A DNA stretch of 63,651 bases, the filler included, from Rhabdomonas costata (lineage: Eukaryota), in the NCBI GenBank assembly GCA_019059605.1. It is 47 parts of 47 records of this genome, joined end to end, with 100 filler letters (N's around TTAATTAATTAA, not from the genome) between each part and the next. Parts side by side here need not be neighbours in the genome. Positions count along the whole stretch, not along the records: positions 36,629 to 37,885 come from JAHMHO010021684.1; 46 more parts are not named here. One strand, written 5' to 3'. Positions 1-63,651 of this stretch are shown one piece after another. Every line of letters begins with the position of its first letter. Position 1 is the stretch's first letter. A program made the translations under genes and the position numbers. A model generated the notes under the pieces. The model saw only the letters and a program-made list of their open reading frames with translations. It ran no database searches and was not told the DNA's origin.

Positions 1-619
1 AGCTGCAAGCGGAGATGTAGGAGACACCGTGCGAGTGTGAACCTCACTAAATCTGTTTGCAGCTACAAACATCCTGCAAGCCCTAACGTCGGCATGGCAT
101 AGTGCCAACTCCATGATCAAAAGAGATCAGAGAGTGAATAATCGCTAGGATGTAGTAGTTTGGGGGTGCCCGCCAAAGGAATTGCTGAGCAAAAATCCGA
201 AAAAGAACGATTCGAAAAGATTCAGGATTCATAATTCCAATGCGTTTCATTGTGGAATTTCATGAAGGGGATGGGAAGGGCTCCGAAGCGTTTGGTACTT
301 CGGAGCGCTACACACATACAGCACACACCTCACAAACCTCCATACAACTCGGTTCTTTCTGGCCCAAAACAAAACGTTACACCACATACCATGCTCATCA
401 CGCTTGCAAGCCCTCGGGAGTTGAAGGTTAGAAGGTCAGACACAAAACGAGGAGGAGGCAACTTACCACTCAAGACGACAGTTTCCCCCGTATAGACGGT
501 CAACCGCAGAACTGAAGCAGATTAAGAAGAAAGTCTTTTTAAGGACCCGTGCACAACCCATCTGAGTCTTTTAAAATAGGCGTGGAAGGACGAGAGGATG
601 GAGAACGGTAGGGACGCAC

Positions 620-801
620 GTGGTGCTAGCGAAAAGCTCCACCCCAGAAGCTTCCAAGCACCGGGCAAGCTCAGCCACGGTGACGTTCCCCGACTGCCCC
701 ACCCCCGGGGCGGGCGGGGATCCCGAGGGGAGCGGGAAGTTGAAGATCACCAGCGGGGGCACAAACAGCAGCAGCGCAACACCCACCACGTGGAGCGGGA
801 T
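620..801 (-). CDS. Exon of a membrane-anchored thioredoxin/glutaredoxin-like protein (resembles the Trx domain fused to VKOR/DsbB-type proteins)
   Basis: gggcag|ATC...ACC AC|gtgcgt gives IPLHVVGVALLLFVPPLVIFNF (TM)...AELARCLEASGVELFAST. This resembles LAxxLxxxGxxxYGAxWC. The next acceptor (cttgcag|CT) lies at the very start of the contig. The CxxC itself is not in view. Confidence 0.4.
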
Positions 802-1257
802 CTGCCCATTTATGGAAATGAAGTAGGATGATGTGGGGGATGGAATGAAGGAGGATGGTATGTGGCACTGATTTTGGGGAATCGGGGTGGCACCCATACA
901 GTTCGAGACGCCGTGCGCAAAAGGAAAGGTGCAAAATAACGCACCGCCATGTATTTTGAAGGCCACCAAGCAAAAAGTAGTAGCTGAGGATTAGCCCCTT
1001 GCAGGACTTCAATGAAGTAAATAAATGAATCGCATGTTCAATCAAAACCAGTGGCTAACTGTTATCACTCCCCCAAGTTCAAAAGCAGCTAAGACTGTAC
1101 ACCCAATACAGGACCTCCGCAATTGGCAACGGGTCCATTGTGGACATGGAAATTTGTCTGGATGTTGAAGAACGGCAGAAAATAGCAGAGAGGAAAACGG
1201 ATACCCGGGGATACTCGGGGATACTCGTCTCTGCTATTTTCTGCCGTTCTTCAACAC

Positions 1258-1357
1258 NNNNNNNNNNNNNNNNNNNNNNNNNNNNNNNNNNNNNNNNNNN
1301 NTTAATTAATTAANNNNNNNNNNNNNNNNNNNNNNNNNNNNNNNNNNNNNNNNNNNN
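1258..1357. other. Artificial contig linker (first of 46; last at 62296-62395)
   Basis: 44 N + TTAATTAATTAA (stops in all six frames) + 44 N, recurring about every 1357 nt. ORFs running into it (ending XXX-LIN) are artefacts. Confidence 0.99.
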
Positions 1358-1378
1358 GTGTTTGTGTGGGCTCAAAAC

Positions 1379-1535
1379 CGTGGGGTGATGCGTGACTCAA
1401 GAGCTCGACGATCTTGAGTGTGGCAAGGGCTACGCTCACTGAGGACGAGAACAGCACTGCGGGGGCGCGTATCATGGCCGCAGAGAGTGCGAAGGGAAAG
1501 CTCAGCAGCAGGCACACCACAACTGCGCACACTCC
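1379..1535 (-). CDS. Exon of a hydrophobic membrane protein (possibly MBOAT/wax-synthase-like N-terminus)
   Basis: ttttgcag|GGA...CAC G|gttttg gives GVCAVVVCLLLSFPFALSAAMIRAPAVLFSSSVSVALATLKIVELLSHASPH. The family call is weak. Confidence 0.35.
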
Positions 1536-4500
1536 CTGCAAAAGGCATCACCCCCCACCCTCCACACAAAGACACACACACTCTCTCTCTTCATTAGAAG
1601 CAGCAGGATACCACCATTCTGTGCAGAATGCTTCTTGGACAGGTTCACTGAAGTTGACTTTTTGGGGGCGAAAACCAGAAAACCGGCGCAGCCGGAGCAA
1701 AGAGGTGTGTTGGGTCAGTTACAGTCACGCAAGCGGACATTCCCCGATCGGAACGCAAACGATCCTCAAAAGCCCCCACTCCCCAGACACCGTTTACAAG
1801 TAGAGCCAATTACATTTGACTGGAACGGCATGACGGGGAGTGCTGCACTTTTCATCACGGGACTTTTTCTCTCGAAAAGAGGAAGAGAGGAATTCTTTCA
1901 CCAATTCGCATTCGCTGTCACCTTTTTTGTCTTGGGTTCTCGAAGAGGGGAGTTTCGTCCCAGCGGGGTTTGGTTCTCCAAACATTTTTCTGCCTATCAT
2001 CAGTTCATCATTTGAACGCCAACGCGAGTCACGTGGCGCAGTACATTTATCTCCAATTTTGAATTTTTGCAGTCCCAAAGTTTGGACTTGGGCTGCACTT
2101 TTCTGCACAATGTCAACCCTTTTTGCGTTGACCCGAAATCCAGCTGCGCGTTCCAAAAGGCAAAATACGCAGCTCAATATTACACTGGTCTTTTGTGAAC
2201 AAAGGCATACATGGTACACTGGCTTGTGCTTGGGGTTGTCAAACAACTTTCGGGCCACAATCACCAAGCAACCCCCGGCAACTACCACTGCAAACGTTGC
2301 AGGTTCCACCAAGATCTCAGCCCAAAAATCCTTCGGTGAACGCCCCGCTGCAAGTTCAAGCATTTCTGAACAAAAACTGCCCCTTGAAAGCGGAAAGCAG
2401 ATGAAAAAGTCAAATTCATTCCAACGTGACAAGGAAACGACAGCCGATGATTTACAACTCCAACAGTGTCAACCCATATCTCACGTTTCGCTGCGCGAGT
2501 GACCGGCAACCAGGCAGTTCTCTTTCTTGAGGGAAACAGGAAGGCCACCTGAGGACCCATCCACGCAACGCAATTTAGCGCCCTTTAGCGCCGCTTGAAC
2601 CATTAACAAAAAAANNNNNNNNNNNNNNNNNNNNNNNNNNNNNNNNNNNNNNNNNNNNTTAATTAATTAANNNNNNNNNNNNNNNNNNNNNNNNNNNNNN
2701 NNNNNNNNNNNNNNTGTTTTTTGGCATTGCTTCCGTGCATTCATGATGGCTGTTTTCAATGACGCTGCTCTTGTTCTTCTGTGCCCGGTAGGTTTAGGCA
2801 GTGCACTCTCACCAAAAACCCAACGCAATCTCTCTGTCTCTGTCTCTCTGTCTTTGTCTCTCTCTGTATTTGCGGGTGCCTCACTCGCGGCTGCCACCGG
2901 AAAGACTTTGCTCACGAAAAACCCGCGCACATGATTGATAAAAATATCGGTCTCATCCGCCAAGAAAAACCCATGGACATGGGTTTCGATGCCGCTCCAT
3001 TTTTCAAACACTTGGGATTGTGAGCTGCATTTGCTGTATGCGGCCTGTCTCGGACCAACCAGCCAACGTTCCAGAAATGAAAACAAGCGCGGTACAGGGA
3101 ACTATTCCAGCGATGTTTTGTGCCACGAGCATTGGGCTTTTAATGCTTTTTGAAAAAACGTTATGCTGCGATTGGCAGCATAACAAGCGAATCTGCCTAA
3201 ATGAAGACCAGTAGGCCTCTGAGATGTGCTGCTGATCCCGGAAACCAGCAAGAGGTCTGCGCGGCAAAACAGTGCAATTGCTGGCCGCCAAATTCCCGAC
3301 AAAATGGGCGGGGTCAATTGTGATAACGTGGCTTTAGAAGATATTTGCCACCATGGTGCCATATTATCGGTGCACGTTAGATGGTTATTAGCCGCGGGGC
3401 ACGTGGGAAAGGCGCTTTGTGGGTGTACCGCAAGTGGGTGTGGGTAAAAATTTGTTTTATATAGAAGTAACCGCCTGCCGGTCATTATGCCGTGCGGCGG
3501 TGTGGCTCTCACGCTGGGTGTTTTTGGCTACCACACCTCGACTTGGCTTCTTCTGAATCGCAGCTCCGGTTTTTTGTTTTTTTCTGGGTGGAGATTGGCG
3601 CAATTCACGCGCCGCTGATTGCTGATAGCAGCGTTGAAGCCGACAAGGGCAAGCACGACTTTCATCTCTTCAACATTCGCTCATTAGAAACAGTGGATCC
3701 GTCTCTTCCCGGTGGATCGGGTTGGTACTTGGAGTCACATTTTGTGCCACATCTCGAACTCTAATTGGTCCTCCTCCGAAACAGATTCGGAGTCCCTCTT
3801 AGTGGACAGAGATTTTCAGCCGCATTACCAGCCACAACAGCGCACGTGGCGAGAGTGGAAGGAGGGCGGCTAAAGCGGTGTCTAGTTTGCAAACCACTTC
3901 TCATGATGTGTCTGTTGATGTGCTAGATGTATGAACCGGAATAAACCAACCAACCAACCACACCCACCACANNNNNNNNNNNNNNNNNNNNNNNNNNNNN
4001 NNNNNNNNNNNNNNNTTAATTAATTAANNNNNNNNNNNNNNNNNNNNNNNNNNNNNNNNNNNNNNNNNNNNGGTTGTTTTGTCTGCATCATCTTTCCAGC
4101 GGAACGCTCACAGGCAGCACCGTAACCTCAGCACAGCCCTTTAACTTGCGTCTGCACCAGCCTAAGTCCCTGTGCAGTGCACTTGCACTTAAAAGCAGTG
4201 AACCTCAGTGAACCAATGAACCAAAAACGCGGTAGTTGACCACCAAAACCAAAACTGCAAGACACTCGCAGCCTGGCATCAGTCAACCCGCAGATCCAGG
4301 GCTGAAACGTCAACTGAAAAGATCACCCACATAACCCACATAATGCTTCGTCAGGAAATTTATTGGTTCCAACACTGTTCTACTGTATCCTCGTTCCACG
4401 GTATTGAAGATGAAATAAACGTCAAGCGCACCACAAGCTTCCAGTCCCAGTGAGTCCTCATAATGTGGTTGAATCCATTAGCTCTTTCCTGAACTGAAAA

Positions 4501-5085
4501 CGACGAGTCCATTGGGTCCATGGTGACAGTGTTCATGGTGATGGTGGTGGAAGTGCTTCCAGAAGAAAAGGGTGACCCAGCGCCCAATCTTTCAGGTGCT
4601 GCAGCCGTGGGTGACGGCAGTGGCTCTTCAAGCCGAGCTTGCACCTGGTATACCTATGAATGAACAGGGAATCAGTGGAACCCTCACCGCCATTTAAACG
4701 CAACAACGGCGTTTTCCTGCTTAGAAACTTAGTGGGCTCCCTGGATTCGAATGCCACCCCACATTCCCAAGTAGAGGCGATACGGGGTGTCTCGGTGTTG
4801 AACCCGCGACTTTCAAAGTTACGTGCAGGTTTGTTTCGCTAAAAAAGTCCCTCTTTGTTTTTGTATGTGCGTGAAACATGAAGAAATCATAGAAAAGAAC
4901 ACTCAATGTGGTGCTGGGAGGCCACACGAATTCACGCCACCAAAAACTGGAATTGAGCAATGAAGACACACCAGATGCAGCCTCATAGCCAGAAGAAAAG
5001 CTTCCATGTCCGAACCGTATTCTGCCCACATTTTCTGACGATCGAAGCACAACGCACCGCCGAAGAGACCAATTCCTATAAAGCA

Positions 5086-5250
5086 AGAGACAGAGACAGA
5101 GACAGAGACAGAGACAGAGACAGAGACAGAGACAGAGACAGAGACAGAGACAGAGACAGAGACAGAGACAGAGACAGAGACAGAGACAGAGACAGAGACA
5201 GAGACAGAGACAGAGACAGAGACAGAGACAGAGACAGAGACAGAGACAGA
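5086..5250. repeat. (AGAGAC)n hexanucleotide microsatellite, ~27 copies
   Basis: Perfect array seen directly; it explains the RD/LC/SL repeat ORFs. Confidence 0.97.
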
Positions 5251-5429
5251 TGCTTTTCACCTTCCAAAGAGGACAAGGTTTCTATTCGCACGCGAAGCGG
5301 CATGCCCTATGAACGCTGAACACAAAAAANNNNNNNNNNNNNNNNNNNNNNNNNNNNNNNNNNNNNNNNNNNNTTAATTAATTAANNNNNNNNNNNNNNN
5401 NNNNNNNNNNNNNNNNNNNNNNNNNNNNN

Positions 5430-6296
5430 GGTGGGTACACGATCGAGATCTCCAAGGGGAGCGAGAGCAGGGCGCTCTGCACCACGTTCACCAGGAAGGC
5501 GAAGTCAGTCATGACCTGCAAAGCAAGGGTTTTGTGAAAGGCCGCGACTTCATCGTTGTCTTGCACCCACTTCAACTGACGTGCATGGCCGGCAGAGATC
5601 AGCATTCTTACCATTTGACGCCGGGATGAATCACTGCCTGCTGACCCACACGTGTAAATGAAGAACACCATTGCACCAATCGCGTCGCGCTGCGTTCCGA
5701 GCAACAGGCCAACCATCGGGATTTCACGAGCCTGGAAACACATTTTCCAGGAGGAGAGAAGTCCTGCTCCACAGACGTCCCCTCGCTCTCTCTTCCCCTC
5801 TTGCATTCGCCCTTCCCATGCATCGCCGCCGCCCTTGCCTTCGCTGTAGTACTCGGCGTGGTGGATGAACGTGGGCTGGTGGTGTGGTTGCCTCGCCGCA
5901 AGATTTTCGCGTGGGGGGCCAGGATGAAGATGAAAAGCAGCAAGAAGGGGAAACAGAAAAAACAATCCTGCATAACGGCAAAAGGAAGATTTCGTGAGTG
6001 GACAGTGGTGCGCATCTGTCCATGAGTTGTACCAGCAGTAACGGAGACCCCTCCCCGGAGGCACGGACCTCGCTGGAGGACTCGAAAGAAGAGTCGCGTA
6101 GCACGGCCTCCAGGGTGGGCAGCCCGAGGTGGAGCACCGCGGCGACGGGGTGGGTCAGGGAGCGGGCCGGGCTGTCGTAGAGCCGCAGCGGGAGGCTGGC
6201 CAGCATCACGACGTGGCGATTCTGCATCTCCGGCTGCCGTTCGATGTCTACACGACACCGGTTGGCCATCAGGATGGCCTTGTAGAACAGCCGCAC
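5430..6296 (-). CDS. Multi-exon protein fragment, possibly the start of a degenerate class III cyclase-like domain (exons 6296-6033 and 5515-5430)
   Basis: atag|GTG...CTG|gtacaa is exactly 88 codons, and tttgcag|GTC opens the last exon. Coding-like GC3. HVVMLASLPLRL...AAVLHLGLPTLE...VMTDFAFLVNVVQSAL loosely follows the helix-LLP, beta1 and alpha2 pattern of cyclases. Confidence 0.4.
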
Positions 6297-8363
6297 CTAT
6301 TTGTGTCCCACGTGGATGCACACGACCGCCCGACGCGCTCAGGTTCGTCCGGGGGGGGGGGGGCGAAAAACGTGGTTGTCAGGAAAATATATAAACAAAA
6401 CACGGAAAAAGCGTTTTCAAAAAGTTTTCATTCAGAAAGGTGATGCAGTAGGAATCGACCTTCAGCATCCGGTGACATGGATTTGACCTCAGTGATCGAA
6501 TTGGGGGTGGGGGGCAGGGCTCGCGCATACACCCTGAGGACAACGAAACCAAAGTCCCCGGGCAAGTTCCTTTCCTTGAGCACCTCTCTTCGAAAGTAAT
6601 CCCCCACTCCATTTTCATCACACAGCTACACCTCAAGCCCAAAGGAAGAAATGGTAGCAGGGATCTCCAGGGCAGGCNNNNNNNNNNNNNNNNNNNNNNN
6701 NNNNNNNNNNNNNNNNNNNNNTTAATTAATTAANNNNNNNNNNNNNNNNNNNNNNNNNNNNNNNNNNNNNNNNNNNNGTGTGGTAGGAGGTCATCCCGCT
6801 GGGGCCGCTGGAGCGACGGAAGAAGGCAGCCACCACAGAGAAGGTAGTGGGGAGACCAAAGACGAAGAGTGGCGAAGCGTGCGGGCTAACTGAGGTCTTC
6901 GGGGGCACTGCCACCACAAGCACAAGGGACCTCTTCCCCGACAGGCGCCTGTGTCCCTGTCTTCCGGTTTTGAAATGGCGCTCAAGTCACACGGTCTTTA
7001 CTGGCGGGGGACCACAGGAGCTGATCAATGCCCCATACTCTGGTCACCCTTATGTGAGGCAAGCGAATCAAACTACTCATTTTCCCAGAGTAATCGCTGC
7101 CTCAGGGCCACTCCCAAACCGCATGCCCCCTTTCTTGACACCACGTTAGTCCGAGTCCAATGAATAACAACGGCCCACAAACACCCTATTTAGATGGATG
7201 AGGTCTCTCAGGTGGTCCAACCTGCCTTATCTCTGCACTGTTCCAAAACGGCGCCATTTGATGGTCTCATAGGTGTGTGGGGTACTCAGCATTTACGTAT
7301 ATAAAGTCGTCGGTTTGCAAAGAGGGGAACAGAGATTTAGCTTAGGAGGTCATCGACGGGGCATTGCGGGAGTGCGGGACCGACACTATATCTAACTTTT
7401 GAGAGGACCCCAAAACCACACAAAAAGGGGCTTAAGGGTAGACCTCGCGTCATGGTGTATGGTGTAGCAGCACAGTTTATCGAGGTGTACGGGTGTTCTT
7501 GCACATGTTTGATGTCACCTCAGAAATCACAACCGAAAAAAAGTGCGCCCTAAGCAAGGCACGTTTCGGATTTTTAACCTAACAAGGGGACTAGATTTGA
7601 CATTGAGGTGTGTTTGCTTCCCTGGAGCCTGTTCTTTGCGCCTCTACTCCTACCTCTAACTGTCGACCTCCGCCGAATATACTGCCCACCTAGGCCCGCG
7701 TTACAGCAAGCAAGAGGTGAGGTACCATAAAGAACTGAAAACATCTGCATCTGAGAAACCACCATTTTCCACCCCACCCCCTTTTTCTTTTGCCAAAAAC
7801 GCCCGACTGTTGAATTCATTTTCTCGGCAGTGTCTTGTTGATGTGACCCGACCGATAATTTCTACTGAAGGGAGACGGGGAAAGGGGGGATCACATGAGG
7901 TGGCAGTGCCCGTGGGTGGTTGCTGTGGTGTTGCCCTGGTTTTGTTTTGAGGGGAGGGAATGATCGCTCAGGCTGAAGTAGAGTCCGAGGAGGGAATCGA
8001 GAAGGTCGGGTCACATCAACAAGACACCACCACCNNNNNNNNNNNNNNNNNNNNNNNNNNNNNNNNNNNNNNNNNNNNTTAATTAATTAANNNNNNNNNN
8101 NNNNNNNNNNNNNNNNNNNNNNNNNNNNNNNNNNGGGGGGTAGTTGGTAATTGCTGCAGGCTCGAAGAGAATGGTCTGTAAGCTTCAGCATATTGAGGAT
8201 GAAGTTGGGCCAGCCTGCTGACTATCACCACGAGACCTTGTGATCCTTTCAGAGATGGGTTTGCCACTATCGAAAAAGGAACGAGAGTGTGGGTGAGGGT
8301 TCGGGGGATAGGGAAAAAAGGACACAGCGGCTTCTTCTGTTTTCATTGGGGGTTTGGGGACAG

Positions 8364-9358
8364 ATTGTCTTGGGGGGCTGCGTGGATACGGCGCATCAGC
8401 CGATGGCGCTGCTTCTGCTCGCGTTGTGCCCGGAGCAGCTGTCCTACGTTCATGTCGGGCAGCTCACCCACCAAGCAGAGCGAATGCAGGTTGCGGAACC
8501 CACATGCCGCTAACACCCGGCCTCCGTGGCAGCTATGCCTCATTTCCCTAATTGAGTGTTTCCCTCCCCCACTCAGACTTGTCAGTCACCTGGAGGTATC
8601 TGGAACAGCTGCATTGGCAGGGGGAGGGGATCGTGAACGTTAAAGCCGTTTTTTAATTTGTCGTGGGGGGGAGGGGCAGATCAAGTTCTGCGCCTTAGCA
8701 GGGAGCTGAGGGGGAAGAGGAACGTCCCAGTATTGGGACAGACCACAAATTCGCGCACAACCTGACACGGTTAGGTGTTGAACGATGGCTTGTTTTTGGT
8801 AGCAGGGTACAAGGCAAGGTCAATTTTCTACCAGGGGGGTGAGGTACGCAATATCCCTGGACCGCGTTTTAGTTTAAGGTTGGATAAATTATGCTTGTTG
8901 AGTGGTGATGTTAAATTTTTAGTACCGTTAAACCTTCAGCACAGTCCATTGCTTAGCACCACCCAACCCCGCCAAAAACATTCCAGCTTCCCATGGTATT
9001 ATTCAGTACTGCTTGCGAGCGTAGACTCACACATTGTGGATGCAGACAATTCTTACTGGGTTTGAGTTTTCTGCCCTCGCCCCAATCGCCCCTGCTGTTT
9101 TCTGGGACCCTGTTGACTCCAGGTGTACGGCTTCAACCCTTTGCTCTGGTTGACCCATACGTCTCCCGTCGCTGGTGGTCTTCGCAGTCATGAAGGATTT
9201 TGTAGGAGTGTGGAAGCCAGTGGCTGATGGTCTTGCACTCCGCCCGCCGTCCCCCCATTATACCCACCAACGCACCACAGAGCCTGCTGGAGGAGCACTT
9301 CGGGGTGAAGTTCTCGACGACCAGGCAGCGCCGCAAGGACCTCCCCTCAACTATGCTG
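8364..9358 (+). CDS. RCL1: RNA 3'-terminal phosphate cyclase-like protein, C-terminal exons 8364-8489 and 9281-9358
   Basis: Spliced IVLGGCVDTAHQPMALLLLALCPEQLSYVHVGQLTHQAERMQ|SLLEEHFGVKF matches the Rcl1 motif GGCVDSxxQxLxLLLMxL...S.V.LGxL...FxxxF. GT-AG, phase 0. Confidence 0.82.
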
Positions 9359-10163
9359 GTGGGCTGTGTGGGAGCGAACCTACCCCAAAAANNNNNNNNN
9401 NNNNNNNNNNNNNNNNNNNNNNNNNNNNNNNNNNNTTAATTAATTAANNNNNNNNNNNNNNNNNNNNNNNNNNNNNNNNNNNNNNNNNNNNTTGTTCACA
9501 AATCAGATTTAGTTTGGGCTTTGCGTTGCGTAACGGTTGGCTGAATTTGCTTTTTTTTTCTTGCTCACCAAAGTTTTCATGGCTGTGTCTTGCTGTGTTT
9601 ATTTGTGCACAGCGCTTTTTTGTGCCGCTGCTTTTTGCTGTTGTTTTTGTCTCGTGGTTTCATGTGAAAGGCTGCTCGCATGCCTCCTCCGCATACTCAG
9701 GTCCAACACGCGTGTTACATGCACGTACTACTCCGCATGAAGACGATGGACTTTTCTGGGTTACGGGCGCGCCCAGTCCTCCTGGATTTTTCGGCTCTCC
9801 AATAATGGCGTTACTTCTTGTAAAGCATGGAAACCTGCTTGCATTGTCACCGCAAAGGTTCAGCGGAAATGTTCGGTTGCTTTTTTTCTTGGCGGTGGTG
9901 CCAAAGGAATGTTGTCAACCTCTCCGCTGGTCGTTTCCAATCCAATGTCGCTTCGTAATTGTGTCACTCGTTCAAACGGGTGTCACGGGTGACGCGCGCC
10001 AATCACTGGCAAGTTTATCAAAAGATCCTTCTGATTGAAGGACGTTTCCTGCGTTTTGATTTGAAAGTTGTTGCGTAAAACGTTGTCAGGGTCATGGCTT
10101 AGAATATTGCCAAGATGTCTCGAGGGGGGGGGTGCCTTTGCGAACATCGTTTTCGCTCTCCAG

Positions 10164-10350
10164 TCTGTCGCCCAGAGTGGCATGTCAGGCGCGGGGGCCT
10201 CCTCCCCTGCCGCGTCGGGGAGTACCCATCATCCTGTGGACGCAATGTCCCTCCCCAGTGCCTCGTCCTACAGCACCCCAACAAGGCGCATTCGGGAGCC
10301 TCGGCTGCCTCAGTGGGAGAAGACCTTCCGCACCGTGCAGCAGCGCTACA
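10164..10350 (+). CDS. Probable exon, hypothetical protein
   Basis: Pyrimidine tract + cag, then an open GC-rich frame ...RRIREPRLPQWEKTFRTVQQRYK|gtgcc. No family recognised. Confidence 0.35.
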
Positions 10351-10995
10351 AGTGCCACGGGCTGTCCCCCCACAGCCCACACAATGGTCCTGCCTTGCCC
10401 TCCCGATCCTTCTAACTGTCTGAGTTTGACTCCTGCAATCTGACCAGCATTGGAATTTTCCACAAGCTCTGAGAAGTGCCGGAAAACTGAAGGCCAGACC
10501 CCCCTTCGGCGCCTGCGTGCCGTGCTGGTTGACTTAACCCTGTGGAGTCCCATCGGCCCAGCCCTACTGCTTGAAAGCACACATTCTGTGAGCACCCCTG
10601 TGGTGGTTATTGTGATAAGGGATCCCTGGGGCTAACGGACGGGGTTTTTTGTGGACTAATGGCTGCGCGGCGAACAAATTAACCCTTACTGTTGTATCGG
10701 CTCAGTTTTGGCATCTACTGCTGAGAGGTTCGGAACGGAAAACAAAAANNNNNNNNNNNNNNNNNNNNNNNNNNNNNNNNNNNNNNNNNNNNTTAATTAA
10801 TTAANNNNNNNNNNNNNNNNNNNNNNNNNNNNNNNNNNNNNNNNNNNNGGGTTGTTTGAGGTATAGGGGTAGATTGCTGTGGAGGAACCACTTAACTTCA
10901 CATTAGCGATAGGTCAACTCCTGACTTCTCCATTCGAATTGTCCAAATGCAGGCTTTCCGTTCTAATTTTGTACTACTTCTATGTGGCGAAAGAG

Positions 10996-11064
10996 AAATA
11001 GTAGAAATAGAAAATAGTAGAAAATAGTAGAAATAGTAGAAATAGTAGAAATAGAGAAATAGAG
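10996..11064. repeat. Imperfect (TAGAAATAG)n tandem repeat
   Basis: gaaatagtagaaatagaaaatagtagaaaatagtagaaatagtagaaatagtagaaatagagaaataga. Confidence 0.85.
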
Positions 11065-11319
11065 ACATGTGGCGAAATCTGCTAATACGAATACAATATC
11101 ACAAAATACCGTTTCACTTTAAATTCTGGCCCCCATGGGAGTATCGCGACTGAGTGATGCAAACGAACCGATTAGCCGGTAATTCACTGAAGCGGATGGA
11201 GAAATGATCACCTAACGTCCCTTCTCATTCCCACCAACGGGACCAACCACCGCATCGAAGCCACAGAACAGGTAAGAAGAAGGCAAACAGAGAAGACGGA
11301 GGGAAGGGCATCTTCTCAC

Positions 11320-11743
11320 CAGCCCAATTTCCATGGCCAGCGCCACGGGGAACAACAGCAGAAACTTCACCGGAAGCTCCCCGGTGACCAGGTATAGTAC
11401 AAGGGGGACAAACAGATGCTGCAAAGGGCACAATGATAGAAGCGAAAAAAGTTAACCTCGAAGATCAAGCTTCAAGGACCTCGTCATCTCAACCCATACT
11501 ACACCTTCCAGAATTGGCTCACAAACCTGGTTGTGCTTTCAGGTAATCAGCAGTTTGTGAACATGGGCGGTAACAATTGGGAGCCCTCTGCATTGCGGGG
11601 TCCGATGGCAGGTCTGATTGTCGCTGTTCCAACGATTTCAGCTCTCCTCTCATTGCTGTTGCTGCAACTGCACAGGCTCCCGTTGGAGCCACTGGTGCTG
11701 CTGGCTGCGCGGCTGGAGCTGCTGCCACGACTTCTTTTGACAT
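11320..11743 (-). CDS. Hypothetical protein, probable first exons (11743-11527 and ~11419-11320)
   Basis: MSKEVVAAAPAAQPAAPVAPTG...YLKAQP ends at G|gtttgt. A phase-compatible exon follows: tttgcag|CA...G|gtgaga. Confidence 0.4.
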
Positions 11744-11777
11744 TCATTTGAGTTGCTCTTTCTGATGCCTTCGGTCC

Positions 11778-11842
11778 GCACTTGCACTTGCACTTGCACT
11801 TGCACTTGCACTTGCACTTGCACTTGCACTTGCACTTGCACT
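11778..11842. repeat. (GCACTT)n hexanucleotide microsatellite, ~11 copies
   Basis: Seen directly; it explains the CK and VQ repeat ORFs. Confidence 0.95.
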
Positions 11843-12274
11843 GTCGGCGTCCAAGGGCTTCTGTTTCATTTGTCGCCTTGGTCCCCGTCTCTTTCTTGAT
11901 CCCATGACCGGGCTCTTCTCTCGGCTCTGCTGCTGTTCTTTTTCTGCGGCGGTTGCTCCTTCGTCTCACTCAAGAACGCAAGGCAAAGAACAAAAGGGGA
12001 GGTCTGTAGTAGAAACAAAACCTGCACATGACAACATTGTAGAAAAGTCAAACGTACGGCCGATTTCTCTCCCCGGTCCACAAACAACCCAAACACACCC
12101 ACCACNNNNNNNNNNNNNNNNNNNNNNNNNNNNNNNNNNNNNNNNNNNNTTAATTAATTAANNNNNNNNNNNNNNNNNNNNNNNNNNNNNNNNNNNNNNN
12201 NNNNNGGGTGTTGGGAATGTGCAAACCCCCAAACACCCAAGCGCAAAGGAAGAGATGGTGGGGCAACCAAATAC

Positions 12275-13389
12275 CCCGTGGATGTAGAGCAGTGCGAAGA
12301 GGAGCTGGTACATTAGGGTCACCACCAGTTCCTCGGAGAACTCGAAGCCCGAGACAAAAAGGATCTCAAGCGCTGAGGAAACGCATATATCCACCCCTAC
12401 CCCTAACGTGATGGTCTTCTTGTTTGGCGTGAGGACCGTTGTGCTGAAACAGCGCGTACATCCACCCCACCGTCATACCTGGCAGCTGCGCAACCTTTCC
12501 AGAAAAAAGTTGTAGGTGTAGTCTTGTTTGACTTATGGAAAAATCTGTTTGTTCGGGTCTTGTTCGCGCAACTTTGTAACCGAAAAGACTGAGGCTGTTG
12601 TATTGAGGGGGGGGGGCGTTAACCGTTCAACACAGTGGGCCTCCGCCCCTAATTAATGATGTCCAATCAATCCACCAAGTTCCAGGGATGCACACATGGA
12701 ACGCAAGGAAAGCTACGAACCCTGTCGTCGAAAACAGTGCGTCTTTCCGTGGCGGGGCTCCCCACCCCCACCCCATATACATACGAATATAAAGGCGAAG
12801 AGCAGGTGGCGCTGCGAGGAGGGTGGAAGGAACACCTTACACAGAGACGGCACGTGGGTGGCCCATATCCCGCCACACAGCAGCCGATCAGACGATTCAT
12901 ACAACAAAAACCGCCCATACCTTTGCGGGTCAAATAGCAGGAAATGGCTGGCTACCACTGACCGAACGCTGGTACCACCACTGTCACTACCACCTCCACA
13001 GTAACATGCGTGTTAGAATTCAAAAATAGAAACGGTACTGCTCTTGACCGTGAGCCCAACAATCTACCCGCTACCCGTGTCTTTCGCCTCGTAATGGGTT
13101 CTTCCTCCTCGTAGCCCTCACCGCGGTTCTCGCCAGAAAGTCTCTCTCATCACATCGCATCGTCCCCAGAGTGAGCTTCGCACTTGCAAGGAGAGAGGAC
13201 GGACGAAATATAACTCTGAGTGGACTCGAGAGGGTGGGCGAGGAAATCCATGCCCTGTCCTGGGATCTCTGTCACCACCACGGCTCCGTCGAGGCAGAGC
13301 ACCAGGTCAACAATGCTGACAATATTGGGATGCCCACGAAAGTGCACGAGCAGCTGCAGCTCCTGCAGCACTGCGGCCACATGGTTCTC
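12275..13389 (-). CDS. Ser/Thr protein kinase (CMGC/MAPK-like), subdomains III-VIa; exons 13389-~13253 and ~12340-12275
   Basis: VLQELQLLVHFRGHPNIVSIVDLV (E of helix C, HPNIV motif) and FSEELVVTLMYQLLFALLYIHG (YQLLxxLxYIH motif). Internal junctions are uncertain. Confidence 0.75.
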
Positions 13390-14216
13390 CTGCCAGCGGA
13401 CGGAGATATAAAAATCACCGAAATGACCGTGAAACAACGCACCTTTTCCACTCCCAACAAACNNNNNNNNNNNNNNNNNNNNNNNNNNNNNNNNNNNNNN
13501 NNNNNNTTAATTAATTAANNNNNNNNNNNNNNNNNNNNNNNNNNNNNNNNNNNNNNNNNNNNGGTTGTTTGTCAGTCCTGCGACTTCTGAATGAGCTGCT
13601 TGCCCCCCCCCTGACAAACACACACCTCACACATACGAGAGTGAGCGCCAATCTCGCCAAATCTCCGTACATAGCATCAGCAAATTCGCGAATGACGGGC
13701 ACAGGTTCACGTGGGGATTCAATGCACTTCAACACAAGAAAGCAGCTCATTCAGAAGTCGCAGGACTGACACACCGGGAACAAACAGAGTATGAGGGAGG
13801 CCCTGCAACCCCTGCAGGTTGCGAGGCCAGCCACAACCCCATATCATACCGGAACTTCCCTGCACCAGCTCTTATCTATAGTCCATTCCACACGATAATG
13901 AATGGCCTGCCTCCGTCCCTCCGTCCTGGGGTGAGCTTTCCGGTTGGAAGCGGAATAAAACAGGGCAAGGCCCGGACCGTAGGAATCCAGCAGCAGCGTG
14001 GTGTGGTTGAAGGGAAGCCCCAGGCAAGATTGCGATTCCCCCCCGGTGGCCGTGGAGGCCAGGGCAGGTTCGTAATGGTACCCGTGTTGCGGGTCTCGCC
14101 CTTTTGGCCCGACTCGACAAGAAAAAAAGGTTGGTTGACATTTTATAACTAACTGTAACACTGCACGCACTCCATACAAAAGAAGAGCTTCAGTGTGCTG
14201 ATCTGATAGAACCGAC

Positions 14217-14819
14217 CTTTGCTTGTTGCTGGGCTTGAGCTTCCACAGCCCCTGCTTCCTGTACAGGGGCCGGGATCTCCTCTGCGGTCATATGTAAAGC
14301 CACGGTGGGCTCCCACACATCCTGCAAGGCATTAAGGCCCTGCAACTGGACGGCGACCTCCCCACTGGGCTGCGGGGAGGCAGAAGCCGCGGTAGAGTCC
14401 GTGAGCTGTGGATTGAGGGCCTCCACAGGCGGAGGAGCCAGACCATCCGTAAGACCGGGGATGGGTTCTGCAAAATGCACCTCTGAAGGGTCTGAGGGCA
14501 ATGGAGGGACGGTCCCCTGAGGTGAGCCGGGATCGGAGACCGGGCGCAAAGGGGTGTCTGTGGGTCCCATCTCCAGGGGGCAGCGGGCCAAAAAGTAGTC
14601 CCGCAGAAGGCGGCCCACGTCCTCCGGGGTTGCCGGGTTCTGCTGCATCAGAAACCACAGGGCCTCGGCGAAGGTCCCTGCAACATTGAGAACCCGCATG
14701 GCCTTGAGGGCGGGGAGGGGGAGCAACCGGCCCAGGGCATCCGCCCGGTTTGCCCTCTCCTTCAGGGTCAACCGCCTGGCCTCGTCCGGCGGTGGAGGCA
14801 GCAGCAGGGCGAGGTAGGG
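14217..14819 (-). CDS. Long exon of a hypothetical Pro/Ala-rich protein
   Basis: About 200 open codons from the contig edge, GC-rich, ending at AAG|gtcggt. No family recognised. Confidence 0.45.
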
Positions 14820-15836
14820 NNNNNNNNNNNNNNNNNNNNNNNNNNNNNNNNNNNNNNNNNNNNTTAATTAATTAANNNNNNNNNNNNNNNNNNNNNNNNN
14901 NNNNNNNNNNNNNNNNNNNGGGGTGGTGTGGGAATCCACAAATGCAAAACTAGAGTGAGCGTCTGCTGAGCGAGTAACCCTTTCAGAGACAAGGAGCATC
15001 GGGTGCAGTCCCTCTCGCCAACTCTGCACTTCTGAGCTGCGTACGTGTGCGTCGGGACTGGTGCACCACATACGCTCATTAATTGCCAGAGAGATCTTCG
15101 AAGTGCTCTTGAAATCAACCTTTCACAGGGTGCGTATGAGTGCGTATTGTGGCAATCTTTCACAGAGCGCGAATTGTGGCAATGGCGGCGAGAGATGTAG
15201 AGCTGTCGTCTCAGTCCGACGCAGTGCTTTTTGTCCTTGTGAGCTCCTACAGCGCCCGGCACACCGACACCCACCCAAGGCAACAAGTTCGTTCGGAGCT
15301 CTCCTCCAGGCGAGGCTTCTTTCGACTCTCCCGCCTCCGAGGCCGCTGCTTAGGGGGAAAAGACCACCCTTTCTCAACTGTGGGGCGGAGGTCCTCAAGA
15401 AACCTCACTGGCGCATTTGAACCGCGGTTTGATGGGCACCCAACCTTTCGCGCTCGCCCAGCTCTTCAGCTTCTCGAGGATAGCCCATACCCATACACAC
15501 ACAGCTTCCTTGCTTGATGCAGTTGTTAAAAAAAAAGACATACACTTAACCGAGAGATTGATCACTGTCCGAGGAAAAGTGTTCGCAGGTCAACAGTCAA
15601 CCACTCGGGGGGTTGGACTTTATCCTTGGACTAAGGTCTTTTGAGCCAATAAACTGCCGTCAGGTTCAGGTTGAGTCGATGGGCAGTCGCGGTTTTCATC
15701 CGGGACAGGGAAAAACTACTCGACTACTCGTCGGTGTCAACAACCAAAGAGGAGAGAGAGCGGGCGAGTGCGGATATGGCACGAGTTCTTCACGCATTCC
15801 GAGCTCTTGAGAGGGGGAGAAGGCGGAAGAGCGCAC

Positions 15837-16176
15837 CTGCTTCGCTACGGCCTCCGTCATTAGGATGGGCACATTGTGTTCCTTGCAGCCTACGCGCTGC
15901 AGGGCCACCGCCTGCTCCACGGCCTCCCCAACCACAGTGAAGACCTACGACCGAAAGAGAGGAAACTGATGCAAGGGAACGAGCAACTTGCGGGACAAAC
16001 CGGAAGCACTTCCTCACACACACCTTCATGGTGTCGCTGCCGAAGTTCCCGAACGTCACCGTGGAGCTCGCAATGCCCACCCGAAGCTTCAGCTCCGAGC
16101 CGCTCGTGCCGTTGCTCGCCAGCACCTCCGCCCACTTCGCCGCCATCGCCAGGCCGGCCCGCACCGAACACACCCC
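15837..16176 (-). CDS. Class III adenylate/guanylate cyclase-like domain, degenerate; exons 16176-16024 and 15944-15837
   Basis: LKLRVGIASSTVTFGNFGSDTMK|VFTVVGEAVEQAVALQRVGCKEHNVPILMTEAV follows the RxGIxxGxxxxGNxG...TVxGxxVNxAxRL...ILxS pattern. 79-nt GT-AG intron, phase 0. Confidence 0.8.
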
Positions 16177-16330
16177 NNNNNNNNNNNNNNNNNNNNNNNN
16201 NNNNNNNNNNNNNNNNNNNNTTAATTAATTAANNNNNNNNNNNNNNNNNNNNNNNNNNNNNNNNNNNNNNNNNNNNTGAGTTGGGTGAGTTTAGTGGGTT
16301 GTGTGGCGAGCCCGGGGTGATGGCACGCAC

Positions 16331-16924
16331 CATGGGCACCGTCTGAGTGTGATAGGCACGCAGCCGCGCCTGCGCAACCTTCGCCTCCGCGGAGCTCCTT
16401 TGTGAGTTTGGCCTCCTTCCCTGCCAAAAAGAAAACAGAGTGGACCTCAACATCCACCTTTGCGTCTACCATCGTTTGACCAATTACTTTTCTCTCTGTT
16501 TCCACGCAAAGCCAGAAACAGGGAACAGTGTCAGTAAGAAATAGAATCGCTTCCTTCAGTATGTGAATTCGCGCTCTATTTATTAACCCCGAAAGTTCCT
16601 CAGCAAAATTCAGCGGAGGGTAGGGAGATGCACACAACCCGAGGAGGGTGACGACAACACCAAGAAAAAGCAGACGAAAAGACTGAAGAGTGTTCAAAAC
16701 AATGCCGTTGGGCGTACCTCGTCGCCCCTGGCAGTCAAGTGGACGACCCCGCTGATGGACTGGCTGATCCGGGCGCTCATCTCCTGAAAGTATGCCAGCT
16801 GTGGCGCGGTGCGGGGATAGCCGTCCAGCACGGCCTGCCCGCTGAGCTTTCTCCATGCCTCGGTGAACAGCTCGTTGGTGAACTTGTCCGGGACAAGCAG
16901 CCCTTGGCTGACGTAGAAGTGAGC
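16331..16924 (-). CDS. Adenylate kinase family protein; exons 16924-16718 and 16420-16331
   Basis: YVSQGLLVPDKFTNEL...VLDGYPRTAPQL...VVHL and ARLRAYHTQTVPM carry the GxLVPD, DGYPRT and RLxxYxxxTxP motifs. The main exon is not in the supplied ORF track. Confidence 0.88.
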
Positions 16925-19242
16925 CTATCGGCATTCATTGAGAAGGACACGACACCATCGTAGGTTAGGCCGTTTTCACTCACGCCGGTCGTCGGATGAA
17001 TTTTGACTCCACAACTTTTCGGATGTACCTGTGCCCATTTGCAATTCGAACGAAGCAGTCGACATTTTTACGTTTTTAATACGTTTTTAATGTTGGGCGA
17101 GTACAATAATGTTATGCAAAAAAGAAAACACCACAAGACAACTGATGCTTCACTGCTTTCTTTGCCTCTCCTCACAGATCACTTTACAATCTGTCCTTTG
17201 TGTTCGGGAACCCTCTTCTACCCACCCCACACACGTTCTGCCGACTTTTTTCTTGCTATCACGGCACTTTGTGCTGTACGATGACCTGGCCTTGGGCCCT
17301 CTAGTCATGAGACGAGTGAGCATTTCCGGTTTTTTGGCGGAACAAAAGTTTGCAAAGCAAACCGCGGTTGCCCATGTTTGCGAAACAGTCTGTGATGTAC
17401 CGCAGCGCAGACAGAAGAGCAACAAAGAACGGTTACTGACACCGATAAGAGTAACCGTTACCATTGGATCTTCCTCAGTGACAAAATATTTAAGATGGCT
17501 GAACAACTTTCTTGCTGAGTTTTTTCGCGGGNNNNNNNNNNNNNNNNNNNNNNNNNNNNNNNNNNNNNNNNNNNNTTAATTAATTAANNNNNNNNNNNNN
17601 NNNNNNNNNNNNNNNNNNNNNNNNNNNNNNNGGGTTGTGTGGAGCGATACCATTTCCCCGGCTTAAATCGAGGGCTAGCTGGGCCTAGCGGTGATACCCC
17701 CCCCCCCTGTCATTAAGGCCTTCATGCTCACCCTGCAGACCGGCTGGATACCCTAGCTACCATACCAAGGTACCCCGACACCGAATCCTGGCCCTATGGC
17801 CTCGACAACGCTTTCTGTTCTATTCCTTTCCTCGGGAAAAGACCACGGAAAATGTGTTGATCCGATGGGGTGTTTCACTTCTCCCGCAAAGTCTCAGTTC
17901 TTCACCTCTCGCTCGCAGGCTATCCCAAAATCTTGCAGCAGCGTAATTCGGAATTGAGCTTTTTATATTTTCGAAGGCGGGAAACCGTACAGTGGTTTTA
18001 AACGTAGGACTATGCTTCACCGATGGAGAACATACCCGCAGTTGCATGTGGTCTCTTCTCCAAGGGAATGAAGCACTACTGCTGCGACCTGTGTGGAGCC
18101 CGTTGGAAGGGCCTAACCAAGAAACATCGCGAGACGTTGGGGCGGATGCGGGCCGTGTTCTCCTCTGCTGACGCGCCTCCTCCAGCAAACTAACCCACGT
18201 CATGCCGACTATAGACTGTCCTAGACTGTCCTCTGTTGCATCGCATTGCCTCAGCCCCTGGCTGCGGCCTGGGGCTTTCCCTCTATCCTCCTCTCCCCGC
18301 TCCATCCATGGGTGTGCGTTTGCGTGTGAGTAGGCTTGTTGTTTCCACCTGCTTCTCCCCCACTCTTAGTCACCCTCCCGGGTTAAATGTCACCCTTGTC
18401 GGCAGCTTACCGCTGTCCACAGCCCGTTCAACGCGGTGATCACTCTGAAACGAGCTTACCACCATACCTTCCCGCGCTTTCCGTGATTTCTCGAAAAAGA
18501 AGAAAAACATCTCTTGGGTTGGTGCCACTTGTGTGGGAAGGGGCATCTCCGCTTCCCCTACCCCCACCCTCAGGCCCTCCTTTCGTCCTCGCGTTTCCTT
18601 CTGTTTGGGCTTTCCCTTTCTCGTTTGTCGTGCCCCGCAGATCACAATACCTTGCCCATTTGGTCCATTTGGTGCCTCGACCCCCACCCCACCCCCACCG
18701 TGCTCCATTCGCGCACCCATAACCCTTTTCTTCGTACTTACACACTCAACCGCACATACCCGGCTTCTGCCGACGTCGATGCTAAGCGGCGGCATGAATT
18801 CCTGTTGTGCACACGTCAGTCATGTCAGTCTTTTCCAGCGGCTTGAAGAACCCCGACCTCAAGTACCTAATGACGATCCCCCACAACANNNNNNNNNNNN
18901 NNNNNNNNNNNNNNNNNNNNNNNNNNNNNNNNTTAATTAATTAANNNNNNNNNNNNNNNNNNNNNNNNNNNNNNNNNNNNNNNNNNNNGTTGGTCGGTTT
19001 TTGCTCCCCGTTCATTTATCCGGAAACGGTCTTTTCTCCGGAACTGTTCGAGAAGGTTGCTCAACATCTTGTTCTCGCAACTTTGTGTCAGATGCAGTGC
19101 GACCGATACGGCGGTTCAATGCAGGCAGCTTGTGAGGCGGATAATTGGCCGGTCAGCATCTTCCTCTGCCAAGATAAGCTTAGTAATATGCCGAAACTGA
19201 GAATTTAGTATGTGGCATTTTGAACGGAGGCCTTCTGGCGTG

Positions 19243-19316
19243 TATTTATTCCGGTGGTCCTTCGCAGCATCCTGCGATGTGCCGCGGTTAAAAACTCTCA
19301 GTTCACGGTGTAGCCT
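19243..19316. repeat. Interspersed 74-nt repeat, copy 1 (copy 2 at 36192-36265)
   Basis: Ungapped match between unlinked contigs, 6 mismatches in 74 nt by manual comparison. Confidence 0.9.
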
Positions 19317-19589
19317 GCTATAGTTGGTTCCGATTCTCGCGGGTTTTTGGCGCGCATTTCCTGCGGTGTCTGTCTTTCCAGTAATTTTACCCTTTCTTAG
19401 CAACCCGCCCGTGGAGGCTCTTTCCACCGACGCTTGTTTTTGTTGCTGTGTTGTACAGAAGAAAAAGAATGCTGCACTCCCCGTTCTGGACCGGCATGAT
19501 GGGCTTTTTGGCCTCCTCCGCGGAGCACACCTGCCGCTCTCTGGGAACCGCAGCCACCGCATCCGCTCCTCTGTCGCCCGTCTCAGTTG

Positions 19590-19950
19590 CTCAGTGGGTC
19601 TGCGTAGTTTGAACCTTGAGGTAATAGACGCCAGGAATGATTATATTATTCGACGCATTGGATTCTTCGAGGGGGGTTGTAATGGATGACGAGTGATAAT
19701 CACGACAACAATGGGTTGGACAATATGTCTTTGTCGACTTGTGTATGGCCGTCTTACTCCTACGAGATCTTGCTACTCGCTCTGGTGTCATCTAAATTGC
19801 ACCCCATCCTGAAACCCCCAACCTCGGTGAATGCTATCAATAATACCATCGCCGTGATGCCCCTATTAGAACAGTAACGTTCTTGGTTCAACCCGATGAT
19901 CATACCCGCGTACACATAAACATCCAACTTGCGAGATGTACTGGTGGCTC
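19590..19950 (+). mobile_element. Degraded Penelope-like retroelement remnant (region between the RT thumb and GIY-YIG)
   Basis: DARNDYIIRRIGFFE, then after a frameshift KLHPILK...*RSWFNPMIIPAYT*TSNLRDVLV. This resembles the PLE linker YHPxL...PxxAYxRxxNLRDxLV. In-frame stops are present. Confidence 0.5.
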
Positions 19951-20455
19951 AGAGGTTTACCCTTTCTCTCAAAGTCCGTCAAAGGCAAGATTGTTGTTCA
20001 TCGGATAGGGTAAGGGGAGAGGGGGGGGGGGGGGTATGAACTGCTTTGCACCGAAATATTACTGTCCTTCGATTCTTGTGGGCAGAACAGCACAAAAAAG
20101 TAGAAACAGCTGAGGGGCGAGGATATCCCATAAAATCGCCCTCTCCCGCAAAAAAAAAAAAGAGTAAAACACACACAGTCTTTTTTCTCTGACCCTGAAT
20201 TGACGACGACCCTCCTGTGCAAGCCTATTTGAGCAACCCCCNNNNNNNNNNNNNNNNNNNNNNNNNNNNNNNNNNNNNNNNNNNNTTAATTAATTAANNN
20301 NNNNNNNNNNNNNNNNNNNNNNNNNNNNNNNNNNNNNNNNNAGTACGTAGGAGTGCAGAACCGGTCCATTTGGGGAAAGGGAAAGGGAAAGAAAGCGTAA
20401 AGTGGGCTGGAAGGGTGACACCAGCAAAAAAAAAACCACCTAACCCCTGGTCTTA

Positions 20456-20642
20456 CTTTGAAACGAAAGATCTCTCCTCTGACGGCCATACAGAACAACT
20501 GCAACCGCAGCGGGGCGTCGAATTCCAGTGCGTCGAATTCAGTGGGAACATACTCAGCGACGTGGGCAAAGGACTCCGGGAGGATTGCCATGAACTGCAT
20601 CACGAATACCGAGACTTCCGGGTCGTCATGAGCATTAATTCG
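20456..20642 (-). CDS. Probable exon, hypothetical protein
   Basis: ccttgccag|CGA...RINAHDDPEVSVFVMQFMAILPESFAHVAEYVPTEFDALEFDAPLRLQLFCMAVRGEIFRFK|gtaaga. Confidence 0.5.
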
Positions 20643-23343
20643 CTGGCAAGGTAGAGCAGGCTTGCTGCTAATGCATGAATGTTTTTCGTGCACATAGGGA
20701 TCGCTATGCATGGTGACGATGCAGTATGCCAAGTCCGGAAGTACGGCACAAAACCTCGAGACTGTGACGATTAAAATGGATCACCTTGCAAACAATGCCA
20801 GGCAGACGCCACTTATTCCTTCTCCGAACGATTCAAAGCTTTCCAGCTTGTTTACTTCTACACGCACCACCTCGCACCAAAACAAAGCCTGAAGAACGTC
20901 AGCTGGGCAACCCTAGGGAAGGGAAAGGAAAGTTGGCGCTTGTGGGGCAAGAGGAACCTCATGCCTTTTGATTCCCAGGGAAGTGCAGCAGCAGAAACAA
21001 AATCAGGGCACTCACGGTATCTCCTGATGTTTGGGGTTGAAGGCAGGCCGCGCACCTATGTCACCTTCAAAAAGACTGTCATTTAGCCGAAAGTTCGCCT
21101 TTTGCACTGTGTACCTAAAAGTCTAAAAGGACCGGAGATTTACTGCATAAAGCGCCGTGCAAACTTCCATACCGTATTTTGCCTCCCACAGGCCGAACCT
21201 CAACTATCGGCTTCGCTCATCTCCACGTACGCTACAATTTCGAGATCAGCGGCATAATAATACGGTAAAAAAAAACTTCTGTTCGGACTAATCTCTAAGT
21301 TTCCGGGTGGAGCTAGCCTTACAATTCAGTACACTGATTTATAACAGGCCTTTTCTGAGCAAGATCTCTCCTTCGGGACAGTTCCCCCGAAAAGGGAAGA
21401 AATAAAGAAGTGTGACAGGTTAAATGCTGCGACTCAATGGTAATGAGAGCAGCATATACCAAAAAACCTCAACTTGGCAATAAAGCGTTCAGCAAGACAG
21501 GTCTAATTTTGTTTTTCGGGGAGAAGGGTACCAGAGGGCGAGGCACAGGTATACAAGGGTGTGAAGGACAACACCAAAACGAAGACATACACGCACAANN
21601 NNNNNNNNNNNNNNNNNNNNNNNNNNNNNNNNNNNNNNNNNNTTAATTAATTAANNNNNNNNNNNNNNNNNNNNNNNNNNNNNNNNNNNNNNNNNNNNTG
21701 TTGTTTTTCCAGACTTTATTATTGTCTTTCCCATTTTCCTTTCTGAACTTTTGATTGAGAAGTTTTCGCATCTTGTCCACCCCTTTGCCGAATAGTTTCT
21801 CTGCAAACATCCACATCCGAGCGGTCTGTCTTCGGTGGCAGACTGGAGCACTGCAGGCTCTGACTCAGGAGCTAGGGCAGTGGGAATGTTTCAAGCTCGG
21901 AGGGCAGCGACAGCAATGACAGCAAACAAGGCCCCAATGGATAATGCAACCCAACGGGAGCGATCCTGTGAAGCCCCACGGCTCAGTTTACGTTGGCTTT
22001 TTCGTCATGAACTTCATAAGAGTGAGAGGCAGGCTTGCTAGAACAACAGTGGGCTTTCACAGGTTTCACAAGATTCATAACAAGAATTTCCAGAAAAAAT
22101 GCTTGGGTATTTTAATTGGAACCCCTTGCACATTGCACATGTGGCAGCGGAAGAGTTCAACAGATGATTTGCAGGCTCCGGCCCGAAAATGTGATACAGC
22201 ACTGACACATCGGAACCACGAGAGGAACAGAGGGGAAGCTCCACCACAAGATACGACACCCTTCGACCCACCTCACATTGAGCAGTAAACATCACGCGGC
22301 GTATGGGGAGCACCGCGCAGATGAGCCCCATACCCCCGATTTGCGGGCTCCCGCTCCAGCCGTCCCTCTGAACCACGGAACGCCACCTCCGCCAAGTTCG
22401 GAAAGCCCGGCCGGTCTCTCGACCGCAACCTGAGAGGAGAGAAGAAAGTTTTTGTACCACACTAAGAAAAAGGTGCGTGCGTGCGTTACAGTAATGTGCG
22501 TGTGCGTGCACCTCCGGTGAGCGCCATAGATCATTGCAAAACATACGCCCAACATGGTGCTTTCCCACTTTTTCAGCCCCTGACATGTGTGTACACAGAC
22601 AGCATATGCGCGTGTTGGTGTGCGCAAGTGTTTGGGTTGAGCATTCACAGTGTGTTGCAACTGCGGAGCTGAGGTCTCAGTCTGCTTGAGACCTGCATAT
22701 GTGCCTCGGGTCTGCTGACCGGTGTGACGAATACACTTGATTATACCAAGGTGCTCGCCTTCTAAGCGCTCTCCCCGGCGTGGTCTCATAGAGTCCCAGC
22801 TCAACTGAAGAAGCTTCGGGTCTCCGGAGTTTGCTCTGCAAGTTTCCTTTGTTGCTTTCATGAAGCTGGTTGGCTGCAACTGTCGTCGACCGCCTCTGCC
22901 GTCGGCTCTGCTTGCGTGCCGCTGCTGCGTAGCCCTGTTGTCCTCTCACCTTTTCNNNNNNNNNNNNNNNNNNNNNNNNNNNNNNNNNNNNNNNNNNNNT
23001 TAATTAATTAANNNNNNNNNNNNNNNNNNNNNNNNNNNNNNNNNNNNNNNNNNNNGGTGTGTTGTGATCAATCTTTTGGGAGAGGGAGGGGGAGTAGGGG
23101 GGGGTGCTAATCCATCCATTATTTTTCTCCACGGAACGCGTCTTTCCCAGGAGGTGCTTGGTAATTTCCTTTTTCGTGGCTGGGACAGAGGATTCCTCGT
23201 TGGACCCGCACCTTGACCGAACACTTGAACACTTGGTCGGTGTTGCCAGTGTTGCCAATGCGGAGGGGGCTGAATATCCAGCAGGTGTCCGAGCCGCATT
23301 CCCAATTGCCCAACTGCGAGATGGTCCCCTCCCTCACGCACAC

Positions 23344-23504
23344 CGCAACGGAGGTGAGGCAGTTGTTGAGATTGCTGCCCTGATCCTCGGCATTGTAGTA
23401 CTCCGCGGCCTTCCGGAAGTGCGCGATGGCCTTATCCAGCTGCAGCTCCCCTTGGAAGAGCTCCCCCAGCTCCTTCTCACACTTCGCGGCATTGGTGAAC
23501 CGCC
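23344..23504 (-). CDS. Alpha-SNAP (soluble NSF attachment protein, Sec17 family) exon
   Basis: GRFTNAAKCEKELGELFQGELQLDKAIAHFRKAAEYYNAEDQGSNLNNCLTSVA matches GRFxxAAK...IAExYE...AIxxYxxAAxYY...ANKCxxKVA. Bounded by ccttag| and |gtgtgc. Confidence 0.88.
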
Positions 23505-24443
23505 CTAAGGACGTAAAATGACGGTTCATACACCGGCACCGCATGGTCAAAAAAGCAAAGTGGGTCGAAACTAGGCAGTTCTGCTTGCATTAATCTTTTC
23601 ACCTATCTGAGTTCGATACCGCAGGTCAACCCGAAGCGGCTTCACCCTCCTCCTGAACTTCCTCTGTCAAAACATAGGGAACGCGATGGGGATACCGGAA
23701 CCGCTGGTCTCTGAGATGTGTTGCGTGAACAGCACCCCCCCCCCCCCCCTCCCCATAAATTTGGTTTCAAACATACACTTGGTGCACTTGGCGATTGGCG
23801 AGGATGAAACTTTCTGGGGAGGACTGGAGGTCCACTTCCCCGCTGGGCTCCCACCTTTCGATGGGGCGTGGCCCATCGGACCTCACACCTTGTTGGTCTA
23901 TGGTGCATTGTCCCCCTCTCTCTTATCACGTAGGGTTGGCTTACCCCATGTGACCCCTGATCCACAGTGTACGCGGGGCTTTGAGAACCCGCCCGATTGG
24001 CGTGTTTAGAGATGTCACACTGACCATTTGGGCCTCAATCCCAGTCCGGGTTTGCACCGGCTTTCTTGGTGGACGGGCTTGGTTGCCTTACGCTTTCCCG
24101 TCTATACCTCACTTCTCTCCAATCCCCGCTCGCCTGGGCTTCTCTTCGTGCCTCTTGGGCCTGTGCCCGCCGCCCTGTTTCCTCACTCCTCCCTGGTCTA
24201 TTGCACCGTACTTCTCACCGCTCTGTCCACCTCCACCTCCACGCCGGTGTCCTCACGTCACCCTTGCTATTCCCGTCGTTGAACAGTTTTTTGGTGTGTC
24301 CTATGCCCTTCNNNNNNNNNNNNNNNNNNNNNNNNNNNNNNNNNNNNNNNNNNNNTTAATTAATTAANNNNNNNNNNNNNNNNNNNNNNNNNNNNNNNNN
24401 NNNNNNNNNNNGTGTTGGGTGTGGTTGGTTTTGTGGGGGTCAG

Positions 24444-25345
24444 GCGTACCAAGAGACCAGCGCCATGAAAGATGCCAAGCGACGCCTCAAGCAGAGATGC
24501 GAGACTGACCTGAAGCACGTCCACGATGCCATCCAAAAGGCTGACCTGGAGGTTTGGAAGGAGGGCTTGCGGACCATTGTCTTTGCTTTTTTTTTTTTGG
24601 TTTACTTTGCTTTTGCTTTTCTTTTTTCTTTTTTCTCTCCTTTGTCTGCCCAGAAGTTCATGTCTCTTACCTATCCTATCTTGTAAGTGCAGGCAACCAA
24701 GGCTAGAGGTTAGGTTGCTTTTTGCCCCTGCTTTTTGCAGGACGCCGAAGCTATGAAGCGGTTCATGTCGCAGAAGGAGAAGTCCGAAAAGTTCATCAAG
24801 GACAACCAGGACAAGCAGGACGAGTGCTGGCGCAAGATCCAGGACTTGGAGCGTCAGCTCCAGAAGCTTGGCATGCCCGCTCCGTTCTTTACACCATTTT
24901 TGCAGTTGGTGCCTGCTGCATGTGCATGTGCATCCCCTTTCGTTCTTCTTTCTCCTGTCTCCCTCCGTACAATAAAACCCCCCCCCGTTATTCATTTTTA
25001 CTGAGCGGCGCTACTCACTTTTTGTACAGCGATCTCTACGCACTTTTGAACCTGCGTGGCGATCAGCAAACGCTACTTACGGGTCTAATGTACTGCGCCC
25101 CTCCGTCCTTTGTTTTCGAGGTTGGACCTCTTCCTTTCATGAACGTCCTTCGCCTCCCTCTTCGAAATTTTATTGCAACACTACAAAAAAATTCGCCTTT
25201 TCCGAAATTTCATACCTTGTACCTTACCTGGAGCTTTCTTTACTTTCCGACAGGAACGGAGAGGTTTGAGGAGGTCAAGCGCCGAATTGAGGAAAATGAC
25301 CGCGAGGAGAAGCGCAAGGTGGAGTACCAGCAGTTCCTGGACGTG
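24444..25345 (+). CDS. PFR2: Paraflagellar rod major protein (PFR2-like); exons 24444-24551, 24741-24870, 25254-25345
   Basis: Spliced AYQETSAMKDAKRRLKQRCETDLKHVHDAIQKADLE|DAEAMKRFMSQKEKSEKFI...LQKL|GTERFEEVKRRIEENDREEKRKVEYQQFLDV. This is the euglenozoan PFR signature, and EENDREEKRKVEYQQFLDV favours PFR2 over PFR1. Confidence 0.93.
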
Positions 25346-26194
25346 GTACTGCCCCCCTCCTCGCCCCGTCACTGTAAATGGGGCCGATCAATTGTCCTTG
25401 TGCTTCGGGGGGGGGGGTACTTTTTCGCGGAGTTTCCATGCTGAGAGCACGTCAGGTGGTTTTTTTTTCCGTCTTTTCCAGTTCACTGAGTTGCGTGTCG
25501 TCCCTGCCCAAGTTCTGACCCGAGGTGGCAAGTTTATCTGGTTTTTCGCACCGATTTTAATGTAGTTAGCCCCGTGTCATCGGCCCCCACCTGCAATTTC
25601 GGATGCGCAGCGATACGTTCAATCGCAATTGTTCTCTGCTCCCTCCCCCACCAACCACACCCACCACANNNNNNNNNNNNNNNNNNNNNNNNNNNNNNNN
25701 NNNNNNNNNNNNTTAATTAATTAANNNNNNNNNNNNNNNNNNNNNNNNNNNNNNNNNNNNNNNNNNNNGTGTGTGGGGTATCGGTTGTATTGTTATTGTT
25801 GATATGCACATAGGTCCGATGGTCTTCTTCGGTTCCCTCTGTCCGGACCAAGAAGACCATCGGACCTATGTGCATATCAACAATAACAATACAACCGATA
25901 CCCTACACAAGCTGGCGAAGCCATTCCATTGTGAGACACAAGGAACAGGCAGAGCTGCGGAACAGCACTTGCAACATGAAGGTGTGGAGGCCAAACCAAG
26001 GGGAAGCAGTTGGGGGAAGGACCTGCCTCAAGCCTGACAGCCTGGTCGCTGAGGTGAGAGTGACATGTGAGACGCACCCACTTACCCACCCATCACTCAT
26101 CACATCTCATTTTATTGCTAATTGTCTGGTTGCGGTGTGTGAGTTTCTGGGGGGTTGGTGTGGGTCTGTTGGAGCGATTGTGTTTGGTGCGCAG

Positions 26195-27025
26195 ATGACT
26201 ACCTGGACGAGTACAACATCAACACCAGCTCCAAGCAGATGAGCCTGGTGTTCTTCAAGGATCACTGCCAGCACCTGTGCCGCATCATCCGGATCATCCG
26301 CCAGCTCCGAGGCAATGCCCTGCTGGTCGGCGTCGGAGGTCTGCGCTTGCATCTGTATGTATGAGGCTCTGCCTATCCTTTTTCTCAGCTGACTTATTTT
26401 TTCATCTTCTTTAGGGGTTTTTTCCAGCTTTAAGGAAGGGATACATTTCTGTGATAAAAACCACAACCCTTCGCCCAAGGTCCACAACACTGACTGACCG
26501 GGAATGGCCCAATGACCAGTGGGATGAATGTGCGTATTGATCCCTGGCATGCCCTGGCGGGTGGGCACTTAAAGCTTGCGGGTGATTGGGCCTCTTTGGA
26601 CCTTTGCGGACCTTGTACGGTGCCTGAGCTTTCCGACCCGGCTGCTTACTCAACGGTAGAGCCCCTTCATACTGGCACCGGAGTGGGCCGTAACCCTTTT
26701 TCGAGCCATTTCTTTTTTTTTGCTTATAGGTGTCTTTCTGGCATGGCAAAAAAAGGAATTCATGCTAATTGTCACATCAGCAGATTTTTGTGTTTGTGTG
26801 ATTTCGTAGGTTCGGGGAAGCGGTCTCTGACCCGGCTTGCCGCGGCGATCACGGAGTACGCTTGCGCAGAGATCGAGGTGAGCAAGAACTACGGCATGGA
26901 GCAGTTCCACCAGAACCTCATGGAGCTGTACGAGAGCACCGGGGTGCACCGCCAGCCCAACGTCTTCCTGCTCAGCGACAACCAGATCGTCGATGAGACC
27001 ATGCTGGAGGACATCAACAACACAC
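26195..27025 (+). CDS. Axonemal dynein heavy chain, AAA4 region; exons 26195-26338 and 26810-27025
   Basis: MSLVFFKDHCQHLCRIIRIIRQLRGNALLVGVG|GSGKRSLTRLAA...VFLLSDNQIVDETMLEDINN. The P-loop is split by a GT-AG intron. Confidence 0.95.
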
Positions 27026-27130
27026 NNNNNNNNNNNNNNNNNNNNNNNNNNNNNNNNNNNNNNNNNNNNTTAATTAATTAANNNNNNNNNNNNNNNNNNN
27101 NNNNNNNNNNNNNNNNNNNNNNNNNCAGCA

Positions 27131-27144
27131 TACTACTACTACTT

Positions 27145-27222
<78 letters not shown>
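27131..27222. repeat. (TAC)n trinucleotide microsatellite, ~30 copies
   Basis: Seen directly, with one interruption. Confidence 0.95.
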
Positions 27223-27639
27223 ATGATAATACTCTTGCAAAAGCTTGTTTGAAGGCAGCTTGACGCTTCAGGGATGACGAGGAGGAGGACGAACCAAGGG
27301 AAAGATGGCAGCAAGAGTGGGAAAACAGGACAAAGGGCAGCGGGCAGACAGGCTAGTAGCTGAAAAAGCTGCCTGTTTCCTGGCCAACCTGGGTACACGA
27401 CCGAAACAGCTCCCAGGCAAGGGTGGCAGCGAGCAAAGCCTTCAACTATTCAGAAGAGATCCTGGAGAGAGATCCTGGTCCGAGGTATTTCCTCTTTGGT
27501 CTAATGGGCCGTAACGAAGGATACGAAGGATAAATTTTCGGGCAGGGCATGCCTGCGCCCGCGCACAAACGGGGTGCAAACGGGGCGGTGCACCTCACTA
27601 GTCACGAAACAAGATATTTACGTACCTCACCGCGCTGGA

Positions 27640-27667
27640 GATTGGTGCATCTGTGATTGGTGCATCT
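27640..27667 (+). promoter_or_regulatory. Duplicated GATTGGTGCATCT (two inverted CCAAT boxes) upstream of RPS10
   Basis: 13-nt direct repeat at 27640-27652 and 27655-27667, 140-165 nt before the ATG. Function is inferred from position only. Confidence 0.25.
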
Positions 27668-27805
27668 AAATCAGTAAGCTGGAACCTGTGTTGGCCTCCG
27701 TCGTCGCTGTCCATTCATGCCCGTCATGGGTTTCCCATCACTGGCAGAACCGTTCCTGTGGGTTTCTTTGCGAGCCCTCCTTGATCACTTGCTTTGCTTT
27801 TTCAG

Positions 27806-28177
27806 ATGCTCATTGTGAAGAAGAATCGAGAGCTGGTCTACCAGTACGTTTTCAAGGAGGGCGTTATTGTTGCCAGGAAACAGTTCAAGGGGAAGCACCC
27901 CAACCTTGATGTTCCCAACTTGGAGGTGCTTCAGTTGATGCGGAGCTTTGTTTCTCGCAACTTTGCCAAGGAGCAGTTTGCGTGGAGGCACTACTACTGG
28001 TTTGACATGGTTTTACTTTTATGTAAGGGATTTTTTTTAAGGAATATTCTTTCTTCTCCTTTTCTGTTTCGAAGGACTTTGACCAACGAAGGCATTGAGT
28101 ACCTTCGTGAGTTCCTTCACCTGCCTTCTGAGATTGTTCCTGCCACGTTGAAGAGCTCCACCCGCTCTGTTCCGCAG
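27806..28177 (+). CDS. RPS10: 40S ribosomal protein S10 (eS10), 5' part; exons 27806-27999 and 28075-28177
   Basis: [25 protein letters not shown]...[56 protein letters not shown]. The 75-nt GT-AG intron is in frame. Confidence 0.97.
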
Positions 28178-28710
28178 GTCTCTCACACTCACTGGATCTA
28201 GATTTGTGACCAGTTCTTTTCGTCATCAAGAATTTTAAAAAGGGCTTTCTGTTGACAGTGTCGACGTCGTTTAGCGTTTCAAGTGCACAGTGGGCAAGAA
28301 CAAATGAAAGGGCCCAGCTGAGGTCCTATTCCTCGGACCCACTTTCCCATTAAATTAAGTCCAAGTCCAAGTCCAAGTCCACAAANNNNNNNNNNNNNNN
28401 NNNNNNNNNNNNNNNNNNNNNNNNNNNNNTTAATTAATTAANNNNNNNNNNNNNNNNNNNNNNNNNNNNNNNNNNNNNNNNNNNNGTGTGGGTTGGGGCG
28501 CTGTACCGATATTTTCAAGTAAAATGGTCCAATACAAAAAATTGTTGTCCGTGGTGCCGTGGGTTTAATCGGATCACCGTCAAGCGTTCCACATGTGGTA
28601 ACCTACCTTACGCCCCTACGGCTTTCCAACTTGCCCCATTGCTACTCAGGTCTTGGGTGATACGTGACATGATCGTGTGCGGGTGTGTGGGCATGAGCAC
28701 GCAGCGATAC

Positions 28711-29691
28711 CATCCGGCGCAGGGGATGGCCGCGGCCTCCGCAAAGCTCAGCCCAGTGGGCATCGGGGCAGTGGTGTTGGCCGTCGTCACGGAGTACTCC
28801 GCAAACCCACCGTACCTTTGAAGGAAGGCGAATGCATGGGCAAATATTGAGTTTTGCGAACTTTTCGCTCTGCGCCTTGCGACCAAGAAAGCAGCGTTTT
28901 AAAACTTCTTTCTCTCATCGCCGTTCTGAACTTCCAGAACTTCCAGTCCTCCTCCGCCTTGGCGTCCGAAATCGGAATCTCCGAGGGCCTCACCAGAAAT
29001 GTGTGGTGTGTGTCGGGGGGGCGGTGGAACCACTTATTTTGACCCGAAACGTTCGCCCCCATAGGTGGTCATCCTCGGACCCGAACGGACGTAGGACACA
29101 TTTTTTGACCTCACAGCTCGAGCTAGAGTGGCGGGTTTGGGCATGGTTCCTCCTGAATGGTTGGCTTCTCGGCCATGGACGCCTTGTCTACCTTCTCTAC
29201 GACATGAGCCCTTCAAGGTCCAATTTCGGCTTTTCCAGGACCCAGGGGTGCACTTCTTCGACCTTTTCAGGATTGCATACAGGCCTGTCCTTTCACCCGG
29301 GGGCCCTGGGTATTTCGCACTGGTAGAAGGGTAGACCAGTTGTGCTTGGGTCTGCGTGCCCCAGAGCCCATGTAAGCCTAGAGGCATTGTAACGGCCACT
29401 TAAGGGACTTAAGGGCACCAGGGGACTAAAGGGGACTTAAGGGGTCCAGCTCTTCACAAAGGCAACAGAAAGCGACAGCAAGTCGAGCAAAAAAAAGAGC
29501 TCGGGGAGGAGGTGAAGGACAGTACTGACAATTAAGGTAGCAGTTCAAACAACAGCCATTCGCCCGTCCAAATGGCACAGCCCTTCCAAAATGCTCAGCC
29601 CAGGAAGAAACTCCCTTTGAGCCATACTGCTTTCTGACGTTGGAGTGGTAGTACACCTTGTCGCCAGGCTTGAACTGAGTAACTCCACTTC
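28711..29691 (-). CDS. Zn-binding alcohol dehydrogenase/quinone oxidoreductase (MDR) family; exons 29691-29628 and 28815-28711
   Basis: GSGVTQFKPGDKVYYHSNVRKQ|YGGFAEYSVTTANTTAPMPTGLSFAEAAAIPCAGW carries GVxxFKPGDxV, GGFAEY and PxxLSFxEAAAIP. Confidence 0.9.
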
Positions 29692-31994
29692 CTGCAATCC
29701 CCACCGAGAACGCAACCCGGGTATGAGACCGATCCCTGCCCANNNNNNNNNNNNNNNNNNNNNNNNNNNNNNNNNNNNNNNNNNNNTTAATTAATTAANN
29801 NNNNNNNNNNNNNNNNNNNNNNNNNNNNNNNNNNNNNNNNNNCATCATCCACGCCTTCTTGTGCGTGAAACTCCGGTCTCTGTGTGCGGTCTCGATTAAC
29901 TGATCCGTATTGAGACGAGCGCCAAACAGGCGGAACCCAATACCGATTGTTCTGAAGGCGTTGGCGTCGCAGACAACGTTGTACCTTGGTTCACTAATCT
30001 GCCCTGGAAAATTTTGCGAGCCTCGAACCCCTATTGTGCTCTCACTACGCTATTGTCAAGTCAGAAGCGTCGGTTTTATTTAGCAGTGACTGGCCGTCAA
30101 CGTACAGGTCGGCGGAAGCCCCAGCCTGACCATCAGGAGGTCATCGCCAGTGTAAACCTCAATACTTCCTTCATTTACGGAATTTTCGCGTTCACCCACT
30201 CGCCATTTGGGCGAAGAGGAATTGTAAGCCACGCGCGGTCATTTGGTGTTCTTTTGAGCAGAAATATTAACTTCTGTTCAACGGGTCACACATCTTCTTT
30301 CAGTTGTTGTTCTGCATTCAACTGTTTACCGAGTGTCGGCCGAGCTGCACGCCTCGGTTACAGCCGAAAAGACCACCAAAGTCCCTTCGGCGTAACAGGA
30401 GAAAGAGCTTCGAAATATGCTCACCGACGAGGGCACTGCTGGACACTTCCATTATCTCCGATCTTCTGCCAGCACACCATCACGTCTCTGATCCACCATC
30501 AAACCCTGTGGATGGCAACATACAACTCTGTAACTCTTTCTGGCAGGTGCGACATCTTGCCATATCTTTAACCCTGGACTTTGCAAAAATGGGAAGCACT
30601 TCCTTTTTCAGTCAAGCCTCTCAAAGAGGAACTCGAAAACGCTCGGTAGCTTGATCAGAGCTCTCTCCGCAACCTCACACTCGCACTCACACACTTTCTT
30701 TCTTTCACCACTCCTCGCACTGGGCTGGGGAATTGGCACACCACGGGCAGGACCGGTTCAGCCCAAAAATAATCATCGCTGTGGATGCGGCTCGAGGAGG
30801 AACTTCATCCTGCGAGGAATTGTAAACTTAAGCTCCTGAAAAGGAAATAAAAGATACAGACACACAGAACGAAGCGTCATAACGAAATCCGAAGCTCGTC
30901 TCGTGCCTAGAGTTCAACCCTACTCCACTTGCCACCGTGTGGATAACCCACTCCAACCACATTTCGGGATACTATCATACCAGTGAGCGTCCAGATTTAC
31001 GTTTTTATTTTCCGGAAATGACGATCACGCGGCGGCTTCCACCGAACACATGCGTCCGTTACCTAATGTTGCTGATCAGCTACCTGGAAGACAACCAAAN
31101 NNNNNNNNNNNNNNNNNNNNNNNNNNNNNNNNNNNNNNNNNNNTTAATTAATTAANNNNNNNNNNNNNNNNNNNNNNNNNNNNNNNNNNNNNNNNNNNNT
31201 GTTGTTTTTCGTTGTTCGGACACCTTTTCATCCCCAACATAGCACACCACTACACACTTCCCGAGGATGAAAAGGTGTCCGAAAGAAAAAGTTCGAAAGC
31301 GCCGAACAACGAAAAGCAAGATCTTTCTCAGAAGGTAAGAATGAACATGCACAACCTCCCCCTCCACGGTATCCCCCGCGCCCGCGTCCGCTCTGTCCGC
31401 GCTCCATCAAAGAGAAGCAAAAACCGAAAAGCGCGGTGGCTGCCATCGAGAAGAAGCCAAGCATGAGGATGCCACTCATGAGAGACAAAGATGAGAACGG
31501 GATGAGAATCGTATTGAGATGCGGCGAAGGAATGCAATGGGGGCAAGATTTTTCATCTCTGAGTCATGCCAGAGTGAGGAGTGATGGTGTCGGACGGCTC
31601 TCCATCACTGTGCTAGAACACCCAAAAGGATCAAACTCCCTAGAAACTTTATAATTCTCCCTTTCATTGTGAGAACGGCATCGCGATAAATGACAAATAC
31701 CAAAGACCAAAGACCAAAGACCAAACGCTCTCATGGAGCAAAACTACTAGGATGGGAAACCAAAAGGAATGAACTTCGGTGCAAGATATCCGGAGGAGGT
31801 TAACACACTGCCCCCTGGAGTTGATAATTGTGCGCGTTTGGTGGGCTCCAGGCGGCCTGCGGCTATTTGCCTGGCCCCCGTTCGGCGTGGGGGTGAGGTT
31901 GGGTGGTTCTTTTGTAAATACGTTGTGGGTGCTGTCGTAAACCCTCCGCTGCGTGAGATAAGAAGCGGCGCAAAAGCGATACCAAAGAGAGGGT

Positions 31995-32094
31995 GAAAGG
32001 TCAGAGAATTCTGACTCCATGGACGGGCCACGCAGCGTTTCGGGAGGCCTGCTGTATGTACAAAAGACACCAGGCCTGCTTCGGCTTAGCCCTC
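31995..32094. repeat. Interspersed repeat, copy 1 (copy 2 at 32831-32913)
   Basis: The core cgggaggcctgctgt(a/g)tgtacaaaag(a/g)cac(c)aggcctgcttcg(g/a)cttagccctc is shared by two different contigs, with weaker similarity upstream. Confidence 0.85.
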
Positions 32095-32930
32095 AGGTGT
32101 TTTTTCCTACGCTAAAAATGAACTGTTCCTTTAATATCGGTCCAAAGCAAAAAAAATTGCCTGCCTTCTCTCCACATGAGCTTGTTAAAACCTGCTTGTG
32201 ACAGATCAACTTTCCCTGCCACGACTGAAGCTCACCGTTGAACTCCGCTTTCGGTCACCTACAGGGCGCCCACCATATACCAGCGGCATCGATACAGCAG
32301 TACGTCGTGCACAAACATCAAGCCCACTCCGCAATTACTTTCACATCCAACAGATCCAACAGCACTCCAGCCCAATGAGGAAACTTGAACAAAGAGCCCA
32401 ACCCAGTCACCCGTCTCGCACTAAAAGCTACTTTCCTTTCCGCTCAACAACCCCCCNNNNNNNNNNNNNNNNNNNNNNNNNNNNNNNNNNNNNNNNNNNN
32501 TTAATTAATTAANNNNNNNNNNNNNNNNNNNNNNNNNNNNNNNNNNNNNNNNNNNNGGGTTTGTGGGGACAGCAGAGGAGAGGCTATCGGCTCTTACCTC
32601 CTGTCCCCGCAAGGCGAAACCTCTACGCCACCTCTGCCACTTTTTTGGGACCTTGGGATGATGGGATAAACACCGGTACGGGACTGACAGCCTCCGCTGC
32701 AACCCTCCATTCTTGTGACATCTTTCCGAAGAGTCGTGGAGCGGCGCGAAAGGGTTACGAAAGAGCCGCCAAGGGGCACCACGACCGACCGAGATTGAAA
32801 GATTGAAAAGTTTGAAAAGATTGAAAGATTGAAAGGTCGGAAACTTCTGTCACCAATGACCGGGAGGCCTGCTGTGTGTACAAAAGGCACAGGCCTGCTT
32901 CGACTTAGCCCTCCTTTCGTTCTTTCACAG

Positions 32931-33078
32931 CGCCCTTCATGAACGCCCTGGTGAACAAGGACCGTGAGGCCTACGGGCAGGCCATGTTGCTGCTGGTGCT
33001 GTCCATCCTTTTTGGCTCCGTGGCCAACGCCGCAGTGCTCTCCGTGGGTGACGTCTTGTGCAACTGCGTGTGGCAACG
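32931..33078 (+). CDS. Exon of an ABCD/SbmA-like ABC transporter membrane domain
   Basis: tctttcacag|CG...PFMNALVNKDREAYGQAMLLLVLSILFGSVANAAVLSVGDVLCNCVWQR|gttagt carries FxNALxxKDxxxF, a TM helix and the WR-like motif. Confidence 0.6.
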
Positions 33079-34358
33079 GTTAGTGCTGATGTACCCTCCC
33101 CCTTCGCTTCCCCAGCATACCTCCCACGCTCTGATCACCTGATCCCTCCGAGAGACTCTTCGAGAGTGGGCGAGAAGGAGCCGGCACAGAGAGAGGGAGA
33201 CGACAGGGAATGATGCGAGGGCTATTCAAACGAATTGCTTCAAGCATTCACACGGTGAAACAGGAAGCGGTGTACCAGCTTGCTCCCCAGGCTTGCCAGT
33301 TAGAAAAGCGCAGACTACGAGACTCATTCATCAGCCGTGAATGTGACAGCTGCAGCCAGAGCAAACAGCCCAGTGCCCTGAGCGGGGCCTTCAGATCGCA
33401 GTCGATTTTTGAAAAAAAAACATACACACATATTCCGGTGGTTGGCAGTAGGTTTGTCAACGGGACCCATGTGTTCATGATTGTTGTTGCCCGGGGTGAA
33501 TCGAATGGCCCGGCCTCAGCTAGCTAATTGAACCAGGGTTTCCTAGATTTGGTGATTCCATTGCCTCATGTGCATCCCTAGGTTGTGTATTGATGCCTCC
33601 TCAGGAGACAGTACTGAGACCTTGAAAACTCTTCTGGTTTTTATAATTAGACGTTGCGATTACGTCAACGATGGCAGAGCGGAACTCTGCAGGCATGAGA
33701 AATTATGATGGGTTGGTTTAACTTCAAACTCCCGAGTCGAGAACCGCAGTGAGCTATCAGCAAACAAGGAGCGACCCTTGCGCGCACACCCACTTATTCA
33801 CACCACACCCAAANNNNNNNNNNNNNNNNNNNNNNNNNNNNNNNNNNNNNNNNNNNNTTAATTAATTAANNNNNNNNNNNNNNNNNNNNNNNNNNNNNNN
33901 NNNNNNNNNNNNNGCCGAACTGAAGGTTTTGCGTTGGGGGAGGGGGTTGGTGGGCGATGAAAGTCGCGAGCGAGCGTGCAAAGACCGCAACGTTCGGGCC
34001 TGCAAATCATACCCACCCAATTGGGAGGGGGGGGGCGTTCAATTCAAAGCAGTTCTCTATCAAATAATGAAGTCTTTGAAAGGCCCTATTTTGGCACCCC
34101 TTTTCCTAAAATAACTCGCACACCCGCTACCACCACCTCAGGCTCCTCTCCGTATTGGGAACCTTTCTCCGCTTGCCTGCACACCGGGCAGAAGCACACA
34201 CGGGCACGAAGCCTGGCAAGGGTTTCGTTCTCAATGCACCGATAGACAACACGACACTGGAAAGCACAGCCAAAGAGTTCCCGAACGACAATACCTCCAG
34301 CTTCTCCCCCCTACCCTATCGTAAACGTTTTTTTTGGGTGGCGGGGAGGGCCATGCAC

Positions 34359-34566
34359 CTTCGCCGTGAGATCGGGATGCAGCGGAAGCACGGCCGCCGT
34401 GAGGAGGGGCAGTCCGAGCCGCAACGCGAACAGCAACACCGCTGTGGCAGGGGAGGGCTCAGGTCCACCCGTGGGCACTGCCTCTGTGAGGCCCGTCCCC
34501 CGCAGAGCCCCCGCCGCCGCTGTGGGCTCCAATAGCGCAGCCGCCACGGCGTCGAGGACCTTCCGC
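34359..34566 (-). CDS. Probable exon, hypothetical Ala/Leu-rich protein
   Basis: GC-rich open frame RKVLDAVAAALLEP...LHPDLTAK|gtgcat. The acceptor is uncertain. Confidence 0.35.
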
Positions 34567-36002
34567 TCCACCAGCAGAATGGGGAACACAGGACGAGCAG
34601 AGAGTTCCTATGGGGACACAAGAATGACGCTAAGCTAAAAAAAACTGATACCAAATCACATCAGAACGGAAAGAAAGAAAATCGCATTAACCTTTCACTT
34701 CACTTCACTTCAATTCACCTTCAATTTAGGTCCTTCCTCTTCCCAATTTTAATTCCCTATTCTCTTTCCAAGTGCTCCAGTGATGGGAGGCACTGCCGCG
34801 AGGGAAAGAGCCATAAGAGAGCGGGGCAACCAATGGGCGTAGCGTCAGATACGCCAAGTGTGGGGAAAAACGGACCGCGGATCGCCTCACTTTATCCCGA
34901 TCTCGTTTGCAGAAGCCAAAATATCCGGCAACCTCCGCAGCCCACACCACAGTACAAGAATACAACGCAATAGCACACAGGAATTGGGCTTGCGCCACAG
35001 AAAAGGAAGGGGGGTACTCTTGAGCAAAAAGAGCCAAATATTTTGCTGCAACACCGACTGGCTGCTCAAACAGAACTTTTTCGCCCTCGTACATTTTCGT
35101 ATTTTGAATGAATGCAGGCCCCTTGACGAGGGCTTCCCAGCCTCAACAGGGGCCTGCATTTAACCAAAAAANNNNNNNNNNNNNNNNNNNNNNNNNNNNN
35201 NNNNNNNNNNNNNNNTTAATTAATTAANNNNNNNNNNNNNNNNNNNNNNNNNNNNNNNNNNNNNNNNNNNNGGGTGGTTGGCGGTTGGCGTTTAGGGGCT
35301 GCGGCTTGAAAGAAAATCTCCAACACCACACGATAGAGACCGCTTGATAAGCAGCAAGGAAGGGAAACAAGGAGAAGCAGGAGTTAATATGGAGAAAGCA
35401 CTCCCTCGGAACATACCGCCCTTATTTTTTATTATCTTTTGCCAAACAGTAAGCTGTAGGGCTGGGCCCACCTGTGATTGGCGGCAGCTCCGCCGTGGGG
35501 AGCGTATCCATGAAGGGCCGGTTCAGCCCCACCCCAAACTCCCGCTCTCCGGAAAGCGACAGCAGCACAATGGTCACAATCTGAGATCAGAGGCAAAGAC
35601 AGTATCCACGGCAAGAAGAACGGCAGGAAGGCGGGCAGGCGGACAAAAAAGACGACGGTAAAGAAGAGCACGGGGTTGCATACATATCTCGATGGCATCA
35701 GAGGCACACACACTGTTTCTTCCGGAGAGGAGTGTGTGAATTGGAACGGGTCACAATAAACCCTAACCAAAGGGGCGTAGTGCATTGGACGCCCACCCAT
35801 CCACCCAAAACAGCCCAAGACATCCTGTAAAGAACCTTCCTTTTGCGATCCAAGGGACATTTGCATCGCCTGCTTACCCTCTGCAAATTCTTCTAATGGA
35901 ATCCCCGGGGACAACTGCATCACCCTGAAACCCGCAGCAAAAGTTGCGATTAGCTGCGCACAAAGTGAGTGTCACCACTACTCAAAGATGAACACCGGGG
36001 GT

Positions 36003-36114
36003 GGGGTAACGGTTACCACTGGTAACCGTAACCAGTGGTAACTTCTACTATGGGAGCATTTTTTAAGCCAGTTTTGTGTAAATCGGTAGCGGTACCAGTG
36101 GAAACCGTTACCCC
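36003..36114. mobile_element. MITE-like element with 22-bp terminal inverted repeats
   Basis: ggggtaacggttaccactggta ... taccagtggaaaccgttacccc (1 mismatch), plus an internal 12-bp hairpin at 36012-36042. A related sequence lies at ~55637-55670. No clear target-site duplication. Confidence 0.55.
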
Positions 36115-36191
36115 CCAAACACACACATCCATTGGGCTGACATTTTTAACCGAAGCCTGTATTTATTTTTTTTGTTTTATTTTTTAGCCTC

Positions 36192-36265
36192 TATTTATGC
36201 CGGTGGTCCTTCGCGACATCCTGTGATGTGCCGTGGTTAAAAACTCTCAGTTTACGGTGTAGCCT
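36192..36265. repeat. Interspersed 74-nt repeat, copy 2
   Basis: Matches 19243-19316. Confidence 0.9.
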
Positions 36266-36628
36266 TCCAATCTAAGGAAATTGGGGTGCGGAGAAAAGGG
36301 TAATAGGGCGTGCCTGAGCGATGTCACTCTTGGACTTGTCCGAGCAGGACCGAAGCAGGATGTACACCACGGGAACCACCAGCTGCGTCACGTCCAGCCT
36401 CTTGCACACCCGCTCCCGGAAGACCTGCACAGTGAACGTAAGTTTGTGCTTTGTGTTTTTGATTCGGTAAGGGTCACCCCGAAATTCACAGTTTCAACGT
36501 GGACGCCATTGCCATCACCCACCCCACCNNNNNNNNNNNNNNNNNNNNNNNNNNNNNNNNNNNNNNNNNNNNTTAATTAATTAANNNNNNNNNNNNNNNN
36601 NNNNNNNNNNNNNNNNNNNNNNNNNNNN

Positions 36629-37885
36629 GGGTGGTTGTGACATATTTTCTAACAAAATAAATTTTATAAAATTATTTTATGAAATTTATTTACTTTTTAC
36701 TACTATAATATTGCACATTTCAATTTTATGAATAAAATTGAATATAAATTATGAAAATAAAGATTTTTATAATTTTTTATTTTCAGACACAAATACTAAA
36801 ATTGTTTGTATCACAAATAATAAAATGTTAAAAATATATTTTTAACTATTTGATCTGTTATGGTGTATTTTTTATGTTTATATCCAAGTTATCTATTAAT
36901 AAAATCAATAGATAAATTTATCATTTATTATTTTTAAATTGTTATTCTCCAACATCATTACACTGTTTAAAATAATGTAAATATTATCTAATTTCTTTTC
37001 TTATGACATTCATAAATATTTATTATAAATCTCCAATAATTTCTTTAATTCTTAACTCACCTTCCATTAATATATTTGTTGAATGAAATGATCCCCATAT
37101 CATAGTAGGATCCGGATCAGTTGATCCTTTATATAAAGTATATAATCGCCCTTGTCCTTGTATTTGAGCTGTTATTTTATAATTTTTGCTATTGTATGCA
37201 AAAATTTTTTTCGTTTCGTCATCTTTATTTAATTGTTGTGCATATTTAAAAAACAATAAACCTAAATTCCCTCCTCCCGTTATTATTCCACCAATTTTTA
37301 AATTAATATATTTTTGTTTATATTTTTTATACAAATTAAAGTAATCTTCCATGTATATATATATACTTGACAAAATTTAATTTAATTTATATTTAATTTA
37401 ATTTACTTCGAGCTATGAAAATAAGAGAAAATAAACAATTCAATCAGATAACATATAAAAATATATTTTTTAACATTTTATTATTGATACACAAAAATTT
37501 ATTTTTAGTATTTAATATCTAAGAATAAAATTTATAAAAATCATACTTTCAATAGTCAATTATATATGTTATTGATTATGTAATTGTATATGTCATTGTT
37601 CATGTATGTTCTTATATTATGATCATAAAAACATTAGAATATTATAAACTTTTTTATAAAATATTTTTTTGTTTCATTAAGATGATTTATAGAGATATAT
37701 TATTTAATGAAATGTAATAACAATCATTTTACATACACTTATTGTTCCGCAATTTAATATAATTACATATGTTAGTCACTTTGTGACTAACAATGTATGA
37801 GCGCATATTATGGTCATAAAACATTAATAATCTTTTTTATAAAATATTTTATTATTTTATAAAAAGAATATGTAAACACAAACAA
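36629..37885. other. Extremely AT-rich foreign contig, candidate giant virus (Nucleocytoviricota, Imitervirales-like) DNA
   Basis: Composition is unlike every other contig. It has an intronless ORF with a KYKxKYxxLK-xGG motif, AAAATTGA on both strands (36734-36741 +, 36720-36727 -) and several AT hairpins. Confidence 0.7.
37023..37352 (-). CDS. 109-aa hypothetical protein with a giant-virus-type N-terminal YxKYKxKYxxLK-xGG motif
   Basis: ATG at 37352 follows tatatatatac. MEDYFNLYKKYKQKYINLKIGGIITGGG...IKEIIGDL*. It is a 330-nt stop-free frame in very AT-rich DNA and locally richer in GC than its flanks. Confidence 0.8.
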   Translation of the reverse strand: MEDYFNLYKKYKQKYINLKIGGIITGGGNLGLLFFKYAQQLNKDDETKKIFAYNSKNYKITAQIQGQGRLYTLYKGSTDPDPTMIWGSFHSTNILMEGELRIKEIIGDL

Positions 37886-38758
37886 NNNNNNNNNNNNNNN
37901 NNNNNNNNNNNNNNNNNNNNNNNNNNNNNTTAATTAATTAANNNNNNNNNNNNNNNNNNNNNNNNNNNNNNNNNNNNNNNNNNNNATGTCCTTTTACCAG
38001 GCAGGGTTATGGTTGTGTTTTTTTGTTAATGTAGATATGAAAATTGTTGCAGTGAGGATCAATATATGGAAACCTAATAGGTATGCAACATCGAGGTGAT
38101 GAGTGCAGCTGTCAGCAACGTGTTTACAAAAAGCACTCATATGAAGGACATTTTACTGAGATGTAGTCAAAACATAAACACACATTGGTTTTGTTTCAAG
38201 TGAGAATTGCATCTACAAGACTGCGCAGCAGACTCATGTTGTTGCAAATGCAGTTTTGTGGTGCGATGCAAAAAAGCAACAAAAGCTTGACCATTGCTTT
38301 GCTATTGATGGCCGGGTTAATGTGTTTCAAAACAAAGATGTCAAACCATGTGAAGCAAAAGTAAAAAGCATGAAATGTTTTATGCATTAACTGTGGATGG
38401 AACGTCGCCGCTACTGCTAATCTATACTTCATACAAAGCGCTTGGGTGATGGATACGTTGACTTTTTGAGTTTTTGGAAGATCTTCAATTATGAATTAGA
38501 AACGTGTACTTAGAGTGCAAAAAGTGGTGGTATTGCTATGCAATTGGAAACTATCTGCTGGTCAATCACAATTTCACACTTATTACACGGCTTTGATTAA
38601 AACATTGCGGCCGTTCCTTGCAATAAATTCTTTAAAACACGTTAATCCACACAAACTTACATTGAGGGGTTACAAACGAATCAACTAAGTGTTCGTTTAT
38701 CTACCAAGTATACATCAACCATGCATGACGGATTATGTCCATTGATAGTTAAAAACAG

Positions 38759-39242
38759 GCCGAATTACAGTATTTGCAACAAACTATATCAGATCACCAC
38801 ATTTAAACACGCACTTCCACGCCAGTCCATGGAAGTTATGCCGTTTATTCGGGATAAAATTAGGATCCACAATCTACCCTGTTTCACGTTTCGATTGGGT
38901 TTTGGGTTGTTGTGGGGTTGACTGATGTTCCGTGGTATTTTGTCAGCTGCGGTGTTGCAAGTAATAAAAACACAAAATGGATAAGGAAGCATATACAAAA
39001 GAACTGAAGCCATAACATGCCAGAGATAATACAGCATCAGCCTCATGTGCCAACATTAAAGGCGTACAAAAGAGCACGGCACGGAAGAAGAGGTTTTTCA
39101 ATGGGGACTGGGATTGCCGAATTACAGTATTTGCAACAAACTATATCAGATCACCACATTTAAACACGCACTTCCACGCCAGTCCATGGAAGTTATGCCG
39201 TTTATTCGGGATAAAATTAGGATCCACAATCTACCCTGTTTC
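38759..39242. repeat. 127-nt exact direct repeat (38759-38885 and 39116-39242)
   Basis: The copies are identical by eye, and the second ends exactly at the contig end. Confidence 0.9.
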
Positions 39243-40039
39243 NNNNNNNNNNNNNNNNNNNNNNNNNNNNNNNNNNNNNNNNNNNNTTAATTAATTAANN
39301 NNNNNNNNNNNNNNNNNNNNNNNNNNNNNNNNNNNNNNNNNNGGGTGTTGATTATGAGTACTGTTCTGGCGATGATGTGATGCATTGATTGAGAGATGGG
39401 CACCCGACCTCTTTAGGTTCTGTGACTCTTCGATTTGGGACAAGCAATTATCTTCTTTGTATAGACAGAGTGGAGGTGATGTCGTAATGCCAACACATCC
39501 TCTCGTTTGCTACACCAAATTACTGTGTAATGTTTTGTCCATGATAAAAATGATATTTTGTACGTTCACTTCGCTGACACAATCTCTGGTCATGGACGGG
39601 GTCTGGAGGATGCCTGATCCAGTCTGGAACCCCCTCTGCCTTCATGGAAACGGCTTGTATTTCACCGTTTGTGTGGAATCCATTGAACCTTTGCAAGGCA
39701 CAGAAAGAAACTCACTTGCACTCAAACTCATTTTCGGGTTCAAATCGTGACCGAACGGAGCATACGAGTTGGGAGCTGCACATAACAAGTCAAACAGAAA
39801 AGGGAAAGTGAGTTACAGCAATGATCAGTGTGTAACTGCAAGAAGGGATGGTGGAGGTGGAGGAGGAGGAATCATACGGAAAGGGACGCGAGCGGTGCAG
39901 TAACGACAGTATCGCCTCGACAAAATGTTACGCGGTGCCATAAACCTTGAGGAAACTCGAGGTCTCGGGGCGAGGAGGTGGCTTTTTTCCTTTGCATTGC
40001 TTTGCGTCGCTTTGCTTTGCTGTTCTCTCTCGGGCGCAG

Positions 40040-40187
40040 GCATGATGTGGAACCCCTTGCCCAGCTCTACAGATGCCGAGCACCTCCACGCCACTCTTAA
40101 CGACGCCGTTGCGGAGATCACTGCGGAGGAGGCCCTGCATTGGGACCACTACGAGCTCCCCGCCTCCGGTCCATCCCAGAACCCCAA
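40040..40187 (+). CDS. Probable exon, hypothetical protein
   Basis: ggcgcag|GC ATG ATG TGG...EHLHATLNDAVAEITAEEALHWDHYELPASGPSQNPK|gtaaga, with high GC3. Confidence 0.5.
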
Positions 40188-40861
40188 GTAAGACACTGCA
40201 GACGGCCGCAAGTTGAGGTGCAAGGGGGTTTGTGTGGTCACTGCAGATGCCGGAAGAGTTCTGGTCAGGGAGCGGCGGTACTCCCTTTGGCGTGAGCACC
40301 GCTGAACTCTTCCCCGTGCTGTGCTATTTTGTGAGGTTTGGTAGGGCATCTCGATGTCAGCCCACAACCTCCCTCCTCCCCTCCTCCGCGCTACGTTCTT
40401 GTATAGTGTGGTGTTGTCATGTGTCGTGCCTCCTCCATGTGTTGCTATTCTTGGTAGCTTTGATGTCTTTGCTGATTGTTCTGCTTGTGCCTTTTGCAAC
40501 CGTCGTCAATAACTATTTTGTCTCCGACCCCAACCCCTGCCTATCAGCGCTCCCTTCTTCGGACTAAAAAAAAGAGCTCGCAAGAAGCACCCCTGCCCTN
40601 NNNNNNNNNNNNNNNNNNNNNNNNNNNNNNNNNNNNNNNNNNNTTAATTAATTAANNNNNNNNNNNNNNNNNNNNNNNNNNNNNNNNNNNNNNNNNNNNG
40701 GTTTTGCGGATCGATTGGATAGCGTTGTTGTTTTTAAGTGGAGCGACGCCCGCGTCGCGGCGGCTGAGGCGGGTGGAAGGAGTACTCGTGCTTAAATACG
40801 ATTGCAGATGCACGTACGCAAAAAGGGTGGCTCCATTTCCGACCTTTTTTCTTCTGGGCGG

Positions 40862-40897
<36 letters not shown>

Positions 40898-40922
40898 ATT
40901 TCACGCCCACTCTCGCACGCAG

Positions 40923-41473
40923 GGATGTACCACTACCACGCCCTTGAGGTGTGCTGCGTCTGGCTGAGTCCCTGTTTTTTTTTTAGCCTGGATTCACCGG
41001 AACATGGCGTAGGCTGCAGCGCCTGTTTGTTCGCCCCCCCCCACCCCAGAAATCAATTCAGAAGGTGTACGTTGGCGTTTGCTCCGAAAAACGATTAATT
41101 TGAGCTGAAACGCGCCTTTCCGAAACTGATGCTGCTTTTTTGTTCTGGTCAGTGGGGCGCAACGAAACCCTCGATGGCGGATGAGTAATTTCCAAATGGC
41201 GTATACATCACTTCCATTTCTTCACAGAGCAGATTTCTTTCAGTGAAGGCAAATCTCTTTTTGATGGGCGACTGCCAAAAAACCGACCTCAATAACCGCC
41301 TCATGTCACGTGCCTCCTGCTCCAGTCTGTTTATTCTCTCGCAGTATTCCAAGGAAAGCCATGGCTCCACCCCCTTGCTGCCCCTGCGGGATATTGTGGT
41401 GTGGGCCACTGCAGGCAATGCGCTGCACCAGCTCCTGGCGTATCCTTTGGACACCTGCCGGCGCTGTATGCAG
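40923..41473 (+). CDS. Mitochondrial carrier (SLC25) family; exon 41345-41473 plus a probable 26-nt microexon at 40923-40948
   Basis: ...GNALHQLLAYPLDTCRRCMQ carries the Px[DE]xx[RK] carrier signature. Bounded by ctcgcag| and |gtgacc. Confidence 0.8.
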
Positions 41474-42056
41474 GTGACCAATCCCCCACCCTCGGTTCCA
41501 GTCTTTCACTTTCCACCACCTTCCACGTGATGTTTTGGGTGGTCACCGATTTATTGAACTGTGAGGTGGCCAAGGAAGACGATAATTAAACGGGGCAGAG
41601 AAGAACCAATCAACAAGATAATGATGTTTGCACGGCATGTGAGCGAATTGACATAAAAAGCCGTGGAAAGGATAAGAGTGGCTGGGTTGTTAAAGTTTGA
41701 ATATAGCTCAAAGCAAACCCTTTTTCTAACACGGATGGAGTGGGTGAGGTCACCTTTGTGCATGTGTTTAAGGCCTGTGCTGAGATGAACCCAAGGCTAA
41801 CCAATATCTCGGTGGTTGGAGAGAGCGTAGTGACCGAAGAGACAGCTGATGGTAGCTATGAGTTGCCACTCCGTCCTCCGTACGAGAAGGAATCGCACCG
41901 AATTAATATTCCCCTCAATCAAATGCAATGTTAGCCCCATTGTTAGCCACAAAACCNNNNNNNNNNNNNNNNNNNNNNNNNNNNNNNNNNNNNNNNNNNN
42001 TTAATTAATTAANNNNNNNNNNNNNNNNNNNNNNNNNNNNNNNNNNNNNNNNNNNN

Positions 42057-42959
42057 TGGTTGGTGGTGGGGGTGGGCCCAGGAGCAGGACTTTGATCACC
42101 TCATGCATGATCTTCTCGGTGAGGAGGTTGCGCTTGAACAGCTCCGCGATAAACTTGGTGTCTCCCATCCTGCGCTTGCGGTGGAGGGCCTCCTGGCGCG
42201 CCCGCTCTGGGCTGCTGGCCGCCTCAGAGGGGTCGAACGGGAGCTTAGCCTCGAACTCCGTCTGGCAGCGGTCCAGGAGCATCTTGCGGAAGTTCTGCAG
42301 TGCGTTCCCACTGCTCCCAGCGCCCTAAAAAGAGAGCACAACAGCACAGCTTCTGCGCTGCCCCGTCCACAATGGGATCACACTAGGATTCAAATAGTTG
42401 TGCAAGGGGGTTGTGGTGATGTAAATACCTCGGAAAACACAACCTTGCAAGGGCCATTTGAATTGTTGCGCTATTCTTTAAGAATCCGCGCTAATGACCA
42501 CGTGCTACCAGTCCTCACTCATTGGCCTGATCCCACCTGACTAGCAATATAACACACGTTCACCGCGCGAGTACGACGAACTCGCCCAGGAATGTGTTGA
42601 CTTTGCCTGAGTCATTCCTAAAACCGAGCCGAACAAGCGCCCCATGCGGTATTCGAACATTGATTTTTGTGTGTGATCGGAATGGAATGGCTGCAAAATG
42701 GTCACAGAGTGGCATTAGGGAGCACAATGGACAGCTGTACCGCAGCAGCAGCAGCAGGGGCCGGGGAGGAGGACGAAAGCGCCTCAGACAGCGCCGTGGC
42801 CATGTCGCACAGGTGCCGGGCCACATCGGCGTACATCGCGCTGTACGCGGGCTCCGCCAGAGCCTTCTCAAAAAGCAGCCCAATCACCTCTGTCAGCACC
42901 CGCATCGCACTATCGTCGCGGCTGTCGTGCAGATTGAACCCCACCAGGGACTCCCAAAT
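42057..42959 (-). CDS. eIF4G: Translation initiation factor 4G, MIF4G domain; exons 42959-42741 and 42324-42057
   Basis: VIGLLFEKALAEPAYSAMYADVARHL...|...NFRKMLLDRCQTEFE...KRRMGDTKFIAELFKRNLLTEKIMHEVI. GT-AG, phase 0. Confidence 0.92.
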
Positions 42960-43412
42960 CTGTACACACACGCACAGTTCCTCTTTCCCGTTGACCATAT
43001 CGAAAGAACATCTGTGCAGCATGCCAGAGCTTCATCAATCCCGGTCTGCTGAACGGCAAACAGCTGGTAGGCACACCAATCAATTATGGCTTGCATCCGC
43101 GAGGGCCTGCAAACACAGACACATAGGTAGAGCCCTTCCCCTTTGCCGACCTGCCCCTCATTGTGGAAGAGCAGCGGAAGCAGGCGTTGAGGCGTAAATG
43201 CATGAGATGCTGCTGCACTGGAGCTGAAGGTGTGAAGGTGAGTCTGACGCAAACCCGCAAGACTGCGGAGTTAAGCACCACACAACGCCTGGCCCAGTCC
43301 GACCGCAGGCCANNNNNNNNNNNNNNNNNNNNNNNNNNNNNNNNNNNNNNNNNNNNTTAATTAATTAANNNNNNNNNNNNNNNNNNNNNNNNNNNNNNNN
43401 NNNNNNNNNNNN

Positions 43413-43515
43413 GAAGCTGCCGATCCAGCACCCTGTCCTCGGCACGCATCTTCAGCTTCCACTCCCGAGCCAGCTCCTGCGGGCTCTTCTTCTTCCCAAA
43501 CAAGCTCTCCAGCAT
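43413..43515 (-). CDS. VPS24: ESCRT-III subunit Vps24/CHMP3-like, N-terminus
   Basis: MLESLFGKKKSPQELAREWKLKMRAEDRVLDRQL matches the LFG..xPxExVREWxxxLRxExRxLDRQI motif. Confidence 0.82.
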
Positions 43516-43866
43516 TGTAAGTCGCGCAAGGCACAGCCCTCCGCAAAAGGCAACGGTCAACGAACCGACAACCCTCCGCGAGGAAGCACTTTCAGATGGA
43601 AAGCCGCAGGTGGAGCTGAAAAGCCTGAACACCGGCTGCTCACAGCAAGCGTGATGCAGCCGACCACGTCACAGCGGGTTGCAAAAACAAAGCAAGTAAA
43701 TAGAATCTGCGAAGAGTCACACCGGCACTTGGGCCACCGCTTCTCAGGCTGAGTATATCGCTGATGCCCAGCATAACTGTTGTGGGTCTTTACCGCGGAC
43801 TCTAACGCAATGCTCAGGCTGCCTTGAGCAGCCCATTCCATGAACTTCGGCTAGATTTCAGCGTAA

Positions 43867-44091
43867 ATGGAAATGGCAGCCGAAAACGAGGATAACACGC
43901 CAGCGTACCTAGTGCTTGAGGTCTCAGGAGGCAACGCGCATCCGAGAACTATTCAGAAAGAATAGGTTTCTGAAAATGAGAATCGGATTCAGTTCCGCTT
44001 TCAGATCCAAAATCCAGCCTCTCAACTTCAGAATTTGAGCGATTTGGGGCAACAGCTGACCACATTGAAACGCCAGCGTTTGCTTGATGAG
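43867..44091 (+). CDS. Probable 5' end of a gene divergent from VPS24; exons 43867-43920 and 44005-44091
   Basis: atttcag|cgtaaATG gives MEMAAENEDNTPAYLVLE|IQNPASQLQNLSDLGQQLTTLKRQRLLDE|gtagca. The 84-nt GT-AG intron removes an in-frame TAG. Confidence 0.45.
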
Positions 44092-46495
44092 GTAGCAATC
44101 TCAACTGTTAAGGCGCCCCTGAATAATTGACAACCCCCTCCCCCGTTGCGCAGACCCGTACGAAGTGATCGCTACACATGGTGACAATACTAATTCCAGA
44201 AGTGTGCAATGTGAATGTGGGACCACTGGAATCCCAAAAAACACGAGAATCGACCTAACCATCTGCAGAATGCATGTATCGTCACCTAACGGCGGCAACA
44301 GTTGCGCAGGGATCGCTAAGCAAAATCGCGAAGCGCGCGCCACGCACTTTTGAATTACGGGCGGAGGGCGTGCAATGTACTACAGCCGAAAAATCCCCTG
44401 CCCCTAGAGCGTTCGGAACAGCAACGTGCACGTACCGGCAGCGAAAAGTACTGTGAACGCAACAAAATAAACTGTGCCCTCGTAAAAAGGAAGAAAAGAG
44501 AAGAGGTACATAGCTGACCCCCTCCCGTGTCAACCACAGATCCCAGACACTATCTTAATCGGGCGCACAGAGATCCCTCACTAGGGCAAGGAATCTCGTG
44601 TGCACTGACACCTGAGATGGAGCCAACAGCACAGTGGTGACACAGTGCGACACAGCAAACCACCCACANNNNNNNNNNNNNNNNNNNNNNNNNNNNNNNN
44701 NNNNNNNNNNNNTTAATTAATTAANNNNNNNNNNNNNNNNNNNNNNNNNNNNNNNNNNNNNNNNNNNNTGTGTGTGTGTCTGTGTCTGTCTGTCTGTGCG
44801 TGTGTTAGCGCGCGCGCGGAGGTACATATGTCGACAAGACTGCCGTTCGTCTGGGGAAGCACAACAAGTAGGAAAACCGCTGCAGGGTGCCGGTGCCAGG
44901 GCAAGGATTCAACGAGAGAGAGAGAGAGAGAGAGCGAGGGAGCGAGGGAGAGGGAGAGAGATCGACAACGCGAACGATCCATTCCACATCCCCAACACCA
45001 GTCGATCCGGTTATAGTTCTGCGTCTCATGCGGGAGGAGGCACTCTTATCGGCATCCCTATCTCAGGGCAGCCCACAGTGGACGCAGTTGCAACCATGGT
45101 AGGATTTCCAGGGCAGTGCGGGATCTCAAAGACCAGTCAGCAGAACCCACAGCCACAGGCAGCCACTGCAACGGCTTGGGGTTGTCCATCGACCGCCGGT
45201 ATGTGTGGAGAGAGTTAGCCAGAAAAACACACCGTCCAAACCGGAGAAAGATTCTCTGACCGTCCGTCATCTTCTCATGACCTCGCAACGATTACCAAAA
45301 AGCCGGAACGATTTAGCCCGAAAACCCTGCTTATGAAATTCCAACATTGCTTTTATAGGGGAAGGGGTACGTGTTTACAGGAATTATGGAAATCGTTGTC
45401 GTTGTGGAAATCGCATCCAACATAATCTTGTCCCGGGTGTCTGTCAAAAGCATAACCTCGACCATTTCAAAAAAAAATCCGCAAAACCCACACCCACCCC
45501 CTCCATTCTGTGTTCCCTGTGTCAAGCACAGTGCCGTGCACCTGCATGTAGGGCAAGGTTGCGGGTCTGCTCTCTCTCCCTCAGATCTGCCAGAACCCTC
45601 ACGAGGACGTAGTTGCTTGCAGGATTGGGAGACGGCAAAGGGTGTTGCACTTGGAGTGGCGGTTGTGAGCTTTGCAGGAAAGAAGAGGAGGATGGGAAGG
45701 GAGATGAAGCGGAAGGCGGTGGGAAAGCCACAGGCTCAGTGGGAGTAGCATGACCACATGGTCCCAAACCCCGGGAAAGGGCCTCATTAGTCGGCATGCT
45801 AAACGAGTCTCCGGCGTCGGGAGGGGAAACGATGGTCTGCAGCATCCGCGACAGTACGTGTGCGTTCACGCGACCGGGGAGGTGTCAGACGGCACGGCGG
45901 GCTCGGACCAATTACGTGGCTTTTGCGACGTCCCCGCGTAGCCCACTCGATCCGCTCCCCTCCGTGGTCCCTCCAGACAAAGCTTTCGCTTTGTGAGCGC
46001 TGTCAACTCACCTAGGTGAGGAGACNNNNNNNNNNNNNNNNNNNNNNNNNNNNNNNNNNNNNNNNNNNNTTAATTAATTAANNNNNNNNNNNNNNNNNNN
46101 NNNNNNNNNNNNNNNNNNNNNNNNNGGTGTGTGGTACGACTTTTCTTGTACACACACGCTTCCTTCTCCTCTGTGGATTTCCTCTCCGTCTTTTCATCAC
46201 ACCCATACACAACCACGAATTTTCGGCCCACTACTACAAGCGGACGCACACGGATGCACAGAGATAAGTCCCCATTTGCTTGTGCATCTCTGTATTTATC
46301 CATTGGAATGCCTCTAAAACAGCCCACACAAGCATGTACCACTGTACACTGGTGTTTGTGTTGCTTGCTCGGCGAGAACAACACCAGCTGACACAACTGT
46401 CCCCAAACCTTACAAAAACACCGCAGTGAAACATTCTGACAAAAGGGTCTTCTTTCCCCTCAACAAGGATGATAATAGGGGGGGGGGGGGCGCAG

Positions 46496-47381
46496 GGCAA
46501 TGACGCCTTTCTTGGGAAGGTTCGCGTTCGGCCCGGCGTGCTACGTGCAAACCACCGCTACGTGGAGACCTGCCCGTTGGTTCTCCCAGGGAGCTCGGGC
46601 AAGTCCGAGACCACTGGCCAGGAACCTCCCTCTCCTCCCTCCCTTTTATTCCTTCCTTGTTCATTTTCTCATTTTCATTTTCATGCAATGACAGAAAATT
46701 CTTCCGTGAGCGTAGTGGTATCGTGAGTAGTGGGCAATAAGAGAATGGTAGGCTTTTCAGGTTGTCAGGATATGGGCCTGTGAAGTATCTGAGTACGTAT
46801 ATCATTATGAGAACTTTGTTTAAAAAATTCTATAAAAGTTGTGAGAACTTCAATAAGGTTGATTTGAAAAATAAGTGCATCCGCGCACACCAATACCAAA
46901 GCACCAATACCGAATAATGTTCAAGTTCAAGCAACGACTTAAACCTCTCTTTTTCTCTGCGCGCGCGGAAGTCTCGAAGCTTACGTGACGCACTTCTGGG
47001 GTAGTCTGGGGCGGGATGGGGTGAGGTTACACGCAGAAAGAAGAAAGGAGATTGATGTCTGGCTGTTGATGAAAGGGGGGGAACGTGGTAAACTTCAGGA
47101 ATGGGTGGAAATGGTTAGGGGCCACCGCTTCAGTGCGCTCAACACGCTATCGCACAAACCCACAGCTGAGGCTGGCGGTGACCCTGCTGTGCGACGTGGG
47201 CTTCCGGGGCTTCACCACGATGGCCCGCCGTAGCCTGCAGCCCGTGCTCCCGGTGTCGTTCTACGCGCAGCCCTGCCTGGAGAAGATGTACGTGGAAGCC
47301 CAGCCCCTGCGGGTGGAGGCCTTGCTAACCCACTTCTCCGCATTGCGCCCGGGAATCCGCAAGGAGGCCGTCCCCAACAAC
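46496..47381 (+). CDS. C2-domain-containing protein; exons ~46496-46598 and 47134-47381
   Basis: GNDAFLGKVRVRPGVL...TCPLV (C2 motif NDxFLGxVxI) joins ...PQLRLAVTLL through G|gcaagt ... cttcag|TG. Confidence 0.55.
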
Positions 47382-47549
47382 NNNNNNNNNNNNNNNNNNN
47401 NNNNNNNNNNNNNNNNNNNNNNNNNTTAATTAATTAANNNNNNNNNNNNNNNNNNNNNNNNNNNNNNNNNNNNNNNNNNNNTTGTTTGTGTCCTTTCTCG
47501 TTGCACCTCTTCTTGCTTTCTCTTGGGATGGCCCTCTGTGCGTCGGCAG

Positions 47550-48294
47550 ACTCGTTACGGACTCCTTTTCAACATGGTGCTGACCATGATGCTGTCCAGC
47601 ATAGCTAGCATCTCCTCTGTCGCGAGTGGCCGCAAGGTGCTTTACAAGCAGCTCGACTCGGCCTTCTTTCCTCCCGCCGTGTTCGCCATTGCGAACTGTC
47701 TCGTTCAGGTGTCATCCTGTCATGTGTCATCCCCGCTCCACAGGGTCACTTACCTTTGCCTTTGTGCACTGTCAAGCATTGGCGAAATAGGAGTCCAACA
47801 CAGGTTGCTCGTTTCTTGGTGTTCGTTTCCTTTACTCACAAGCAATGCTCTCGCAAGGGATTAGTAAGTGAATGTCTCTGTTACTAAGCATGACGAATTG
47901 TCTCCGCTTGGCATGCTGTGCATTCATTACGCCGTTATTTATCCATTGGACCTCTCCGAACCTGTTATTTCTAGAAGGTGAGATGCACCTTCTCTGCGCA
48001 GGGCCGTCAAGTGGAGTTTCGGTGTTGCGCAGTTTTCCACCCCTTACTATGCAGCAATGTTATGCTGTGTTCAGCCGTACCGTATGAAGGCCCGCCATCG
48101 AAGAGCTTTTACATGGCGGTGGTTGGTGTTTGAACCGAGGGTAGCTGTCCGGAAGTGTTGGGTGATTGGGCACCGCCCTGTAGCCCAAAACACAACCGCA
48201 TCTCAAAGCCATCATATTTTGAGGACCTTTGCTTTGTCCAAAAGGTTCCGCTGATGGCTGTCGAGGTGCTGATCTATGTTACGGCGACCTATTG
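47550..48294 (+). CDS. ABCG/PDR-type ABC transporter membrane domain; exons 47550-47708 and 48245-48294
   Basis: RYGLLFNMVLTMMLSSIASISSVASGRKVLYKQLDSAFFPPAVFAIANCLVQ|VPLMAVEVLIYVTATYW carries RxVFYKQ...FF and Px...E...YW. Confidence 0.88.
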
Positions 48295-48837
48295 GTGCGC
48301 ATCTGCTTCCCCCGCTGTGTCCTGTTCCTTTTTTTTCTGGTGTGCCTCCTCTGGTTTGTGGTGACCACCCATTCTTGTGCGGTACTTTCAGCTGGTATAT
48401 GTCTTCCTAATTTTCTGTTTAGATTCGGGCTCAATCCTGCTAGGGGACCACACAGGCACCTAGGGGACCGCCGTTATTTTTTCGCGGGGTTTGTGACCTG
48501 TTTCTTGGTTTATTTGTTCTTTTTGAAGATTAATGGAAGCTGTGATACTGGAAGCACTGCGACCGTGATTGTAGTGCTGGTACTTTGCTTAAGTAGCATC
48601 ACGACAGGAAGTTGGAGGAGGAACGAACGTAGTGAGTGACGACGACCGTATTCCCCTTACAACCGTGAGCGTAACCGATGTCAGTCGGTGGAGCGAACCA
48701 CACACAAAGGAGGGACTCGAGGTACACCCACCCACAGNNNNNNNNNNNNNNNNNNNNNNNNNNNNNNNNNNNNNNNNNNNNTTAATTAATTAANNNNNNN
48801 NNNNNNNNNNNNNNNNNNNNNNNNNNNNNNNNNNNNN

Positions 48838-49490
48838 TCAACGGCAACCGCCGCGTCCCGGGTTGCCCCGTCCGCCCACGGCAGCTCAGACTGAAGCTCC
48901 ACTTCTGGGCTTGTGTACTTCAGAGGGTTCCACGGCAAACAGCTCGGCAATAAGCCCTCCAGATCACCTGCATTCCCATCACAAAAATGTCCACACTTTG
49001 AGTGGAAAGTCAGAGGAGCGGCACTGTAAAAGGCAAAGTGTTGAGTTACAGAAAATGAAGAAACACAAAGCAGGCCCCTCAAGCAGGTAAGCAGGCGAGA
49101 GTCTTAAGTGTCCCCTTCCAGTTTCAGTTCCAAACGTGCGATTTTGGTTCCGGAATGCAACTGCGCGGAGCAATTCTCCAGAAATATTGCAGCAGCGGGG
49201 AAAACAGAGTTCCACCTAACTCACGCTCACTGTGGGAGTGCTCAGCGGCCAATTGCATTCACCCGTTCCAAGTTCGATGTGACCAATCCAAAGTACAATG
49301 CAGTACAGCTCAAAGTTTTATTAAAGGTGAACACCACCAGGGGGAAGAAAAAGAACGCACCTGTGCAGAAGCTGCGGGTCAGGCACAACTCGCGGCAGTC
49401 ACGGAGAGCTACTTCGCCAAAGGGAAACGGGAAGGCGACCCCGTATGCCACCCAAACCGCGGCAAGTGCAGTGTCCGCCATGACAGTCTT
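48838..49490 (-). CDS. Highly divergent dynein heavy chain-like fragment (stalk end/AAA5 entry); exons 49490-49361 and 48967-48838
   Basis: TVMADTALAAVWVAYGVAF...ELPWADGATRDAAVAV resembles the dynein pattern LxGDxLLxAAFxxYxGPF...GLPxDxxSxENAxI. Phase-1 GT-AG intron. Confidence 0.5.
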
Positions 49491-50193
49491 CTGCAACAAT
49501 AAACCTCAAACTCCACAATATATGTATTCTTGTGCGCAGGGGCTTGTTTTGTCAGCAGGTTTGTTGGCTGTGAAGAAAATTTAACTTATAAAATTTGATT
49601 GCGACCATTAACTTTTTGTAGCAACGCTCTAAAATTTCCCCAGCGTATAAAATATATGACGACACTATAAAATTTACAAGATGTTATAGTGTCTCCAAAA
49701 AAAGTACAAAATTTTACAGCAAAGCAAAAAAATTGCGCTGCCGGGACACATACGCCGCCCCCTAACCCCCTGCCAGACCAAATAAACTCAACTGGGGACT
49801 CTTTTCGGACGCTACACTACACAAGCACCTCGGATCTTGGACCGCGGCAACTGGACCCAACAGTTCAACGCCGAGAATGCGCAAACAAATCAGCGATAAA
49901 ATGTCAATATTGCCGTGGCAAATTTTTTGATTTTGAAAGAATGGTATATCATAGATTTTTCCATTCACACAGATTTTTAGTTGCTATAAAAAAGGAGGGC
50001 CATTTAACAAACTTAACCGTGACCGTGCGCAGCGAGCTCCAACCCCTTTCCCCTGAACAACTAAACAGGCAAAAAAAAACTGCCCCACCAACCNNNNNNN
50101 NNNNNNNNNNNNNNNNNNNNNNNNNNNNNNNNNNNNNTTAATTAATTAANNNNNNNNNNNNNNNNNNNNNNNNNNNNNNNNNNNNNNNNNNNN

Positions 50194-51311
50194 TGTGTTT
50201 GTGAGAAACGTCGCTGGCCACAGCCTGCTGGTGTGACTTGAGTGTGGCAGAAATCTGACCGATAATGTCATTAACCAAGTTACCACCCATGCAGAGGCGG
50301 ACTGGGTTGAGGAGGGTCACCACTTCGTCTGAGCCGCGGACACAAACTCCGGTGACAAGATGACGCTCGCGGGAGGTGACCAGCTCCCCCACACCGGGGA
50401 GCAATGTCCGAATCACAGGCATAGCTTCGGCAAGATCGGCAGCCAGAGCGCAATCCTTGGACACGAGGAACGCCAGGTCCTCCTCAGACAGCATCGAGAA
50501 ACGGGGGTTGATCGACCTAGCGTGGTGGTCCCACACTTGCTTCACAGGTTTGAGAATCAACTCCAAGTTCTGCAGGAAGGAGCCCAAGGTAGCTTGGGTT
50601 TCGTTCCCCACGAGAACGAACGGGGTGTTACTGACAATATCCATGATCATTGCCCACAGCTTCAAAGCTTCTCTCAGCTCATCCGGATGGTGGAGAACAG
50701 AGGGGCAGGTCTGCGTGCGGTGAAAGGAAACCAAGTGAATCAGGAAGTGCTGCCAGGTTCGTAAGCGCTCGAGAAGGAGTCGCGCAGACTCCATAGTCTT
50801 CAGAAACGTCTCCACGTTGCTCGCAACGTGCTCGCCAGACGCTCCACCCCTGAGCCTAATGTCGAAAAACATCCAACAACTCTGAACAAGCAGTACACCA
50901 GAACACTAACCCAACACCAATTCTCAACCAATATCGAGCTATGCAAGCAATCAGATCGACAGGGAGGTCAGCTTTTGCACTGAGCAAAATACAAGTCACC
51001 TCTTGAATGCGGTCCGATGGCCCAGCATGCAGCACCAGCAAAATTTCATGCACATCTGAAGCACCATGCAGAAACTACACAGCTCCAAACGCCCGTCATC
51101 TATCCATTAGGTACCCAACTAGGTACGAAGTCAAAAATCTCGATAATGAGTACTCAGTTACCGAGAAAAGAAAAAGAGAAGGAACGCACCGTTTAAGCTC
51201 TGCGCAGGTCGTTGAAATCAGCGCAAGGCCACTTTCCAGACTCTGGTCATCCAAGAGGACGCTAATCTCGGGAGGGTGGGTGCCAGCAAAGCGAAGGTCC
51301 CATTGTGTCCA
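50194..51311 (-). CDS. Highly divergent dynein heavy chain-like fragment (linker, DHC_N2); exons 51311-51190 and 50855-50194
   Basis: LRTWQHFLIHLVSF...LELILKPVKQVWDHHARSINPRFSMLSEEDLAFLVS...LLPGVGEL...VTGVCVRGSDEVVTLLNPV follows WxxVQxxWxYLExIF...KRxxFPRFYFLSxDELLxILS...FxGIxxL...IxGMxSxEGExVxFxxPV in order. Phase-2 GT-AG intron. Confidence 0.7.
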
Positions 51312-52293
51312 CTGAAAGATACCCCCAATGCAACGAAAAGAAGTTGGAAAGAAGAAAAGTGTACCCACGAATACAAGGAAAAAAATGAAATACAAGGAGA
51401 AAAATGAACGAAAAAAAAGACCAAGAAACCAAGCAGAAAACACACACCCNNNNNNNNNNNNNNNNNNNNNNNNNNNNNNNNNNNNNNNNNNNNTTAATTA
51501 ATTAANNNNNNNNNNNNNNNNNNNNNNNNNNNNNNNNNNNNNNNNNNNNGGGGTGTGGGGACAACTTGAAAACCTCTGCAACAGACAAGCCCACAGTTGA
51601 GTTCAACCGGCAGGTTGGCAATACATGGTCTGAACAATGTCGAATGCAAAAGGCAAAAATCTACAGCTGATATCACCGGCACATCAGGAAAACCTCGGTG
51701 TATCGTCAAATAAACGGAAGGTTGCCGGCAGATTCATGGGCATTCACGGTAAACCTAGCGCTCGACGCTGCCCGCAACACTAAAGGCGGCGGTGCACGTG
51801 AGGAAAACATCGCAGTTTCCTCTTATGGAGGGAATTTCATGTAAAACTCGGAAGAATAAGACACCAGCAAGTTTAGGGCTGCCTGCCTTCTGCGAGGCCC
51901 TTCCTGTGAGGGCAGTGCTGAGGTCCGCAGTCTTGCAATGAATCGGAAACGGCTCAAGTTCGTTTCAGAATGACCCTTCTCGGGGTGCTCATGCCGAAGC
52001 GTAGATAAGGATACGGGCAGTTCAGTGAGTCAGGCAAATAACCAACCAGCCAAAAAAAATACAGGGAGCTGAACGGGTCCACCCTGTTTGGGCGGTGAAA
52101 CTAGTGCTTTTATGGGCCCCTTCCGGAGAGTGCATGGGGTTAGGAGACGGTGGATGAGTCCCCTGGGATTCTAATAGAGGCTTTTGCAGGAGGTTAGCAG
52201 GTGAAACACAGAGATTCAGTTTCTGCGAAGCAGCACCACCAAACTCAAAGAGCAGAATGTTCCAGCGTGGAGAGGAGAAGCAGGTTCGCACAC

Positions 52294-52682
52294 CATTAGC
52301 TTGTTAACCATCGTCCCAAAAAACGCCTGGATGTCCGCAATCTCCTTGAACCGGCTGCACTTCTGCTTGATCACGTCCAGGTTCATCTCCGCAACCTCCT
52401 CCATCTGGTGGCTGAGCCGGATCAGAGGCGCTGTCACCAGGTACGAGATCAGCAGCCCCGCAGCCACAGAGAGAACGGCAATTGCGGTCAGCGTGTAGGC
52501 CAGCATCTTTGAGGCTGCGTCGTTGATGTCCGCGAAGAGCTGAGTCAGGGAGATCACCACGCTGACCCGCCACAGGAGCCCATAGGGGAGAATCATCAGA
52601 TGCCCCAGGTGCTCGTAGTCCTGCCCGCTCAGGTGAAAGGCGAACTTCACTGTGTCATTGCTTGCGGACGGCACCGCCAAAT
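52294..52682 (-). CDS. Exon of a membrane receptor with TM + HAMP domain (receptor-cyclase-like)
   Basis: WRVSVVISLTQLFADI...LAYTLTAIAVLSVAAGLLISYLVTAPLIRLSHQMEEVAEMNLD...SRFKEIADIQAFFGTMVNKL gives the end of a Cache-like domain, a TM helix and HAMP (PLxxL...EIxxLxxxFxxM). Confidence 0.82.
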
Positions 52683-54763
52683 CTGTTGTGCACAAAGCAT
52701 CTCATTTCCACACTACTTCCTACTACTTGGCGCCCAAAAAAGGGTACGTGATGAGACACGCAGATTTCAACAGTTCTTCTACAGGAAGTATCACCCAACC
52801 ACNNNNNNNNNNNNNNNNNNNNNNNNNNNNNNNNNNNNNNNNNNNNTTAATTAATTAANNNNNNNNNNNNNNNNNNNNNNNNNNNNNNNNNNNNNNNNNN
52901 NNGTGGTTGTGGAGGCGAGTCGTTAGAAAGATCGGTCGTCGGTAGTCAGAGATACGCCCTACGCCATAGCAGGGGACTGCGTAACGGTTCAAAACACGTG
53001 GGAGAGTCTTCGAATGGATGAAATATAAAAAACACGTTGGTGTTCGCAGTCGTCATAATTTTCAGAGTCATTTTCGACGGAGTGAGGAAAGTGGTCGATA
53101 TACGAGATTTGAGAGAAATGTTTGACAAGCTAAAGATTGGAAGTTTGAAAGTTCAGCGCTTGAGTTGAGAAGAGAGGAGAGCGTTGTTGCTGGAAGAGCA
53201 GAGATAAATTGTGTTGGTGAGATGAGACTTTAGAAAAGCTCAAGAGTTGATGAAGTAGTGGTGAATTTGGATAAAGCCATTGGAGGTAGTCACGGAATAT
53301 ATATGGGAGAGTTGAATGGAGAGACAGTTGAGGACGAATGGGAAGCAAGAGCAAGAACATCTGACCGAGGCAAGTCGGGAAAAAGCACAACCTGAGTATA
53401 TGACAGCCTGCCCGGCAGAAAAGCAAATTGAGAGAGGAATGGTAGAGAAGGTTTTTTCTCTGGCGACGAGGGTGAAAACGGTCCGGCCATACCACCAAAA
53501 TGTAGATACTGGTCGTTGGCCAGAACAGAAATGCTTGGCCATTCTTGTCTCGCGGAAATGAAACGCTGCCACTATTGCGGAGTACCCAGCGACACCGAAG
53601 GGACCTGAAGGCACCTGAGAAAATGCGGGCACAGTTTGCTCAAAGAGAAAATGCGTTCCATCCGCCGAGACGGAATCATCTTGGCACCTAGCACCCGCCG
53701 ACCAGCTGTCACACGCCGTCTGTCCGCCGAGCCTCTTACGTGCCTCCTACCTCTTGCGGGTGGTCGTGGCTCTGGGCTCCGCTTCTGACAGCCTGTATCC
53801 CGACTTAGCTGGCACTAAGTGGGCGCAGCCGCGGTTTACCTGGGCAAAGCGGGTGGTTTAGCTGGACTTCTCTTGCTGTGGCTTCTGCTGGCTGCTCGAT
53901 TCAAAGGCCTTTGCTTTCGAGGTTTCCGCTGGGAGGTGGGATCCTGGAGGTCTTGCCTCTACCCAGACGTCCGCTTACGCCTTTCCCGCACAAAACCAAG
54001 GCAAACAGGAAAGGAACGTCACCAAAGCACAGCACGGGGGAAGTGAGAAGGTTCAGCGCTCAACATTTTTCGCCTATACCTCGCTTTAGCCTGGCTCTGT
54101 TGATCTTTGTCGCTCCGACCTTTAAAATAGGTGAACAGCTTTCTATTCACAACCCACAANNNNNNNNNNNNNNNNNNNNNNNNNNNNNNNNNNNNNNNNN
54201 NNNTTAATTAATTAANNNNNNNNNNNNNNNNNNNNNNNNNNNNNNNNNNNNNNNNNNNNGGGGGGGGGCGACTGCTGCTCCACAAATGCGAAGGCCGAAG
54301 ACGGGGGAATCCCATCAAAGGGGCGCCTAATCCGATTCAGCGTGCGTTCGGAAGGATACGGGCCGACAGGAGGCAGTGTGGGTAACAGCGAGCAGGTGTG
54401 GTGTTGAGGATGACTGTCCGTTCAGAGTGCGTAACTTTGATAACTCTAAGAGCACCTCCTCACCTTCAGAAAGTATGAACGAACTCAGAGGTCTTTGATC
54501 GTCTCCCGCCGGCCGCTCAGATATGGAAACCTACCATCGAGCAAAGGGTATCGCGTTCCTCATGGCTTAAGTGCAGGTTTCTGGTGAATCACGACGTCCC
54601 CCTTTGCTCTCTTGTTTTCGCTTGCGCCTGCGTTTGAGTGGAAACTCGAGAGTAACCAAAACTCCTAAAAAAAACAGCACAATTAAAAAAAGCGAGGAAC
54701 GAGGAGGGGAGAGAGACATGATAAGAGAGTATAGGACAGGAAACGGGGGCGCGAGAAGGGTAC

Positions 54764-54950
54764 CCAGCACGGTGTAATTCATACGGTCCTCACAGCCGAT
54801 GTTCCCGACCATTACCCGCCCCGAGTGCAGCCCCATCCGCACCCCCAGGGTGGGCCAGGCCTTGACCATCCAAGCCTGGTTCAGCCCACGCACCACCCCG
54901 CGGATCGCCAGTGCGGTGCGGCAAGCCTCCAGCTGGTGATCCTCCACAGG
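54764..54950 (-). CDS. Class III adenylate/guanylate cyclase catalytic domain exon
   Basis: PVEDHQLEACRTALAI...LGVRMGLHSGRVMVGNIGCEDRMNYTVLG, bounded by ccgcag| and |gtaccc. Confidence 0.92.
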
Positions 54951-56067
54951 CTGCGGGGTTGTGGGAGTGAAAAGAGAAAGGAAAGGGAACCTGAACCATA
55001 GAACAAAACTGGGATCATCTTTCACACTGGAGATTTCTCTGTTTTGGCCGGCGTTGGAGTTGCCTTCGCCCCGTGCTCCCTTTTTTTATGCAATCTGCGG
55101 GCCGGACGCAATAGAGAGTCTCCCTTATCGCTTGTGATACGTTCCCCTCTCGAACGGACTCACGGTGTTGGGTTCCTATGTCGGTCCACCCTCCCACTTG
55201 AGGACCACTGCCGCAAACTCCCCGCAACGGCCTTCCTTCTCGTGCGTTCCTGTCACGTTCCCCCAGCCCAGCCTAGTAGAGATATGAGGCTCTTTCAGGC
55301 TTCGATTTGTTCTCTTGAAGTCCAATTTGGGTGGAACAAGTACGCCACGGCATGACTTTTGGGAGCGCGTCGCTGAGCGGCGCGGCGGATCCGCCAATGC
55401 ACTTCGTGTGAAAGAGCAGTGCCCTCCAAAATAGGGAAAATAGGGAAAATGGGGATAACTTGCCTGTCGATGCTGTCCGGGAGGTTGTAGTTCACCAACA
55501 ACCCAAACACACCAANNNNNNNNNNNNNNNNNNNNNNNNNNNNNNNNNNNNNNNNNNNNTTAATTAATTAANNNNNNNNNNNNNNNNNNNNNNNNNNNNN
55601 NNNNNNNNNNNNNNNGGTGGGGGTTAGGAGGGAGCGGCAACGGTTAACACTGCTATACTATGGGCACATTTAAAAAAAGTTGTTATAGGCTCCCCAGATC
55701 ATGTCCCCGCTCCATCCGCCCGCTCCGGCCGCGGCGCGCCTCCGCCGCTACCCTTCGCCCCTAAACTGACGCTGTCTTACGTCTTACTCGTCCGGCCATT
55801 TTCCAGCCATTGGCGAGCCCTAAGCCAGCAGGGGTTTTCAGCTGCCAAGCAAAAACAACCATCTAGGGGGTCACTGGCAAAGGTTACCCAACCCCCTTAC
55901 ACAAAACTAAAGTCATTTCGAAATGCTATATATCTACTGTTTTAATCAGTCAGGTCACGTCCCACAAGCAAGTATATTAATTATCATGTCACCATCGGAC
56001 TACCCGAGGTGGAAATGTTGAATTTACCCCCTCGCAGAACCATCCAACAAAAGCAAGGGGGAGGTAC

Positions 56068-56614
56068 CAGAAGGTACTTCGCGGGGGCGTTGCGGCGGCC
56101 GTTCTGGATCTGGCAGTACAGCTTCCAGGTGCGCTCGTTGAAGCCGTAGTTGAAGTAGTCCGAGATGTCCGCCCCTAAACCAGCCCAACGAGAACTCCTG
56201 CTCAACACGCTGAGACCATTCATGCTAGCAAGGGCTCTTCTTCTTCTTCTTCGTTTTTCTTCACTTAGGGTGAAACTCAATTATCATCTCGTGTGCATTC
56301 CAGCTCAACGACAATCACCTTGGGCCCGACCGCTGGTCATGGTACGGCTCTTCATCGGTGCAACATGCTTTCACTTTCTGCTTTTCAATGGTATCATGGA
56401 ATGAATGCGAGAGGGGGGGGGGGTCCGCCAACTCTGTAGTGCAATTACAGGTCCTTAGCAACATCTCTCCTGCTGAAATAGTAAGGCAGGGAAAGTCTCC
56501 ACGGTCCGGGCAATGAGATCACATCGACTTTCCCGGTCTCAGAGCTATGGCGGAAGCGCTACCTGGCTTGCACCAGGGCTTCTCCGGGATGGAGTCCACG
56601 TCAAAGGTGTACAC
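56068..56614 (-). CDS. FIP1: Pre-mRNA 3'-end processing factor Fip1, conserved domain; exons 56614-56563 and 56174-~56068
   Basis: Spliced VYTFDVDSIPEKPWCKP|GADISDYFNYGFNERTWKLYC is the Fip1 motif KPWRKPGADISDYFNYGFxExTWxxYC. Confidence 0.93.
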
Positions 56615-57323
56615 CTGATGCGAAAAACGAAGAGAGAGATTCATAAAGAAGTTCACGGATTGTGCATCAGTACGGTGCAACCCCTGTTTTCCTTCGCTCA
56701 AGTTACCGTTGAGATACAAAAACGTTTTTCAACCATTTTTTTTGAGTTATATCTGTTGAAGTCTGCACCGCCCCTTACTTCGCCACAAAAGGACCCGTCG
56801 GCAGATCGACGGCAGAAAACTTGGTTCAAGGAAAACCTGTCCCTCCGTCAATCTCGCAGGCAAAAAAAACANNNNNNNNNNNNNNNNNNNNNNNNNNNNN
56901 NNNNNNNNNNNNNNNTTAATTAATTAANNNNNNNNNNNNNNNNNNNNNNNNNNNNNNNNNNNNNNNNNNNNGAGGGTTCTGAGTTGGAGGTTGGAGTGTG
57001 GAAGGTGAGGGTCAGATGTTGGAGTCAGAAGGTCAGAGGTTCTGAGGTTGGGGTCAGAGGGTGCGTGTGTGATTGACGTTGGGGTTGGGGTTGAGGTTGG
57101 GCGTTACACTGTTTGCAGTACCAAACGCTCTGTACTGCTGAACAGCAACAGGTCCTATCCTCCCTCAAGCCAACGTCGGCGGGGTGGTGTACGGGTGTAA
57201 CCTACTTTGGAACTACTTTGGAGAAAAAAATGTAAATCCATATAGGGGTCAATGAGACAGTTGCGGGTGACCGAAACAAAACATCGGGGTTCGGTTCGGT
57301 CTGCTGAACGTTTAGCCACTCAC

Positions 57324-58144
57324 CACTCAGAGCACACTCTCTGTAGCATTCCATTTCGGCTGCGCTGTCGCGGACTGGCCTCCCTTCATGAAACAAATCT
57401 GACACACTTGTCTCCCACTTGTCCAACACAGACGTCTAAAATGTTTGGCAGTTGCTAAAGCCCCTCCTCCTCCAATACAATTTCCCCAGATATGATAATA
57501 ATGAATGTGGGTTAATGCAATTTGACTGCCGCCGCAGCGAGTTTCCGATGATTATACCGCGTCGGCTTCTATTTACGCAGAGAGGGGGGCTGAGGGTAGC
57601 GAAAAACCATACACCGCCATTGAACTCGTTCTTCCCACCGTTATCGACCCATACCGTCACAACCTTCACAACCACACAATGGCACAATGACAGACACATT
57701 GCCACATAATGGATGAATTGGGGTAGCAACCAGCTTACCGTTATCCACATCGTTATCGGTCGAATGTGGAGCCCAAAGAAATTGACGCATCCTGTGGTAA
57801 CCGGGCGTGCATGGGGTGACAACGTCCGCAAGACATGTCATTGCCGTTTCTAAATCATAAGAGGAAAACAAAAAGCTGGCACGAAAGCATCGAAAGAGGA
57901 ACACGAGCTGTGATCATGGCCTTCCTTATGGTGTCATGGCAGCAGGCGAATTTTTTCTCCGTCTGGTGCGGCACACCTCCGCATAGTACTCTCCTGTAAC
58001 GAGCTGGCTCCAAGGGAGGGAGACCAGGGTCTGGTCAATGGGCAGGCCAGCCAGTGCCTTCTTCAGCGCCAAACCTTGTGGACTCTGGGGAGCGACGTCT
58101 AGGGTCCATAAAAACGCATGGCGCGGGACCAAGGCGGAGGTCAC
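57324..58144 (-). CDS. Hypothetical protein; exons 58144-57977 and 57435-57324
   Basis: Two phase-compatible GT-AG bounded open frames (VTSALVPRHAFLW...GEYYAE|TSVLDKW...RECALS). Confidence 0.5.
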
Positions 58145-58375
58145 CTGTGCGTTTTACCAGAAACACACGAAGAATATCCGTGTGCACTAATGCAAGCATG
58201 CCACAAAGAGCATGCCACAAACCCACANNNNNNNNNNNNNNNNNNNNNNNNNNNNNNNNNNNNNNNNNNNNTTAATTAATTAANNNNNNNNNNNNNNNNN
58301 NNNNNNNNNNNNNNNNNNNNNNNNNNNGGGTTGTTGTTCATCCAAGAGAACTGAAACGACATTATTGCTGTTCAC

Positions 58376-59400
58376 CTCGATTTCATGCTTGTCCGACAGT
58401 GGTCGAAGGAACATGGCATGAAGGTGAAGAAGATAGCTCCACTCTTCATGCTCCTCCCTATCAGAGGAAAAGTCCAAGAAGGTGAACAGCAATAATGTCG
58501 TTTCAGTTCTCTTGGATGAACAACAGATCGCCCTCAAGCCACACCTGAAGAGTGCGGTGCGGTGCTTCAACTCCACGTTCGGAAGGTCCCGGTTCACCTC
58601 TGACCATCCTTCGGCAATGAGAGTGTAGGTCTGCGCGCGGAACATTTCTTCCCGTCGGGTCAACCAGTCTCGTGCAACCTCCTCCTAAGAGTGTGCGAAA
58701 ATGCAACAGCACAGCCAACAACAGTGAAGGTTCGAAACTGCTCACCCTGTCCCTGACACACACACGATGCGATGCAGTCAGTGTAAGCAAGGGTCAGTCG
58801 GGTAATTGCCCGGTTGCAAGGCGTTATCGGGCTGAACATCAAGTGCGAGAGTCAAGCTTTCTGACATGGCGAGATTTCTATTAATCTTAACACGCACACA
58901 AACATACTGCACAAAGGGTTAGGAAAATAGGCGCTAAAGTGCGCAAAGGCGGAACGTGCTACTACAACGCAAACAGAATGGTTTCCACCATTTCGAGAAT
59001 AATCATGCCTGAAAAGAAGCGATTCCGAGAAGCCCAGCATTGGCACGGAATTCCGTCAGGCGGCGGTCTGCTTCTTCCCATTGCATGAACTGGCGAAGGC
59101 ACCGGTTGTGGACAGCGTGAACGCCCCTGAATCCCGAAAAGCCAAAACTCCAGGAACTTGAAAAAGGGACGCGAAAAACTTCACTCCAAATCCCCCCAGA
59201 AAAAGCTCCGCAAACGCGAACTATCAAATCTATCTGTCCCCAAGTCAGAGAAGAAAACTGGCACAGACCTCACGACCCATCCCAAAGACTTTGCGCAGCA
59301 TCCGAAGCACGGCGGGTTCTTTGCAACGTATTCGGAGCTCCACGCTGCGGCGCATCTTCTGGTGCAGGATCGCCCTGCACTGCGCGCGGCGTTCCTGAAC
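58376..59400 (-). CDS. Hypothetical helical Glu/Arg-rich protein; exons 59400-59277, 59156-59009, 58684-58545, 58457-58376
   Basis: Four exons splice into one stop-free frame (...QWEEADRRLTEF...ASFQ|EEVARDWLTRREEMFR...ALFR|EEHEEWSYL...) if the second intron uses a CAG|gcatga donor. Confidence 0.55.
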
Positions 59401-59706
59401 CTGTGACCGCGCATCCGTCAGACAAACATTTTTTTCTTTTTTTTCGTTATCACTCATCATAAAGCAATGTGAGAAACGTATCAAAGATTGTGAAAAAAAA
59501 CACTCTCCATACATCCGCCAGGTAAAAAAATGACCAATGCACGGGTCCCTATCGTGACCTGCAAAATGGTCTACCCCCACCCCNNNNNNNNNNNNNNNNN
59601 NNNNNNNNNNNNNNNNNNNNNNNNNNNTTAATTAATTAANNNNNNNNNNNNNNNNNNNNNNNNNNNNNNNNNNNNNNNNNNNNGGGGTGTTGGGCTGCTC
59701 CAGCTG

Positions 59707-60939
59707 AAGATCTGGTAGGCCGTGGAGAACACCAGAATCAGCAGCTGGAGCAGCCCAAAGCCCCAGACGCGATGGTAGGTGCTGTCCGAGGTCTGTCGGA
59801 ACCGCGCCTCCCGGGCCTTGATGTACTCCTGCCGGGAGGGGGGTGGACAGCAGGTAAGAACAGACCAATTCTATCTTCTGTTCCATTTCAGCCAAATTGA
59901 GCCAAACTTTACTCGCATGTCGCTCACCAGGGCAGGTGAAAAGTTCCACCTTTCTGGCTCCGAAAGCACGTTCTGAGATCCGCGAAAAATTCCAGACCTC
60001 AGTGAGGCAACTGCTATCGTCCTCAAACCTCGCCGCCATTGATGACCACAACCGTCGATGGGAATTGCGGCGGAGCACACACGCAGCTACGCAGCTGCAT
60101 TCATCACTTAAACTCAGCGGCAACAAATGAGTGCTGCAAGAGGGCAGCGAGAGAGAGAAAGATAGAGAGCAATGGTAAAGAATATTAAATTCTGCTGAAT
60201 ATGCCCGAAAAACAGAGAAACAGAGGGTGCGAGGTAAAAGAAGATAGGGGCGGTACCTGGTCATTCTTGATGTCGTGCATCATGGCGAGCAGGCCGCTGA
60301 CCTTCTTCTGAATCTCTTCAATGTGAGTCCGCGCTGTGGCTGGCGAGGAGGTTTCCTCAGGATCATTATCGATCTCAATCTGAAGAACGCAAACACGGGC
60401 AAACTCACCTAAACAAGACCTGCTTCTACGACTTCATATTGAACCCGCACCGCACACACAAAACACACACACACACACACACTTCAGCAAGCCTGTGTTC
60501 ATTCCCTCAGCATACAATGTTGCAAAAGAGTGGCGCGCGCAGCATAACAGCAAATTCTTGGCAGCGACGTATCTATGTGGTGCGTTCCGTGACACAGAGA
60601 CATTTTTCCTGGGGAAGGCCCCGCTTTGATACAAGGAATCACCCAAAACAACAGAACCATTCACCGTTTGGATGAAAGCAAAGCAACACAGCAATAATTT
60701 ACAGAAAGCAGAAGCCTGTATAATAGTCAATATGAACGACATAGGTGCATACAGAAGAGAAACTCACTTACAAGAGAGCATGAGTGGTTCACCAAAGATG
60801 ACACGGGTGGCTCCAATTCCACACACACACATGCATGCCCCCTGCTCGCTTCACGCACACACACACACACAACAAACACAGATGCACAGGTCAGTCACAA
60901 AGACCTGGAGGTACACTTGGAACTTCTCCAAGGCGTGCC
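59707..60939 (-). CDS. p24/emp24/gp25L (TMED) cargo receptor, C-terminal part; exons 60939-60905, 60379-60257, 59828-~59707
   Basis: ...IQKKVSGLLAMMHDIKNDQ|EYIKAREARFRQTSDSTYHRVWGFGLLQLLILVFSTAYQIF carries QxYxxxRExRFRxTSxSTxxRV, a TM helix and Q. Confidence 0.9.
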
Positions 60940-61727
60940 NNNNNNNNNNNNNNNNNNNNNNNNNNNNNNNNNNNNNNNNNNNNTTAATTAATTAANNNNN
61001 NNNNNNNNNNNNNNNNNNNNNNNNNNNNNNNNNNNNNNNTTTTGGGGAGAGGCTGACAGAAGAATGAGCGTATTTGTTCTTTTTGTCTGAACTTGAACAG
61101 AGGTGCTGAAATATCACCCGCGAAATGAATATAAGTATAAGAGAGCGCTCTCGATACGAAGTATCATCTTGTTTGCCGCCACCCGCTCGTGAGGACTAAG
61201 GACTGACCTATTGCTGGATTTGGAAGGAGTACAGGGAAAGCATTCCGATAAAGCACACCATATCACAAATCTCAAAATAAAAAAGAATCCGAAATCCGAA
61301 TCGGTAAAATAGTAATGCATCAATCCTTCCCCCGGGGTCAACGTTGGAACAAAATCGGCACGTTGTCTGGACCTATCTCGGCAATAACTTTTCCGAGGAC
61401 AGGAGGGTGCTATTGAAGAGCCAGACGCAATCTACGCGCAAACTCTGTCCCCCCCCCCTGTTTTTTGCTAGACAGTGGGTATTTTGAGCATTTTCCAGAC
61501 TTTTTTTTCTTTTTTGCGAAAACTGACCATTTTTTAATTTTCTGAGGAAAAGTCGCTCGAGCCACTGAGTTTTGCTGACAAAAAACTCGACGGGTTGTGT
61601 GAGAGACGCAGCCCCAAACCACTATTATGTCCAACTCCAACCCCGGAGTCTGTTGCAAGGAAAAAGGAGTGCACTCCAACGGCATCATTTTGGAACAGAG
61701 AGAGCGCTCCAACGTGTCGGCTCATAC

Positions 61728-62272
61728 CGACAACAATGGCGGTGTTGCAGTGAAAACTGAGCTGCTGCAGAAGCTGCGCTTGGGACACCAGCGCGCCTAG
61801 AACCTGCCAGATAAATAACCCACCCGTGCACAAAACCGGTGCGCCACGCAACACAAAACGTCGTTTACGGTGTTTTCCACGCCCGCGGAACCATCAGGGG
61901 CCGCGTACGGCGCTTGGAAAAAACCCGTTGCTCCATCGCCACGCAGGGAAGAAGCGCCTAACAATGACAAGGAAGGTTGCGAGAGGAAAACTGTCGAAGA
62001 AGACGTCCGAGTAAGTGAAAGGATTCTGCGCAAAACAGAAACGGGAGATCATGAAACGATGAGCCACGCACTGCAGTTCAAGGCAGTACCGCGAATTCTT
62101 ATGCAGTGTAATCAAACAGGGACGAACCAAACCGAGAACGCCGCACCGTCAGCACAGACAGGGCCTCGCAACCAACGGAGGTGTACGTGCCCTGCCCAAA
62201 GACGACGCCAATGCTCAGCTGCAGCAGCGTGCGCTGTGAGAGCTGAACCAGCTTCACCGCTAGCTGGCAGGC
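61728..62272 (-). CDS. Degenerate class III cyclase-like domain; exons 62272-~62191, a middle exon from 61957, and 61803-61728
   Basis: ACQLAVKLVQLSQRTLLQLSIGVVFGQG ... VLGALVSQAQLLQQLSFHCNTAIVVG follows AxxxAL...LxIGVxxG...VLGxxVNxAxRL...IxV. The frame of the middle exon is ambiguous. Confidence 0.55.
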
Positions 62273-63651
62273 CTGCAGAAATGGACCCAACAACCNNNNN
62301 NNNNNNNNNNNNNNNNNNNNNNNNNNNNNNNNNNNNNNNTTAATTAATTAANNNNNNNNNNNNNNNNNNNNNNNNNNNNNNNNNNNNNNNNNNNNTGTGT
62401 TTTGGAAAACCATACACAAGAGAGTGGCACCAAAGATAGGCATCGAATTTTCATTGACAACGGTAGCCGCCTCGCATTCGGGTCTCCAAGGTTTTCCAAA
62501 ACGCTAAAACGCTAGAGATGAATTTGCGAAGATGCCGATGACCCGCTAACAGGCACGAATGCAGCATGCAGCTATGCTGACAACATCGCTCGAAGAACCT
62601 GGTGCCTGAAGTGAGCAGAGCGGGAGAGCGCAACAGGAAAATGGGCACCAAGGCACGCACGATACTGTCCAAAACACGCCAGTCGTCCACGCATGAGCAG
62701 CTAAACGAAGAAGGGGAATAAACTCTAATGCTCAAGCAAATATTATTCACAACGGAACAAAAAGCCCCCCCAACATCTCACGATTCCTCTCCATAACACA
62801 GCAAAAGAAGGTGGGGGGGGTCAAAGTAAAACTGGGGGGCGGCCTGCAAGCCCACCGAAGACAGGACAGGCAAGCACCACCCAAAAACGAGAGCAACTAT
62901 TTACTCCGGTGAGTGGCCGCAGAAACTTGGATGAAAGAAAGAGAAACAAGAGTGAGCCCAAAGAACAATGGGCCGAAGCCCACTCAGCAAGAGCAATCCG
63001 GAAGCTTAGAAGCTGTACAGAACCCCCCGTATACGTGGGGTCCACCAAAGGGAAGGCAAGAGGTGAGGATTGAGGGGAAGTGTGGTGAGGACAGAATAGA
63101 GGTCAGGATTGGAGAAGACGCTAGTTGGGCGGTGCTGCCCCACGGGCAGGCGAGCGGTCCCGCATTGTGCTGCGCTGGGGGGAGGCCGTGCGGACGGTGG
63201 GCAGCACCACGGAAGGCAGGCGGTGGGTGGAGGTCACCTCGGAAGGGGGCACAGGCACCCCTCTGGTGAAGTCCTGTCACCCGAAAAGCAAAGGGGAGCC
63301 ACTGACCTTCACACTACCTGCAGGAACGTTGGGAATTACTCATGTTTTTGCCGCAAGATGCCCTTTCTATCATCTCCTTCAATGAATTGCTGCCACAGAG
63401 CCCAGTAAGCGTGGGGAGCGCAGGTCCTCAAATAACGGCTGTTAATACTCTATCCTCAACAAAAAAGGACAGCAGAGTCAAAACACCACTACCAAACGAG
63501 TATTTGTTGCCAGCATCCATGCAACATATGATGGAGCAAAACATTGCAGGGGTCAACCAAGCTAGGGTGGTAAATATCGACGCTTACAAAAATGCTTGTG
63601 TGACATCAGTTGCAGCAGCAACGGAAGCATACTTAAATCTAACAACACAAC

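What the first reader, a model, noticed from the sequence alone, without database searches (positions are those of the whole stretch)
36629..37885. Candidate giant virus (Mimiviridae/Klosneuvirinae-like) DNA in a euglenid assembly
Seen: the contig is far more AT-rich than all others. Its one intronless ORF starts MEDYFNLYKKYKQKYINLKIGG after a TATATATA run, and it carries the same G/T and A/C end tags as host contigs. From recognition: short YxxKYxKYKxKYLxLK-xxGG segments are widespread in hypothetical proteins of AT-rich Imitervirales, and GG is a known processing site in some NCLDV virion proteins (ASFV GG-X). Known: the klosneuvirus BsV infects the kinetoplastid Bodo, while euglenid viruses are, to my knowledge, barely characterised. 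Inference: an infecting, ingested or endogenised giant virus, which would be a new host-virus system.
Basis: partly seen in the sequence, partly recalled or inferred. Interest (0 to 1): 0.85.

Follow-up and report, generated by a model that had tools for sequence, protein, structure and literature searches.

The report
Giant-virus-type gene on AT-rich contig
A 1.2-kb, very AT-rich DNA piece amplified together with a protist's genome carries one small gene whose start-of-protein tag and promoter-like leader match a signature seen on many proteins of uncultured giant viruses, so it is most likely giant-virus DNA, but nothing shows that the virus infects this cell.

Summary
The contig at 36629-37885 has 18.6% GC; the other 46 contigs have 39-59%. 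It carries one real-looking 109-aa ORF on the minus strand and the same primer-like G/T and A/C end tags as its neighbours.

The body of the protein (residues 23-109) has no relative in any library searched. The first 22 residues, MEDYFNLYKKYKQKYINLKIGG, fit a tag with consensus M..Y..KYLKYKxKYLxLK..GG. I tested that tag and found it common in AT-rich giant-virus metagenome contigs. It sits right after the start Met (71 of 133 matches) or at the C-terminal end (36 of 133), on unrelated domains, and usually behind a TATATA run that abuts the ATG. The target has the same leader. Two controls, prokaryote genomes and a reversed-order pattern, gave 0 of 229 matches with this combination.

Giant-virus origin is therefore supported, at about 0.7. 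Four things are not shown: the order (Imitervirales or Klosneuvirinae), any hallmark gene, any link to the cell, and cleavage at the GG. Against the reading, the contig is only 26% coding, which is rare in the reference giant-virus loci (1.1% of windows). No whole assembly was available, so binning was impossible.

The parts
36629..36639 (+). 5' run of G/T only (GGGTGGTTGTG), probably the remnant of an amplification primer and not native sequence
   Evidence: the run is 11 nt. Runs of 8 nt or more occur at the 5' end of 31 of 47 contigs. The composition is foreign to an 18.6% GC contig.
37874..37885 (+). 3' run of A/C only, probably a primer remnant
   Evidence: the run is 12 nt. Runs of 8 nt or more occur at the 3' end of 32 of 47 contigs.
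37023..37352 (-). ORF of 109 aa plus a TAA stop (P0001): an N-terminal tag followed by an 87-aa body with no known relative
   Evidence: define the ORF and its coding signal. No homologue was found.
37287..37352 (-). Codons 1-22, encoding the terminal tag MEDYFNLYKKYKQKYINLKIGG
   Evidence: It aligns with 62 N-terminal tags from viral loci. It scores 21.6 bits on a tag HMM built without it. It is 77% identical over 112 nt to L037, across GG, tag, ATG and leader.
37354..37365 (-). TATATATATATA leader ending one base before the ATG; a candidate initiator-type (late-class) promoter element
   Evidence: One search shows the sequence. In the reference loci TATATA lies within 12 nt of the ATG in 43 of 58 N-tagged ORFs, against 150 of 754 other ORFs and 2.8% of random 12-mers. 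A TATATA initiator in ASFV late promoters is described in PMC5294985 (passages).
36728..36844 (.). Left arm of an imperfect inverted repeat that brackets the ORF
   Evidence: The longest exact inverted match is 20 nt, against 11-16 nt in 40 Markov shuffles.
37456..37576 (.). Right arm of the imperfect inverted repeat; it includes a second, imperfect copy of the palindromic motif found at 36827-36846
   Evidence: (pairs I1, I2, I6 and direct repeat D2).
36719..36742 (.). Perfect hairpin (11-bp stem, 2-nt loop) whose two arms are the octamer AAAATTGA on opposite strands
36827..36846 (.). Perfect 20-nt palindrome 177 nt downstream of the stop codon; a candidate 3'-end hairpin
37770..37792 (.). 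Perfect hairpin (10-bp stem, 3-nt loop) in the upstream flank
37834..37865 (.). Perfect hairpin (13-bp stem, 6-nt loop), lying inside the second copy of a 48-nt direct repeat (37644-37691 and 37827-37874, 79% identical)
   Evidence: (D1).

Best explanation
The contig is most likely a fragment of the genome of an AT-rich giant virus (Nucleocytoviricota), or of a mobile or satellite element living with one. It was present in the sample and was co-amplified with the cell's DNA.

Its single gene belongs to a large class of giant-virus genes. These encode a short basic-aromatic helix tag (consensus M..Y..KYLKYKxKYLxLK) joined through a Gly-Gly to an unrelated protein body. They are usually preceded by a TATATA run that abuts the ATG.

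Inferred, not shown:
- The TATATA run works as an initiator-type promoter of a late gene class, as it does in African swine fever virus.
- The tag is a portable signal that sends the protein to a common destination, such as the virion or the virus factory.
- The Gly-Gly may be a cleavage site for the viral cysteine protease.

The 87-residue body of this protein has no recognisable relative. Whether the virus infects this cell, was eaten, stuck to it, or is integrated remains open.
For: 1. The ORF is real-looking. It beats 1000 of 1000 shuffles and has a codon-position GC gradient of 33/28/15%.

2. The tag is a true giant-virus feature.
Of these, 63 of 120 are named GVMAG.
- Of the 133 matches, 71 lie 16 residues or less after the first Met. 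Of those 71, 51 have GG within 16 residues and 47 have TATATA within 12 nt of the ATG. A further 36 are at the extreme C-terminus, 12 are internal and 14 are short or truncated.

3. Controls.
- The same pattern in prokaryote genomes gave 122 matches: 2 N-terminal, 0 with GG and 0 with TATATA.
- A reversed-order pattern of identical composition gave 107 matches in all of IMG/VR: 2 N-terminal, 0 with GG and 0 with TATATA. Of the first 80 loci listed, 10 are GVMAG.

4. A profile of 63 N-terminal tags found 2091 proteins at E<=0.01 among 8000 scored.

5. The target fits the tag.
- It aligns with the consensus.
- It scores 21.6 bits on an HMM built without it.
- Its DNA is 72-80% identical over 76-112 nt to eight viral loci, across GG, tag and ATG and, in most of them, the TATATA leader.

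6. The reference loci carry giant-virus-type genes: fused type II topoisomerase, Rpb2, Hsp70, XRN, Lon, ubiquitin E1 and DUF4116. A piece of Rpb2 from one tagged locus is nearest to Nucleocytoviricota clusters.

7. A GC of 18.6% is ordinary for these loci: 1402 of 8963 windows are at or below it.

8. No rRNA, tRNA or other Rfam family was found.
Against: - The contig has no hallmark gene, and the protein body has no relative at all, viral ones included.
- Coding density is 26%. The median in 8963 windows of the reference loci is 94%, and only 1.1% of windows are as sparse (2.0% among windows with GC of 22% or less).
- Only 5 of 904 genes in those loci have ORF-free flanks of 390 nt or more on both sides, although 2 of the 5 are N-tagged genes.
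- The target's tag is a divergent variant. It has LYK where the consensus has KYL. Its GG follows the core after 1 residue, whereas the modal spacing is 3 (107 of 154; spacing 1 occurs in 2 of 154).
- AT-rich eukaryote genomes could not be scanned, so the tag's specificity was tested only against prokaryotes and a reversed pattern.
- The source gave no taxon names for the database hits.
- Hairpin richness does not discriminate: tagged viral loci and AT-rich prokaryote loci both show about twice as many hairpins as their shuffles.
Confidence: 0.72

Rival explanations
1. The contig is giant-virus-derived but endogenised: a piece of a giant endogenous viral element sitting in the protist's nuclear genome rather than in a free or replicating virus.
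For: Eroded giant endogenous viral elements are published for Euglena gracilis (PMC12455990, abstract and passages). The very low coding density (26%) and the repeat- and palindrome-rich flanks would fit a decaying insert. The contig was amplified along with the host contigs.
Against: The contig contains no junction with host-like (about 50% GC) sequence. The ORF is intact and has a clean coding signal. The published Euglena elements are Asfuvirales, and no order could be assigned here. The end tags are primer-like and carry no information about linkage.
Confidence: 0.12
2. The contig is nuclear DNA of an unrelated AT-rich eukaryote (prey, parasite or contaminant). A small gene sits in long AT-rich intergenic DNA, and the resemblance to the viral tag is convergent or reflects an old transfer.
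For: One gene in 1257 bp, flanks of 16% GC and many palindromes resemble gene-sparse AT-rich eukaryotic DNA more than typical giant-virus DNA. No eukaryote genome collection was available as a control.
Against: The combination of N-terminal tag, GG and TATATA at the ATG was seen in 0 of 229 control matches, but in 31 of 71 N-terminal matches in viral contigs. DNA-level similarity to viral loci extends from the tag into the leader. None of 1.84 billion representative proteins matches the protein.
Confidence: 0.08
3. The contig is organellar DNA or DNA of an extremely AT-rich bacterial symbiont.
For: Very low GC occurs in such genomes. The control scan did include prokaryote loci of 14-16% GC, L129 and L160.
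Against: No tRNA, rRNA or other Rfam family was found. The ORF has no homologue among prokaryote genomes or in the protein libraries. Reading TGA as Trp does not extend the frame. The tag signature is absent in 122 prokaryote matches apart from three contigs that themselves look viral. A coding density of 26% is far below that of bacteria.
Confidence: 0.04
4. There is no gene: the ORF is a chance open frame in low-complexity AT-rich DNA, or an amplification artefact.
For: No homologue exists for the body. The single-sequence structure model has no confidence (pLDDT 35).
Against: The ORF is longer than in 1000 of 1000 shuffles. It has a GC step and a codon-position gradient. Its start matches a protein tag and leader found in thousands of proteins. 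The flanking inverted repeat is imperfect (about 70-80%), unlike a fresh amplification chimera.
Confidence: 0.04

Closest known systems
N-tagged ORFs of uncultured giant-virus contigs in IMG/VR, for example L037:7224-8426 (-) on a GVMAG contig of 16% GC (MDDYKSKYLKYKSKYINLKGG...)
   Same: The same tag right after Met, the same Gly-Gly boundary, and the same TATATATA run abutting the ATG. Identity is 77% over 112 nt. GC is similarly very low.
   Different: The protein body is unrelated. The target's tag has LYK in place of KYL and a 1-residue spacer before GG. The target lies in unusually gene-poor DNA.
[quoted passage not shown]
   Same: A TATATA run lies directly at the start of the gene. In the reference loci it marks a subset of genes: 74% of tagged ORFs against 20% of other ORFs.
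   Different: No transcription data exist here. The viruses that carry the tag were not placed in any order. Both papers were read as passages only.
Gly-Gly-X processing of virion proteins by clan CE cysteine proteases (ASFV pS273R, adenovirus protease, mavirus protease); recalled knowledge, also named as closest known in earlier scan note e1-5580644
   Same: A conserved Gly-Gly separates a dispensable-looking terminal piece from the body. GG follows the N-tag in 154 of 174 cases, with a modal spacing of 3 residues.
   Different: No cleavage has been shown for any tagged protein. Only 13 of 40 C-terminal tags have a GG within 20 residues. No protease gene was examined.
Giant endogenous viral elements of Euglena gracilis (Asfuvirales; PMC12455990) and Bodo saltans virus (Imitervirales), the only isolated giant virus of Discoba according to that paper
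   Same: Giant-virus sequence associated with a euglenozoan.
   Different: Those cases rest on marker-gene phylogenies and on long integrated regions or an isolate. Here there is one 1.2-kb contig with no marker gene, an unverified host identity and no evidence of linkage.
Mimiviridae 'hairpin rule' for transcript ends (PMC4402537, abstract read)
   Same: The contig has 5 perfect hairpins with stems of 9 bp or more, against 0.6 expected. One is a 20-nt palindrome downstream of the ORF.
   Different: That palindrome lies 177 nt after the stop, not directly after it. Hairpin excess was equally present in AT-rich prokaryote control loci, so it does not diagnose the family.

Membership tests
Nucleocytoviricota (giant-virus genome fragment) | Presence of hallmark genes (major capsid protein, PolB, A32 ATPase, VLTF3, D5 primase-helicase) on the sequence or in its bin | tested here: not met
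   The only ORF has no Pfam family and no homologue. The bin could not be examined because no genome is held.
Nucleocytoviricota (giant-virus genome fragment) | Lineage-typical protein feature: the terminal KYLKYKxKYLxLK tag with a Gly-Gly boundary (defined here, not a curated family) | tested here: met
   The controls are.
Nucleocytoviricota (giant-virus genome fragment) | Promoter-like TATATA run abutting the ATG, as on tagged genes in the reference loci | tested here: met
Nucleocytoviricota (giant-virus genome fragment) | High coding density (about 90%) | tested here: not met
   Density is 26% against a median of 94%. Only 1.1% of 8963 reference windows are as sparse. Precedents exist: 5 of 904 genes, 2 of them tagged.
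Imitervirales / Mimiviridae / Klosneuvirinae | Placement by marker-gene phylogeny | not testable with these tools
   There is no marker gene on the contig. The tag-bearing loci could be placed only at phylum level. The records behind the loci are not held for whole-record search.
Imitervirales / Mimiviridae / Klosneuvirinae | AAAATTGA early promoter octamer upstream of genes (recalled; CroV and mimivirus use is mentioned in PMC5294985) | tested here: not met
   The two copies in the contig form a hairpin at 36720-36741, about 280 nt downstream of the ORF. None lies upstream of it, and the count in the window is within chance.
Imitervirales / Mimiviridae / Klosneuvirinae | Palindromic hairpin at transcript 3' ends (PMC4402537, abstract) | tested here: inconclusive
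   Hairpins are enriched, but the nearest perfect one is 177 nt past the stop. The excess is not specific to viral loci.
Endogenous viral element of the host | Physical junction with host sequence | tested here: not met
   The contig is uniformly AT-rich between its primer-like ends. Read-level tests were unavailable.
Organelle or bacterial genome | rRNA or tRNA genes, conserved cellular proteins, dense coding | tested here: not met

The most novel reading that the evidence does not exclude
The contig comes from a replicating, AT-rich giant virus that infects this (reportedly euglenid) cell. That would be the first such virus caught in a euglenid.

Its gene also exemplifies an apparently undescribed expression and sorting module of giant viruses. 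In this reading, a TATATA initiator drives a late gene class whose products carry a portable KYLKYKxKYLxLK helix, at either terminus. The helix directs them to the virion or factory and is removed at the adjoining Gly-Gly by the viral clan CE protease.
Probability: 0.12. Interest if true: 0.78.

Novelty: new member of a known kind. Interest (0 to 1): 0.45.

Why it matters
For the assembly, the contig is a flag that giant-virus DNA is present in the amplified material. It is a cheap handle for pulling out the rest of that virus: low GC, plus the tag profile. If hallmark genes follow, this could become a virus-host lead for euglenids. For these, the paper I read reports only eroded Asfuvirales inserts in Euglena gracilis and names Bodo saltans virus as the only isolate for all Discoba (PMC12455990).

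The more general point is the tag itself. More than 2000 proteins matched the tag profile at E<=0.01 among the 8000 candidates scored. The tagged ORFs examined in giant-virus contigs have unrelated bodies and preferentially share the same leader. My literal and keyword searches of the paper library found no description of it. Such a tag would give a sequence-only way to predict a co-regulated, perhaps virion-bound, protein set in uncultured giant viruses.

Tried and rejected
Searches with the 109-aa protein all returned nothing:
- Pfam.
- The word-indexed protein search, with the whole protein and with residues 1-40.
- phmmer against 1.84 billion representatives.
- The ESM Atlas.
- Back-translated scans of viral, metagenome and prokaryote contigs.
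- A local phmmer and tblastn of residues 23-109 against the 121 fetched proteins, 812 ORFs and 240 loci held at that point (best E 0.1 and 1.4).

Structure. The single-sequence AlphaFold2 model had pLDDT 35, so no fold search was run.

Self-association of the tag. One complex-prediction job on two copies of the 40-residue N-terminus returned 'no answer'. It counts neither for nor against binding.

Taxon names. Cluster look-up of ten NCBI-held tagged proteins gave no accession or organism. The PDB has no tagged chain.

Other genetic codes. Tables that keep TAA and TAG as stops leave the same frame as the longest, apart from table 22, which cuts it to 81 codons. Tables that reassign TAA or TAG open many or all frames and are uninformative.

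The flanking inverted repeat as a shared feature of isolated tagged genes. It was not found around the comparable genes in L066, L010 or L037.

Hairpin density as a viral marker. Rejected, because AT-rich prokaryote loci show the same two-fold excess over shuffles.

Not available. The whole assembly and the sequencing-run and read tools.

Earlier scan notes. Look-ups by place and by sequence found nothing for this genome.
Full report
What is there. The window is not one locus. It is 47 assembly contigs of 1248-1260 bp joined by N...TTAATTAATTAA...N spacers. The contig at 36629-37885 has 18.6% GC, while the other 46 range from 39.1 to 59.4%.

It holds one ORF of 109 aa on the minus strand, at 37023-37352 (P0001). 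The ORF is longer than the longest ATG-ORF in any of 1000 Markov-1 shuffles of the contig (shuffle mean 46 aa, maximum 103). It has 25% GC against 16% in the flanks, and its GC at codon positions 1/2/3 is 33/28/15%. I take it as a real gene read with the standard stops. Codes that keep TAA and TAG as stops leave the same frame as the longest (table 22 shortens it to 81 codons). Codes that reassign them open many or all frames and say nothing. TATATATATATA at 37354-37365 ends one base before the ATG.

End tags. The contig begins with 11 bases of G/T only and ends with 12 bases of A/C only. Such runs of 8 nt or more are found at the 5' end of 31 of 47 contigs and at the 3' end of 32 of 47, and at both ends of 22. 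They never occur in the opposite polarity. From memory, degenerate G/T-only 'self-inert' primers are used by some PCR-based whole-genome amplification kits. The one passage I read says only that PicoPLEX uses self-inert degenerate primers (PMC5719346). So the tags mean that this molecule was in the tube and was amplified. They do not mean that it is joined to the host genome.

The neighbouring contigs are mostly non-coding and microsatellite-bearing, as expected for genomic DNA of a large eukaryotic genome. I could not verify that the organism is a euglenid. No assembly is held, and Rfam found nothing in the window.

The protein body is an orphan. All of the following gave no hit:
- Pfam.
- The indexed protein search.
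- phmmer against 1.84 billion representatives.
- The ESM Atlas.
- Back-translated scans of viral, metagenome and prokaryote contigs.

There is also no tRNA and no Rfam family. A single-sequence structure model was useless (pLDDT 35).

The N-terminal segment is the informative part. Of these, 63 of 120 carry 'GVMAG' in their name. The abstract of PMC13524828, seen in a search listing, uses that term for giant-virus metagenome-assembled genomes. Locus GC runs from 13 to 41%, with a median of 24%.

The 133 matches divide as follows:
- 71 lie within 16 residues of the first Met of an ORF that continues for at least 25 more residues. Of these, 51 have GG within the next 16 residues and 47 have TATATA within 12 nt before the ATG.
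- 36 lie within 10 residues of the stop codon of an ORF.
- 12 are internal.
- 14 are in short or truncated frames.

The aligned N-termini give the consensus MxYxxKYLKYKxKYLxLKxQxGG, and the target aligns to it.

Two controls show that this is not AT-rich noise. The same pattern in the prokaryote genome collection gave 122 matches in 120 loci. Two were N-terminal, none had GG and none had TATATA, and 83 lay in short or truncated frames. Three of those loci (L156, L178, L225) do carry convincing C-terminal tags, some preceded by GG, on short, low-GC contigs of metagenome bins. I read these as mis-binned viral contigs. A reversed-order pattern with the same bases and degeneracy gave 107 matches in all of IMG/VR: 2 N-terminal, 0 with GG, 0 with TATATA and 93 in short or truncated frames. 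Of the first 80 loci listed, 10 are GVMAG.

A profile of the 63 aligned N-termini (the target's plus 62 from viral loci) found 2091 proteins at E<=0.01 among the 8000 candidates scored. No organism names came with them.

How the target fits the tag.
- An HMM built from the 62 viral tags without the target scores P0001 at 21.6 bits.
- At the DNA level the target is 77% identical over 112 nt to L037, a GVMAG contig of 16% GC. It is 72-80% identical over 76-110 nt to seven further viral loci. The alignments run from the Gly-Gly codons through the tag and the ATG and, in most cases, into the TATATA run and beyond.
- The target's tag is nevertheless a variant. It has LYK where most have KYL. Its GG follows the core after one residue, whereas the usual spacing is three (107 of 154; spacing one in 2 of 154).

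What the tag and leader probably are. Pfam matched only 28 families across the 97 tagged ORFs, none in more than 3 of them. They include thioredoxin (3), histidine phosphatase (2), and single cases of beta-lactamase fold, acid phosphatase, ubiquitin-conjugating enzyme, XRN, ankyrin, LRR, cupin, kinase and OTU. The tag is therefore portable and works at either end of a protein.

Its hydrophobic residues (Y, Y, Y, L, plus two L) fall on one face of a helix of about four turns, and lysines fill the rest. This is my reading of the consensus, not a computation.

TATATA within 12 nt of the ATG is present in 43 of 58 N-tagged ORFs, in 150 of 754 other ORFs of 100 aa or more in the same loci, and in 2.8% of random 12-mers. 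Tagged genes therefore share a leader. In African swine fever virus a TATATA at the initiation site is required for late promoters (PMC5294985, passages). TATATA lies 0 to -20 bp from the ATG in asfarvirus and kaumoebavirus (PMC5974111, passages).

My working model has three inferred steps:
- The leader is a late-class initiator.
- The tag is a sorting or docking helix for a common destination such as the virion or factory.
- The Gly-Gly is a linker that may be cut by a Gly-Gly-specific viral protease.

The knowledge of ASFV, adenovirus and mavirus clan CE proteases is recalled. That note is a lead, not evidence. A mimivirus thioredoxin-family protein, R443, is discussed in PMC13186993, a study of the mimivirus capsid's protein interaction network (passages). 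This is only loosely in line with tagged thioredoxins. A two-copy complex prediction of the tag gave no answer.

Are the reference loci really giant viruses? The 61 longest complete ORFs of the 120 loci include a fused type II topoisomerase, Rpb2, Hsp70, XRN, Lon, ubiquitin E1, dynamin, ribonucleotide reductase and DUF4116. A 456-aa piece of the Rpb2 next to a tagged gene has Nucleocytoviricota clusters among its three nearest Atlas clusters. I could not assign an order.

Evidence against, and unexplained features.
- Only 26% of the contig is covered by ORFs of 60 aa or more. In 8963 windows of the same size from the reference loci the median is 94%, and 1.1% are as sparse (2.0% of the 3374 windows with GC of 22% or less).
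- ORF-free gaps of 390 nt or more do occur there: 55 in 1.04 Mb. Genes with such gaps on both sides number 5 of 904, and two of the five are N-tagged (L010, L066). The architecture has precedent but is rare.
- The flanks are packed with palindromes: 5 perfect hairpins with stems of 9 bp or more, against 0.6 expected, and 0 of 200 shuffles reach 5.
- An imperfect inverted repeat brackets the ORF (about 36728-36844 and 37456-37576). Its longest exact match is 20 nt, against 11-16 nt in 40 shuffles. Part of it is two copies of one palindromic motif (D2 and I6).
- There is a 48-nt direct repeat near the right end (D1).
- Comparable tagged genes in L066, L010 and L037 lack a bracketing repeat.
- Hairpin excess is not virus-specific. 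It is 0.76 per kb against 0.34 per kb in shuffles for 60 viral loci, and 0.47 against 0.20 for 31 AT-rich prokaryote loci.
- The octamer AAAATTGA occurs twice, as the two arms of the hairpin at 36719-36742. This is downstream of the ORF, and the count in the window is within chance.

These features would fit a gene-poor, repeat-rich genome region, a small mobile or satellite element of a giant virus, or a decaying endogenous copy. I cannot tell which.

Comparison with what is known, and verdict. Giant viruses are already linked to Euglenozoa through two cases: Bodo saltans virus, and eight eroded Asfuvirales elements in Euglena gracilis (PMC12455990, abstract and passages). One orphan gene on a 1.2-kb contig is a lead, not a new host-virus system.

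I rate giant-virus origin at about 0.72. Within that, I leave open whether the DNA is infecting, ingested, attached or integrated. The main rivals are an endogenised copy (0.12), an AT-rich eukaryote (0.08), an organelle or symbiont (0.04) and no gene at all (0.04).

The tag-plus-leader module is widespread. I did not find it described in the paper library by literal strings or keywords, but those searches are narrow, and supplements were closed.

Noticed in passing
window 37986-39242: The next contig is the only other compositional outlier (39% GC) and lacks the G/T and A/C end runs. It has no convincing ORF, and it contains an internal repeat about 390 nt apart: the same peptide stretch is read at 38721 and again at 39114.
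   Followed up: partly
L156, L178 and L225 (prokaryote genome collection): Three contigs filed in bacterial or archaeal metagenome bins carry convincing C-terminal tags, GG-preceded in L156 and L225 (L225 has three such ORFs). They have 22-27% GC. They are probably giant-virus contigs mis-binned into prokaryote MAGs.
   Followed up: partly
L001-L120 (IMG/VR): The KYLKYKxKYLxLK tag occurs at either terminus, on thioredoxins, phosphatases, kinases, a ubiquitin-conjugating enzyme, an OTU protease, ankyrin and LRR proteins and many orphans. N-tagged genes carry TATATA at the ATG 3.7 times more often than their neighbours (43 of 58 against 150 of 754). It looks like a co-regulated, co-sorted protein set.
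   Followed up: partly
window 36719-36742: The mimivirus-type early promoter octamer AAAATTGA occurs twice, on opposite strands, as the two arms of a perfect 11-bp hairpin about 280 nt downstream of the ORF. The count in the window is within chance.
   Followed up: partly
L010:4741-4797: A 26-nt stem that is 96% complementary sits about 20 nt upstream of the ATG of an N-tagged gene. It may be the 3'-end hairpin of the preceding transcription unit.
   Followed up: no
window 4724-5281, 11550-11969 and 44769-45215: Host-like contigs carry long dinucleotide microsatellites, read as CL, KC or CV repeats in translation. They show few convincing coding frames, as expected for genomic DNA of a large, gene-poor eukaryotic genome.
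   Followed up: no
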